In this document: one piece after another, positions 1-64,000 of the stretch | Layout of the letters: each line of letters begins with the position of its first letter | Numbering within the stretch: position 1 is the stretch's first letter | Assembly (NCBI GenBank): GCA_030265395.1 | Contig: JARFYF010000104.1 | Span: 61,869,215 to 61,933,214 of the forward strand | Direction: 5' to 3' | DNA: 64,000 nucleotides | DNA from: Rhina ancylostomus | Lineage: Eukaryota | Notes under the pieces: model-generated | What the model was told of the DNA's origin: nothing | Seen by the model: the letters and a program-made list of their open reading frames with translations, nothing else | The model's database searches: none | Position numbers and translations under genes: made by a program

Positions 1-636
1 CGAATTGCTGGACCAGATCATGATGCAACCGGTCAGGATACTTTCAGCAGTACATCTCTAGAAGAGTGTTTGGTGACAAGCCGAGCCTCATTAACCTCCT
101 AAGAAAGTAAAGATGATGGCGCACTTTCCTTATGATTGCATCTATGTGCTGTGCCCAGGATAGATCATCTGTTAACGCCCAGGAATTTAAAGCTGATGAC
201 TCTTTCCACTGCCGATGCCCCAATGTAGACTGGCATTGTTCACTCTCCTTCCCCTTCCTGAAGTCAACAATCAGCTTTTTAGTGTTGCTGACCTTGAGTG
301 GGAGGTTGTTGTTGTGGCAGCACTCAACCAGGTGACCTATCTCTCTCCAGTAAGCTGACTCATCGCCACCTGTGATTCAACCAACAACAGTAGTGTCGTC
401 AACAAAACTGAAGATGGTATTAGAGCTGTCCTTAGCAACATAGTCATGTGTGTATAGAGAATAAAGCAGGGGGCTAAGCACACAGCCTTGAGGTGAACCT
501 GTTTTATGATCAGCGAGGAGAAGATGTTGCTACCAATCCTCTCTGATTGAGGTCTGCCAGTGAGGAAGTCAAGTATCCAGTCACAGAGGGAAATACAGAG
601 GCCCAGGTCTTGAAGCTTGATGATCATTAAGCACAT
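1..636 (-). mobile_element. Rex1/Babar-type LINE, decayed RT fragment
   Basis: Minus translation [32 protein letters not shown], then frameshifted [15 protein letters not shown] and [11 protein letters not shown] motifs; same family as 41201-42432. Confidence 0.85.
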
Positions 637-992
637 TAGTAAGGTGGGAACACACAGATCTTAAGACAAAACACTGTACAGTCAGAGGTATTTGCACGCA
701 TTTTCAAGGTGCCAAAGCTGCACTTACTCTTGCAAGTAGAAGTAGTGAGCATTTTACATCAAAATAGTCATGCTTTCAGTCAAAGACAGGCTTCAGTTGC
801 TAGGATTAGGGCAGCTGCAGACATCAATGGTCCTGCACAGACATTTTCCTCATGTTCAAAGATAGTTTATTTGTCAACAAGATTGAAAGGACACACAGGT
901 AACATATCAGGAATCAATAGACATGTCATTATCATTTGCAATTAAGAATGATTAAAACACTGAATTAGAAATGTGTATTTGATTCTTGTAAA

Positions 993-1070
993 AATAGAAC
1001 ACTACAGCACAGTACAGGTCCTTCAGCCCACAATGTTGTGCTGACATTTTATCCTGCTCTAAGATCTATC
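993..1070 (-). mobile_element. CR1 LINE 3' tail running into a gap
   Basis: tagaacactacagcacagtacaggtccttcagcccacaatgttgtg matches the CR1 3' termini at 3495 and 38935. Confidence 0.75.
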
Positions 1071-1170
1071 NNNNNNNNNNNNNNNNNNNNNNNNNNNNNN
1101 NNNNNNNNNNNNNNNNNNNNNNNNNNNNNNNNNNNNNNNNNNNNNNNNNNNNNNNNNNNNNNNNNNNNNN

Positions 1171-1325
1171 AACGGGTCAGGCAGCACCTGTGGATGGAAA
1201 TTGATAGTCAATGTTTTGTCTTGATGAACTGATGAAGGGTCTCGACCAGAAATGTCAACTGTCCGTTTCCTTCCATAGATGCTACCTGACCCTCTGAGTT
1301 CCTCAAGCAATTTGTTTGTTGCTCA
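1171..1325 (+). mobile_element. Fold-back Penelope-type non-autonomous element with hammerhead-like core
   Basis: Inverted arms gggtcaggcagca / tgctacctgaccc; centre ctgatga-agggtctcgacca-gaaa-tgtc at 1229-1256. Confidence 0.7.
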
Positions 1326-3290
1326 AAAATATTAGTGCATGGTGCTTCCAGAAAGCAGTCTGGAAAGCTGCTTTTCACTCATCAATGATGAAGAAGAAGT
1401 GTCACCCAAAAGAATATCTGTTTTCAAAAGTCAACATACTCTGGATCTCTTAATGTTACTAAATCTGATACAGATCATCATAGCTCATTGTTAAAAGCAA
1501 AATTTGTGATCTAACAGCACTGGATCTTTTGCTGGCTGGAGATTGTTGGTCACTTGCACTATAGATGATTTTGTTTTCTTCCAGAGACATTTTGGTGCGA
1601 TCTTCCTTCAGGAGGTTCCATCAATGAGGCCCAGTGCAGTGTAAGAACATTCCCATTGCAAATGTCAGGTTCAGTTGACAATACAGCTTTCGCAGCTGGT
1701 GACTGCCCACGCCCAGGCTTANNNNNNNNNNNNNNNNNNNNNNNNNNNNNNNNNNNNNNNNNNNNNNNNNNNNNNNNNNNNNNNNNNNNNNNNNNNNNNN
1801 NNNNNNNNNNNNNNNNNNNNNNNNNNNNNNNNNNNNNNNNNNNNNNNNNNNNNNNNNNNNNNNNNNNNNNNNNNNNNNNNNNNNNNNNNNNNNNNNNNNN
1901 NNNNNNNNNNNNNNNNNNNNNNNNNNNNNNNNNNNNNNNNNNNNNNNNNNNNNNNNNNNNNNNNNNNNNNNNNNNNNNNNNNNNNNNNNNNNNNNNNNNN
2001 NNNNNNNNNNNNNNNNNNNNNNNNNNNNNNNNNNNNNNNNNNNNNNNNNNNNNNNNNNNNNNNNNNNNNNNNNNNNNNNNNNNNNNNNNNNNNNNNNNNN
2101 NNNNNNNNNNNNNNNNNNNNNNNNNNNNNNNNNNNNNNNNNNNNNNNNNNNNNNNNNNNNNNNNNNNNNNNNGGAAGATCAGCACCAATATAAAAATAAT
2201 GAAAGTGGCTAAGTTTTACAAAACTCTTTTTATGACCATTGTAACTTTGGTTCAAGATTTAAAGATTTCACCATAGTTTTAGCAACTTTAAAATTTATTC
2301 AGTGAAAAGTAGAATCAGAAAGGAAACATTTACAAAGATGTGAGAGTCTACCATTACATTAAGATGGATAGAGTCAAATACTTTATTGATTTTGCACAAA
2401 TGATTTAGCCTGCAGAAAAGCACAAGCTGGATACAGAGGAGAGAAAAGACATCAAGGTCCTTAACGAAAAGAATTAATTTTTACACATGACCTCAAGAAA
2501 TTGGAACGCATTGCTAATTTCTGTGTGAGTTTTTCAGCCATTGCATCGTAGATATGACCTTGTTCTATAAATGAGCTTTGTGGTTACATTACAGCCACAA
2601 AAATGGGATAAAATCAGTTCCTCAGTGTACACAGGTGCAGATTCAGCTGTGGTGGCTGTTTTGGCTGGCTGCATTTTTCATAACTTATCCACAAGGAAAA
2701 TGAACAAGAGTGGAAGTAATTTCCTGGAATGCAACTGAATGAAAATATATGTAGGAAAAAGCATATTGCCAGTAACTCCTCATGCTGTTGTGAATAGTTA
2801 CTTATGTAGAAATTCTGGCCTATTTGATACAATAATTCTCAGCAGTTACTAGCAAATAAAATGTTCTGCTTCACATTATTCTGCTGTAAAGCAATCCAGC
2901 TCATAAAACTGCATTTTCTTTCATCACCAAGGAGATAGCATTGTTTCTTCCTTCCTGCAGTGCATTTTGAGTAGGATGATGAGCACTGCAAATGGCATGT
3001 TCTCTGTGGACAGACATTACAATTTTCTACAGAAATCTCTGCTGCTTTTTGTTAAAGATGTGAAACTTTCCTGACTAGTGGTAACTCTTGTGTAGGTTTG
3101 AGGGTGCCTCATGCAACAGTCAATTTAACTCAATGAAGTTGGCAGACAGATCTCTTCATTTAAATAATCTCATTATGCCGACCATCTTAATATCCCAACT
3201 TTTCAAAGAATCTGGAAAATTACAGTTTAACTTGGCTTAAAGAATGTGTTCAGAATCAAAGAGATATAAATTACCTGGATCCATTCTGCT

Positions 3291-3385
3291 TTATTGGTAT
3301 TGTTATTGGTTTATTATTGTCACTTGTACTGAGGTACAGTGAAAAACTTGACTTGCATACCGATCGTACAGGTCATTTCATTACT
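3291..3385 (-). mobile_element. Rex1/Babar LINE 3' tail
   Basis: Reverse complement matches 42350-42430 (tttttcactgtacctc..tacaagtgacaataataaaccaata). Confidence 0.75.
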
Positions 3386-3494
3386 ATATGACTCCATACA
3401 AATTACCTTCTAATAGTTTTTGAATTGGAACTCAAGTCCAGTATGGTATGTTAGCCACTTGATGCCAGCTTGAAAGGATATTGGAGAGGCAAGG

Positions 3495-4027
3495 AGAATA
3501 GAACATACAACAGTACAGCACAGAACAGGCCCTTCAGCCCACAATGTTGTGCCAACATAGTTAATCCCTCCTACCTACAGAATGCCCATATCCCTCTATT
3601 TCCCTCTCATTCATGTGCTCATCCAAGTCCCTTTCAAAAGCCTCTAATGAATTTGCCTCCACCACCATATCAGGCAACACATTCCAGGCATCCACCACTC
3701 CCTGAATAAAAAACTTACCCCTCATGTCTCCTCTGAACCTAGTCCCTTTTACCTTAAGTGCATGCCCTCTGGTATTGGATCGCTCAGTAATGGGAAAAAG
3801 ATATTCCTTGTCCACCCTATCTATGCCCCTCATAATTTTATATACTTCCAACAGATCATCCCTCAGCCTCCACCGGTCCAAAGAAAAGAACCCAAGTTTG
3901 TCCAGTCTCTCCTGATAGCACATGCCCTCTAATCCAGGCAGAATCCAGGTAAACTTCCTCTGCACCCTCTCTAAAGCCTCAACATCCTTCCTATAGTGAG
4001 GTGACCAGAAATGCATGCAATACTCTA
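3495..4027 (-). mobile_element. CR1 LINE, ORF2 C-terminus plus 3' UTR, 5'-truncated
   Basis: ORF 3561-4055: EYCMHFWSPHYRKDVEALERVQRKFT...LRDDLLEVYKIMRG...TRGHALKV...FF..GVVDAWNVLP, the canonical CR1 ORF2 end. Confidence 0.92.
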
Positions 4028-4054
4028 TGACAATACTCACTGACAACATCAACA

Positions 4055-4493
4055 TTAACTGCCCATCCCTAACTGTGTTACAGAGTTGGTGGTGAATTGC
4101 TTCCTTGAACCATTGTAGTCATTCCGGTGATGGTACTCCCACAATACTGGTAGGAGGGAGTTCTAGGATATAGGCACAGAGACAGTGCAAGACCAGCAAT
4201 ACAGTTCCAAGTAAGGATGGTGTGTGACTTGGAGAGGAACCTGCAGGTGGTGGTGCTCCCATGTGTCTGCTGCCCTTCTCCTTCTTGGTGGGAGAAGCTG
4301 CAGGTTTGGGAGTTGCTGTTGGAGTAGCCTAGGCGGGAACTGCAATGCATTTTGTAGTTGGGACATGCTGTGGCCACTATGCGGCAGTGCTGGAGGAAAT
4401 AAATATTAAGGGCAGTTGGTGCTGGGGTGACAATCAAGCAGATTGCTTTGTTCTGCATGGCCACAAGCTTCTGGGATGTTGTTGGAGCAGCAG
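4055..4493 (-). mobile_element. Second CR1-superfamily LINE family, 3' end
   Basis: Minus strand caccaccacctgcaggttcctctccaagtcacacaccatccttacttggaa ... ttagggatgggcagttaatg; related copies at 22555, 23725, 30395, 57495. Confidence 0.65.
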
Positions 4494-5619
4494 GTAATCA
4501 GAAAGTACACCCCTGAGATCTCTTGACTTACCTCCAATCAGAGTGTCCAACATTATCAGAGACCATTAATCTGTTACTATACCAGGCAATGGATCAATGT
4601 CTATCTTCTGAGAAGTTGACTGGTCTAAATCATCATTATCCAATTTTCATGCTGCCCACTCTTCCATGAATTGCCTACAACTGAAACAGCTGGATTTCAA
4701 AGGACTCAACTGTGATCAGCTGGTTCCAGTCAGACTTCAGTTCTTTGAGTCAAAATAGCTTCAACTGATCTTCCTTGAGCACATGTTATCCTTCAGTAAC
4801 AGCCTGCTTACAAGGGTCATTTTTCTTGGTTTGAACTATTTGACAATGTAACTCAGAACGTTTTGTGCTGAAAACATTTACTGGCTGTGATAATACTTCA
4901 TGGTTCCTAGTCGTTATTCAAAAGTAACACGGAAAGAAATTTTACATTGGTCATGAGAACTAAATTGGCATGGAACCATTCAGGACCAAAAAAGCCATTT
5001 GGATAAGTACANNNNNNNNNNNNNNNNNNNNNNNNNNNNNNNNNNNNNNNNNNNNNNNNNNNNNNNNNNNNNNNNNNNNNNNNNNNNNNNNNNNNNNNNN
5101 NNNNNNNNNNNNNNNNNNNNNNNNNNNNNNNNNNNNNNNNNNNNNNNNNNNNNNNNNNNNNNNNNNNNNNNNNNNNNNNNNNNNNNNNNNNNNNNNNNNN
5201 NNNNNNNNNNNNNNNNNNNNNNNNNNNNNNNNNNNNNNNNNNNNNNNNNNNNNNNNNNNNNNNNNNNNNNNNNNNNNNNNNNNNNNNNNNNNNNNNNNNN
5301 NNNNNNNNNNNNNNNNNNNNNNNNNNNNNNNNNNNNNNNNNNNNNNNNNNNNNNNNNNNNNNNNNNNNNNNNNNNNNNNNNNNNNNNNNNNNNNNNNNNN
5401 NNNNNNNNNNNNNNNNNNNNNNNNNNNNNNNNNNNNNNNNNNNNNNNNNNNNNNNNNNNNNNNNNNNNNNNNNNNNNNNNNNNNNNNNNNNNNNNNNNNN
5501 NNNNNNNNNNNNNNNNNNNNNNNNNNNNNNNNNNNNNNNNNNNNNNNNNNNNNNNNNNNNNNNNNNNNNNNNNNNNNNNNNNNNNNNNNNNNNNNNNNNN
5601 NNNNNNNNNNNNNNNNNNT

Positions 5620-5893
5620 CATAATTAGCCCTGCTCCAATTTAAAACCCTCCCACTAGCCCCATACCTATCCTTATCTATAGCTATCCTGAAAGTTAATG
5701 AGCTGTGGTCACTGTTCCCCAGTTGCTCACTGACTGATTGGTGAGTCACCTGGCCAGGCTCATTACCCAACACCAGGTCAAGAATAGCCTCTCCCCTTAT
5801 TGGACTGTCAACATATTGATTTAAGAACCCCTCCTGGATACACCTAACAAATTCTGCTCCATCTGACCCCCTTGCACTAAAAAGGTCCCAATT
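5620..5893 (-). mobile_element. CR1 LINE endonuclease-end fragment
   Basis: DGAEFVRCIQEGFLNQYVDSPIRGEAILDLVLGNEPGQV...SDHSSLTF. Confidence 0.9.
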
Positions 5894-6289
5894 TATGTTT
5901 GGATTCAGCTTCAAACTTGCACACAGTTGTGTCTGGAGCTTAGGACCATCATCACAGAATGAAAGTGGTGGCCTGTCCTATTTCAACATTTGCTGATATC
6001 CATTTCTGTTAAAGCAAACTCTACTCAGAGTGCTGTAAGTGCTGCCATGCAAGCTCAGATTGGTGTATACCAGAGTTCTAAGAAGCAATGAGGGTATTAA
6101 TGCACATCCATAATCTGTCCATCAAGAGAGATTGCATAAAGCTAAGTGGCAGGATCTGAAGTGAACCTGGCCCTTAAATCAGCACAAGTTTCAGATCTCT
6201 GAAACTTTCCTGACCACGGGCTGCAGTTCAGTAGCCACTGATTCAGGGAGGAGGACTCATCAAAATTAATATAAGCAAAATAACGTGAC

Positions 6290-8480
6290 TGAAGAAATTA
6301 ATGCCACTGAAGATTCATCGATCCATAAGACTGGACTTAAAGGAAGTAGGTGAGAATATTGTGAATACCCTGATTGTAATCAAAGTTTGTTCAATTCAGG
6401 AAACATTCTTTAAAATTAGGAAATTGAGTATGTTGATCCCTTATTTAAGAAAGGTGAGAAAGGAAAGGCAGGCAATTATAGATCAGTTAGCCTAACATCT
6501 ATTGTAAGGAAATTGTTTGAGTCTATAATTAAGAATAGAATAATTGAACACCTTGATCTGAACGAGCTAGCATGGATTTGTAAAGTATGGTTTATCTAAA
6601 GTTAAAACTCATGGAATTGAAGGCAAATCAATGGCCTGGTTAGAAAAACTGGCTGAGTGACAATGGATGGAGAGTAAGGTGAATGAGCAGTTTCCCAAAA
6701 TGGCAGAAGGTGACCAATGATCTCCAGTAAGGAACTGATTTTGTATCTCACCCCTACAGGTCATGTTAAATAGCAATTTATATGATGGAATAGAGTGCCA
6801 CATATCCAAGTTTGCACAAGACATACAGATAGATAACATGGTTGGCAGTCAAGAGGGGAACATTAAAACATTATGGAGAGGTATTAACTGGTTTTATTAA
6901 GAGAATGCCTGTAACTGTTGCAAATGGATTTTCATGATGATATATCTTGGATCATTCACTTTGGAACTACAACGAATAGAACCAGAATATTTTCTAAATG
7001 ATGAAATGCTGGATATCCAAAAAAATATTGGGGTCCATGTACATAGATCAATGAAATGCATAGATACACCACAAATGATATAAGGTCAGACAGTAGGAGT
7101 TCCTATGGATATATAATCATAAAAACTCATAACACAATTAATCAGAGTCAACAAGATTTTATGAGGGGTAAGTTATGTTTGACAAATTTGCCAGAATTCC
7201 TTCAGGCTGTAACAGACAGGTTAGATAAAGGAAAACTAGTAGATTTTGATATCTAGAAGACATTGAATAAGGTGCTACACAAAAGATACTGCACAGGATA
7301 AGACCACATGGGGTTGTGAATAATATATTGGTGTGGCTAGGGAGTGGCCATCAGCAAAATAAGAGGACAAGGAAAATAGGAAATTTTCAGATTGGCATTT
7401 GGTATTTAGTGAAATGCCATAGGAATCAGTGCTGAGGCCTCAACAATTTATGATGTATATTAATGACTTGGATGAAGGATCCAAGTGTACTGCAGTCAAA
7501 TTTGCCAGTGAGGCCAAATAGTTGGGTTAGTATGTGTGAGGAGGATAGTACGGGCCTGCAAAAGGATACAGATAGGTTAAGTGAGTAGACAAAATATTTG
7601 TGGCTAGAGTATAATATGGGAATATATAAGGTTATCCACTTTAAAGGAAGAATGAAAAAGTGGAGTTGCACAATATGGCTGTAAAAAGGAAGTAATTAGG
7701 AAGGCGAATAGAGTGTTGTCCTTTATTACAAAGGATATGGAATATAAAACTAGGGAAGTTTTGATGCAACTATGAGGTGCAGTGGAGAGGTGGCTCCTGG
7801 AGTACTGTGTGCATTTTGGTCTCCACACTTAAGGAAGGATATGCCTGGTTTGGAGCAGTGCAGAAAAGGTTCACAAGGTTAGAACATATAGAACAATACA
7901 GCACTGGACAGGCCATTCATCCCATGATGTTGTGCCTATCTTGATCCCAACTTATACTAAATGTCCTCCCCGTTTATCATCCATATCCCTCCATTCCTTT
8001 CATATTCATGTGTCTACCTAAAAGCCTCTTAAACTCCACCACACTGTCCGATTCCACTAATACCTCTGGTAACCCATTCCAGGCACCTATCACTCTCTGC
8101 GTAAAAACTTGCCCTTCATGTCCCCTTTAAACTTTGATTCCTAGGCTGAAGTGGTTAACATATCAGGAAAGATTGTGTAGGTTGGGCCTCTATTCATTGG
8201 AGTACAGAGGAATATCAGATGATTTTATTGCTATATATCACATTCTGATGGAAATTGACAGGGTGAATGTTGAGTGGAATGTTGAGGGGGTATCTAGAAT
8301 CAGGGGGCATAGCTGCAGATTATATTTAACAGAGAATGATAGACATTGAAACTACAAAGGAGTCAACCAATATGGGGAGTGAGTGGGAAGATGCTGTTGA
8401 ACAAGATTTGGATCAACTTTGATCTTCTTGAATGAGGCAATGGGCTTGAGGGGCCAGTTGTCCTCCTTCTGCTCCTGACG
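6290..8480 (+). mobile_element. Old fragmented CR1 LINE RT region and 3' end (several pieces)
   Basis: Decayed GNYR.VSLTSIV, LCLTNL.EF, YINDLD, EYCVHFWSPH, MIPRLKWLTYQERL.RLGLYSLE motifs with many stops and frameshifts. Confidence 0.8.
7879..8133 (-). mobile_element. Younger CR1 3' tail inserted antisense into the older CR1
   Basis: Interrupts the host between RFTR and IPRLKW; begins tagaacatatagaacaatacagcac. Confidence 0.75.
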
Positions 8481-8702
8481 TTAATATGAATGTCAAAGGA
8501 AATCTGCGATAGCCATTAATTGCTGACTTTGCCAGCATAGCCCAAGTCCATGAGTAAATGATCCATTCCCCCTCAGTTCCAATTTTCCCTCCGTTGGTTC
8601 ATTATCTCAGTGTCTGCTTAATCATAAATGACAAATAAAAATCAAAGCAAATAGACCTTCAAAGCATATTGATATATCTCACAAAGACAAAGAACCATCA
8701 AC

Positions 8703-8782
8703 AGGAGCTCATTTGGTAGTACTCTTGCCTCTGAATCAGTAAGTCCTGAGTTCAAATCTTCCTTAAGAGACCTGAGCACAAA
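8703..8782 (+). mobile_element. tRNA-derived SINE head (SacSINE1/DeuSINE-like)
   Basis: agctcatttggtagtactcttgcctctgaatcag...gagttcaaatc (A/B-box-like)...gagacctgagcaca. Confidence 0.55.
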
Positions 8783-9254
8783 CTTTCTCAATTTTAAGCA
8801 GCCAAAGGTGGTACAAGTAACTTGACCCTTTTTATTTAAATGGGGTCATCTGCCTTGATTAAGAAGATAAGTAGTTTATTTGGTTCAGTTTACTTTTAAA
8901 TTTTAATTTTAAATAATTGCCGCAGCAGTATAACTGAGATTCAAGTAAAATTCATTTATTTTTTTCCTTGTATTAAATGACATAAAGGCTTTTGACACAG
9001 CAAGCTGTCAGAAGGCTCTCAGGGAATTCTGAGGGAGAAATCTCAGGGTTTTCTGCCTGAAGCCCAGTTACTGTTCATATCACATTCTGTTGCATAAATG
9101 GTCGCAACATCCAGGCCTCCAATTTGATCAGACAGCACAGGAACAGGTCCTCCTGCTCACGATGGATCAAGGTTGATCCCACGGTGCAACAAAAGGCAAG
9201 TGTGGCGAATGGATAAACCCAGAGGATGGCAGGCCAGATTGAGCACAATCTTGT

Positions 9255-9533
9255 CTATTAGGCTGAGGCCCATCTCCTCTCTCGAGCAGATGTTAAAAAT
9301 CCAATGGCGTTATTTCAAAAACAGAAATTGTGGAGTTGTTGCTGGTGTCTGGGCCAATACCTATCCCACTTTCAACCTCTCTTAAAATATTATTCATTCA
9401 ATAATACATTGTCATTTATGAAAACAAATTGGCTTGCAATGTTTCCTAAGTTATAACGGCAACTACGCCTCAATAATATTGTTTTGGGATGACTAAACCA
9501 ACCAGGGATGTGCTAAATAAATATCTTTCTTTT
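9255..9533 (+). mobile_element. SacSINE1/DeuSINE-like body and tail
   Basis: gaggcccatctcctctctc..gatgttaaaaatccaatggc..ggtgtctgggccaata..aaattggc..gtttccta resembles the Deu-domain SINE as remembered. Confidence 0.55.
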
Positions 9534-9747
9534 ACCTAAGCACACTTATTCCCTTTAATTCATTCACCTTTTGCCAGGGCTTTCCTTGAATAGTTGTAGC
9601 AGGATTGGTAGAAGCTGCCCTTTTGCAAATGAGGAGGCTCCTATTGGTCCTGTAGAATGATCATGAGCAACTCTTGAGGGTCTGATTTTCTGACTGCAAG
9701 ATCTTACCACCAGCAGCCCAGTGGCAGAGTGACAAAAGTGGAATCAG

Positions 9748-9965
9748 GAATACTGAAATCCTATGATTTATAATAAAAATAGCAAATGCTGGAAACACTC
9801 AGTAGGTCAGGTAGCAAAACAGAGTTAATGTTTCTGATGAAGGGTCTCAGACCTGAAACATTATCTCTGTTTCTCATTCCACAGGTGCTGCCTGATCTGT
9901 TGAGTGTTTCCAGCATTTTCTCTTTTTGTTTCAGATTTCTAGTATTTGTATTTTTTTATTATTTT
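9748..9965 (+). mobile_element. Fold-back Penelope-type element with hammerhead-like core
   Basis: Arms aaatgctggaaacactcag / ttgagtgtttccagcattt; ctgatga(9834-9840)-agggtctcagacct-gaaa. Confidence 0.7.
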
Positions 9966-9984
9966 CATTCTGTGATCTGTGCTT

Positions 9985-10900
9985 TATTTGGTCTCTGCCA
10001 CTACCCTGAGGGGGCAGTTTCCTGATGTGACAACGTGCCTCAACTTCTCTGAAAGCACTGGTATTTAGAAGGATCATAGCAACAGTGTGAGTGAGCATGA
10101 CTGACTCTGCAATGCAACTGACACTGCAGCGCTCAGCCATTATGTGACCTCTGCTTGTACAGCATTGGATATCAGTCAGATGTAGCAATTGTTGCAATAG
10201 GGTGGGTCTTAATATCCACATCCAGCTCTGTGCAGATTTGGACTGAACTCGACATTCTCCTAGATCCCTCAAGCAGGTTTTTGATAAGGCCTGTCAATGC
10301 TAAAAGCATCTCATGCCTCATGCCCATCAGTCTGAGTTGCCCCATTAAAGATCCCATGTGAGTCCTCATTCATTCCCAGGGAAATGGGAGCTGGAAGCTG
10401 AGACCTGGATTACTCTTAATCTCTGCCCTAGTACTGTCAAGTTATTCATACAACCCAGCATCTACAGATCCTGTTTTAAAGCTACCCCATGCAATGTACC
10501 AATGTCTGAAGTGGTGACTGATAGCCCCATATTCCAGATGGAGTGCCTGCTCCATCAGACAGGTTGCTCAGCTGCCACTACCAGTAACTTATTTGAATGC
10601 TGAAAGGTACAAAGATAAAGTTATGCTGAAAGAATAGGACAAGTTAGAGCCACAAGCTTACCCCATCTAACAATCATTGTCATCAGGTTGTAGATTACAG
10701 GGATGTGGAATGTAAGAAGGAGGATTAAATATGAGCATGTCCTCATCTTCTATGGAATCCATGTCACTTCTGGTCAAGGACAGTGTAAGGCCACTCCATT
10801 AATGGCTGACAGTCTCGCCTCCAGTACAATAAGTTGTTGTATTCACATCTGTTCTTCAGTCTACTGGTACTGATGCTGGTCATGCATTGTCAGTTTCTGC
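9985..10900 (-). pseudogene. Decayed PIF/Harbinger Myb/SANT-like ORF, downstream exons
   Basis: Acceptor-like tctctcttgcag then KLTMHDQ..LIVLEARLSAING..DSIEDED; second acceptor ctttcag then ..RLMGMRHEMLLALTGL..LLEGSRRMSSS; resembles C-terminal parts of vertebrate Harbinger Myb proteins from memory. Confidence 0.4.
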
Positions 10901-12127
10901 AAGAGAGAGGCAATTGCATTGGAGGTGTGATGCATCATGCCTGAATGATATGCTAGATATGATTGAATGGCTTAAACTTGTGAGATATGGTGCTGATAAT
11001 GTTCACATTCTAGGAGAGTAAACTATATTAATACATTTCTAAAAGTTGTCAATTTCCCTTATTTGGACTATTAACCATTTAGAGTTCTGAAGATGACATG
11101 GTGATTACAAATTATGTTTGTTATTTGTCAGTGACTCCTCTTGCTGAAACTTTTATGGGGACTGGTCTGCTAGCAAAATTATGTTAGAGTGGGACTTCTG
11201 GCTGTGTGGTCGTCAGACCTCTAAACTCTGGATTCAGTGTTTTACAATGTTAAGCAGGACAGGCATCTGCAAGGCTACTTCATTGACATTCATTCCAATC
11301 CAACTTCTTCTAGACAAAGAAATGTATAGCTGAATCAATTTTCAGATCCAGAAGAAATCATTAGATGCAAGAAATTCAATACAGGTAATCTTTAATTTGA
11401 TGCCTTTCAACAGACTTCCTTTAGACTTGTGCTGATGAATTTCACCCTGCTTTTCTTTGGTGGAAGAAAGTTCATAATACCAAGGATAGTCTCAGAACCC
11501 CACGTCATCTTTTTGAAGATCTGCAGGGAAAGTCGTCATTCCCCACCCCCATCACACTGATGGAAAATGGTATTTTCCAACCTCAACTCCAAGCATTTTT
11601 TGAGACTCTGCCATGGCCCTGACTGGAATTTTGAGCCTCGTTAATTCAAACTGGGAGCCCTAAAAATACATGTTTGCAGAATGTTGATTTCCCAATGGAT
11701 GATTTTGTGGCTAAGTGAAACCATATACCCAAGATGTTCAAGTCTCATTTACAACAAATAGTTATTTAGNNNNNNNNNNNNNNNNNNNNNNNNNNNNNNN
11801 NNNNNNNNNNNNNNNNNNNNNNNNNNNNNNNNNNNNNNNNNNNNNNNNNNNNNNNNNNNNNNNNNNNNNAACAAATAGTTATTTAGGTTAGATCCCCTGT
11901 TTAGATTCCTGACTATGGATAAGGGAACACCTATGGTTTCAACTTCACTTACTTTGATAGAATCATGTCAGTTGTATCAAAAGTCTGCCACAAAGGCTAA
12001 GAAGAAAGAAAACCAGGGATGGACAATAAAACCCAACATTTTCAGTCATCTCTGGAAAGCAACAGAAGGTTTTAAAAAGTTGATCTCAAGGATAATATTT
12101 TGCACTATTTTAAAGAAGAAGACATAC

Positions 12128-12405
12128 AGTAGGTTTAAGGTGCTGGGGAGTAGGTATAGAGTAAATGTCAGGGGTCAGGTTTTTACTCAGAGAGTGGTGA
12201 GTGTGTGGAATGGGCTACCAGCAACAGTGGTGGAAGCAGATACGACAGGGTCTTTTAAGGAGCTTTTAGATAGGTACATGGAACTGAGAAAAATAGAGGG
12301 CTATGGGTAAGCCTAGTAATTTCTAAGGTATGGGTCATGTTCGGCACAGCTTTGTGGGCTGAAGGGCCTGAATTGTGCTGTAGGTTTTCCATGTTCTGTG
12401 TTCTA
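12128..12405 (+). mobile_element. CR1 LINE 3' end
   Basis: RFKVLGSRYRVNVRGQVFTQRVVSVWNGLPATVVEADT.GSFK.LLDRYM; tail gaagggcctgaattgtgctgtagg..tgttct. Confidence 0.9.
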
Positions 12406-13107
12406 ACTTTCAATTCACACTACTCTCACAGCCACACAATAGTCATAATTGCAGTATTTCATTAAACATGGGTTTAATGGGCTCACAAAGTGTGCAACCC
12501 TCACTGTGATGACCTTAGAAGTATAAATGAACATGAAACTTGCTCTCTGGGATATACATGTAAATATTATGTTCTCCATTTCAAAGTTCAACTGGGAATA
12601 ATGGAGATAAAAAATATACCTGTCAAAATTAAGTGAAGCTGGTAATCATAAACAGAAATGTACAGAATATTAGTAATGGGTATTAGAAACAGATCCATTT
12701 GTCACCTATTTGAAAACTCCTTCACACCAAGTCAGTTCTGCAGAAAGAATTAAGCCATTGTTCTGGAATTCCAACAGTGTAAGTTCCTCAACTATGCCTC
12801 CAGATCTGTCCAATTCCTTTGTTTTTTCATGGATCAATTTTACCCTTTAATGGTCAGAAAGGTTCTGGTGCAGTTCATTATCACAGAAGTGAAGTTCACC
12901 AGTACAATAACATAAAATTCCTCTGTTACTTTCAGTATTGGATTCAGGTGCTGCTGCAGCACAAGTTGCACAAGCTAACAGGATTCCAACTTGTTTCTTG
13001 CCCTGTCAATTAAAAGATCAAAGTGACAGTGACCCATTGTTAAGATCTTAAGATTTCCATCTGTAATATTTTGCAATTCTGATAGAAAGTCACATGGCTG
13101 AAATGAC

Positions 13108-13720
13108 TAGAATTTGTATTTATATAAACCTTTTAATGTAGTACAATACTCCAAGGCAGATCAAAGAAATAATATCAAATAATTTTTCATTATGCTATGT
13201 AAGAATATATGAGGATAGAGGACCAAAGCATTGATCATAGAAGTAGGTTTTATGGAGCATCTTTATGGAGGATAATACAGGGAGATGATTAGGTAGGGAA
13301 TTTCACAGCCATTGTCAGGTTGAAATTTGGTGTGGATATGTCATCATCTTAGAGTGAAATATGACCTCATAGTTTCAAAAAGACTGGTTTAACCTCAGAT
13401 TAATTGCGAGGGAAATTGGTAATTAGTTTGTGGTGGAAATCAAATTCAATGGTGTCATCCTGGCTAATATTTAGTTGGAGGAATATTCTGTTCACTCAGT
13501 GCTAGATGTTGAACAAGCAGTCTGACTATTGCAAACAGATCTAGTGATGAATAACTAAACCATTTTGCTTCCAAATCTGTTTAGGTCCATGTTCCTTGGA
13601 TATATGGAAGCAGTGATGAGTGCAGTATCATATTTCAATCAGGACAAGAGAAAATAATGGGTTTAAGGGTCAGTGGCATATTGTAGGTGGAGGTGAGGTA
13701 ATAATGTGGTGGAGCTGATC
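13108..13720 (-). mobile_element. Old L2-like LINE 3' portion
   Basis: ttgtatttatataaacc..gaagtaggttttatggagcatcttt..agggaatttc pattern, shared with 45478-45665. Confidence 0.45.
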
Positions 13721-14675
13721 CAGAAAAATGTTGTGGTAAAATAAGGGGCAAAGGCCAGGAATTTAAGTTATTGAAAGTGAATCAAGAGAGTTTTCTTTCC
13801 ATTACTGAATGATTGAGCCACATTGAGAGGTGGAAAAAGGACACGTACAGAAAAATACAAGAAAATACATTTTTTGTAGATTTTAAAATAAATTTAAAAT
13901 TGTTCTAAAGTGTTCCAAGAAACTGACAGGTAGCAAAGATAGGGCTGCAGCTTTGCTGTGTGTCAAAGATTTTGCCACCATTCTGTGGACAGAACAGATT
14001 CTGATTTGCCTACATGACAGCTCTTTGTCATGCAGAAAACTGCCCTGCTATCCTCCAGAGTCTTGCCTTTCAGGATCCAGACTTGCCTTTCAGCAAATTC
14101 AACATCATATGTGTGCAACTAATATCTACCTTGGCAGTGAATGGAGACCATGTTCAGGGCCTTAGTATCTTTTGCAAAACCTTAGGAATATTTCAAAAAC
14201 AGATTAGCAGGTTATTGATAAGTATCTTTGTTAGTAAGGGTATTGATAGAAAGCTGAGTTCAGAAATTAACAAGTATGATCCCTAATATGCCAGATTCCT
14301 ATCATTGCAGTTGATGTTCCTGTTCATCAACATTCTTGATAGATGTTTTGTTCCCTTAGTTTCCACATAATTTGTTTACTCTAAGACATTTGGGAATTTG
14401 GAATTTGTTTTAATTTACATTAGATGCTATATTTGCTATTAAAAGATTTCAGATTATAATTTTATTTTAGTTTAAAGAAGTTAGATCAATTTGGAGAGTA
14501 TTTTCATTTCTTAGGATTTTCTCTGATAGTTGAGCTATTATATGTCATGGTCCACTTCACATTATACAGATCCTTGATAGGTAGTCCAGAAATGCAAATT
14601 AATATAGGTAAAGAAAGAAGGAAGTAGAATGTGTCTGAAATACTTTACAAATAATGGAATAATAAAGTGGGTTCA

Positions 14676-14885
14676 GCATAGAAGATGACCATTCAACCCA
14701 TCAGGTAAGTACTGGCACTGAGCAGGTATGATGCAACTAATCCTGCTACTTACCCTCTCCCCATTGCCCCACGAATAATTTTATTTCTGGCACTCATCCA
14801 GCTCCATTTCGATTGCTACAGTTGAACTTGCCTCCACAACTGTCCTTGGCAGTGCATTCCAGACCCTAACCATGCAAAAAAAGAA
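14676..14885 (-). mobile_element. CR1 3' end remnant
   Basis: ccattcaacccatc..ttgcctccacaac..ggcagtgcattccagaccctaacc. Confidence 0.6.
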
Positions 14886-15765
14886 AGCTTCTATTGTTTA
14901 TCCAACTTGTGTCTTCCAAGTGCTATGATTACATATCTTGCAAGAGTTGAATTGAAGGATTGTCTCAGATTGTGATTTGCTTAAATTTTCAAGGGGAAAT
15001 CAACTCACGGCATTGTTGCCTTATATCACTTTTCTACAATGCTGGTCAAGAGCTAAAAGTTTAAATATTGGACATTAAACTTTGTCCATCATGACGATAT
15101 AAACAATCAATGCGTTTCTGTTTTATCAATCAGCTCTCACTTATTGTCAAGTTTGATGTGATGCAGAAACACTTAATACACAGGAGGTAGATTGTGTCAC
15201 GCTGGGTTCTTCTAATCTATAATCCAGACAATTGTATAAAAGGATTTAAAAGGATTAATTTCAGAAGTAATTTGCATAAATTTTCAGGGGACAGTCAAGC
15301 AGAAATTATTTTAATGTGACACAATATAATTGATGCTGGTTCGCATAAGGTGCAGAACTTGTTTTCTTTAGGGAACACATTATGTACACACAGAGACACA
15401 CACACATTTCCAATTTTCACATGTTGGAACTGGCTGGTTCCGAGAATTAGTTGTGCTGTTTCTACTGTGAGTGTAAAATAAATGGCCCAACCTTTAAGTA
15501 CCAAACTTTCAAGTTGTCAAATTCCATTATGTATATATTTCCATACATTTACTTTTTAATGCTTTGCAGATATTGTCATAGCTTGAGGGAAAAGTACAGC
15601 CATTTTCATGATTTCATACATAACAATGCCTTGCATTCCAGCTATCATAGGTATTAGTTCTAGCATGCTGTTTTGATAGAGTATGAAATAAGAGATAGCT
15701 CATGGATTAATGTTCTACTTTATTAATGTTTTTACAATTTGTTAAACTGGATGTATGGGACCATT

Positions 15766-15980
15766 CTTGTCATGGTCCCTGCACCTTATTGTCTACCTTC
15801 ACTGCACTTAGTCTGTTACTGTAACTGCAGCACTATATTCTGCATTCTGTTATGGCTTTTCCCTTGTACTACCTCAATGTATTTATGTTTTGAAATGATC
15901 TGTATGGATGGCTTGCAAAACAAAGTTTTTCAAAGTATCTTGGGACACATGACAATAATAAGCCAATACCAATACCAATC
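15766..15980 (+). mobile_element. Rex1/Babar LINE 3' UTR
   Basis: Matches 42240-42430 and 55150-55468; ends tgacaataataagccaataccaatacc. Confidence 0.8.
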
Positions 15981-16334
15981 ATTAACTCAAACCATGGAAA
16001 AAAGACATTCATCTTTGGAGTTGGGGTAGCTCTGATGGACAAATAAATAATTATTCCTCCAAGTTCACTCTACCTCCAAGTTCCTTTCATTTGCAGATTT
16101 CGAAATGGAATGCAATATATTCCCATCTGAGTCATTAATATATAGTGAAGAAAGAAATGGTTCTGTTTCTGATTATTGTTTCAGCACTGAGTTATCTATA
16201 GTTACTAGCTTCATTCAAGAAACATTTGCAAATTTCTATTCTCAAGTATCACCTTGTAACCTACTGATACTTGAGAAATTATGGGCAGGGCAGTTTCCTC
16301 CTTCAGCAACCTACGATGTTTGCCATCTGGACCA

Positions 16335-17072
16335 AGTGAGTTATCTATTTTATGTTCAACTGATATATTTTAGTCCATCCAAAATCTCAACCAAATTTTC
16401 CTTTGCTGAGGCTCGAGTAGCATCTTCCTTGATAAACAATAATCTAAAATACTCATTCAGTACCTCAGCCATGCTATGTGCTTCTACAAGTAAATTTTCT
16501 TTTTGCTCTCTGACCAGCTCCACCTCTCCCCTTACAATCCTTTTTCTCTTTATTTGTCCGGAGACTATCTTTGGATTCCCTTTCACATTTGCTCTTTTTC
16601 ACAAGCTCTTTCCTTGTCCCTCTTATTTTCTCTTTTTTTATTTCTCATTTCAACTTGTTATTATCAGCCTGATTATCAACAATGTGGCATCTGTGATAAG
16701 CTTTTTCTTCTGGTTCCATATACCTTTCTAACTGTTATGTTATCCAGTGAACTCCAACTTTAATTTCCCCACCTCTCTTTCTCCTGTGAATATACCTAAA
16801 CTGCAGCTGAAATGCTTCCATCTTAAAAAGCTCCAATTATTCAATTATAGTCTTGCTTGCCATATTTTGATTTCAGTTTACCGGTGCCAGATCAGTTCTC
16901 ATCCCATTGAAACTGGTCCCTATCCAATTGACTATTTATCCCTTGGAGTGGATTATATCATTTTCCATAGCTATTCTAAATCTTATTCTAAATCATATGA
17001 TATGATTAAGTTTCTTTGATACTCCCCAAGTCACTTGGCCTGGTTCATTTCCTGGAATTAAGTCCAGCAATT
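16335..17072 (-). mobile_element. Decayed CR1 LINE, endonuclease-tether region
   Basis: KGNPK..IKRKRIVRGEV..EAHSMAEVLNEYF..F.KE. Confidence 0.8.
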
Positions 17073-17473
17073 ACAGTCAAATATTGATCAGAGCAAAGTT
17101 AGCTGATCTTGGCTACAAAGCTGAACTGAGACCTGATGTCCTGGACTGAGGAAAGAAACATTACCAAGGTTTTAATTCTCAGATTCCCGAACTGAAGTGT
17201 TGATCCATGTTTGTCTTACAAGCACATTATGCTGTGCAGCTGAGATATCTCCCATTGATTTGACGCATAACTCATTGTTCAGATTCACACATTGCAAAAT
17301 ATAGGAAATCAAATGGCATGGAAGAATACGTCAACAATTTCAATGATTTTAAAAGGTGTTAAAAGGTTTTAAAAATGTTACTGTATGTAGATCCGGAAAC
17401 ATAATAAGTCTAGTTTCTGATTTAAAGAAAGATTCTGGAATTTCCTCTAATGCTTTGTGTTTTATCTATTCCT

Positions 17474-18617
17474 CGGTCCACAATGTTGTGTCAACCTTTC
17501 AACCTTGCCTATGACTATCTAACCCCTTCGTCCCACATATCCCTTTATATTAAATTCCTCCATATGCTTATCTAGCAATCTCTTGAATTTAACCAATGTC
17601 AATGCCTCACCCAGCACCCCAGGCAGCGCATTACATGCCCTAACCAATCTGGGTAAAAAAGCTTCCTCTGATATCTCCCTTGAATTTCCCACCCATTACT
17701 TTAAAGCCATGCCCTCTTGTATTGAGCATTGGTGCCCTGGGNNNNNNNNNNNNNNNNNNNNNNNNNNNNNNNNNNNNNNNNNNNNNNNNNNNNNNNNNNN
17801 NNNNNNNNNNNNNNNNNNNNNNNNNNNNNNNNNNNNNNNNNTCCTAACCAGTCGTTCCACCTCTCTCGTCACCCACGGTTCCCTCACCCTGCCATTCCTT
17901 CTCTGCCTCACTGGGACAAATTTATCCCTAACATCCTGCAAAAGATCCCTGAACATTGACCACATCTCCATAGTACATCTCCCTTCAAAAATGTCACCAA
18001 ATTACACTGCCGAGTTCTCGCCTTATAGCCTCATAATTTGCCTTTCCCCAATAAAGTATCTTCCTGTCCTCTCTGCTCCTGTCCCTGTCCATGACAATCC
18101 TAAAGGTTATGGAGCAATGGTCACTGCCCCCCAAATGCTCACCCACTGATAGATCCATCATCTGTCCCAGTTCATTACCCAAAACTAGATTTAATATGGC
18201 ATTCCCTCTAGTCGGTTTGTCAACATACTGTGAATGGAATCTGTCCTGGACACACTTAACAAACTGCGCCCCGTCCAAACCTTTGGCACTAAGTAGGTGC
18301 CAGTCAATATTGGGAAAGTTGAAGTCTCCCATTATAATCACCCTGTTATTTTAGCATCTTTCCAAAAACTGCCTCCCAATCTGCTCCTCAGTATCCCTAC
18401 TGCTACTGGGGGGCCTATAGAATACTCCCAGTAGAGTAACTGCTCCTTTCTTGTTCCTAACTTCCACCCATACCGACTCTAGAGAGGATCCTTCTACATT
18501 ATCCACCCTTTCTGCAGCTGTAATAGTATCCCTGACCAGTAACACCACCTCTCCTCCTCTTCTCCCCCCTCCCTATCCCTTTTAAAACACTGAAATCCAG
18601 GAATATTCAGTATCCAG
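17474..18617 (-). mobile_element. Relatively young CR1 LINE: endonuclease (17842-18617), gap, 3' end (17474-17741)
   Basis: LNIPGFQCFKRDR..LLVRD..ESVWVEVRNKKGAVTLLGVFYRPP..IIMGDFNFPNIDW..QYVDKPTRGNAILNLVLGNE..SDHCSITF. Confidence 0.92.
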
Positions 18618-18639
18618 GAATATTATGTGCTATTATATT

Positions 18640-18985
18640 TAAAAAGCTAAGCTATATGCAATTAATTCACACAAGGCCTTCACTGATGAATCAGATGTAT
18701 GCTGAAAAATGGATACCGACAACTACTTAGAGGAAGTTATGTACTCTGAATACACTTTCATAGGACTCATGCAGATTGTACACCAGCAAAGGTGCTCATG
18801 TTATAGTGGATCTTGTAAGAGTGCCAGATGTGCACAGGTCCTGTTTGATTAACAGAACCTCAAACAGTTCAGGACTCACTGAATAATGTGTTGAAGAGTA
18901 AGCTTGGGTAATATACTCACCTGTGGAAAGTGGCTTGAATCCATGAACAAATGACTCATAATGAGAGTATAACTGAGCCAAGGCT
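18640..18985 (-). mobile_element. Old SacSINE1/DeuSINE-like SINE
   Basis: Minus ggctcagttatactctc..gagtca..ggattcaagccac resembles the head at 8703. Confidence 0.45.
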
Positions 18986-19049
18986 GGTATGTTTATTTCC
19001 TTGCATAAAATGTAGCAGCTGGGCTGCAGAATTCTGCACTTACCTGGGT

Positions 19050-19236
19050 GCTTGTTGATTGGCCACGGTAAATTACCCCTAGGTTGTAGGTGAATGGTAG
19101 AATCTGGGGAGAGTTGACGAGAATGTGAGAATAACAAATGGATTAACATAAAATTAGTGTAAATAGATGGTCTATGGTCAGTGCCGACTCAATGGGTCGA
19201 ATGACCTGTTTATTTACTGTATCTTTTTGTGACTAT
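19050..19236 (+). mobile_element. V-SINE/HE1-like SINE, 3' half
   Basis: attggccac..taaattaccccta..gaatggtagaatctgggg..gactcaatggg, shared with 44004 and 52072. Confidence 0.75.
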
Positions 19237-20780
19237 TTCTAAACCTGGTTGAAAATTTGTGTGACACAATGACATAGAGTATACTTTTACTCCCCAATTT
19301 CTTCAAAGTACATTTATTACAAATTCATGGCAGACTCTTGGATGTTAACACCCTTTGCACACGGCTGTGCCTGAAAGGGGTCAGAGGGAGGGAAGAAGAT
19401 GGAAAATTCAATGTCGCTGATAAGGCATTATTGCAGCATTTTGTATTTTTATCAGTGTGATTCAATGCAATGTCTAAAGCAGGTGCTCTTTTGAAGCACA
19501 AAGCCCACATATAAGAAGACTCTTCAAAGACTTAATTTGTAATCCACAAAGGAGATATTTATGTTGCAAACCAAAAGGGGTAAAAGAGTTAGGTTTATGG
19601 AAGGAGTGTCCTGTTATTTAACAGATTAATTTTGATTATCCTTATTCATTAAATATTTTTCAAACATTACCCCTATTCAGAAAACTTCAATGAATTTTAA
19701 ATAGTCTCATAAGATCGATTTTTAATACTGTCAGATTTTATGTGCAGTTGGGCCACCTCTAACTGAACTGTATGTCTCATTCTCTGCAGCTGTGTGAAAT
19801 ATAGCCCTACGTCATTATCCCCATCCACCTATAGTTGTTTAGATGTGGTGGGCTGGTAGATGTAACAGCTCACAATGTGGATAAAGGGAATACAACTCTC
19901 CTTCCTTAACAGATTGGGGCAAAGTAAAATCAGTCTCGGATAACATTTGGTTGCTGAACTACATGACAATGCTAGCCACAATCAAACACAAATTTACAGT
20001 TTATTGCCAAAGAGAAAATTCAGTATCTTGAAGTTTTCCATGATTTACCTGATTTGGGAGAGATTTCACAGAAACTAATTTCCTTGTTATCTTTACTTAA
20101 TGTTGCTTCTTACATAAATATGCAAGTTGAAGAGAGTCATGTCTGTGCCAATTTATATGGTCTGTTACAAGATCTCTGAGCCAAGAGTTCTTTTCTCATT
20201 GCATTTTTATTTATGAGCAATGTTTTCTGCCAAGTGTTCTGAATTAAACTTTGCCATAGTGCTTAGAAAGTAATTTGCTAATATTGAATGCTATTATAAG
20301 CAAGGAGATACAATTGGTTTTCTTGAATGTATTGCACTCCAGGAAACATGACATCAGTGATCCTAAAGTGTGGACTATTGCTTTATTGTGCAACAAATAC
20401 AGAATGTCTAAACAAGTAAATAATGAATGGAAAAAAAAACACTAGAATCCATATCATCTCCGGGGAGAGATACAAGACTAGATTCGCAAAGAAAACAGGC
20501 AGCTTGAACAATGAGTGAAAAATGTCTTTCTGACCACCTAGGTGAACATAACTGTTCCATGAGATCATTGGAATCCAACCAATTCAACTCTACCTTTCAC
20601 ATGAGGTTACTTATGCTCCAACTGGATACAGGAACAGTTTTTGCTTGAATGAATGCAGTGAATTTATATCCACCACACAAGAAGACAAGCTGTTCCAGAG
20701 GTTCACCGTTCTCTCAGGGAAAACAACACCTGCCAATATCTAACATAGATCTGGTCTCACATAACTTAAAATTATGACCC

Positions 20781-21188
20781 TATCATGGTTCTGAGTACTG
20801 CTCCTTGATTTGGCTCCTTAGATGTCTTGTTGTACAGCACATGAATTCCATGCTGGACTGATTACATAATAACACACACCTGAGCCCCATCAAGGGCCAA
20901 ACATAAGTACCTGGGTTTCTCTAGCACGAGTTACCAGAATATTGGTCAACCTTTGGGTATACTTTGGCTCCTGGCTGCTTAGAGTGATCTACTCTAGAGC
21001 AGTCCTGTGTTCTCTATTCCTGTTGGAAGATTCAGTTTGTGTTGGGATTCCTAATCAGATCTCTGAGGCAAGATTCCTTCCAGTTGCTGCCAGTGTTTGG
21101 TCCTGAGGAAGTATCCTGACTCCAGTTCTGTACCAGTGTGCTGCATTTGGGTTGTCTGTGAGCTTGCTCTATGCTCAACATTGTGACA
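20781..21188 (+). mobile_element. Probable solo LTR (Gypsy-like)
   Basis: T(A/G)TCA...TGACA termini, about 408 bp, cacacctg box and TATA-like cataagta; second copy at 57217. Confidence 0.55.
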
Positions 21189-21458
21189 TGTACATCGAAA
21201 CACAGAGTGAAATGCATCTTTTGTGTGGTGTTCTGGGGGCAGCCTGCAAGTGTCATCATGCTTCTGACACCAATATAGCATGCCCACAACTTCCTAACCT
21301 GTACATCTTTGGAATATGGGTGGAAACTGGAGTACCTGGAGGAAACCCACGCAGTCATGAAGAGAATGTACTAACTCCTTACAGACAGTTGCTGGGATTG
21401 AACCCGGGTCACTGGTGCTGTAATAGCATTACGCTAATCGCTATACTACTGTGCATGC
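21189..21458 (-). mobile_element. V-SINE-like SINE with Rex1/Babar-like tail
   Basis: tRNA-like head with B box (ggttcaatcc on minus), V-domain gtgggtttcctccaggtactccagtttcc; close to 46525-46797. Confidence 0.8.
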
Positions 21459-22554
21459 ATGAAAACATGGAAATACAGCATGGAAACAGGCCTTTTGGCC
21501 CAACTCATCCATGCTGACCTTGATGTTCAACAAGCTAGTCCCATTTGCCCACATTTTCAACACTGGAAACTGCAGATAGTGAGTTTGTGGTTTGATTATT
21601 CACTGCTGGTTGCCAACAAGCTTCCAATGACATATATTTTTTATGTTCCCAGAGTTTATTTATGTTCTCCATGCTTTTTCCCATGCATGCAACCTGGGCT
21701 GTGTACAAATCTGAAATCCAATGATCTTGTACATCTGTACAACATCAAGGTCTTAATTCAGAGATGCACATCCCTAGCTCCACAAGTGCTGAAGGACACA
21801 GTATGATTAACTCCAAAAATATAAAAACAATTTTTTCCTCAATGTCTTGTGAGTTTTTATGCCAGAAATATGATTGCTCTGATGCTTGTGCCTGTGCTTG
21901 TTCTCTGGGAGCTGTCGGTGTCCTGCCTAAAGTTCAATGGGAGACCAGAAGAACATGTACAATTTTGTGAGGAATGTCAGTCACACTATACAATTCATTG
22001 GCTGTTATTTTTCATTGATTCCCAATACCTCCCAGCCTCCAAACCCCATACGTGTGAAGTACCGTTCATGATTTGATCAACGTGCACTTCTGAATCCAGC
22101 ACTTTGATGAAGATCAGAGAAAGAGGAAGTCCAAGTCTGATCACTGAGAGGTTGCAGTCAGTCTGTGTTCCTCACAAGGTTTCATGCTTTTTTTTCCTCT
22201 CTTTCAGTCAGTGCATTATTCACTTCCAAGTTCGTCCANNNNNNNNNNNNNNNNNNNNNNNNNNNNNNNNNNNNNNNNNNNNNNNNNNNNNNNNNNNNNN
22301 NNNNNNNNNNNNNNNNNNNNNNNNNNNNNNNNNNNNNNCATGGAATCCATGTGCTGGACAACAAGGCATTAATGGAGCCAAATTGAGGGCCAGAACTCAG
22401 AACCATGACACAGAGATGGCTTTTTACTTTGCTTTTACCTCTCCTTTTCTACTGTCTTGAAAATATTGGTTCTGTGGTTTCTTTACTTGAAACAACAATT
22501 CTCCAATGCTTCACTTTTGATGTTATTTTGTGTGAAGGGAGAAGTGGAAAAGTT

Positions 22555-22830
22555 TTCTTTTATCATTTGTTTTCAGAATATGGGCAGCACAGGAAAGATC
22601 AGCATTTATTGCCCATCCCCATTGCTCTTGAGAATGTGGTAGTGCGGAGATTCTTGAATTGCTGCATCCTTCTGGTGAAGGTACTACCACAGTGCTATCG
22701 GAGAGGAGTTCCAGGAGTTAGACCCAGTGATGATGAATTATCTAATTCAGTGTGGTATGCCACTTGGAAGAATACACCTGCTACCCTTGTCCTTGGTGGT
22801 AGACATTGCAGGTTTGGAAGGTGCCGTTGT
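22555..22830 (-). mobile_element. Second CR1-superfamily LINE 3' end
   Basis: cagcatttattgcccatcccc..gcccttg-like terminus and ccttgtccttggtggtaga..ggtttggaaggtgc as at 4055-4493. Confidence 0.6.
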
Positions 22831-23724
22831 ATTCAGATGCTTGCAGCAAGAATGTATAATTTGCAGTGTACCAAAAATTGACCAAAGGTTGACTAAATTT
22901 CCTATTTCAAGATGCTGTCAAACTATGTTGGAAAGGAAAGGATAATCATTTTGTCTGGACCTATGCTTTGTAACACTGTCAGTAAAGTAACAAGTCATTG
23001 CATAAATCAGAAGACTGCAGTGTGTCTAGCTCTGTCTTCAATGGACATTGGCAAGTGTGAATATTAATGGAAATATTTATTAACAAGATTTAAACTCCTG
23101 ATAATTTTTTTAAAAAGATTCTCTGTCAAAGCTTCTTTGTTGGCCATCAAGCATTGCTATGTTGGACAAACAGGACACAAGGTGGTACAATCAAAAGAAA
23201 GCATGTGTTAATCAAATTGTAATGGGTGTTATTTTGGATTATAAGATTGAGAGTGAAAGGAGCAGCTGCAGTTAAGGGTTAAAATCTTGTAAGAGACACC
23301 TTGTAAGAAGTCAGAGGCAGAATAACCTGATGGATTTTCAGGGTGAGTTCTGTCCAAAGTCATCTGAAATTAGACACTAATGTTTAGAGTTAAAAGGATA
23401 GCTTGTAAGGCAACTACAAACAAGATTGACCACCTCCAAGGAAAGAGGGCAGCAGCTGCATTAAGGGTTAAAGGGTACAGTATTTAGACATCCCATTAGA
23501 GTTGTAACATTTTACATTAGTAATTTCATAATATCATTTGTGGTGCTTGTATTTATATTATTTTGTGGCATTTGGTCAAGTTTTAATAGACTGTTTAAAA
23601 GATTTCTAAATGTTGCTGCTCTTATTTGATTTTCTCAACCCAGACAGGTTCAGACTTAAGTCAGAGAAAATAACAGTAGGAAAAACTACCTACATTATTA
23701 GTCTGGTTTAGGCAAGTAAATGCA

Positions 23725-23930
23725 ATGCCTTTTGTAGACAGTACGCGTTGCAGCCACTGTGCACCAGTGGTAGAGGAAATGAATTAGGGTGGTGGACAGG
23801 ATGCCACTCAAGTAAAAAAAACTCTCATCTAGATGATGTCAAGAGTTGATGGCGATATTTTCATCCAGACAAATGGAGAATATTCCATTACACTTCTGAC
23901 TTGTGCCTTGCAGATAGTGGGAAGGTGTTG
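23725..23930 (-). mobile_element. Second CR1-superfamily LINE fragment
   Basis: tgcagccactgtgcaccagtggtagagg..tccatta cacttctgacttgtgccttgcagat; antisense of 30395-30640. Confidence 0.55.
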
Positions 23931-23934
23931 GGGT

Positions 23935-25500
23935 AACTAAAGCCCTCCATTCTAGGCAACTTCCTAGTGAATCTCTTCTGTACCCTTCCTAGTGCTACCA
24001 CATCCTCTCTATAGTGTGGTGACCAGAACTGCACACAATATTCCAAGAGTGGTGTAACCAATGTATTGTACAGCTGCAATATGATGTCCCAATTGTTATA
24101 CGCAATACCCCTACCTATGAAAGCAAACAATCTTATTGTTCTTCTATACCCTATTCAACTGTATTGCCATTTTTAGGGAGCTATGAACTTGCATCACAAG
24201 GTCCTCTGTACATAAACATTTCTAAGGTCCCTGCCATTGACTGTTTATATCCGGCCTGTATTATACAAATCAAAGTGCATTACCTCACACTTGTCTGGAT
24301 TAAATTCCTTCTGCCACAGCTCCACCCAACTTTCCAGCTGATCTTTGTCGCTCTATATTCTTAAACAACCATTCTTGCTACCTACAACTCCACCAATTTT
24401 CATGTCATCAGCAAACTTTCTTATCAGACCACAGACATTCTCATCCAAATTTTATTTATATATATATATATATATATGACAAACAACAAAAGTCCCAGCA
24501 CTGATCCCAATGGTGCACCATTGATTACAGACTTTCAGTCATAAAAACAACCCTCCACTACTACCTTCTGTAAACTATCACCAAGCTAATTTTGGATCCA
24601 GTGTGCCAAAACACCTTAGATCCCATGTGCTCCCACTTTTTGGACGTCTACCATGTCAGACCTTTGTCAAAAATCTTGCTTAAACTCCATGTATGTCATG
24701 TCTACTGCCTTGCCTTCATCAATTTTCTTGGTAGCCCTCTCAAAAAAAGCTCAGATTTGTGAGGCAGGATTTCCATGCACAAAGCCATGCTGACTCCTTC
24801 TAATCAGTCCCTGCCTTTCCAAATGATCAGTAATCCTATTCCTAAGAATTTTTTCCAATATTTTCCCTACTAGTGACATAAGGATGACCAGCCCATAGTT
24901 TCCTGATTTATCCATACTACCCTTGAATATGGGAACAACATTAGCTATCCTCCAGTCTTCTGTTACCTCACCCATAACTAAGGATGATGCAAAGGTCTCT
25001 GCCAGAGCCCCAGCAATTCCCTCCTTCTTTTCCCCATTACAACCTGGTGTAGGTTTCATCAGGCCCTGGGGGTTTGTCCACTTTTGTATCTCTAATACTT
25101 CCTCTTTCCTGATATACACATGTTCCAAACTATCCTCATATTATCCCCCCCTCCCCCAATCCTCCATCCTCCATCCTCCCTGGTGAGTACTGACATAGAC
25201 AATTCATTCAGGACACCACACATGTCCCCTGGTTCCACATAAAGACTTCCCTTTTGGTCTCTGAGGAGACCTATTCTTTCCCTAGCTACCCTCTTGATTC
25301 TAATATATTTATATAAGGTTTTAGAATTCTCTTTAATTCTGTAGGTCAGGGCCATTTCATGTACCCTTTTCGTCCTCCTAACTGCTTTTTTTAAGATCTC
25401 TTCTTTAAATCTCAATTGATAATACATGACTTACACTTGCTTCTTTTTCCCAGTCAAATCTTGGTTAACTATTTCCTTTGTTAACCATGGTTTCCTGATC
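23935..25500 (-). mobile_element. CR1 LINE ORF2 (tether plus RT), decayed
   Basis: EDWRIANVVPIFKG..GNY..V.L.S.VGKILEKILR..SQHGF; KFADD; LEYCVQFWSPHYREDV..RVQKRFTR. Confidence 0.92.
24457..24477. repeat. (TA)n microsatellite, about 10 units, inside the CR1
   Basis: Seen directly. Confidence 0.9.
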
Positions 25501-28500
25501 TTACTACAGGACATCCCGGGTTACAAATAGGTTCCATTTTTACATACATCCATGTGTTGATTTTGTTCGTTGGTTGGAAAATGCACAAGTTCACTTGATG
25601 TGTTAACCATACCTCCACGGTATTGTAATGAATGACAAAAAAGTACATAAGATAGATAAGAGAGAACAATTACTAAAAGTGGAAAGAGAGAGATGAAACT
25701 AGTTTTGATCATAAGAACAAATCTATGTCAGACTTTGGAATTTGATGTTATGAGAGCTCAATCATATGTAGGGGTGTCCATAAGTTAGGCATTCATAACC
25801 TGGGCAGCCTATTATCTTTGCTTCTTATTGTGACTTGCTGACTTTGAATTCTTACTATTTCACATTTAAAGTCCTTCCACTTATTTGATATTCAGTATGA
25901 GACAATAATTTCTCAAAATTAGCAGCAGGGATTTTAGAGTAGAATCAAAAAGTACAAATTTGGGTTCATTAGAGTTTTCAACACTGATTAAAAATTGTAT
26001 GTCCTTTGAACATATCAAAGGACATGAAATGAAGGTAAGTAAATAAAGTTGAGATACAGATCAGATGATTCAACAGATTGGTAGAATAGGCTGGAAGGAC
26101 TCAATGGCCAGCTCTTCTTAAGACAAAAATAAAGGTAGATTTTCCTTTCTTTTTTAATAAATAATTTGTTGGATGCTCATTTCATTGTTGAGGATATCTT
26201 CTGTTTTGAGTTATGTTTTCACTGCTACAACCAGACTGTATATCTTCTCCATATTGAAATTAGTTTGGTCATGGACATTTAATAGACAGGTTCTAGATTT
26301 GTCTACATATTTCCACATAAGATGCTCATGTTTTTTTCCTCTAAAAAGAGCATTTATATTAACAAAGGAAATGATTATAGGCCTCTGTGCGCTTTAGATG
26401 CAATGTATTTTTTGTGTGACAGACTTCTTTAAAAAAACCATAGAGCCAGGTACGATTCACCAGTTGAAGACAAATGAAGAAGTACGAGCTTAAATTTGCT
26501 GAATTTATGGTACGTGGAAATATAGGTTCTAGAAATTAAACCAGATGTTCTAGCTACTATTTAGCCTTTCTTCAGCTGGTGAGTTAACTTTGTTTCTAAC
26601 ACACCTAATAAAACAGAGGCTTACCTCATTAGGTCATATTTATTCCTCATATTAAATTTATGCAACAGTACCTGCAGTGCATTGTTACTCATTCTCAAAC
26701 GGTGCCAAATTAAGGCATCTTGAATAAATCTAGTACACCTGTGTTACATAGATCCTGACAGTTTTTTTAATTGGTAACAGGTTGATTTGTGGTTTCAAAA
26801 TGATATTTTTCCCTTTCCCTAGAGGCAAGGCCATTAATAGAGATGGTGCTAAACACTGATGCATAACTTCTTCGTGATGCAGTGTGTCACATATTCCAAG
26901 CTAAAAGCAACAAAGGTCGTAATGTCATGAACTGNNNNNNNNNNNNNNNNNNNNNNNNNNNNNNNNNNNNNNNNNNNNNNNNNNNNNNNNNNNNNNNNNN
27001 NNNNNNNNNNNNNNNNNNNNNNNNNNNNNNNNNNAAAAAAGAAACAGTATGTAAAAGGTTAGAGGTCATCACTCAGTGACCCTTATAATCATATTCTCAT
27101 AAATCAATCATTATCATGATGGTGATTGTTATCATGAACTGAGAGTTAAAACTCCCACATCAAAATAATGTCCATAGTATCTATTTCCTGAGGCTTGCAG
27201 ATGCTAAGGCCCTGTATTAAGGGTTTTGTTTTGGAGTATATATTCTGTGAATCTGCAGCAACTTTTTAAATCAAATATATTTCTTTATCCGAAAATGAAA
27301 TAATTAACAGCAACAAGTGGTTCTAAGGCAATAGTTTCACTTAAAGATGATGACAGTGTCAGAATTCCTAGAACAAACTCTTGAGTTGTTTTAACCTTCA
27401 CCTGATTCATGGATTGAAACCACTTCTATACCTTTTTCAGATTTTCTGCATGGCTGTGAAATTCATAGTGATTTTACTGGTCTCCTGATTTAATACCATT
27501 CGGCTGATATCTGTACCAAAAGATTAATTATTGTGATGCAAGTATTGTTGATCCATTGAATAATACATTTGTAGACAAAGCACCGTCAGTATTGGAAAGT
27601 CAAGTTTCAAGACTGTTCAGCTGATCAGTAATGCATGCAGTTTTTCTTTCCCCTTTTTATAAGAAAATAATAATTTGTGAGATGTTCATTTTGTATGTTG
27701 AGGATATGTTGTATTTTCTGTGCAAGTGTGTTTCATTTTCACTGATATAACCAGAGTGCACATTACTTTGCATATTGAAACATACTTGATCATGGGATTT
27801 CTGAACAAGATAAATATTAATCTTGTTCTACATTTTTTAATGATCAAAATGATTGTGGACAAGTTATTGGTATCTGGTTGCAACTTCCATCTGTTTTCCT
27901 GAACTGATCAACAACGACAGGCTCATACTTGTGAGTTATCTGACAGGTTACCACAATTCCTAGTTGCAGCTTGCTGTCTTGCCACCATAACTAATAAAAT
28001 ACATACATCTGCAATTTAGTTGATATCGTGATTCCTTGTTGGCCTTCATCCCATTTTTTAAAATCTTGTCATTGATCTATTTCGAAAGATAAAGTAATGA
28101 TGTCCATTCATGAAAAGCCCAAAAATTGCCTTTGTAGAGGCTCCATAACTTTATAGCAGATCCTTACCAAACCTTGGTTAGAAATTGTTCCATCTTCTTG
28201 TGATTTCTCTGAAAACCTTAACATCACTCAAGAAACTTTGGTTTGTTCTGAAAACCATTTCTATTCTCTGAACCACATTATGTAAATTCATTCCACATGG
28301 ATAGGTGATATAAGCCATGTTGGCCAAAATTTCTCTCTTTTGACAATGGTTTCATATCCTTGATGGTAAATAATAAACTGGAGATTGTAACTATTTTGAC
28401 TGACATCAGCAGATATAACACGAGTGGGGAGGGATGAAGCAATGCTGAATTTCCATAGCACAATAATAAACTAAATCAAAGTTTCTATTTTCTCTCTGTC

Positions 28501-29034
28501 TCCAGGAAGCTTGAAATTATTGCACAAAACTGCCAAAACCCATTGATAGGACTGGAAATACTAAATATCAGTGACAGTTAATTTTTCACCTGGCATATTA
28601 CTTTTTCAACTTCTTGTCAGTCAGGGGTGGCAGCAAGGCTGAACCAAATGGAACCAAGTGCTCATGTCAAGGACAGAGACACAATGAAGGAGTTCATCAA
28701 AGTCTTCCTTCCACTGGTGTTCATTGCCATTCCTGGTTCAAAATGGGGACAACCCTTTCATATATGGGTCGTAGATTGTCTTGACAGTGCTGAAGAATCC
28801 ATGCATTGTCATGGTTATCAGTGAGTTATTGCATTTCCACACACAATCTTTTTTGGGGTCACAGGTTTTCTGTTGGAACTCGGCCTTCAGGTATCTGCAG
28901 AGTTGTTAATTTTCCCATAAAGTGTGGTGGAGTTTTCAATGTTTGAGGATAATTAGCTCCTGGATTTATTGATCATTCTCATCAAACTAGTTCTGGTGTT
29001 TTCTGGTAAAGAAGCCAAGAGTCTCCCCACAGAC

Positions 29035-29485
29035 ACTAATTACTGTGGATTAATATGTCTATGAAAAACAACAAGGTCTCAGGAGCAGACTATATCCCTC
29101 CTGAAGTTTAAGAACCTGGCAGAGGGTAACTTTGTCCTCAAACTCACAACTTCATCTCCTATGTCTGTGAAGAAGAGAATATGCCACCATGACTGGGATC
29201 TCTTTCAAGAAAGAAGGCAGATCTGATTGCGGTACATACAGAGTGGTCTTGCGACAGGGAAAGTCATTGGAGGGTTCACCTTCCTCATCCACCTCCTTCC
29301 AATGGCTGAATTCTTCCCCATTTCCACCCATCTGGAGGCACAGTGGACAAGATCTTCACCATGTGAAGACTGCAAGAGAAATTCAGGTAATGGCACCAAT
29401 CACTTTATAAGGCCAAGTTTGACTTCACAAAAGCCTTTGTCTACTGTCAATTGAGAGGGACTGTAGAGCATCCTCCTCTTACTTT
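29035..29485 (+). mobile_element. RTE (BovB-like) LINE RT fragment
   Basis: MKNNK.SGAD.IP.EV..FKKEGRSDCGTYR..TGKVI..HLLPMAE..LQEK..FDFTKAF.TVN.EGL..IL. Confidence 0.75.
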
Positions 29486-29561
29486 GTTACCAGTAGAAAT
29501 TCTAAAGGGATGTGCACTATAGCTGGCATGAGTGCTGGGAATTATTCTGCAAATGAAATTG

Positions 29562-29811
29562 ATGGGAAAGGAAGAAGAAAGGTGAGAGAGCTGGTGTCCA
29601 AGTTTCTAGAAGTTGAACCTGAAGTCTTGGTTGAGGAAGAGGAAAGAAGAGAGAATATCTTTATCCTCAGGAGGCAAGACATCCTCCTCAAACATAATCA
29701 GAAAGCAGTGATTACATATAGCTGCAGAGGTCATTGCTGGAACATAGCCCCAAAGACCCGACTACAGTGTTGAAATAAGTGTAATGACCTCACATGAAGA
29801 GTCAAAGTCAG
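29562..29811 (+). pseudogene. PIF/Harbinger Myb/SANT-like DNA-binding domain relic
   Basis: RELVSKFLEVEPEVLVEEEERRENIF...IAPKTRLQC*NKCNDLT*RVK fits F...ELEVLVEEV..R..LF...RT..QC.KK.NDL.R..K. Confidence 0.65.
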
Positions 29812-30057
29812 GACCAAATCTTTAAATGCCACTTTCTCCAAGTGCACCACAAGTCATAGACATGGTGCAATCCGTCATATTCCCATCACTTGCCTTCCAA
29901 TAATCCTTAACACTCAGCATCCATTAATAGCATTTATATCGTCTCTTCATCTTCTCACATTAGAATTGTTACCAGTTTCACTCCCATGCCTCACAACCTG
30001 CACACCCTTCCACCTTGTTAAGTATGTTACCACATTATCCATTTCCAATATTTATTT

Positions 30058-30313
30058 CTTTTAAATTTAAATTTTATTTACAGCATGGTAACAGGCCCTT
30101 CTGGCCCAATGAGTCCGCCCCGCACATTTTTTTAAACTCCAAAATTAACCTACCCATATGTCTTTAGAATGTGGGAGGAAACTGGAGCACCTGGAGGAAA
30201 CCCATGCAGACACAGGACAAAGTACAAGCTCCTTACAGACAGCGACGGGAATCGAACCCTGATCGCTGGTGCTGTGATAACGTTGCACTAACCACTACGC
30301 TACCGTGCCGCCC
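30058..30313 (-). mobile_element. V-SINE-like SINE with CR1-like tail
   Basis: Head gggcggcacggtagcgtagtggttag..gggttcgattccc (A and B boxes), V-domain, tail gggccagaagggcctgttaccatgctgta. Confidence 0.85.
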
Positions 30314-30394
30314 AAAGAACCAAGCAGATAGCATTACATTGACTGATTTGCTTCTCCTTCCCATTTGGCAACATTGGCAACTAAAATATTGGTT

Positions 30395-30885
30395 ATATTG
30401 CAGTAAGTAACATGCCTCCTAACTTTCCAAAAGCCTTCCACCATCCGAAAACCACAAGTAGCATTGTGATCAATATTTTTCAACTTGACTAGATGTGTGC
30501 AGGTCCAACGCCATTCAAGAAACTTAATCTTATCCACTGAAAAGCAGCCTGTTTGATTAATAACCCAAGCACCACCCTAAAATCTCACAGCCTCCACCAC
30601 TGGTGCTCAATGGCTGCAGTGTGGGCCATCTTCAACATACACTGCAGCAACTTGCCAATCCTACTTTGAAAAGCACCTCTCAAACCTGAAACATTCAACA
30701 CCTACAAAGACAAGGTATTAAGACTATGTAACCTTTCAAAGCCCTTCCAAGTCATATGTCGTCCCAACTTAGACTTGTATCCTAGTTGTCTCATCGCTGC
30801 TGTGTCAAATTTTTGAATTCTCTTCTGGAAGCATTGTAATGACACTTCAGTTTAAGGAATGAGCTAGTTTAGCTACCCACATTGT
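30395..30885 (+). mobile_element. Second CR1-superfamily LINE 3' portion
   Basis: aaagcagcctgtttgatt..cctccaccactgg..ggctgcagtgtg..acactgcagcaact..ccttccaagtca. Confidence 0.6.
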
Positions 30886-33374
30886 GGGGGGTAGACCTAG
30901 AGAACCCCAAATATAAGCCAATTAACTATTAGGCTCAGTGTTACCAGATCTCCTTGTTTAAAACCAGCAGGAACACTGGAGCTAAATGGTTGCAGCTGCA
31001 CATAGCTGCACTGGAACCCCTTTCAATGAAGTTATATGGCAAAATTGACTTGTGTCATACAGAAAGTAGTGCACATGGAGTTGATGGCTCCCTTTCTTTA
31101 CAATCTTTACAAATCCATGTACTTGGAGCACCACCTTCTATTGGACAAGTAGGGATGAAATAAAGTTACCTCCTTTGGCAAAGAGTCTCAGTTACCTTAT
31201 GAAGTCATGCATTGAAAATTGTTAATATCACCAAAGGTCTTGTGAGCAGCCATTCACATAAAGTTTAGTCACTGGAAAAGTAGTTCTTTTGCCTGCTGCA
31301 AGGTTCGAGTTGTGGCTGCAACTCTTCTCCTATAGTGATGACCTTTGTTGGTCATTGCTAAAGTTAATTGTTACTTGTTGCTGAAGTTCAGGTAAGAGAC
31401 AATAATGAATTGGTATTAAAATCTCTACTTCCTTATCCTGTTACAAACCACTTTTTTTTCTAGCAGCCTTGCACACTATACATATGTGCCCCCTGTAAGT
31501 TCCAAAAGGTGTACCTAGGTCTGGAATTAACAGGACTATGAAGCAGCCTAGAATTTAGCAACAAATATTTTAACATCTGCCACAGTACGCCATGTCTGAT
31601 AACTGGAAAAACTATCAAAGGCAGCAGCAGAAANNNNNNNNNNNNNNNNNNNNNNNNNNNNNNNNNNNNNNNNCCTTTAAAAAAACACTGCAGGAACAGG
31701 AGGTGTTCTTCATGCTGTTTAACACTGTGATCAGCTGCATGAAATGGAAGGAGGGTATTAGCTAAGGTCTGGACTCCAAATTTGCAGTGTTGGCTTCAGT
31801 CAGCTCACTGATAGATATCATGGTCTGTTTGCTCACCATTCTTTCAGAAGATTAATTACCAAGTGGTGCACAACAATCTGGTGCCCAACACCTCAGAAGT
31901 GTGCTTGCATGCAGTCACCGTTTTGGAACTGTAAGCTGTCCCCTAGAGCATGAAAAAGGAAATTATCAAACCCAACTTTGTCTTCTCCCTCCTTGGGGTC
32001 CCAGTGTTGCTTTCAGACCATGCAGAATTTCATAAAGTGTTGTGGATGATGTATGCAGACTTTTCTTTCATGAAATGCAATAGCATTGCCCTTTGAGAAA
32101 ACACCTGTATCGGAATCTTTATTTTCATTTAATGCCAACACTATGTATATTTACACATCATATCAGAATCTCCTATATCAAACATTTTTGTCATTGTAGG
32201 TGAAATAACTGAGCAACTGGAGTGCAATAATTTCATATTCCCCTGTTTCCTATTTTGGCAAAAATCATTCAAAGGATGTTAATAACTTGATTTGTAAGTC
32301 GCAAACAGCAAAGTGGAAACAGATATTTTGGTTTCTGTCCACTGTTGTCAACAATAATTTTATGGCTTTATCATTTCAATTATCTTCCTTAGACTGTGTC
32401 CCCAAAAGAAATTATTTTAGTTACAAAAGTAGAACATTAGTTTTTTTGACATGTAGGTGGAGTATTTACAAAAAAGCATAGTTTATTAAAATTTCACCTT
32501 ACTCTTAGAATATCATAGCCATGTTGCTCTAATTACGCATGTACTAATTGTGGTACATCTGTTAAAAGGGCTTGGGTATCAGTTTGATACCATGGATCTT
32601 CTCCAAGGTCATGTACGTTTGTTTAGCAGTAACTGCTGTGGTGCAAAGATCGATATTAATAAATTCCAAAGTGAGAGAACTGTTGATAAGATTTTCCCTG
32701 CTCCACTCAATGATTCATATTGATCCTAGCAGCTAGCAATCAAAAGAAACATGTGAAAAACACACAAACCTGTGGGAAACTGTATAGAACTATCTGTAAC
32801 TCTTTTCTAATCAAGACCATTAATGGAAATAACTCAGAACTTGTCTTGGACAAATATTTCTGGAGGATAAGGTGTGGCCTTCCTGTCATTTTGATCAAAT
32901 AGTCAATTTTTTTACACAGCTAACTGATGAACTGGAATGTTGCTTTAATGCACTGTACTACAAATGTTCATAGCATTATTAGCACAGTCATTTCTGTTGG
33001 TTGAGTTTGCATCAGCACATAATACAGGAAACTGAAGGTTTTGTGTCAAAAGGCAGAAAATAAGTTGACTTCATTAGGGTGATTCCTTAAAGACAGAAAA
33101 CAGCATTATTTTCAATTTCCAGCATTGTCAATTAGATAACATGAAATAACTAACTGAATGAGTTGGGAGAATAACATATTGGAGTCACAAAGAACTCTTC
33201 CATTGGACACACTATTGAATCCCTAAGTGTTCATGTGGAGAATTCCTGATTTTGGTTGTGAATTGCCAAACAAAAGACCAGTTGAGCCACAATGCTTGTT
33301 ATATCCTGTCCTGTCATCCAAAAACTCAATTAGTTTAAAAGAGAAATCAACTACCAGGAAATTGGAGAAGAAAA

Positions 33375-34100
33375 TGACATTCAACCTTTAAGCCATTGCA
33401 TGGCTGGATGTATCCTAACTCAGCGGACTTTATTACTCCTGGCTATCAAAAATCTATCCATCTCAAATTTAAAACTAATTGCACTGATATTTGCCTTTTT
33501 GAATGAGAAAGAGGAATACAAGTAAAAACTTTTCTCTGTATCTAGTCTGTTATTTCCTTTCCAAATCAAAACAAAAAGCAATTAAGTCAACACTCAACCT
33601 TCTGTCTTACAAGGACTACGTCAGTTGCTTGTGATCTCTTCTCAGAAGCTAATTCGTGGAGAACTCTAACAGTTTGGTGAATCAACACTGCAATCCTTTC
33701 AAGATCAATTTATCTTTGCTCCGTTCATAACTCTTCTTAGTATTCCAAATGAGCCCTAACAGAACTTTGTTCAGTTGTAGCAAACTTCCTCCCATTTTTA
33801 TCTACTCTTTAGTTATGATGTCTAGCATTCTGATAGGTGGTTTGAAATTTTTATGTGATTACTACACTTAAGAGCATATATACATGGTCCCCTAACTCTC
33901 TTCATACTTCTACTCCTCCCAAGTTTTTAATGATTTTTTTTAAAAAACTACAAGTTTCTGTTTTCATCTTTAATGGATAACTCCATACTTAGCTGCAATG
34001 AAATCCATTTACCACAGATCTTATTTACATTGTTATTTAAACCAAAAGAATTTGTCATCTTCAGGCTTTGATATATAGCTCTCTTTTTTATTATGTAATT
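33375..34100 (-). mobile_element. Very old CR1 3' portion
   Basis: ctatcaaaaatctatccatctca..; tgcaatgaaatccatttaccac; tttgtcatcttcagg (reverse FADD region), heavily decayed. Confidence 0.45.
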
Positions 34101-34344
34101 CTTAAGCAATCAATGCTTCCAGTTACTTGTGCAATTTCTCTTTAAATGAAATGAATTAATGATGAAAGAAAGTATATATTCACAAGGCTAAATGGCAGGT
34201 CTTATGCAATCTGACATGCCAGAGTTTTGTTGACCCCAAAGAACTGAAGGTATTTATCACCTGCATTTAAAAACAATGAGACACAACTATTAGTTTTGCA
34301 TTCAGTGTGACTGCATAATACCAGCTTCCCTTTACATTATCAAC

Positions 34345-34860
34345 ATACACATCAGGAGCAGGGGTGGGCCACTTGGCCCTCAAGCCTGCTTCACTGTTTA
34401 ATAAGATCATGACTGATCTGATTGCGACATCAACTCTGTACTTCCACCTACTTGCGATGACCTTTTACCCCCTGCTTTTCAAGAAACCATCTAACACTGC
34501 TTTAAAACTATTTAAAGACTCTACTTCTGCTGCGCTTTGAGTTCCAAAGACTCACAGCCCTTTGAAAGAAAAGAAGCATTGCATTTTTGTTTAAATGGGC
34601 AACCCCCTACTTTTAAACAGTAACTCTTGGTTCTAAGTTCTCCCAAAAGAAGAAATATTTTCTGCACATCCAACCTCTCAAGAACCCTCTGTTGTTCCTC
34701 ACTCTTCTAAACTCCAGCAGATACATGCTCAGTTTATCCAACCTTTCCTCAAAACACAGCTCACCATTCCATATGTTGGTTTTCTTCCAACAAGTTAACA
34801 TCCTTCTTTAAGTAAACAGCTTAATACAGTGCTCCAGAAATGATCTCACTACTGCCCTTT
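34345..34860 (-). mobile_element. CR1 3' end
   Basis: EERLDKLSMYLLEFRRVR; tail caggagcaggggtgggccacttggccctcaagcctgct. Confidence 0.75.
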
Positions 34861-37800
34861 GAAACATTTGAATCTATTTAAAGAAATAGTTTATCAATTG
34901 CATCAAATTTTAAAGTATTTTAACCAATAATGGATTAAACAGAACTGTGGGAATTTAAATAAAAGTTAGTCCTGGATCCTAGCCACAGCCTGTGAGTTTG
35001 AGGTTCACTGTCAGATTTAGGAGGGTACATCTATCAGATTGCCCTATCATTAAACTCACTGTGGATTTGACACAGCACCTGAGATCCCATGGATTACAAT
35101 AGAGTTTGCAGGGCACCAATTTAGAATACAAAGTAGATGGTGGATTACTTTTTTTAAATTACTTAGTTAATTTAAATTTTTAAATTATTTCTAAGTGTAC
35201 AATGTGTTTTAATTAACTTTAACATTTAATATCTAGGAAATAATGTTATTTTCAGGTATTATTTATATTTGACTTCAATTACTTCAATCATTTACTTCAA
35301 TATTAATAACCTATAAAGGTCTCTGAATGTCGGAAACATTTAAGACCCCTTGAAATCAGTGGTGACTTTGACAGAAGACAAAACTCTGCTGTTGGCTTTG
35401 CCTGCCTGACTGGTAGTCACTGTGGGTGCTTTTCAGGCAGGCTCCCTGCGCTACCAGCCTGAATTATGATCACCATTCAGACCTTGTCACAGGGCTCAAG
35501 GGTGCAGAAAGCCAACATAGTTGGCTGTCCACATCTGGCCCAGGTAAATGTGAGTAAGTGTTTGGGTGCCATAGATACCAGTTACAAGCCTAAAGTCCAG
35601 ATCAGTGTGATTGGTCATTTTAATTTAATTTATTTTTAAATGCATCAATGATAGGTATTTAACATTTTTATGCTATTTGACAGCCATGCTTCCTTTGGAG
35701 TCATTATTTCAATCCCATTTTTAAAATTGAAGTAAATTGCCACGTGATGATGCAACATGCTAAAACCCAAGTGTCTATCATCGAATTGGTAGAGATAATC
35801 TACATCTGTATTTGTCCTGTACAAGAAGTTCCTAATTTCAGTCATAATATTTGCCAATGTGAAACCCAGGAGGGAGATCATTCAGTGGGGTTAGTTCGTA
35901 ATCCAGCTAATAGGACATCATACTGCGAATGCTGGGAGCCTTCGTCTCAGTAACAGAGAAAAGAAATACAAATTGATTGATGATATTGTGAGTCAAGGAC
36001 AGCTCTTTTAGATATAAATCCACAGCTTTCCAGAGTAGTTCATCATCAATGTGACACCCCCCATGGCAGTTCAAGTACCTGAGGAAGCAGACCATATGCT
36101 ATTAAAAGAATTTAGAATTCAGCCTTTATTGCAACTGGGCATGACTTCAACCAGTACTTAATGTGCCAGATTTCTGAATCACAACCTATAAAACCTCCAT
36201 CTTACAAAATCCACTTAATTATGATGTTAAAATTGTGAGCTTGCTATAAATGAATATGAGGACTAAACCATTGCCTCTGATTTTGAAAAATTGCTTCTGC
36301 AATAAATCCCCAAATTAAGTATAGTTACTAGTTTAAAATCGTGCTACTGCCATGGAACTGTTAATATATAATTAATCCCATACACTACATCAATTAGTGA
36401 ATCTGGTTTATTAAAACCATACTTGAATTTCATATTTTCCATTATATTTAAATGACCAACCCATACTTCCCACCTACAGTTTTCCAGTAAAATGTATGCA
36501 TCTGAGACAACATCTTGCTAAAATATGTTCAGACCTTTTAATGAATACAAAGGAAAGTGAAACATAAAAACTGACCAAATAAATAACTTAACCCCAATTT
36601 TACTTCTCTGTTTACTCTTTAGCACATTAAGATAAAACAGCCAATTAAAAAGCCCCACATAGTTTGTGATATTTCCAGTTATTACACTCAATTTCAATCA
36701 GTGAAGGAAAAAACAAATCAAATGCTCTGCCCTACAGCTTACTGTGCAGTTACAGTAACCTTTAGACATAATGTGAGGCATGTGAATAGTTTGTATAAGT
36801 TTTGAAAACAGTGAGCACTGTAATTGCAGATTCAATACTTTCCAAAGTTGAATTATGTCAGGAAATACACAATTTCATCTAACTGCAGTAACTACCATCT
36901 GGCAGTGCTGTTGAGAATGATGTGATGGATTAAGTGCTGCACAAAGGTATACCTTAAGTGATTAGTGGAGGGAAATCTTGCTGGACATGGCCAGCAGTTC
37001 AGAAGGGGGTCACTGGCATTCAGCTGCACAGCCATGCCTGCAACCTTGCATCCAGGAAAGCGTCAGTTTCTGCAGCTGTGGATGTCAGATGCAGTTACAA
37101 AAAGATACAATTCAAAAAACATTCCTCTGTGTCCCAATTACCAATTCACAACTAATTCAGTAGAAGTTACAGTATCAGATACTTTTTGCCCCATGGCAGA
37201 TTGCGGTGTGTCCATTCAATTATTCAGCAGAGCAAGGAGTGTAAAATGTCTAAGCTGCTTCCCTGAGAAAGAAATGGCTAATCTCTTCAACACATTATCC
37301 AAATTATTCCATGTCTGACCATGGAGAAAATTGAGAAGAACAATGTTTTTGGCTGAGGATTGCTGAAGGTAGCAGTTTAATGCTGCTACTGTTAGTTTAC
37401 TTGCCTCTTGATTAGAAAACTGCTGGAAATAAACAGAATTGTCTGAAGTTTTATTAACTAAATATGCACATCCCATTGGTTTTCTGTCCAATTTGGATGT
37501 TTTGGGGCATTTTCTCTCATTCTACAATTTTCAATTTTTTCTTATCCATGCTGAGGAAAGTTAGAACTAAGGCTCGCCAAAGTTGCCAGAATCTTCTGAT
37601 AGCATTCACCATTGACGTACATACTGACTGCACACTATATTTTTATGCATCCCCATATCAACTTGCCAGTTACTTCCACCCTGATCTATAGTAATGAGGT
37701 CTTGCCCAGAGCTTGCTTTACACAGTATAATGCCTCAGGCGTGAGCAGTGGAGGGCAGAACCAGCCCCACCCACAAGTCAGCTTTGACAGACAGCTGAGC

Positions 37801-38934
37801 CATGCTCCCAGGCTTTGCCAGTTGCCAAAATCTATGAATGTTTCTGAATATCCTTGAAATAATGTAAATAAAAATCAAATCACCTGCAAGCACAAAGCAA
37901 AGTAGATTCATTCCAAAAAAATGTAAATTATACCCTCCCTCCTCCCTCTCAGTGCCGGAGAATTGTAGGAAATTCATGTTCCTTCATTGAATATCAGAGT
38001 ACAACTAGGGAAATACTGGTGGAGTTCAGAATTTCAAATGTGACACTATTGTGCTCCCATGACTGTTCAAAAATTCCTGACACATATTGGGGGTATGGGG
38101 TAAACACCAGCATTTCCACAAGAATCTGCCAGTATTTCACACCCCAATAATGGGACTGATTTTGGAATAGTTGCTATGATCAAGGCTGGGAGGTAGGACA
38201 TCCCAAAATTCTATACACTGCATTCAAAAGGAAAATCTTACCACATTTGATTCTAATCTACAGTAATAATCTTGATTTTTCAAAGTTACTGGTAAAATAT
38301 AACAGAATCAGAGAAACATTTAAAGAACAAAGATACTGTGAGGAGCCACTTCTGAGTGGCACTATTTGCTGTCTTGATTTTTACTGATAAACTTTGATAT
38401 ACAGTTAAGTAGGATAATTCTATCAATCAAGTTATGATAGGGACAATTATGGATAATAAACCTCCACATGTTTTGATACATAAAACATTTCCAGACATAT
38501 GCTCACCTTTTAACTTAGTATTGCTTGTTACTACAAGTAGCTGCTCAATCCTTGACTTTAATTTCTAGGTAAGAGCAAGCTAGTTCACAACCAAAGTGAC
38601 CCATAAATTTAGAACATTGAGGTAGTAATTATGCCAGTAATATAGTGTTAACTCTAATGGTATTTCTTTTGCAATTTGGAAAAATATCTGTGAAAAGTCT
38701 CTGTGAGTTTACATTCTAACAGAAATGCTTTCCCAGAATTTAGTATTAGCCCTTCAGGCTTTCCATAATTTATTATTCCAATATATATTAGCAGGATTTA
38801 GGGTAACATGAAGTTAGAATTCTGCGCATTAAAATAAAAATATAAATTTAAAACTGAAGATGATGAGTTATTTAAATTAATATCAATTATCACTAATTAT
38901 GGAAGTCCAATCTGCATAGACTGGAGTAGTAACA

Positions 38935-39290
38935 ATAAGAACATTGAACATTACAGCACAGTACAGGCCCTTCGGACCACAACGTTGTGCCGATATTTTA
39001 TCCTGCTCCAAGATCTATTTAACCCTGCCGTCCCACATAGCCTCCCCCCATTCTCTATCATTCATCTTAAATAGTCCCTAATATATCTGCCCCCACAAAC
39101 TCTGATGGCAGTGTGTTCCATGCACCCACCACTGTCTGTGTAAAAACTTACCCGTCATCCCCCTTATATCTTCCTCCAATCACCTTAAAATTACGTCCCC
39201 TCGTGTTAGCCTTTGTCAGTCTGGGAAAAAGCCTCTGACTGTCCACTCGATCTATGCCTCTTATCTTCTTGTACACCTCTATCAAGTCAG
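38935..39290 (-). mobile_element. CR1 3' end
   Basis: Minus DLIEVYKKIRGIDRVDSQRLFP; terminus gaacattacagcacagtacaggccc. Confidence 0.85.
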
Positions 39291-39329
39291 AACAACCAGA
39301 ATGCCTTTAGAAAGGAAAGATCAAAGCTA

Positions 39330-40270
39330 ACAAAAACTGTTGACTTCTTTGAAAAGTTTTGGATAATGTAGTGATTGCTATTTCCAGGGGTACAAAACTA
39401 CAATTTAAAGAACTTGCATTTCTGGAGCAAGAGTAGATATTAAGAATTAGTTACCAAAGATCAATAGAGCCAAAGATTTTCCATCCCATTTTACTGAATG
39501 ACATTCCCTCATGGGGCCCACAGATCTAGTGTGTCAATTCAGTAATCGCCCATAAATTTCTAAAAATGTGCTGTGTAATTTATATGAATTTTCCAAAAGC
39601 TTTTGGCAAATTTCATATGAGGGGTGTTTAATTTAAATAGATATCCAAGGTTGAACCCAGAAATGGATTAAAAATACAATTTAAAAGTAAGTAGCCATGA
39701 GCAGCGGAAGAGGTTTTAAATGAAGTTTTACAAGGATTACTGCTTGGACACATCAAACAAGATTTTCTGAATGTGTTCCGTCCAGTTTTGCGTGTATTTG
39801 GAGTGGGCAGAAATGCATATTATTGCTATCCAGTTCTGGTCTGGCAAAAACAAAGGATTTAAAAGTTAAAAGATTTGAAATTCTCCCACATTTTGCAATT
39901 TTGCAAATTGCTAACAGCCATTTCAATCCCTGGGGCAGGCTCCCCATTTCAAGGTGGGAACCTAGCCAGGAGTTCACCAAAATATGATAATGATACTGGA
40001 GTAAGAATATTCATCAGGGTCAGACAGTCTCAAAATCCACCATATAATCTTTGTGTGAATTTTCCAAGAAAATGGTAAGTTTTGCAGTTCTGTTTACTAA
40101 TTTACATTAATGATCTGGATATCAAAACTAAATGTAAACTTGTCAAATAGGCTGACAAGGAAAAAGAAAACATGATGTAACAAAGAAGTTACAAGAGAAT
40201 TTAGAGTAGTTATGCAACTGGGTAGACATTTATGAAATGAAACTTATAATAGCTAAGTGCAAACTTTCCC
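39330..40270 (+). mobile_element. Old CR1-like RT fragments
   Basis: Decayed F.KAF and LIYINDLD..KL.K.AD motifs. Confidence 0.5.
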
Positions 40271-40884
40271 AACAGTTAAAAAGATTCATCATTGGTAATG
40301 ACACCTGATGCATGGCCATTCCATTACTTATGTTTTCTTTGAAATTAAAGCTTGCAGCTTAAAGAAAATTAATATGCAACAAAGTTCAGGTTTTTGAAAG
40401 TCATGCTGTTGTTGTAAAACAGGAAGGTGGTTTGAGTCTGTACTAGCAGGAGCTGCCAGCATTTGCCTTATTTTTGGGCTGCACAATTCAGATTTATATG
40501 AAAAATAAAACTTAAAGGAAAGTCGTGGGCTTATTGGAAGTTGCACCAAGTTCATGATTTTCTTCTGAACCTTTCATGTGTCTGATACTAACATTTCTGG
40601 GCACTACTTATGAGATTTTTGACAATGTATGTTTGGTCTGGGCCCTCCACAAGCATCTCATTAAAAAGGCCTTTGCTACACTTGTAAAGCAGCCTTCATC
40701 CTTAAAGGGAATCTGCCTTAGCAGTTCTCAGCCCTTGGAGGCTGGCACTGAGAACCCACCTGAGGTAAATCCCATTTAATTACAGCAGTTGCACACATCC
40801 CCTTGAACCCCAACTCATCTGCCTACTTAGCTGCAACCCTGATAACCCTTCATCACAGCTCCTAACCTTCACCAAGACACTCAC

Positions 40885-41170
40885 AGGGTCATAGAGTCTT
40901 ACAGCATGGACATAGGCCATTCTACCCATGACATCTATGCCAACCAGTGAGCACCCATCTGTCCTTATCCCATCTTCCAGCTGGCCCACAGCCATCTTTG
41001 CCTAGACAACTTAAGTTCTCATCTTAAATGCTGTTGGTGACACTGATTCCACCACTCTATCAGTACATTCCTGGCACTCACCACTCTTTCACAGAGAGAG
41101 CTATAGAATGGAATCAGGCCTTTCAGCCCATCTTTTTATTTAGGTGAAAAACATCCCCCACAGATCTCTG
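40885..41170 (-). mobile_element. CR1 3' tails (two pieces)
   Basis: catagagtcttacagcatggacataggccattc; caggcctttcagccc. Confidence 0.6.
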
Positions 41171-41200
41171 AATCTCTTACCTTGAAATATCTCATCTATA

Positions 41201-42432
41201 TTGGATGCCATCTCCCTGGCCCTATACTCATCTCTGGAGCATCTAGACAGTAAAGACACTTATGTTAGGTTATTGTTTATTGACTACAGCTCCACCTTCA
41301 ATGCTATAATTCCAAGCAAAGTCATCACCAAACTCCGAGACCTGAGACTCAACACCTCCCTCTGTAAATGGATTCTTACTTTCTGACTAACAGACGGCAA
41401 ATAGTGAGGATAGGCAGAAACACCTCCAGCACGATTATTCCCAACACTGGTACCCACAAGGTTGTGTCCTCAGCCCTCTACTCTACTTTCTATACACTCA
41501 TGACTGCATGGCCAGATTCTGCTCTAACTTCATCTACAAGTTTTCAGATGATACCACCATAGTAGGCCGTATCTCAAATAACAATGAGCCAGAGTACAGG
41601 AAAGAGATAGAGAGCTTAGTGACATGGTGTCATGACAACAACCTTTCCCTCAATGTCAGCAAAACAAAAGAGCTGGTCATTAACTTCAGGAAGGGGGGGC
41701 AGTACACATGCACCTGTCTACATCAATGGTGCTGAGGTCAAGAGGCTTGAGAGCTTCAAGTTCCTGGGAGTGAACATCACCAATAGCTTGTCCTGGTTCA
41801 ACCACGTAGACACAATGGCCAAGAAAGCTCACCAGTGCCCCTCAGGAGGCTAAAGAAATTTTGCATGTCCTGTTTGACACTCACTAATGTTTTATCGATG
41901 CACCATAGAAAGCATCCTATCTGGATGCATCACGGCTTGGTATGGCAACTCCTCTGCCCGAGACCACAAGAAACTGCAGAGACAGCTCAGCGCATCACGG
42001 AAACTAGCCTCCCCTCCAGGTACTCCATCTATACTTCTCGCTGCCTCAGTAAAGCAGCCAGCCTAATCAAAGACCCCACCCAACTGGGGCATTCTCTCTT
42101 CTCCCCTGTTCCATCAGGCAGAAGATACAAAAGCCTGAAAGCATGTACTACCAGGCTCAAGAACAGCTTCTATCCCACTGTTATAAGCCTATTGAATGGT
42201 TCCCTGGTACGATAAGATGAACTCTTGACCTCACAATCTACCTTGTTATGACCTTGGGCCTTATTGTCTACCTATACTGCACTTTTTCTGTAGCTGTGAC
42301 ACTTTACTCTGCATTCTGTATTGTTTTACCTTGTACTCCCTCAGTGCACTGGGTAATGAATTGATCTGTATGAACGGTATGCAAGACAAGTTTTTCACTG
42401 TACCTCGGTACAAGTGACAATAATGAAGCAAG
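41201..42432 (+). mobile_element. Rex1/Babar LINE, RT to 3' end, 5'-truncated and frameshifted
   Basis: [32 protein letters not shown]; YKFSDDTTIVGRISNN.E.EYRKEI..NNLSLNVSKTKELVI; FKFLGVNI; SGRRYKSLKACTTRLKNSFYP. Confidence 0.92.
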
Positions 42433-42567
42433 ACATTATGTAACTATATTCAAGTGCTTCTATTAGCNNNNNNNNNNNNNNNNNNNNNNNNNNNNNNNNN
42501 NNNNNNNNNNNNNNNNNNNNNNNNNNNNNNNNNNNNNNNNNNNNNNNNNNNNNNNNNNNNNNNNNNN

Positions 42568-42812
42568 AACAGTTCCCTTATACAATGAGATGGACTCTTG
42601 ACCTCACAATCTACCTTGTTATGACCTTGCACCTTATTGTCTACATGCAATGTACTTCCCTGTAGTTGTGACACTTTACTCTGTATTCTGTTATTGTTTA
42701 TACCCTGTACTACCTCAAGGTACTGTGTAATGAATTGATCTGTACAAAAGATACACAAGACAAGTTTGTCACTGAACTTCGGTACAAGTGACAATACTAA
42801 ACCAATACCAAT
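42568..42812 (+). mobile_element. Second Rex1/Babar 3' UTR copy after the gap
   Basis: Homologous but not identical to 42195-42432. Confidence 0.85.
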
Positions 42813-42879
42813 CTATTTTTATTCACCAATAATAGGGGTAAAAATTCACTGCAGTCTCTCCTTCCCATCCCAAAGATAA

Positions 42880-43235
42880 ATCTGCCAACCCAATTCCCAA
42901 ACAAGTAATCCGCCCCCTCCCCACCAATCCAAGGTCGTTGTGTCTTACCTCCATCCCTCCACCCTCCTCCTTCCCCAACTCCTATCTTCGTTATTCTGTC
43001 TTGATCCTTTCTCTTCTGTTCCTAATCTAAGCCTACCCTTCTGGTCTTAGCCGAACAGCTTACTTGTCCAATCTCAGGCCAGACCCTACATTTCCAATCC
43101 TAAGCCGAAATCCTCTATCCTAGTCTGACAACCCATCTGATCCCAGCCAATTGTTTACTTTTCCAACCCCAGACGAACAACCATCCTTCCATTCCCTGAT
43201 CACCACTTGCAACCTTGCCACTCAGTCCCAGCCTC
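42880..43235. repeat. C-rich degenerate minisatellite-like tract
   Basis: Recurring cttagccgaac / tcctaagccgaaa / tcctagtctgac / tcccagccaa / ccccagacgaac every 20-30 bp. Confidence 0.4.
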
Positions 43236-43807
43236 ATCTGATGTCCTCTGCATGTAAAGTCTCTTCAGTAGGAAACGTCTTGGGCCTCGCATGTTACTGA
43301 GATTCACAGTGGCAAACCTTGTAACAACACGGTCTTTGGCCTGCTGTGCACTAACTTTTCAATGTATCTACATACTGTAGATGTCATTCATTTTCTAGCC
43401 TGTTTTCTACAATATTATAATCATCTACAATCTGTGTTACAACTGCCTGAACTGACATTTACATTGAGCTTCTGTATCATATTAAAGTGTTCCAAATACC
43501 CCTCTGATTTTGTACCTTCTGTAATAGTGACATCTGGTGATTGATATATGATGGAGCAGAGAGTGGGGGACATTGATCCTGTATGAGAAACAAGTTGAGC
43601 TGCGCAGAAGGAAAATCCACCGCACTTGGATTAACTGGGATTCACATTTACTGTCTGGCAAAAATAATCTACTGCAATGTGTTGCTTGTCTCTTTTGCGG
43701 GATAGCCAAGAACATTAAAATTTCATTTGCCTATTCTCAATCGAATTTCATTGATAAACTGTGAAATCCTATTAAGGTAAAATCTCTTTCACCTGAAAAG
43801 AAAACAT

Positions 43808-43960
43808 AGAAATATTAGGAAATAAGAGTAGGAGCCGGCCATTCGCCACTTTGGGCCTGGGCCACCATTTAACATGATAATGGCTGAAGTGCCACTTCAA
43901 TATCCTGTTTTCACCTTCCCTGCACATCATTTGACCCCCATTGCAGTAAGTAACCAAAGC
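43808..43960 (-). mobile_element. CR1 3' tail
   Basis: ggagccggccattcgcc..gccaccatttaacatgataatggctga. Confidence 0.6.
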
Positions 43961-44003
43961 TTAAGATCACCACTTTTAAGGCTATCTGGGACTTATGAAT
44001 AAA

Positions 44004-44366
44004 TGGGCAGCATAGAAGTGCCACTAGTAGAGCTGCTGCCTCGCAGCTCCTACAACCTGGGCCCAGTCCTGACCTTGAGTGCTGTCTGTGTGGAGTTTCG
44101 ACATTCTCCCCGCAAATGTGTGGGTTTCCTCCAGCTGCTCCAGTTTCCTCCTTCATCCCAATGACATGCAGGTTGATAAGTTAATTGGCCACTCTAAATT
44201 GCCCCTGGTGTGTCAATGAATGGTAGAATCTAGCAGCAGTTGAAGAGAATGTGTAAAGAATAAATCATGGGATTAATGTCGGATCAGTGTAAAATGGGTA
44301 ATTGACGGTCAGTGCAGACTCAATGGGCCAAAAGGCCTGTTTCCATGCTGTATCTCTCAATGACTT
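44004..44366 (+). mobile_element. Full-length V-SINE/HE1-like SINE
   Basis: tRNA-like head, V-domain ctgtgtggagttt..gtgggtttcctccagctgctccagtttcctcc, CR1-like tail ggccaaaaggcctgtttccatgctgta. Confidence 0.88.
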
Positions 44367-44369
44367 GAA

Positions 44370-45250
44370 GTAATCTAAGCTGCTATGTATCAAATGACCA
44401 GGTATAAAATCCCATCTGATTGAAGTACTTGAACTAGATGTTATCTGAATAGCATTGACAAAGCATGGAAGGTTAGTTTGTGACTAGCCCACCATCTGGC
44501 AGCAGAGTTGATTGTGGATAGAGCTGGAACAGCCAGTGAGACCAATCTATTTTCAGGCTGTAAGTTGAGAAGAGCAATGACCACTCCTCAGTCAAACAAA
44601 CAATGGTTTTCATTGAATACGTCAACTCATTTGAGATGAAAGAGGAGTTTTTTATTTTGCAATTTTACACCAAGAAAAGCCATTTTAGAACTTTACATGA
44701 TAGATTGAAAAATTATTGCATCCAGTTCATCGTAGTTGAGATATCCATAGATGAGACAAATGCCATGACAAGGTAGCAGTGCAATTAATGCTTGGGTGGA
44801 TAGCACATTTCATCATATGGTATATGTTCCCATCATTGTTTACGGATTGTGGAGCTAGTCATAAAGATTTCACTGAAGCAGCTATCAGGTGTAGTGATTG
44901 CTGTCTCAAGGTGAAAAACTACATAAAAGTTTGATCATCAAACTTATGCCACTTCCTCATGCCCTGAGGAACTATGGGGTTGTTGTTCTGGTGAGTAAGC
45001 ATTACACAGAAGTTAGATGGGTGTAAAGCTTTGGCAAGGTCCTATAATGTCTGAGGAGAGAAACGTGTTTTTGATCAACACTGAATTACCACTTCATCAT
45101 TTCTTCTATGATAGCCTCCAGGGTTTACTGGACTATTTGTCCTATATAAGTGACAGGCTCAATGAAATTTAATAATTTTTTCCAATGAACTGTAATATTT
45201 TCATCCTGCTTGAATAATTACACACTGCCAAAAGACTTCAGCTATGAAGC
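44370..45250 (+). pseudogene. hAT (Charlie-group) transposase relic
   Basis: SNDHSSVKQTMVFIEYVNSFEMKEEFF, ISIDETNAMT, KVKNYIK, YTEVRWV*SFGKVL, LDYLSYISDRLNE in the order of DESTD..QL.VF.RY..EEFLF, TDGA.AM, VN.IK, HTEVRWLSRGKVL, LAYL.DIF..LN. Confidence 0.75.
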
Positions 45251-45477
45251 AACAATGTACAACAATTCAATGTAACCATGTTCTTAACATTATTTTCCAT
45301 TACTGTGGGTTATGAAATGTCCACCTAAGAAGTATAATTTTGGAGCATTTGCATCCATTTTACTCAAAATCCTGACGTTTTTGTCCAAGAGGCAAATGAC
45401 TTGCAAGAGTTCACCTGTATGTGAAATTCATTTTCAGGTGATGATGTATGAAAGGGCAAGGTTCTAACAAGTTCATT

Positions 45478-45665
45478 ATTAATAACATTTATTTTTATAA
45501 TGTGGTTAAATCTTCCCAAAGTGTTTCAGAGGATATCAAAAAGAAAAATATGACACCAGGATGCAAAGGCCCATTCATTAAAATACTTGGTCAAAACAGG
45601 TGGGAAGGTGGAGATGCTTGCAGAGTGTAATGATATACACTCTGAGTGGTGGGCCCAAGGAAATA
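45478..45665 (-). mobile_element. L2-like 3' tail
   Basis: catttatttttataatg..cccaaagtgtttcagagg..ttggtcaaaacaggtggg. Confidence 0.45.
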
Positions 45666-45689
45666 CTGAAAAACAAAGATACAGGATGC

Positions 45690-46524
45690 TAAAAGCCAGC
45701 AGTACAGACAGATAAGGTGATTAAGAATGTATTTTGTACACTTGTCTTAATCAGCCAGGGCATAGAATATAAGAACAAAGAAAATATAGTACAATGATAT
45801 AAAACAGCTGGAGCATTGTGTGCAATCCTGGTTGCCTCTCTGTAGGAAAGATATGAGTGCTGCTACTGCTGTTACTGCACAGTTCCATCTCCTCAGGTTC
45901 AACCCTGGTCATAGATGCTGACTATGTAGGGTTTTCTCATTTTCCCTGTGACCTCCTGCATTTCTTCCAGCACTTTGATTTCTTCCCATATCCCAAAGGT
46001 TAATTGGCTCCAGTAAGTTAACCTTAAATGTTGGAAGGTAGCAGTTGAAACAGGGTAGAGTTGATAATCTTGTGAGAGGGAATAGATTGTAGGGAAATAA
46101 ATGAGGGAATGGTACTGATGAGATTGCTGTGGGACCTAGCATAGGCTCGATAGGCTGGATAGCCTCCTTGTATGTCATTTGTCCTTCTATGTCATTCTAT
46201 GTTAATAGAATTTTAAAAAATGAGATTCACCTGGATGTTATCTTTGCTGGAGCATTTAAACTATGGGGAGAGATTGGATAGTCCAGGGCTTTTTTTGGAG
46301 CAGAGAAAGCAGAAGGGTGACTTGATAGAGGTGTACAAACATTAGTGAGAAACTTGTCCCTGAGCAGAGAAGTCTATAACCAGCAGGCATAAGTTCAAGG
46401 TAAGGGGTAGGACTTTTAGAGGAGACTCGAGGAAGAATTTTCTCACCCAAAGGGGTAGTTGAAGTCGGGGATGTACTGCTGGAGGAGTGGTGGAAGCAGG
46501 TGTTCTCTCCACGTTCAAGTCACA
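45690..46524 (+). mobile_element. CR1 3' portion interrupted by a SINE
   Basis: LEHCVQSWLP.CRKD [insertion] RFTWML..YGERLD..RRVT/DLIEVYK..FKVRG. Confidence 0.75.
45860..46180 (+). mobile_element. Diverged V-SINE-like SINE
   Basis: ggttcaaccctgg..gctgactatgtaggg..ttccctgtgacc..ggttaattggc..ggctggatagcctcc. Confidence 0.65.
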
Positions 46525-46797
46525 CATTTACATTGAAACACACCGTGAAATGTATCTTTTGCATAGAGTGTTCTAGGGGCAGCCCACAAGTGTCACCACA
46601 CTTCTGGCACCCACATGGCATGCACACAGCTTCCTAACCTGTACGTCTTTGGAACGTGGGAGGAAACCGGAACACCAGGAGGAAACCCACGCAGACACGG
46701 GGAGAACGTACAAACTCCTTACAGACAGCAGCGGGAATTGAACCCAGGTTGCTGGCACTGTAATAGCGTTACACTAACCGCTACACTACCATGCCTG
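46525..46797 (-). mobile_element. V-SINE-like SINE with Rex1/Babar-like tail
   Basis: Head ggcatggtagtgtagcggttag..gggttcaattccc; V-domain; tail shared with 21189. Confidence 0.85.
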
Positions 46798-46975
46798 CTA
46801 GACAGGCTTATAAGTAGTATTCTGGTAGCTTTATAGCCACCATGCTAATGCCTACTTTTTATACAAATTTTATTCAATTACCAGGATGTAAGTTCCCAAG
46901 TTGCTATCATAGGATTTGAACTTGTATTTATCAATCAATCATAACAGCCTCTGGAACTAGTCTAATACCTTAACC

Positions 46976-47097
46976 ACTGTGCTTAATAATCACAATTGTT
47001 AATAATCACAAGATTATTAACTCTACCCTGTTTCAAACTGTGCTTAATAATCACAATTGTTAATAATCACAAGATTATTAACTCTACCCTGTTTCAA
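46976..47097. repeat. Two 61-bp tandem copies, each with an internal ttaataatcacaa doublet
   Basis: 46976-47036 equals 47037-47097. Confidence 0.9.
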
Positions 47098-47266
47098 CTG
47101 CTACCTTCCAACATTTAAGGGTAACTTACCGGAGCTAATTAACCTTTGGGATATGGGAAGAAATCAAAGTGCTGGAAGAAATGCAGGAGGTCACAGGGAA
47201 AATGAGAAAACCCTACATAGTCAGCATCTATGACCAGGGTTGAACCTGAGGAGATGGAACTGTGCA
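47067..47266 (-). repeat. 200-bp inverted duplicate of 45876-46075
   Basis: Reverse complement aligns without gaps; 4 mismatches counted by eye. Confidence 0.92.
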
Positions 47267-50200
47267 TACTCCTTGTGAACAGCAGAGCTGCTGCTTTCCC
47301 AGATTAAGGTGTTATGTAAAGATCTCTTGTTAATAGCTTAAAGGCCTGAAAGTTCATATCTCCGTATGTTGACCAAGAAAATAAAATCCTATTGTTCCAT
47401 GTACAAATACTGTTTCTTATATAAAAAAGGAACATGCATGGAGTGTAAATCTCCAGTGGAGTTCAACAGAAAATTGATTGGAAAGGTCAGGTCTTGAAAG
47501 ACAACTGGTAAGTTGAGATCTCACTCAGACGTAAAATATTAAACGGTAAAAACCAAATAGTCTCAGGGTATTACTTCAAAATAAGCTGGGATAGGCAGAC
47601 AAAAAACCAAGTTAAATTGTTCAAAACTAAATTTAAAGCAATTGGTAAAATGTCTTGAAGTGTGAAGTGAATAGTATTTGGAATAATGTACAGGCATAAT
47701 TATAGTAATAAACACATCACCAGCATTCAAAACGTTATAATGGCTGAACTAGGATACTAACCGATCATGTTTGCTGCATGTAAACAGTATTCCAAGTCCA
47801 CAAGACTTTACAGTTCCACAGTTTTATTACACAAAATCTTTTCCTCTCTTGTTTCCACATGCCTTCTTCTCTCAGCTCCTCAGGGTATTAAGTTATAACT
47901 TGGGTACAGTTCACTTGGAAAAGTAACCATTTATTGTGTTTTAGCTTGGAACAGCACTGTAGAATCTAAACCAGCCAAAAACCTCCTCACCTGATGTTTG
48001 CAAACATGCATTTTTAGCAGTACAATTGGAAAGCAATTAGCAACTTTGCCAATTTCCTCTTCATTATCCTTAGGGGCAGAGATCGACCGAGATCAAGTAC
48101 CTCAGATCATGGCCTGAATGTTATTGATTTGTGCTACCTCTTACCAACTGAAATATCAGAAACCTTCTGATATTTTTGTCTTGATCATGTCAATTTCACA
48201 CAAAATAACACAGTTGAAACAGAAATTCGAACTGTAAGCTTTGAAACAGATAGCAAGGAAATTTAAAAACCTCTATCTGCTGGTTTACTGAAGTCATTTG
48301 AAATAAATAACAGCGAAAGCAATTTCGGACAAATGCATTATGCTTAAATTTTCTTATATCCCATGGTACAATTTCAGGATCTCAGATCATTTTGATAATG
48401 AAAATCTTTCAAAGAAGATATTCAGTTTGATTTTGGGTTTGAAGTTATAAAAGTATTTTTGTAAATTTATGCTTTCAGTGTGGAGCTTTGCCCATCAAGA
48501 GCACATTTGTGAAATTATTGTTCACAGTTAGGATTAACCAGAATGAATGATTTATACAGACCTGTCAGTGATATATTAATTATCTCATTAAAATTAAACC
48601 TAAAAGTAGTCCATGTTCACTTTTTTTGGACCGGTATAAAATATTTTGCTTGTCAAACTTTCAAGTTTTGGCTAAGAATATTTCAGTTTGCCTGCGAGAG
48701 AAAGTATGCTAATAGAAAGGCCTTAATGCATTTTGCAAGTAGTATTAGTGTGAACATACCATTCAGTCATGGTTTAACAGAATAATACAGCGGTTAATGC
48801 AGTCTTTCTTAGAAGCAATAGCAAAGATAATTGAGCTTAATAACTACCCTACTGTTGTCAAGATAAGTGACAAAGAGACATTGAATGGTTTACCATTGTG
48901 TAGCTTCATGCAGTTCAATAGATTTACACAATGAAGTGGGTGCCAAAGAATTTCAAGCGTCCAATACATTTTTGTGATTGTTCCTCCTGTCTATTAAAAA
49001 TTTGAGAACGCGAAGAACACCAGTAACTGCATACAGGTGCTTACCATTTGTGTGAAAGTTTTACATAAATTTTCTTTAGAATTGACACAAAAATAATACC
49101 CATAATATTATATTCTTAATTGGCAGCCCTTGTAATATTATTTTCTGAGTAATAATAGATTTCAATTAAATATAAATTACTATTTCAGCATTTGTCTGTG
49201 ATTTCCAAATTTCCCTTCAATTTTCAAATAAAAATACCCTTGACAGATCCAATCATAAAAAGTAATGCTATGGGAAAAATTGTCTCATCTGTGGGGCCAG
49301 ATCGTAACCATCTTGATCTTAAAAGTGATCATTTTATAATCAACTGATGAGATGCAGGAAAATGTTGAACCTTTGCAAAGATACCAGGGTTTGTATTAAA
49401 AAGGAGATAGTTTGGAACATTCTGGAAAAGTTTCACTTTGCAGACTAGAAGAAAATCTAGCTGTAAGGACAGTAAATAATTCATGTCTGTGATGACGTCC
49501 TGGTAGTGAAATGAAAAAAATAGGCAACATTGTCTTATGTTTCTGCCTCCTTCTTTATACCTGATCCACCTGGTATAGGAAAATGTGCCTTGGGGAATAC
49601 CTTGAGGGAACAGTGAAGGAGGTTAATATTGTTTAGACCAGTGGTAAAGAAATGTTGCTAATTACCAAGGGCGGTGACTTAACTTTTACCAGCATTCAAT
49701 GAAAAGAGATTATGTCTCAGCCAGAACCTAATGTCAGATGTATAGTTGGAAATGATGAAAACTCTGATGGCAGGTAGAGAGGTGAAACTAGGTGCCATCA
49801 TTGTACAAGTTAAACACACACTGCAGATCATTTTGTCATTGAGATTATGTAAATTTTGAAGGAAAGGGACTGAACACAGAGTTTAGCTGTAAACCCAATG
49901 TGAGGCCAAAGGTACAGAAGAGAGATTTTTGAAGGATACAATACATAGTAATGTTGTAGCAATAAGTAGAGCTGGAGACACTGGATTTGTGTTCAGGCAT
50001 TGCAGAAGATAATATTTTGGAGAATAACAGAATGGTTGATATGACCTGGCATTTTAAGAAGGCAGTCAGGAGAAAAGGTAACAATTGATACTAATTCACA
50101 AAACTATTCAAGCAAGATTCATGGGGTTATTGCCCACATAGAGCACGTAGTTAATGGAAGTAAAATATCTAATTTCAATTCAAGGCTTATTTCTAAAGTA

Positions 50201-50974
50201 GATTTTGATATTTCATTTGATCCCAATTAGTATAATGGAAAGAACTTCCTCCTTCATTGGTACTGCTAAGCATGCATGGACAGCAGTGTTTGTACATAGT
50301 ATTCCACTTCCAAAATGTTTTCTATTAAACTTAATGGAGTCAAATTTTGGAGTACAACCTGTAGCAATCGTTTGACAAAAGTGGATGAGAATAAATATGT
50401 TTGAAATCAGTTAATTAAGACTCACATCACATCCAAATATGCTTGTCTGTTTGTCAAAATGAATGATGGATTTTCACACATTGTTCAACTTGTTTACAAC
50501 TTCATATTGTGAATAAAGTGTGAGAGGAATGTTGCAATCATTACACACACATTCAATTATTTGTAGCTTTTTTTGTAGGTTTTCATGCCCTGGCCTGGTA
50601 CATTGATTTACCTGAATTCCATAGTGATTTTAGATATATTTTGGTCTGTATTGGTAAACTTTTTTATCATTATCTTTACATATAGGACAAAATAAAACTT
50701 TTACTGATGGACAAATGTAGCTGCCTTTGTTTCAAGATGTATCCCTGGTAACACAAAGAAATAGCCCACTGAATATGACAGTTTTGTGCGGATTAGAAGG
50801 AAGGTAGTGACATAAGAAAATATGAGAAATCACAAAGAATCAAGTACACAATATTGATTATACCACCAATAGCGTTAATACAATGTCTCACTATACATCA
50901 CTATGGATTGGTAATTTTTCCTATCAGAATGAGGTCAGTACAAACAATACCATTACAATGCACCAGGCTACTTT

Positions 50975-51712
50975 GGAGGATCAGCAGTGGATGGAGTCAG
51001 CAGCTTTCAATCCCTGGGCATTAACATATCAAATGACCTGTCCTGGGCCCAGCACATAGATGCAATTATTAGGAAAGTGTGCCAGTGTCTTTACTTTCTT
51101 AGGAGATTCAGTAGGTTTGGCTTGTCACCGAACACTCTAACAAGCTTCTGCAGATGTACTGTTGAAAGTATCCTGACTGGTTGCTTCATGGTCTGGTCCG
51201 GCAATTCAAATGCACAGAAACGTAAGAAGCTACAGAGAATAGTGGACTTTGCCCAATACATCAGAGCACATTTCTCTCCACTACTGGTAGTATCTACAGG
51301 AGATACTGCCTCAAGAAGGTAACATCTAACATCAAATATCCCTGCCATCTGGGCCTTGCCATCTTTTTGCAGCTGCCATTGGGCAGGAGGTACAGAGCCT
51401 GAAGTCCCACACCACCAGGTTCAATAACAGCTACTTTCCTTCAACCATTCATTTCTTGAACCAACCTGCAAAACCCTAATCACTACAGTTTAACAACACC
51501 ATGACCACTTTGCACTGAAATGGACTTTGTTTTTCTTTGTTCTCATTGTGTTTTCTTTTTAAAATTTTGCATAATTTATGTGTAATTTACATTTTTTCTT
51601 GTGGATGCTATTTGTATAGTGCTATGTGGCTGTGATGGCTGCTGCAAGTTTTTCATTGCACCTGTGCATACACGTAATTGTGCCCATGACAATAAACTTG
51701 ACTTTGACTTTT
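50975..51712 (+). mobile_element. Rex1/Babar LINE 3' portion, different subfamily
   Basis: SSFQSLGINISNDLSWAQHIDAI.RK..QCLYFLRR...CRCTVESILTGCF.VW.GN; ends aataaacttgactttgactt. Confidence 0.9.
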
Positions 51713-51764
51713 GAAGATGGTAACTTCTTATTGTTCAGATAATAATAATGTCATTTGAAATGTT

Positions 51765-51960
51765 GAAGATGAAAACCACTATGATGCTGGAGGAACTCAG
51801 CAGGCCAGGCAGCATCCATGGAGAAAAGCTGAAGAAAGGTCCTGACCCGAAACGTTGACCGCCTGCTTTTCTCCACGGTTGCTGCCTGGCCTGCTGAGTT
51901 CCTCCAGCATCATCATGTTTTTCATCTTGATTCCAGCATCTGCAGTCCTTTATTTCTCTA
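51765..51960 (+). mobile_element. Fold-back Penelope-type element with hammerhead-like core and 12-bp TSD
   Basis: Arms of about 60 bp (51766-51829 / 51865-51928); loop ctgaaga-aaggtcctgaccc-gaaacgtt; atttgaaatgtt at 51753-51764 and 51961-51972. Confidence 0.8.
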
Positions 51961-52520
51961 ATTTGAAATGTTAATCAGGGCCCTGTCTGCTCTTTCAGAT
52001 TAACAAAACTGACCCATATATACAACCTCAAAGAGATTAAAGTTGTTTTTAATGATGATATATTTACTCACAATGCACAATAGCACAGCTAGTAGAGTTG
52101 CTGCCTCACAGCTTCAGTACCCAGGTTCAATCCTTAACTTGCATAGAACTTGCACCATCTCCCTTAGACAGCATGGTTTCCTCTGGGTGCTCCAGTTTCC
52201 TTACAAATTCCAAAGATGTTAAGATTGGTGGGTTAATTGGCCCCGTAAATTCTTCCTTATATGTAGGTGAACGGTAGAATCTGGGGAGAGTCAATGGGAA
52301 TCAAATAGGATTAGTATAAATGGGTACTTGATGGTTGGCATAGACCCAGTGGGCCAAAGGGCTTGTTCCCATGCTATCTGACTCTGTGACTATCACCTCA
52401 AAATGGTAATCTTATTGCCTGCTGGATTTGGAAGCTCACTTTATGCGAATTGGCTGCTGTTTTCTCCTTTTCAACACTGGTCTTCAAAGAATCGATAAAG
52501 GTTTTTGGAATATCTTGAGA
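51961..52520 (+). mobile_element. SacSINE1/DeuSINE-like remnant split by a V-SINE
   Basis: gttaatcagggccctgtctgctctttcag ... tgcgaattggctgctgttttctcc..cttcaaaga. Confidence 0.5.
52072..52392 (+). mobile_element. V-SINE/HE1-like SINE
   Basis: cacagctagtagagttgctgcctcacagc..ggttcaatcc..ggtttcctctgggtgctccagtttcc..gggccaaagggcttgttcccatgct. Confidence 0.85.
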
Positions 52521-54877
52521 TTCTTTCATTGCTTTGCTTCCTTCTGTCAACAAGTACCATCCATGAAGTTTGAAGTTATTATGTACAAAATTAATATTTC
52601 TATTTGTTCTATGACTATAGTGAAAACAAAGTACTTGGGATTATAATTGAAATTATAGTTTTTATCTGAATTGCTGCAGATGCAGACAAAGGCAAAGAAA
52701 ATGTTGATCAATAACACATTTTGTTTTCTCTACATTGCTAAAATCTTTTGTGCATTACTGACTGGTTTGAGAAACAGCTTACACTTAAGTGAATCTTTTT
52801 ATCACAGTTTGTTGGTCTGCCAGGGAAAAGATCAAGTTACACCTTTAATCTTTGAAACATAAATTTCATTACATGAAGAGTAGTTATCAGAAAGGTGGAA
52901 GGTGATGATTTTGGAGCGTTCACTGTCAGAATCAATTTAAGCTGATTATTAGTTCCCCTTTGATATGTATGATTTAACAGTTTAATCAGATGTCGAAAGT
53001 ACAGTGATAGAGAAAATTATAGGTTCCCTATGTGTCAAGGGAAAGAATTTTAACTGCTTAGGACAGATAAGGGATCCATTTTGACACAGGTGTGGGAAGG
53101 CCAGTCAGTTTAATTTCAATCAATTAATGAAAGTCTCCTCTCCAGGCTTTCCAAAATTTAATTGCATTCTACAAAGTGAAACCATCTATCACATGTGTCC
53201 AACTTAACTAACAGAGAATCTGATGAATCTAAGTTTTTCAAATAAGCTTTTGCTAAATGGAAAAGAAACAAATATTTCAATTTTTTAAAAGGATAATTGA
53301 ACTGTGTTTTCAACTGGGTTCTGGGTGACAGAACTATTCTGCTTTTAGCCCCCAATATCAATTAAAAGTCTCAGATCATTAAAATATATATTTTATGCAG
53401 GTAGAACAAAAAGTTATCCATTCACTGTTCTTGTAAATACAAATAAAAGATTCATATGTTCACTCTTTGTAACAAAATTGTTTAACACCTTTTATTAGAA
53501 CACTTCTGTAATCATTGTTGAAACAGGAATCATGAATCTGTTATTCCATACTCATAATGCCATTGCCCAGAGAAATTCAGATCAATAAATGTCATGAAAG
53601 CTGCAGAAAAATAGGAAGGTAGCAGAGTATATCTACATCTGCTTTAAGTAGATGGCAGAGACAGGATGTGGGAAATTCATAAGCTTATGGAAATGGGGGT
53701 GCCATGACATCAATAGGACCCCAATGCAATTTGGAAGTCATAGAAAGTCATTCTGCCAATTTTTTTTTGTGTTGGCTGTGCTGACTTTGGCCAAAAGTCC
53801 CTTGAGATCTCTGTGGTAGAAATTGGACAGCACGAATAAACATTTTGGAAGCTATTAAATATTGACAGATTTTTCTTATTCAAATCAATAGCCAAATCGT
53901 GCTGAGCTTTGGGAAACAAAGGAAATGAATACTTTCTTTATGTTATTCATTTCAACTCTGGAGTTACACAGTGGTGAATCATATACAATGAAAGTCAATG
54001 TAATACTTGCTTTCAGTATGACTGCTATAACTGCACTAAAATATTGTACAATCACTCAAGAATGTTTTGAGAAAGTCAACTTTGTCTTTTTAATTCTCTG
54101 GTAATCAAATTGGATGAATAGTTTTCTTTAGATTGGGGAATAAACCAATGTTTCTTCCACACTTTGTGCAGGTTTTGTTCAATACAAATGTTTCAAAGGC
54201 ATGTTTGTTAATTTTCCACATACATATTATTATTTCCAATAAGCATGGATCTTTTATTCCACCTTCAGAATAACAAAATAATGTTCTTCTTTTTCTAACT
54301 AGCATTATTTTTTAAGAGGAATGGAAATATAAGTGGAAAGAAAATGAGTAATATTTCTGTGGCGAGCTTGCGACAGTTTTTGGTAATACCCCTGTTATTA
54401 TGTTGTTCTTGATATTTTAGTGCCTTTGCTACTTTAGTATTTTGTTTTATCATGATATAGTGTATGAGCTGGAAACTTACAATACTGGTGAGCCCAAGAA
54501 AGCAGGAGTATCTCTCCATCTACCGGTAGCCCAAGAGTGGAAATCTGTATACTATTATTGAAAGCAAGTGCAAAAATGTGATTTCTAAGTTGTATTCTAT
54601 GCTGCAGCTTATTGTGTTATCTGAACCCTTTGATTATATCACTGCTCTGTAATCATTTCCATGACCTTACAGTTCACTATACTTAACATTATTACAGTGC
54701 TCTGTATTTTTTGGTTAAACCTTACTTCAATAGAGTTAAAGATGAAATGCAAAGATTCTGTTGCAAACTTAGATTTTTGGCTGTTAAGGGTACAGAATCT
54801 TCCAATTTTACAATTTTGAGAAATTATGCTAAAACTGATGTTCTTTGCCACATTTTATTGTTTATTTGAGAATCAAA

Positions 54878-54988
54878 CACTGCAGATCGTGAACATCAGA
54901 AATAAAAACACAAAATACTGGAAACACTCAGCAGGTCTGGCTGCATCAGTGGAATCTGACCTGCTGAGTGTTTCCAGCATTTTGTTCA
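54878..54988. mobile_element. Fold-back element with the core deleted
   Basis: acaaaatactggaaacactcagcaggtc / gacctgctgagtgtttccagcattttgt. Confidence 0.7.
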
Positions 54989-55055
54989 TAGATTACTTGT
55001 TTATTCATGTAGTTTCTGAGCAAAGTGATCTCTGTAGTAAATACAAAAACTTGTA

Positions 55056-55468
55056 AGCACTTAACACCAGACTCAAGGACAGCTTCTATCCCAATGTTAT
55101 CAATCTCTTCAATGGTAATCTCACATGCTAAAGATGAATTCTTGATCTCCCAATCTACCTCATTGTGGCCCTTGCATTTTATTTGATTACCTCCTCTGAA
55201 CTTTCTCTGTAGCTGCTACAATAAATTCTGCATTGTTTTCTTTTTACAACTTTGATGTACTTATGTATGGCGTTATCTGCCTGGATGGCACACAAACAAA
55301 AGTTTTTCACTATTATCTNNNNNNNNNNNNNNNNNNNNNNNNNNNNNNNNNNNNNNNNNNNNNNNNNNNNNNNNNNNNNNNNNNNNNNNNNNNNNNNNNN
55401 NNNNNNNNNNNNNNNNNNTTTCACTATTATCTCAGTACATGTGACAATAATAAACCAATTCCAATAAT
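55056..55468 (+). mobile_element. Rex1/Babar 3' end spanning a gap
   Basis: TRLKDSFYP then a 3' UTR like 42200-42432. Confidence 0.8.
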
Positions 55469-56227
55469 AACTTGAAATGAAAAGTAATCAGGAATTTGAA
55501 TCTAAAAATGTAGATGACAATCTTAGAAAAAAATTGAAATGTAGGGTAGATGTTATTATCATTTTCATTGCAAGTGGTTGAAAATGACAAGAGTAACTTT
55601 TACACTATATTAGTCCTATCTGTTTATACCAGTGCCCAATTTCTTTACAAATTGGATTACAACTGGTTGGAACTATGTGCTTGATCATGCAGGATCTGGT
55701 TTGCCACCACAGGATTGCCATCCTTTGTTCCTGTATGGCAGGATTTACCTGGACCAAATGCCAAGGGTAACCTCACTGGCCCACAGCACCCATGAGTTGG
55801 GCATTGAGATCCAAATGAAAACTTGGCCTTTCCTGGTTTAGTGCAGAAGTCTTGCCCCCAGAACACCCCTGACAGGCTGTAACAGAAGCCTGACATATGT
55901 AAATGTCTCTGGAAGATCATGGCCCCGGAAATGACAATGAAAATTATTCTTATGACAGTGACTTTGGAAATCCAACTGTGTAATATGGTTGCAGTTCCCA
56001 GTGAATGACTGTATTCTTTTTACCATTATCTTACCCAGAAGGTATGCAGAAAAAGCATTGAATGGCCTCCTTTCATGTATTTTATCTTTAGATGAAAAAC
56101 TAAAATGCTATGCAAACTCCTTGCAAGAAAAAATAGATCACAAACAAAATCCTACCATGAAAGTGAATATATTAGCTCTTTTGATGGGTTAATAGCTAAA
56201 ATGTTAAATGCCAACTTATGTGGACCT

Positions 56228-56330
56228 ACACTGTTTCTCTTCCCACAGATGTGGCCTGACCTGCAGATTATTTCCAGCATTTCCTGTGTTTATTTTAGAT
56301 TTCCAGCATCTGCAGTATTTTTGATTTTCA
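56228..56330 (+). mobile_element. Right arm of the fold-back element family
   Basis: ctgtttctct..cacagatg..cctgacctgc..tttccagcattt..agatttccagcatctgcag. Confidence 0.65.
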
Positions 56331-56909
56331 CAAACCTACTAGAGCTATCATAATTTGGTGAAAGTAGAAAAATTTCCAATGAGAAATCAGTTAGAAGCTT
56401 ATATGTTCAATAAAAGAAATGCCACAATTTTCAACACATATTGCTCATGCATAACCAGAAGTGTTTCTTCTGACCCCAATGTTAACTTCATGGTTAACGT
56501 ATGCATTGGTATAACATAAGAAATCTATTTGCTTCATTATTTTCTGAATGATGGAAAAATGACATACTGACTATTCATGTAACATTCCAGCTTCAGTGCT
56601 AAAGACAAGTGCCCCAGAACCAACTTGTCTCCCTGCACAAGTTGCCCCAATTGGGCTACAATTTAGGCATCTGCCTGGTGGTGTGAAAAAAAATGCTCAA
56701 AAGGACAAAAGACAAAATAAATCCTAAATGACTAACACTGTCCATCAAGGTGCTTTCAATTCTCATCATGGCGTGAATGGTTTTTCCAACACTGCAGTCA
56801 AGCAACACTCATTTACCAATAACCTACTCACTGATACTCAGCTTGTGTACTGCCATGATCTATCAGTAATAGACCTTGTTATAACCTCAGTGAAAATATG
56901 CAAAAAAAA

Positions 56910-57805
56910 TGTATAATTCCAGAGGCAAAGTAAAAGGGACACTGCCTGGTTCATGGCAGAATTGGGCAGAATGTTGTAATAAGGAGCACTTGTAGAATTC
57001 AAGTCAATGGGACTCAGGACGAAACATTCTACTGGCTAAAGTTGCACTAGCACAAAGTAAGAAAGAATTACCAGTTGGAAATCAATTATCTCAGCCCCAG
57101 GAAATTACTACAGAGTCCCTCATCATAATGTCCTAGATCCAATTATTTTCAGCTCCCCATAATGACGTTCCTTCCATCATGTCGGAAATAGGAATATTCT
57201 CAACTCCTCATATAATTGTCATGGTTCTGAGTACTGGTCCTCGATATGGCCCCTCAGATGCCTTGTTGTACAGCACATGGATGCCATGCTGGACTGATTG
57301 TATAATGGCACACACCTGAGCCCCATCAGGGGCCTAGCATAAGTACCTGAGTTTCTCTAGCACTAGTTGCCAGAGTATTGGTCTANNNNNNNNNNNNNNN
57401 NNNNNNNNNNNNNNNNNNNNNNNNNNNNNNNNNNNNNNNNNNNNNNNNNNNNNNNNNNNNNNNNNNNNNNNNNNNNNNNNNNNNNTAATAGTCTAGAACT
57501 TTAATAACATCCAGGACAAAGTATTATACATCTAGTATCCTAAATGTTTGCTTTCTTTGCTGTTAAAGCATTGTAGTAACTCGAATGGGCTTCTTTGACA
57601 GCACCTTCCAAATCCATGATGCTTTTACTTTCAGTTTCCCCTCCAAATCGTCCACCATAATGAAAATATATTGCTATTCCTTCATTTCTACTGGGTCTAA
57701 ATCCAACAGCATTGTGGGAGTACTTTAACCATAAGGATTCCTGTTGGGGGCAATTATGGATGAGCAGTAAATGCTCACCTTGTACAGCAACATACATGTC
57801 ATGTG
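56910..57805 (+). mobile_element. Second CR1-superfamily LINE fragments interrupted by the LTR-like repeat and a gap
   Basis: Decayed RT (gtccctca..gtcctagatccaa..tcagc..aatgac.ttcc) and 3' end (cagcaccttccaaa..attgctattccttcatt..gatgagcagtaaatgct). Confidence 0.5.
57217..57385 (+). mobile_element. Second copy of the LTR-like repeat, truncated by a gap
   Basis: Starts tgtcatggttctgagtactg, colinear with 20781-20950. Confidence 0.65.
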
Positions 57806-60800
57806 AGAGAGTTTAAAAAGACAACAAATAAGAATTTTGGAAGCTTGGGTGGATAATTTCTGCAAAATTGCTCATCATAAGTGAAAAACATCCTGTATCA
57901 ATAATGGTAACAAGGAAAGGCCCTTTTCTTTAGTCATTTGAAATTTCTTACTGGCTGCAAGTTATCCACATCTAAGAAATAAATGGCATATAGGAGAACT
58001 ACGCAGAAGATGAATTTTTCTGTGTGTTTCGATGTACATGTAACTAATAAAGATATATCTTAAAACTAGACAGAATTAGAAATGATCAGTCATAACATAG
58101 AATTGTAAATAGCCTTCAACATTGAACAAAATGTATACTACAGAGTTTGTCTGTGTTTGAATTTGTGAGTCAATCTGTCACTGGCACTGATTAAAACTGC
58201 TACATATAGAAAGTGAATAACGTTTTAAGACAATTACAAGCAACATCAGTAGGATTCAGCCCAGCAGTTGCTTAATGTTCAAAATATGCACGTGAATAAT
58301 ACAATGTCCCAGAATTTTCACTTAGCATCACTTGCCTCTGACTTACAAAGACATTTTGTGATAGCTTCCTCGGATTCACCCAGTGGGAAATTGTTCTGAG
58401 AAGGCAGCCCGGTTTTCTGTGGGAGGCACTTTAAGGTGTGCCAGGGTGGTGGGTGTGGTGGGGGGGAGGGCGGGTGGCTGGGAGAATGGGTGGTGCAGGA
58501 GAAACTCTGCCCATGGACCTGCTGAACCTACTGAAACCGCATTGACATAAGGAAGGCCATATCCTCTGCCACTGATGGCTGTCAAAACTCTCGAATATTT
58601 CTGATTAAGTTTAACATTCAGAAGTAATCAAAAACTATTAAAAATCATTGCTATTTCAAAAAAAACCTTTCTCTCCACATACTCTTGGATCTATTTTGTG
58701 TTGCTTGAAACTAATGATTTGAGTTTTTGAGTCATTTAAAAATAAATTGTCATTCTAAGCTGTTTGCTTCAGTCAAGAAAGCTGCATTGGACCTTGAAAG
58801 AAAGTTTTAGTTTGCTACTTAAACAGAAGAATTATTTAAATATATTACTACTGTTTTGGAAGATATCATAAACTCTAAAACTGGTAGCTTGTTAGTGCAA
58901 GGTGACCCAGCAAGCAATAATATCTGTATACACTACAGCGTTAGGCTGACTTATTAAAGTTGCTATGACAAAGGTCCTTGTAACTGACTGGCACAAATGA
59001 ACATGACTTCACAAACAGAGCCTGAGCCAAGAACTTTCCTAAGTGTTTTGTACTTTGCATTCAATATCCTCATTTAAAACTTTTTTTAAACAGATGCTAA
59101 TAAATCTGCTGCATTTGATTATTTATGCAGCTGCCTCTAAATTGGTGATATAAAGTTGCCACATGCTGTTTAATGCAGAGCAAATCATGGAAGGAAGAAC
59201 ATGGCAAACTAATGTTCTCATTCATTCACCATGGTAGTGGGTAATTACTATTGTTTCAGTATGAAAGCCAATGAAAGAATTTGCAATATAAAATAAATAT
59301 GCAATACAAAAAGTGTTCTGGCATTCAATACCAGTGCACTGATTTCACAGTGACCAATCTGTAAAGGATTTGGCAACAGGAGACATGTTGTTTTACAGAT
59401 GGAAAAGGTTTAGCTTTTGCATATTTACTCCAAGAATCTGCTGTTGTTTAAACTATAATACATGAACAGATAGAACAACTGAATGAACTTAACTTTTAAA
59501 AATAGTGGGAATCCATGGCCAACTTTAGAGAACATTTATTGCAGTGTGGACTAATTATGTTTTTCTTCTACTGGCAAAATAATGATCAAATTATTGCTTT
59601 TGCAAGTAACATGGTTAAAACCTAGACTGAACATTTTGTTTTCTTCAGTTGTTTGAACTGTTAAAGCATTTGGCCAACCTTTAGGAATAGAAATAAAGAC
59701 TCAGATTCCTTTTGCAATGCAGGTAATTGCACAATAATAGAATTTTAATAGAGTTAATAACAATTAGTGTTTTTTTATCAATTAGGCAAAAGTAGACTCA
59801 GAAATGCCACAAGAAACCATAGGTTTATGATTACCTTTCTCTTCCCAATGTTTCAAATTACTCATACCCTCAAATTTCTTGAAGGAAATTTATCAATTTG
59901 CACTGAATAAATCCATTTTAAGTGTTTCCATTGTATCCCTGGAGAATCAGTTCCAAAGATTTCACTCCCTTTCAGTGAAATGCTTACTCTAATATTTATA
60001 GGGATGGTACAGAGTAGCTGAAAAAATGACCATAGAACCAAATATAGCTGACGGCATAGAGATCCTGCTAAAGTTAACGGGGGAATTGTATTATCATTCT
60101 TTGGATCTGTTTCCTGCCCAGCAGCCACTTATGTCAAGAGATTGGTCTGTGGCCTGGAGGGGAAACCAACAGTAAGAGGCCACAGCTGGGAACCTTTAGG
60201 AATGGTTCCTAACAACTGGGAGTAGACAGAGCATGTAGTGGTGGATTATGGAAGGAAGCATGTGATGGGTGGAGTTTCCCAATCAGAAAGNNNNNNNNNN
60301 NNNNNNNNNNNNNNNNNNNNNNNNNNNNNNNNNNNNNNNNNNNNNNNNNNNNNNNNNNNNNNNNNNNNNNNNNNNNNNNNNNNNNNNNNNGGGGAGGCAG
60401 AGGGAAAGATTTACAGAGGGGTAGGTTAAGCCTTTTTTTAGGCCTTAGAGGGAAACAGTACAGTTCTGCTGGACAATAAAGGACACTGCTAAAGAGAAAG
60501 GTGAAATTAAAGCTGTCCAGGTGGCAGTCCCTGATTCCCCTTCTCAATCCTGAGTAGTTCATGCAGCAATAGTACATTTAAGTCAAGTTCCCGTCTTACA
60601 TGGTGAGAGCCTGGATAAATTCACTTAGAAGATGAAATAGTTCAAAGGAAGACGGTGGGAAGTTGACAAAGGAATGCAGTAGGTTGAAAGGAATTGTGCA
60701 GATACGCCAAGAGGACAAAGCAGGACTAATAACACAGCTTAAGAAGAGTAAGAGGATTTTGGGAAAAACAAAGGCACTTGTATTTTTAACAGGTTCTGTA

Positions 60801-60994
60801 GATGAGCAAATAAATTGAGACCTCATCATCAATAAGGTATTTAACCCTGGAAATTGTTGTTTGCAATGAAATAGTCATTTTGTAAATCACTAAAATGCAT
60901 TTCAGTCACTGGCTGCCAACAGGAGATTCAGTAGCATCTGAGGCTTTACTATGTTGCCATTACACATTTCACTTTGCCTGTTGGGAAAATACAG

Positions 60995-61385
60995 TATTTG
61001 GGTCTTAGAAGAATGTCAGTGGACAGAGGCCTTATTGATACTGAGAGTTTGGGGGCTGAGGATGGTTGGGAGACATCAGAGGTGATACACATGTAAACAT
61101 CAGAAACTCAAATGGTGCCTGGGTCTACAGAGATGTTGGCTGGCTATTAAACACTTGCTTATGATGGAGGATGGAGGATGCAGGATGTGGAAGGGAAAGT
61201 GGTGGAGATCAGAAACTCAATTAGGAGCTTAATGTGAGGAATCAGGTTCGTGGAATTGTGGTTGGGTTCTGGTCCATCAGGCAGAGTGGTCAGTGAGAAC
61301 AGTTAAATGAGGGATGATCAGGTTATGAGGGTGGTGGGACTGAGTAGAGTACTAATCCAGGATTGCATTAGAAAATGTCTCAAAA
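60995..61385 (-). mobile_element. Old L2-like LINE fragment
   Basis: Purine/G-rich antisense pattern typical of L2 ORF (gaaagtggtggagatcagaaac..gaggaatcagg); motifs are weak. Confidence 0.35.
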
Positions 61386-61499
61386 GTGACCAACATCAGT
61401 CATTCCATGGAACAACCTGGTCCAGTTTCCCTCGCAACACTCTAAAAGAAGCATTGCAAGAGGAAGAAATGTTATTTTGCAGTAAATGGCAGGACGCCT

Positions 61500-62372
61500 C
61501 GGAGCACTGATGTACAGAGTGAGTGCAAGCCCATAGCTTCCTTAAGGTGACAACACAAGTGGATATGGTTATAAAGAAGGCATATGGCATGCTTGTCTTC
61601 ATCAAAAGGGATATTGAATATAATATTAGGGAAGTATCATTGCAACTGCATAAAACCTCAGTTAGGCCACATTGGAGTACTGTGTGCAGTTCTGGTCAGC
61701 ACATTAAAGAATGTAAATGGTGGCTTTGAAGAGCATGTAAAAGATGTTCACCAGGATGTTGCATGGATTATGGAGTATTGGTGAGAAGGAGAGGTTGGGC
61801 AAACTTAGATTGTTTTCTCTGGAGCATCNNNNNNNNNNNNNNNNNNNNNNNNNNNNNNNNNNNNNNNNNNNNNNNNNNNNNNNNNNNNNNNNNNNNNNNN
61901 NNNNNNNNNNNNNNNNNNNNNNNNNNNNGTATGGTTGAGAAGGAGAGGTTGGGCAAACTTAGATTGTTTTCTCTGGAGCATCGGATGCTGAGGGGTGACC
62001 TTATAGAAGTATATACAATTATGAGAGGCATAGATAGGGTAGATAGAGTCTTTTTCCAGAGTGTAAATATCAACTAATAGAGGGAGTAGCTTCAAGGTGT
62101 GAGGGGAAAAGTTTAAAGGAAATGTGAGAGGCAAGGTTTTTTTTGCAGAAGGAGTGGTAGGTGCCTGGAACGCGCTGCTAGGGGTGGTGGTAGAAGCAAA
62201 TATGATTACAACTTTTAAGAGGCATTCAGACAGGCACATGCACAGGTAGGGAATGGAGGGATATAGACCATGTGCAGGCAGATGAAATGAGTTTCATTTG
62301 GCATTGTGGTCAGCACAGATATCATGGGCTGAAGGACCTGCTGCTGCACTATACTGTTCTATGTTCAATGTG
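61500..62372 (+). mobile_element. CR1 3' portion
   Basis: QVDMVIKKAYGMLVFI.RDIEY..RPH; ERLGKLRLFSLEHRMLRGDLIEVY.IMRGIDRVD; tail gaaggacctgctgctgcactatactgttctatgttc. Confidence 0.92.
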
Positions 62373-62761
62373 GTATTTGATCCATGTTTCATGCCAGGAA
62401 ATGCCCAGTTGAATTTGCAAAGTGATGTGATAAGACCTGAAATACCTATGATCTTTCATTCTGGGAAAATTTCTGGTTTTGATGGACAAGTGTAGCTTAT
62501 TCTGCCAATTAATGAGATTGTGTCTGATCTACAACCTAATCTGAAATACCTAATATCTTTTAATACCTCTAACTATCACAAATCAATCTATTTCAGATTT
62601 AAAATTAACAATTGACTTTGCATCAATTGCCATTTGAGAAGAAGAATTCCAAGTTATGCTGTTATGTTAGGCATGTTAAATAAGGCTGTAGTAAATTTCC
62701 AATGAGGTTGAAAATTGATCTGGACTAAACTTAATTCTACCCGGGGGTGATCCTGCTATAA

Positions 62762-62960
62762 AAGCAAAATGCAGTGGATACTGAAAACCTGAAGTAAAAA
62801 CAGCAGATGCTGGAAATTCTCAGCATCTACAGAGTTAATGTTCCATTCTCAAATGGAGAAGCTAGCAATGTTGAAGCAGGGAAAGGATGAAGCAAGAATG
62901 AACAGAAGGGATGCCCTGTAATAGCAAGGAAAGTGGGAAAGATTAAATGAGAGTATGATG
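62762..62960 (-). mobile_element. Left arm of the fold-back family plus adjacent Penelope-like flank
   Basis: aaatgcagtggatactgaaaacctgaagtaaaaacagcagatgctggaaattctcagca..cagagttaatgtt, as at 9750-9833. Confidence 0.5.
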
Positions 62961-63174
62961 TTGCAGTGTAAAAGAGGATGTTGGTGGTATCAAGTTGAGA
63001 AACAAATAATATGCCTTTGATCTCTTCTTCTATCAACCAACATTGACAATAAGGTAATTTCCTCCCACAGCCGCACTGACTACACTGCTCACTCTCTTCC
63101 ATATAATTCTGTTCTCCAATTTACTTTGTCTTTCTCAAATCTTGTCTAACAATTTCACCTTCCCTAACACTGGA

Positions 63175-63365
63175 GCATAAGAACAAGAGTAGAGCATTTA
63201 GTCCTTTGAACCCTCTTCACCATTCAGTAAGATCATGGGCCATCTGTGACCTAACTCTATGTTCCTATTTTGTCATGTACCCCTCAGCAGTTTTAAATTG
63301 CTCAATTTTAGATTTTAAAATAGCAATTTACCAACAAGAGTTGGTATTTGTAGAATAGGGTTCTA
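63175..63365 (-). mobile_element. CR1 3' tail
   Basis: cataagaacaagagtagagcatttagtcc..caccattcagtaagatcatgg. Confidence 0.6.
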
Positions 63366-63404
63366 AACTACTACTACTTCTTGCTAATACGTCACTATTC
63401 CGTC

Positions 63405-63608
63405 ACTATTTCCACTCTCCCCTTCTCCATCTGTCTATCACCTCTCCTCACCTGGATCACTTGATAGCTCTTTCTTCACCCCTTCCTTCACCTTTTTATA
63501 CTATCTCCCCTCTACCTTTCAGTCCAGACAAAGGGTCTTGACCCGAAATGTTGACTGTCCATTTCCCTCCACAGAAGCTGCCTGACCTGCAGAGTTCCTC
63601 CAGCACCT
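63405..63608 (+). mobile_element. Penelope-type terminus: pyrimidine-rich tract, hammerhead-like motif, right arm
   Basis: cagtc-cagacaa-a-gggtcttgaccc-gaaa-tgtt-gactg at 63520-63557, then gctgcctgacctgcagagttcctccagca. Confidence 0.65.
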
Positions 63609-64000
63609 TGTTATTGGAAACTAAAATAAGTCCTAGACACTCACATGCTCATGAGAGTCCAGGGTCTTATTTATTTCCAGGACACTGTGATCTGCTGCTG
63701 GTCTGCTTTGCTCAGGTTCATTTCTAAACCCAGGGAGAGCATTCCATTAATGGACCTTGTTTAGGAATTGGTCCTTCTAAAGTAACAAATTTTAGTGTTA
63801 ATTAAATATTCCTGGATGGCATTTAAGTATCAAAATATTTTAAATGAAGTCAAATGTTGTTCATTTTAGTATGACATAAATGAGCAGGTTGATTCCAAGT
63901 CTGTGCACAGTGTACCAGTAGTGGCATTAAGTCATTAACCCTCCTGCAGTCTTCTTTGTTGTCTTTATTCTGATCAGGCCATGAAGTGTAGAATGTGGAA

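Follow-up and report, generated by a model that had tools for sequence, protein, structure and literature searches.

Insertions of Penelope-like retrotransposons (PLEs) commonly carry an inverted, 5'-truncated copy of the element and a one-sided tail of 30-40 bp, as set out in PMC8557442 and PMC8969392, and the unit in print consists of that inverted 5'-truncated copy, the 30-40-bp tail and a target-site duplication (TSD) of 8-10 bp (PMC3846280, PMC8557442). Pen2a_Av of Adineta vaga is described as having an inverted terminal repeat (pLTR), a 31-bp tail, a 9-bp TSD, and TATA and Inr-like motifs (PMC3846280). The promoter reported for Drosophila Penelope is internal and TATA-less (PMC2377424); therefore promoter type varies among PLEs. 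Minimal type I hammerheads of metazoan PLEs occur, according to PMC4209133, as solo motifs and as opposite-strand pairs 100-700 bp apart, which are probable truncated PLEs. It was reported that the Anolis PLE protein PAc (Poseidon of Anolis carolinensis) both cleaves and extends the two strands, that reverse transcription starts internally at two sites bounding the tail, and that hammerhead cleavage is not needed (PMC11167929). Animal non-LTR retrozymes, as portrayed in PMC7229834 and 10.64898/2026.07.22.740005, form head-to-tail tandem repeats with canonical active hammerheads, from which circular RNAs arise.

We analyzed a stretch of 64,000 nucleotides from Rhina ancylostomus (referred to below as the window), in which an earlier, sequence-only reading had picked out a hairpin element. 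The insert is very likely a single EN+ PLE insertion, in which two short head-to-head pLTR copies were likely joined during integration and the inherited hammerhead is predicted to be inactive. Its inverted arms, at 51766-51829 and 51865-51928, are 64 nt each, 92% complementary and separated by 35 nt. Both TSDs lie on the forward strand, the left one at 51753-51764 and the right one at 51961-51972; they match exactly over 12 nt and over 14 nt with one mismatch (left TSD 51753-51766). For the 220-nt stretch the calculated folding energy is -121.3 kcal/mol (z = -12.6 on one strand and -13.9 on the other), a value which none of 200 shuffles equaled. The near-perfect inverted arms of about 60 bp and the exact 12-bp flanking repeat noticed earlier were thus both confirmed, the latter being beyond chance in shuffled pairings. 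The insert, 196 nt long, is asymmetrical: the right arm bears an unpaired, one-sided tail of 32 nt (51929-51960, forward strand), which in two copies of partial-tandem layout (L032, L119) is followed without a break by the element's 5' region.

Family positions were counted from the first C of CTGAAGA in the hammerhead core (position 1, window 51829). On this scale the left part is an inverted 5'-truncated pLTR copy (51767-51829, reverse strand, family positions 37-99), whose outer end is the short end site defined below, and the right part is a sense pLTR copy (51829-51960, forward strand, family positions 1-132), which terminates at the long end site and begins some 4 nt downstream of where transcription is predicted to start. 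The inverted copy shows 3 differences from the family majority over 63 nt and the sense copy 4 over 132 nt, and the two arms have no difference in common. An ADAR-type scar was also considered for this copy and excluded, none of the 7 differences being A-to-G on the hairpin strand.

The insert had been suggested to sit inside an older SINE; this placement was not borne out. It lies between the 3' end of a LINE (50954-51712, forward strand), which is located about 40 nt upstream, and a SINE-like dispersed repeat (52081-52400, forward strand), which starts about 110 nt downstream; both are neighbors outside the insert. The LINE, which we take to be of CR1/L2 type, consists of a decayed RT C-terminus (Pfam PF09004, E 4.6e-6) and a short tandem tail, and is high-copy, with more than 12,000 first-look candidates genome-wide. 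The SINE-like repeat, presumably tRNA-derived, has several copies in the window and in the fetched loci. The flanks between these two repeats gave 0-1 matches among the fetched loci and low depth in four public runs. When the same four runs, with thin flank coverage, were inspected for the empty site, no insert-skipping joint was seen among the 15 joints listed (520 further). Older pLTR relics of the PLE, 69-80% similar, were also present in the window at 1229-1309, 9786-9916, 54871-54953, 56231-56316 and 63506-63605, and that at 9786-9916 is another fold-back PLE pLTR.

The center of the insert had been read as a hammerhead-like core, and this held in part. The boxes CTGAAGA (51829-51835), GGTC/GACC (51838-51847), GAAA (51849-51852) and CGTT (51853-51856) provide CUGANGA, GAAA and UH in the proper order with a predicted cut after 51856, and a relic of a minimal type I hammerhead, with its core boxes intact and a palindromic CG at 15.2/16.2, can be delimited at 51829-51859 (forward strand). 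What did not hold is the helical frame. First, stem I has 0 of 4 pairs in register, against 3 in the family majority, since its 5' strand was removed by the junction. Secondly, window position 51837 (family position 9) is A where G10.1 is expected (G in 96 of 116 aligned pieces), leaving an A.C mismatch instead of G10.1-C11.1 at the base of stem II. Loss of the stem I 5' strand and the G10.1-to-A change together make the window hammerhead, an inherited motif, predicted inactive. Within the whole insert the pair probability of stem II is about 0.001, the long hairpin displacing it. A scan of 50000-54000 against Rfam with E up to 10 returned no hammerhead model; the best matches were microRNA models of 20-49 bits, far below the cut-offs, which are caused by the hairpin.

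In contrast to the window copy, the majority sequence of the family represents a minimal type I hammerhead with an extra base before stem II, G10.1-C11.1, the palindromic CG and a 3-bp stem I, and the isolated family motif folds into this form. All core boxes are kept in 47 of the 116 aligned pieces that span the motif (some loci overlap), and 17 pass all tests. Among 64 motifs, nearly all of one family, that were compared for stem covariation, decay was seen at CpG, and two-sided changes were confined to single cases.

The arm is the terminal repeat of a PLE. A genome search with a 34-nt arm word gave 2,037 exact matches, or about one per Mb, and a search with the 32-nt tail gave 198, the control giving 0 in both cases. 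When the whole insert was used as the query, the best 40 of 2,053 first-look candidates were scored, and the best-scoring ones proved to be hairpins that end at the same 3' position but differ in their centers. This best-match set is skewed towards the query, and sampling was therefore done by the short exact anchors, yielding 87 loci from the first 100 tail matches listed (of 198), and 90 loci with 96 arms from the first 100 arm-word matches listed (of 2,037). The tail-anchored copies extend in the 5' direction by variable lengths, into an ORF. In L037, L053, L082, L095 and L100, the repeat is continuous with an ORF that encodes RT followed by a C-terminal GIY-YIG endonuclease. The RT piece matches PF00078 (E 7.9e-6) and the C-terminal piece PF01541 GIY-YIG (E 0.0011), both below the gathering score, and a search of the ESM Atlas with the latter piece likewise returned GIY-YIG clusters (0.96-0.97). 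A PDB sequence search with the RT piece gave 0 matches, and a Pfam search of short ORF pieces from L037, L082, L087 and L097 gave no family. A CX4CX2C linker is legible in the translations of L082, L085 and L100, and two Cys between the GIY and YIG boxes in those of L082 and L100. A CX2-5CxxC linker before the endonuclease is common to Neptune and Nematis PLEs in the account of PMC8557442, and the linker found here, as read from the translations, points to a Neptune or Nematis type. No full-length intact parent element was present among the recovered copies. The family has decayed by 4.3% at non-CpG columns and 28.5% at CpG columns. Assembly gaps were very often observed in or beside it (L007, L011, L021, L034, L044 and many others).

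The copies end at two fixed 3' sites. Of the 96 arms, 6 are interrupted by N; in the 90 that could be scored, the 3' end falls at 94-99 in 38 cases, at 128-137 in 39 and elsewhere in 13. These short and long end sites, about 34 nt apart, bound the known PLE tail. The 5' ends are variably truncated: 113 uncensored ones among 183 arms are spread from -147 to +99, and 47 of these 113 arms adjoin an inverted piece. The other 70 arms were censored, mostly by N, and therefore long and inverted copies are under-sampled. We scored 93 inverted pairs, leaving out pairs that touch N. A flanking repeat of at least 7 nt was found in 56 of the 93, against a mean of 0.9 (max 3) in shuffled flank pairings, and 54 pairs carry a TSD of 9-16 nt with a mode of 14. 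It can be seen that all 54 TSD-flanked pairs combine one short with one long end; 37 of them come from the anchored samples, 20 being tail-anchored, where the long end is forced, and 17 arm-anchored, where the tail is not forced. The remaining 39 pairs have no TSD of at least 9 nt; they include pairs with two long ends (L002, L010, L027) and pairs scored as two short ends (L126, L150, L203, L208), in two of which the tail appears by eye to be deleted. A TSD of at least 8 nt was seen in 8 of 62 simple copies (control 0.15). Among non-inverted TSD-flanked copies the short end is found in L134, L210, L219 and L248 and the long end in L211; since such simple copies end at either site, the short site is used on its own.

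A two-ended priming mechanism is, in our judgment, a fairly probable account of how such pairs arise. The GIY-YIG endonuclease would nick both target strands about 12-14 nt apart, and each nick would provide a primer for the copying of unprocessed element RNA, with reverse transcription starting at the short site (96-99) from one nick and at the long site (130-132) from the other, in the way shown in vitro for the Anolis PLE protein. These cDNAs would then grow towards each other, stop early and be joined with little or no homology, and gap fill of the nick stagger would generate the TSD. In the window copy, the tailed cDNA would have reached about the 5' end of the RNA and the other would have stopped at 37. 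If the cDNAs were joined in this way with run-off, the hairpin would be a DNA by-product and not a replicating RNA.

The same PLE origin can be combined with a different step, in which one nucleic acid folds back to prime itself, or switches template, and so gives rise to the mirror arm. For the Adineta PLEs, such self-priming on an antisense template is proposed in PMC3846280 on the grounds of palindromes found where the inverted copies join. The pLTR of the present family does contain palindromes, at -8..+7 and in the hammerhead, and some junctions fall on them (L010, L139, L222). Moreover, arms of one insertion have 23 variants in common, mostly at CpG columns, against about 13 expected (1 of 500 shuffles); this slight excess is compatible with a common source RNA as well as with copying by fold-back. 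Overall, arms within one insertion are 89.6% alike and shuffled arms of different insertions 88.6%, a near-equality that speaks for the main reading; the pattern fits one source element followed by neutral decay. The junctions themselves are less favorable to fold-back: the overlap at the window junction is 1 nt, overlaps or gaps across 41 contiguous TSD-flanked hairpins span -7 to +35 nt, and 26 of the 41 have extra bases in place of overlap. By itself, fold-back also does not account for the outer limit of the mirror arm, which is the short site, where simple TSD-flanked copies end as well. We therefore regard fold-back as an unlikely competitor of two-ended priming.

Very little weight can be given to the interpretation first offered for this locus, in which a retrozyme-like hairpin RNA, discrete and non-autonomous, would be processed by its own hammerhead and spread as a unit with the help of a PLE. 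TSD-flanked hairpins of 170-200 bp are indeed numerous, the core boxes of the window copy are intact, L009 of the best-match set has a near-identical junction, and non-LTR retrozymes have been linked to PLE pLTRs (10.64898/2026.07.22.740005). A mobile unit, however, is contradicted by the inner junctions, which are variable. The window's 23-nt inversion junction has 1 match in 2.2 Gb, at the window locus itself, and the 41 hairpins have 40 distinct junctions. All 25 hairpins from the anchored samples, which are 63-327 bp long, differ in their junctions, and none of these lies within 2 nt of that of the window; L009 alone has the window's break points, plus 7 extra bases. Copies also grade into kilobase PLE fragments, and in the window the ribozyme is broken at the junction, with stem I absent. 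Tandem hammerhead arrays were not found among the first 100 arm matches listed, where there was one same-strand neighbor pair, at an assembly gap, and 5' ends are not in excess at the cut site (see below). The discrete unit is thus largely refuted.

It is slightly less probable still that two independent PLE insertions abut here or that a local inverted duplication occurred later: the family is dense, as the density of the arm word illustrates, but a single TSD brackets both arms, and the short-end/long-end layout recurs in every TSD-flanked pair. A DNA transposon MITE with terminal inverted repeats, which the long inverted arms, short non-coding center and flanking direct repeat would suggest, has a negligible chance of being correct, because the 32-nt one-sided tail means that the arms are not terminal on both sides, TSD length varies over 9-16 nt instead of being fixed and short as for a DNA transposon, 5' truncation is variable and the repeat is continuous with the RT and GIY-YIG ORF; the Penelope-related retro-insertion that had been preferred to a MITE from the outset is upheld by the same features.

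Within the reading as a PLE insertion, the 5' ends carry further information. They pile up at -4..+2, with 21 in 494 arm-positions versus 41 in 5,735 downstream and 31 in 4,631 upstream, a rate 5 to 6 times that on either side (Poisson p about 1e-10, for an interval picked after seeing the data). A TATA-like box lies at -34 and an Inr-like motif has its A at -3, 31 nt apart start to start (e.g. L022:1636-1667, minus strand); this region from -34 to -3 is absent from the window copy. We incline slightly to the view that the window's sense cDNA ran off the 5' end of an RNA whose TATA/Inr-type start lies 3 nt upstream of the hammerhead core. A 16-nt palindrome at pLTR -8..+7 is, however, centered on the pile-up, with further palindromes in the hammerhead; because of this coincidence the start-site reading is not the sole one, and two readings remain. 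Among the 25 anchored hairpins, a stop at -4..+2 was seen in nine short-ended arms and in no tailed arm, counts which the tail anchor may bias. The window copy has the opposite, rarer layout, its tailed arm stopping near -4..+2.

Two other sources of the pile-up were rejected. A hammerhead-cleaved template as the main route would place 5' ends at the predicted ribozyme cut (28/29), and there they are at background level (5 in 833 arm-positions at 26-32). A spliced template was considered because the site resembles a 3' splice site, but the 21 copies lack a common upstream exon and six directly adjoin the TSD.

Three RNA runs of a relative, all from one study, were compared with one family copy, L022. 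Both strands are covered, and 85-91% of the reads continue into unlike sequence; these RNA reads look like read-through of genomic copies. Against this heavy background, no place where many reads start or end was found, including the predicted start, and there were many different opposite-strand joints. A head-to-tail joint (119 back to -5; L022:1514-1638) was observed in 11 reads of RNA run X19 and in 1 and 3 reads of the two others; it is not at the ribozyme cut site and is probably a tandem genomic copy in that relative.

In read-through RNA, the palindrome at -8..+7 is predicted to pair with the first box of the hammerhead with a probability of 0.96-0.99, and for RNA starting at -3 the predicted pair probability of stem I is only 0.1-0.23. 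We put forward, tentatively and with considerable doubt, that the thousands of short copies may preserve, as fossils, the steps of the PLE cycle: the PLE enzyme, as a dimer, would prime both nicked strands at the two boundaries of the tail, close to the 5' end of the mRNA that encodes it, the cDNAs would often run off at the TATA/Inr start in a strong-stop-like manner, and the 16-nt palindrome would mask the ribozyme core in read-through RNA and not in promoter-started RNA. If this is true, the hammerhead would be a start-site-gated switch.

This kind of object is already in print, and the locus is one decayed PLE insertion among thousands. A search of a limited body of literature on PLE stubs in cartilaginous fish and on twin priming in PLEs gave nothing relevant among the entries listed; the family may already have a name in Repbase or Dfam. 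That such stubs mimic MITEs, pre-miRNAs and retrozymes is a useful warning. The family statistics bear on an open point, namely how PLEs make inverted repeats and tails, and the pairing of a short with a long end within a 9-16-bp TSD, together with the 5'-end pile-up, leads to concrete predictions for an in vitro PLE system.

Compared with Pen2a_Av and other EN+ PLE units, the family has in common head-to-head pLTRs, a 32-nt one-sided tail, a TSD of about 10-15 bp, 5' truncation, a pLTR hammerhead, a TATA-like box followed by an Inr-like motif, and a parent ORF with RT then GIY-YIG. It differs in that the window copy consists of pLTR parts alone with no ORF, that the TATA-to-Inr spacing is 31 nt, and that the start of the ORF was not located in the pLTR. 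The family majority corresponds to the minimal PLE hammerheads depicted in PMC4209133 in its core boxes, extra nucleotide before stem II, G10.1-C11.1, 15.2/16.2 palindrome and 3-bp stem I, whereas the window copy departs from these in having lost the 5' strand of stem I and G10.1 and in having a single core. Like non-LTR retrozymes, the window insert is short, non-coding and PLE-related and bears a type I hammerhead; unlike them it occurs once, in head-to-head form, and its minimal motif is broken. The closest biochemical parallel is found in PMC11167929: the two RT start sites of PAc match the two genomic 3' end sites of the family, and its independence of hammerhead cleavage matches the missing ends at the cut site. 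PAc differs in belonging to the Penelope/Poseidon clade and in an ORF that starts in stem II, and, in the parts of that work considered here, inverted insertions are not derived from two priming events.
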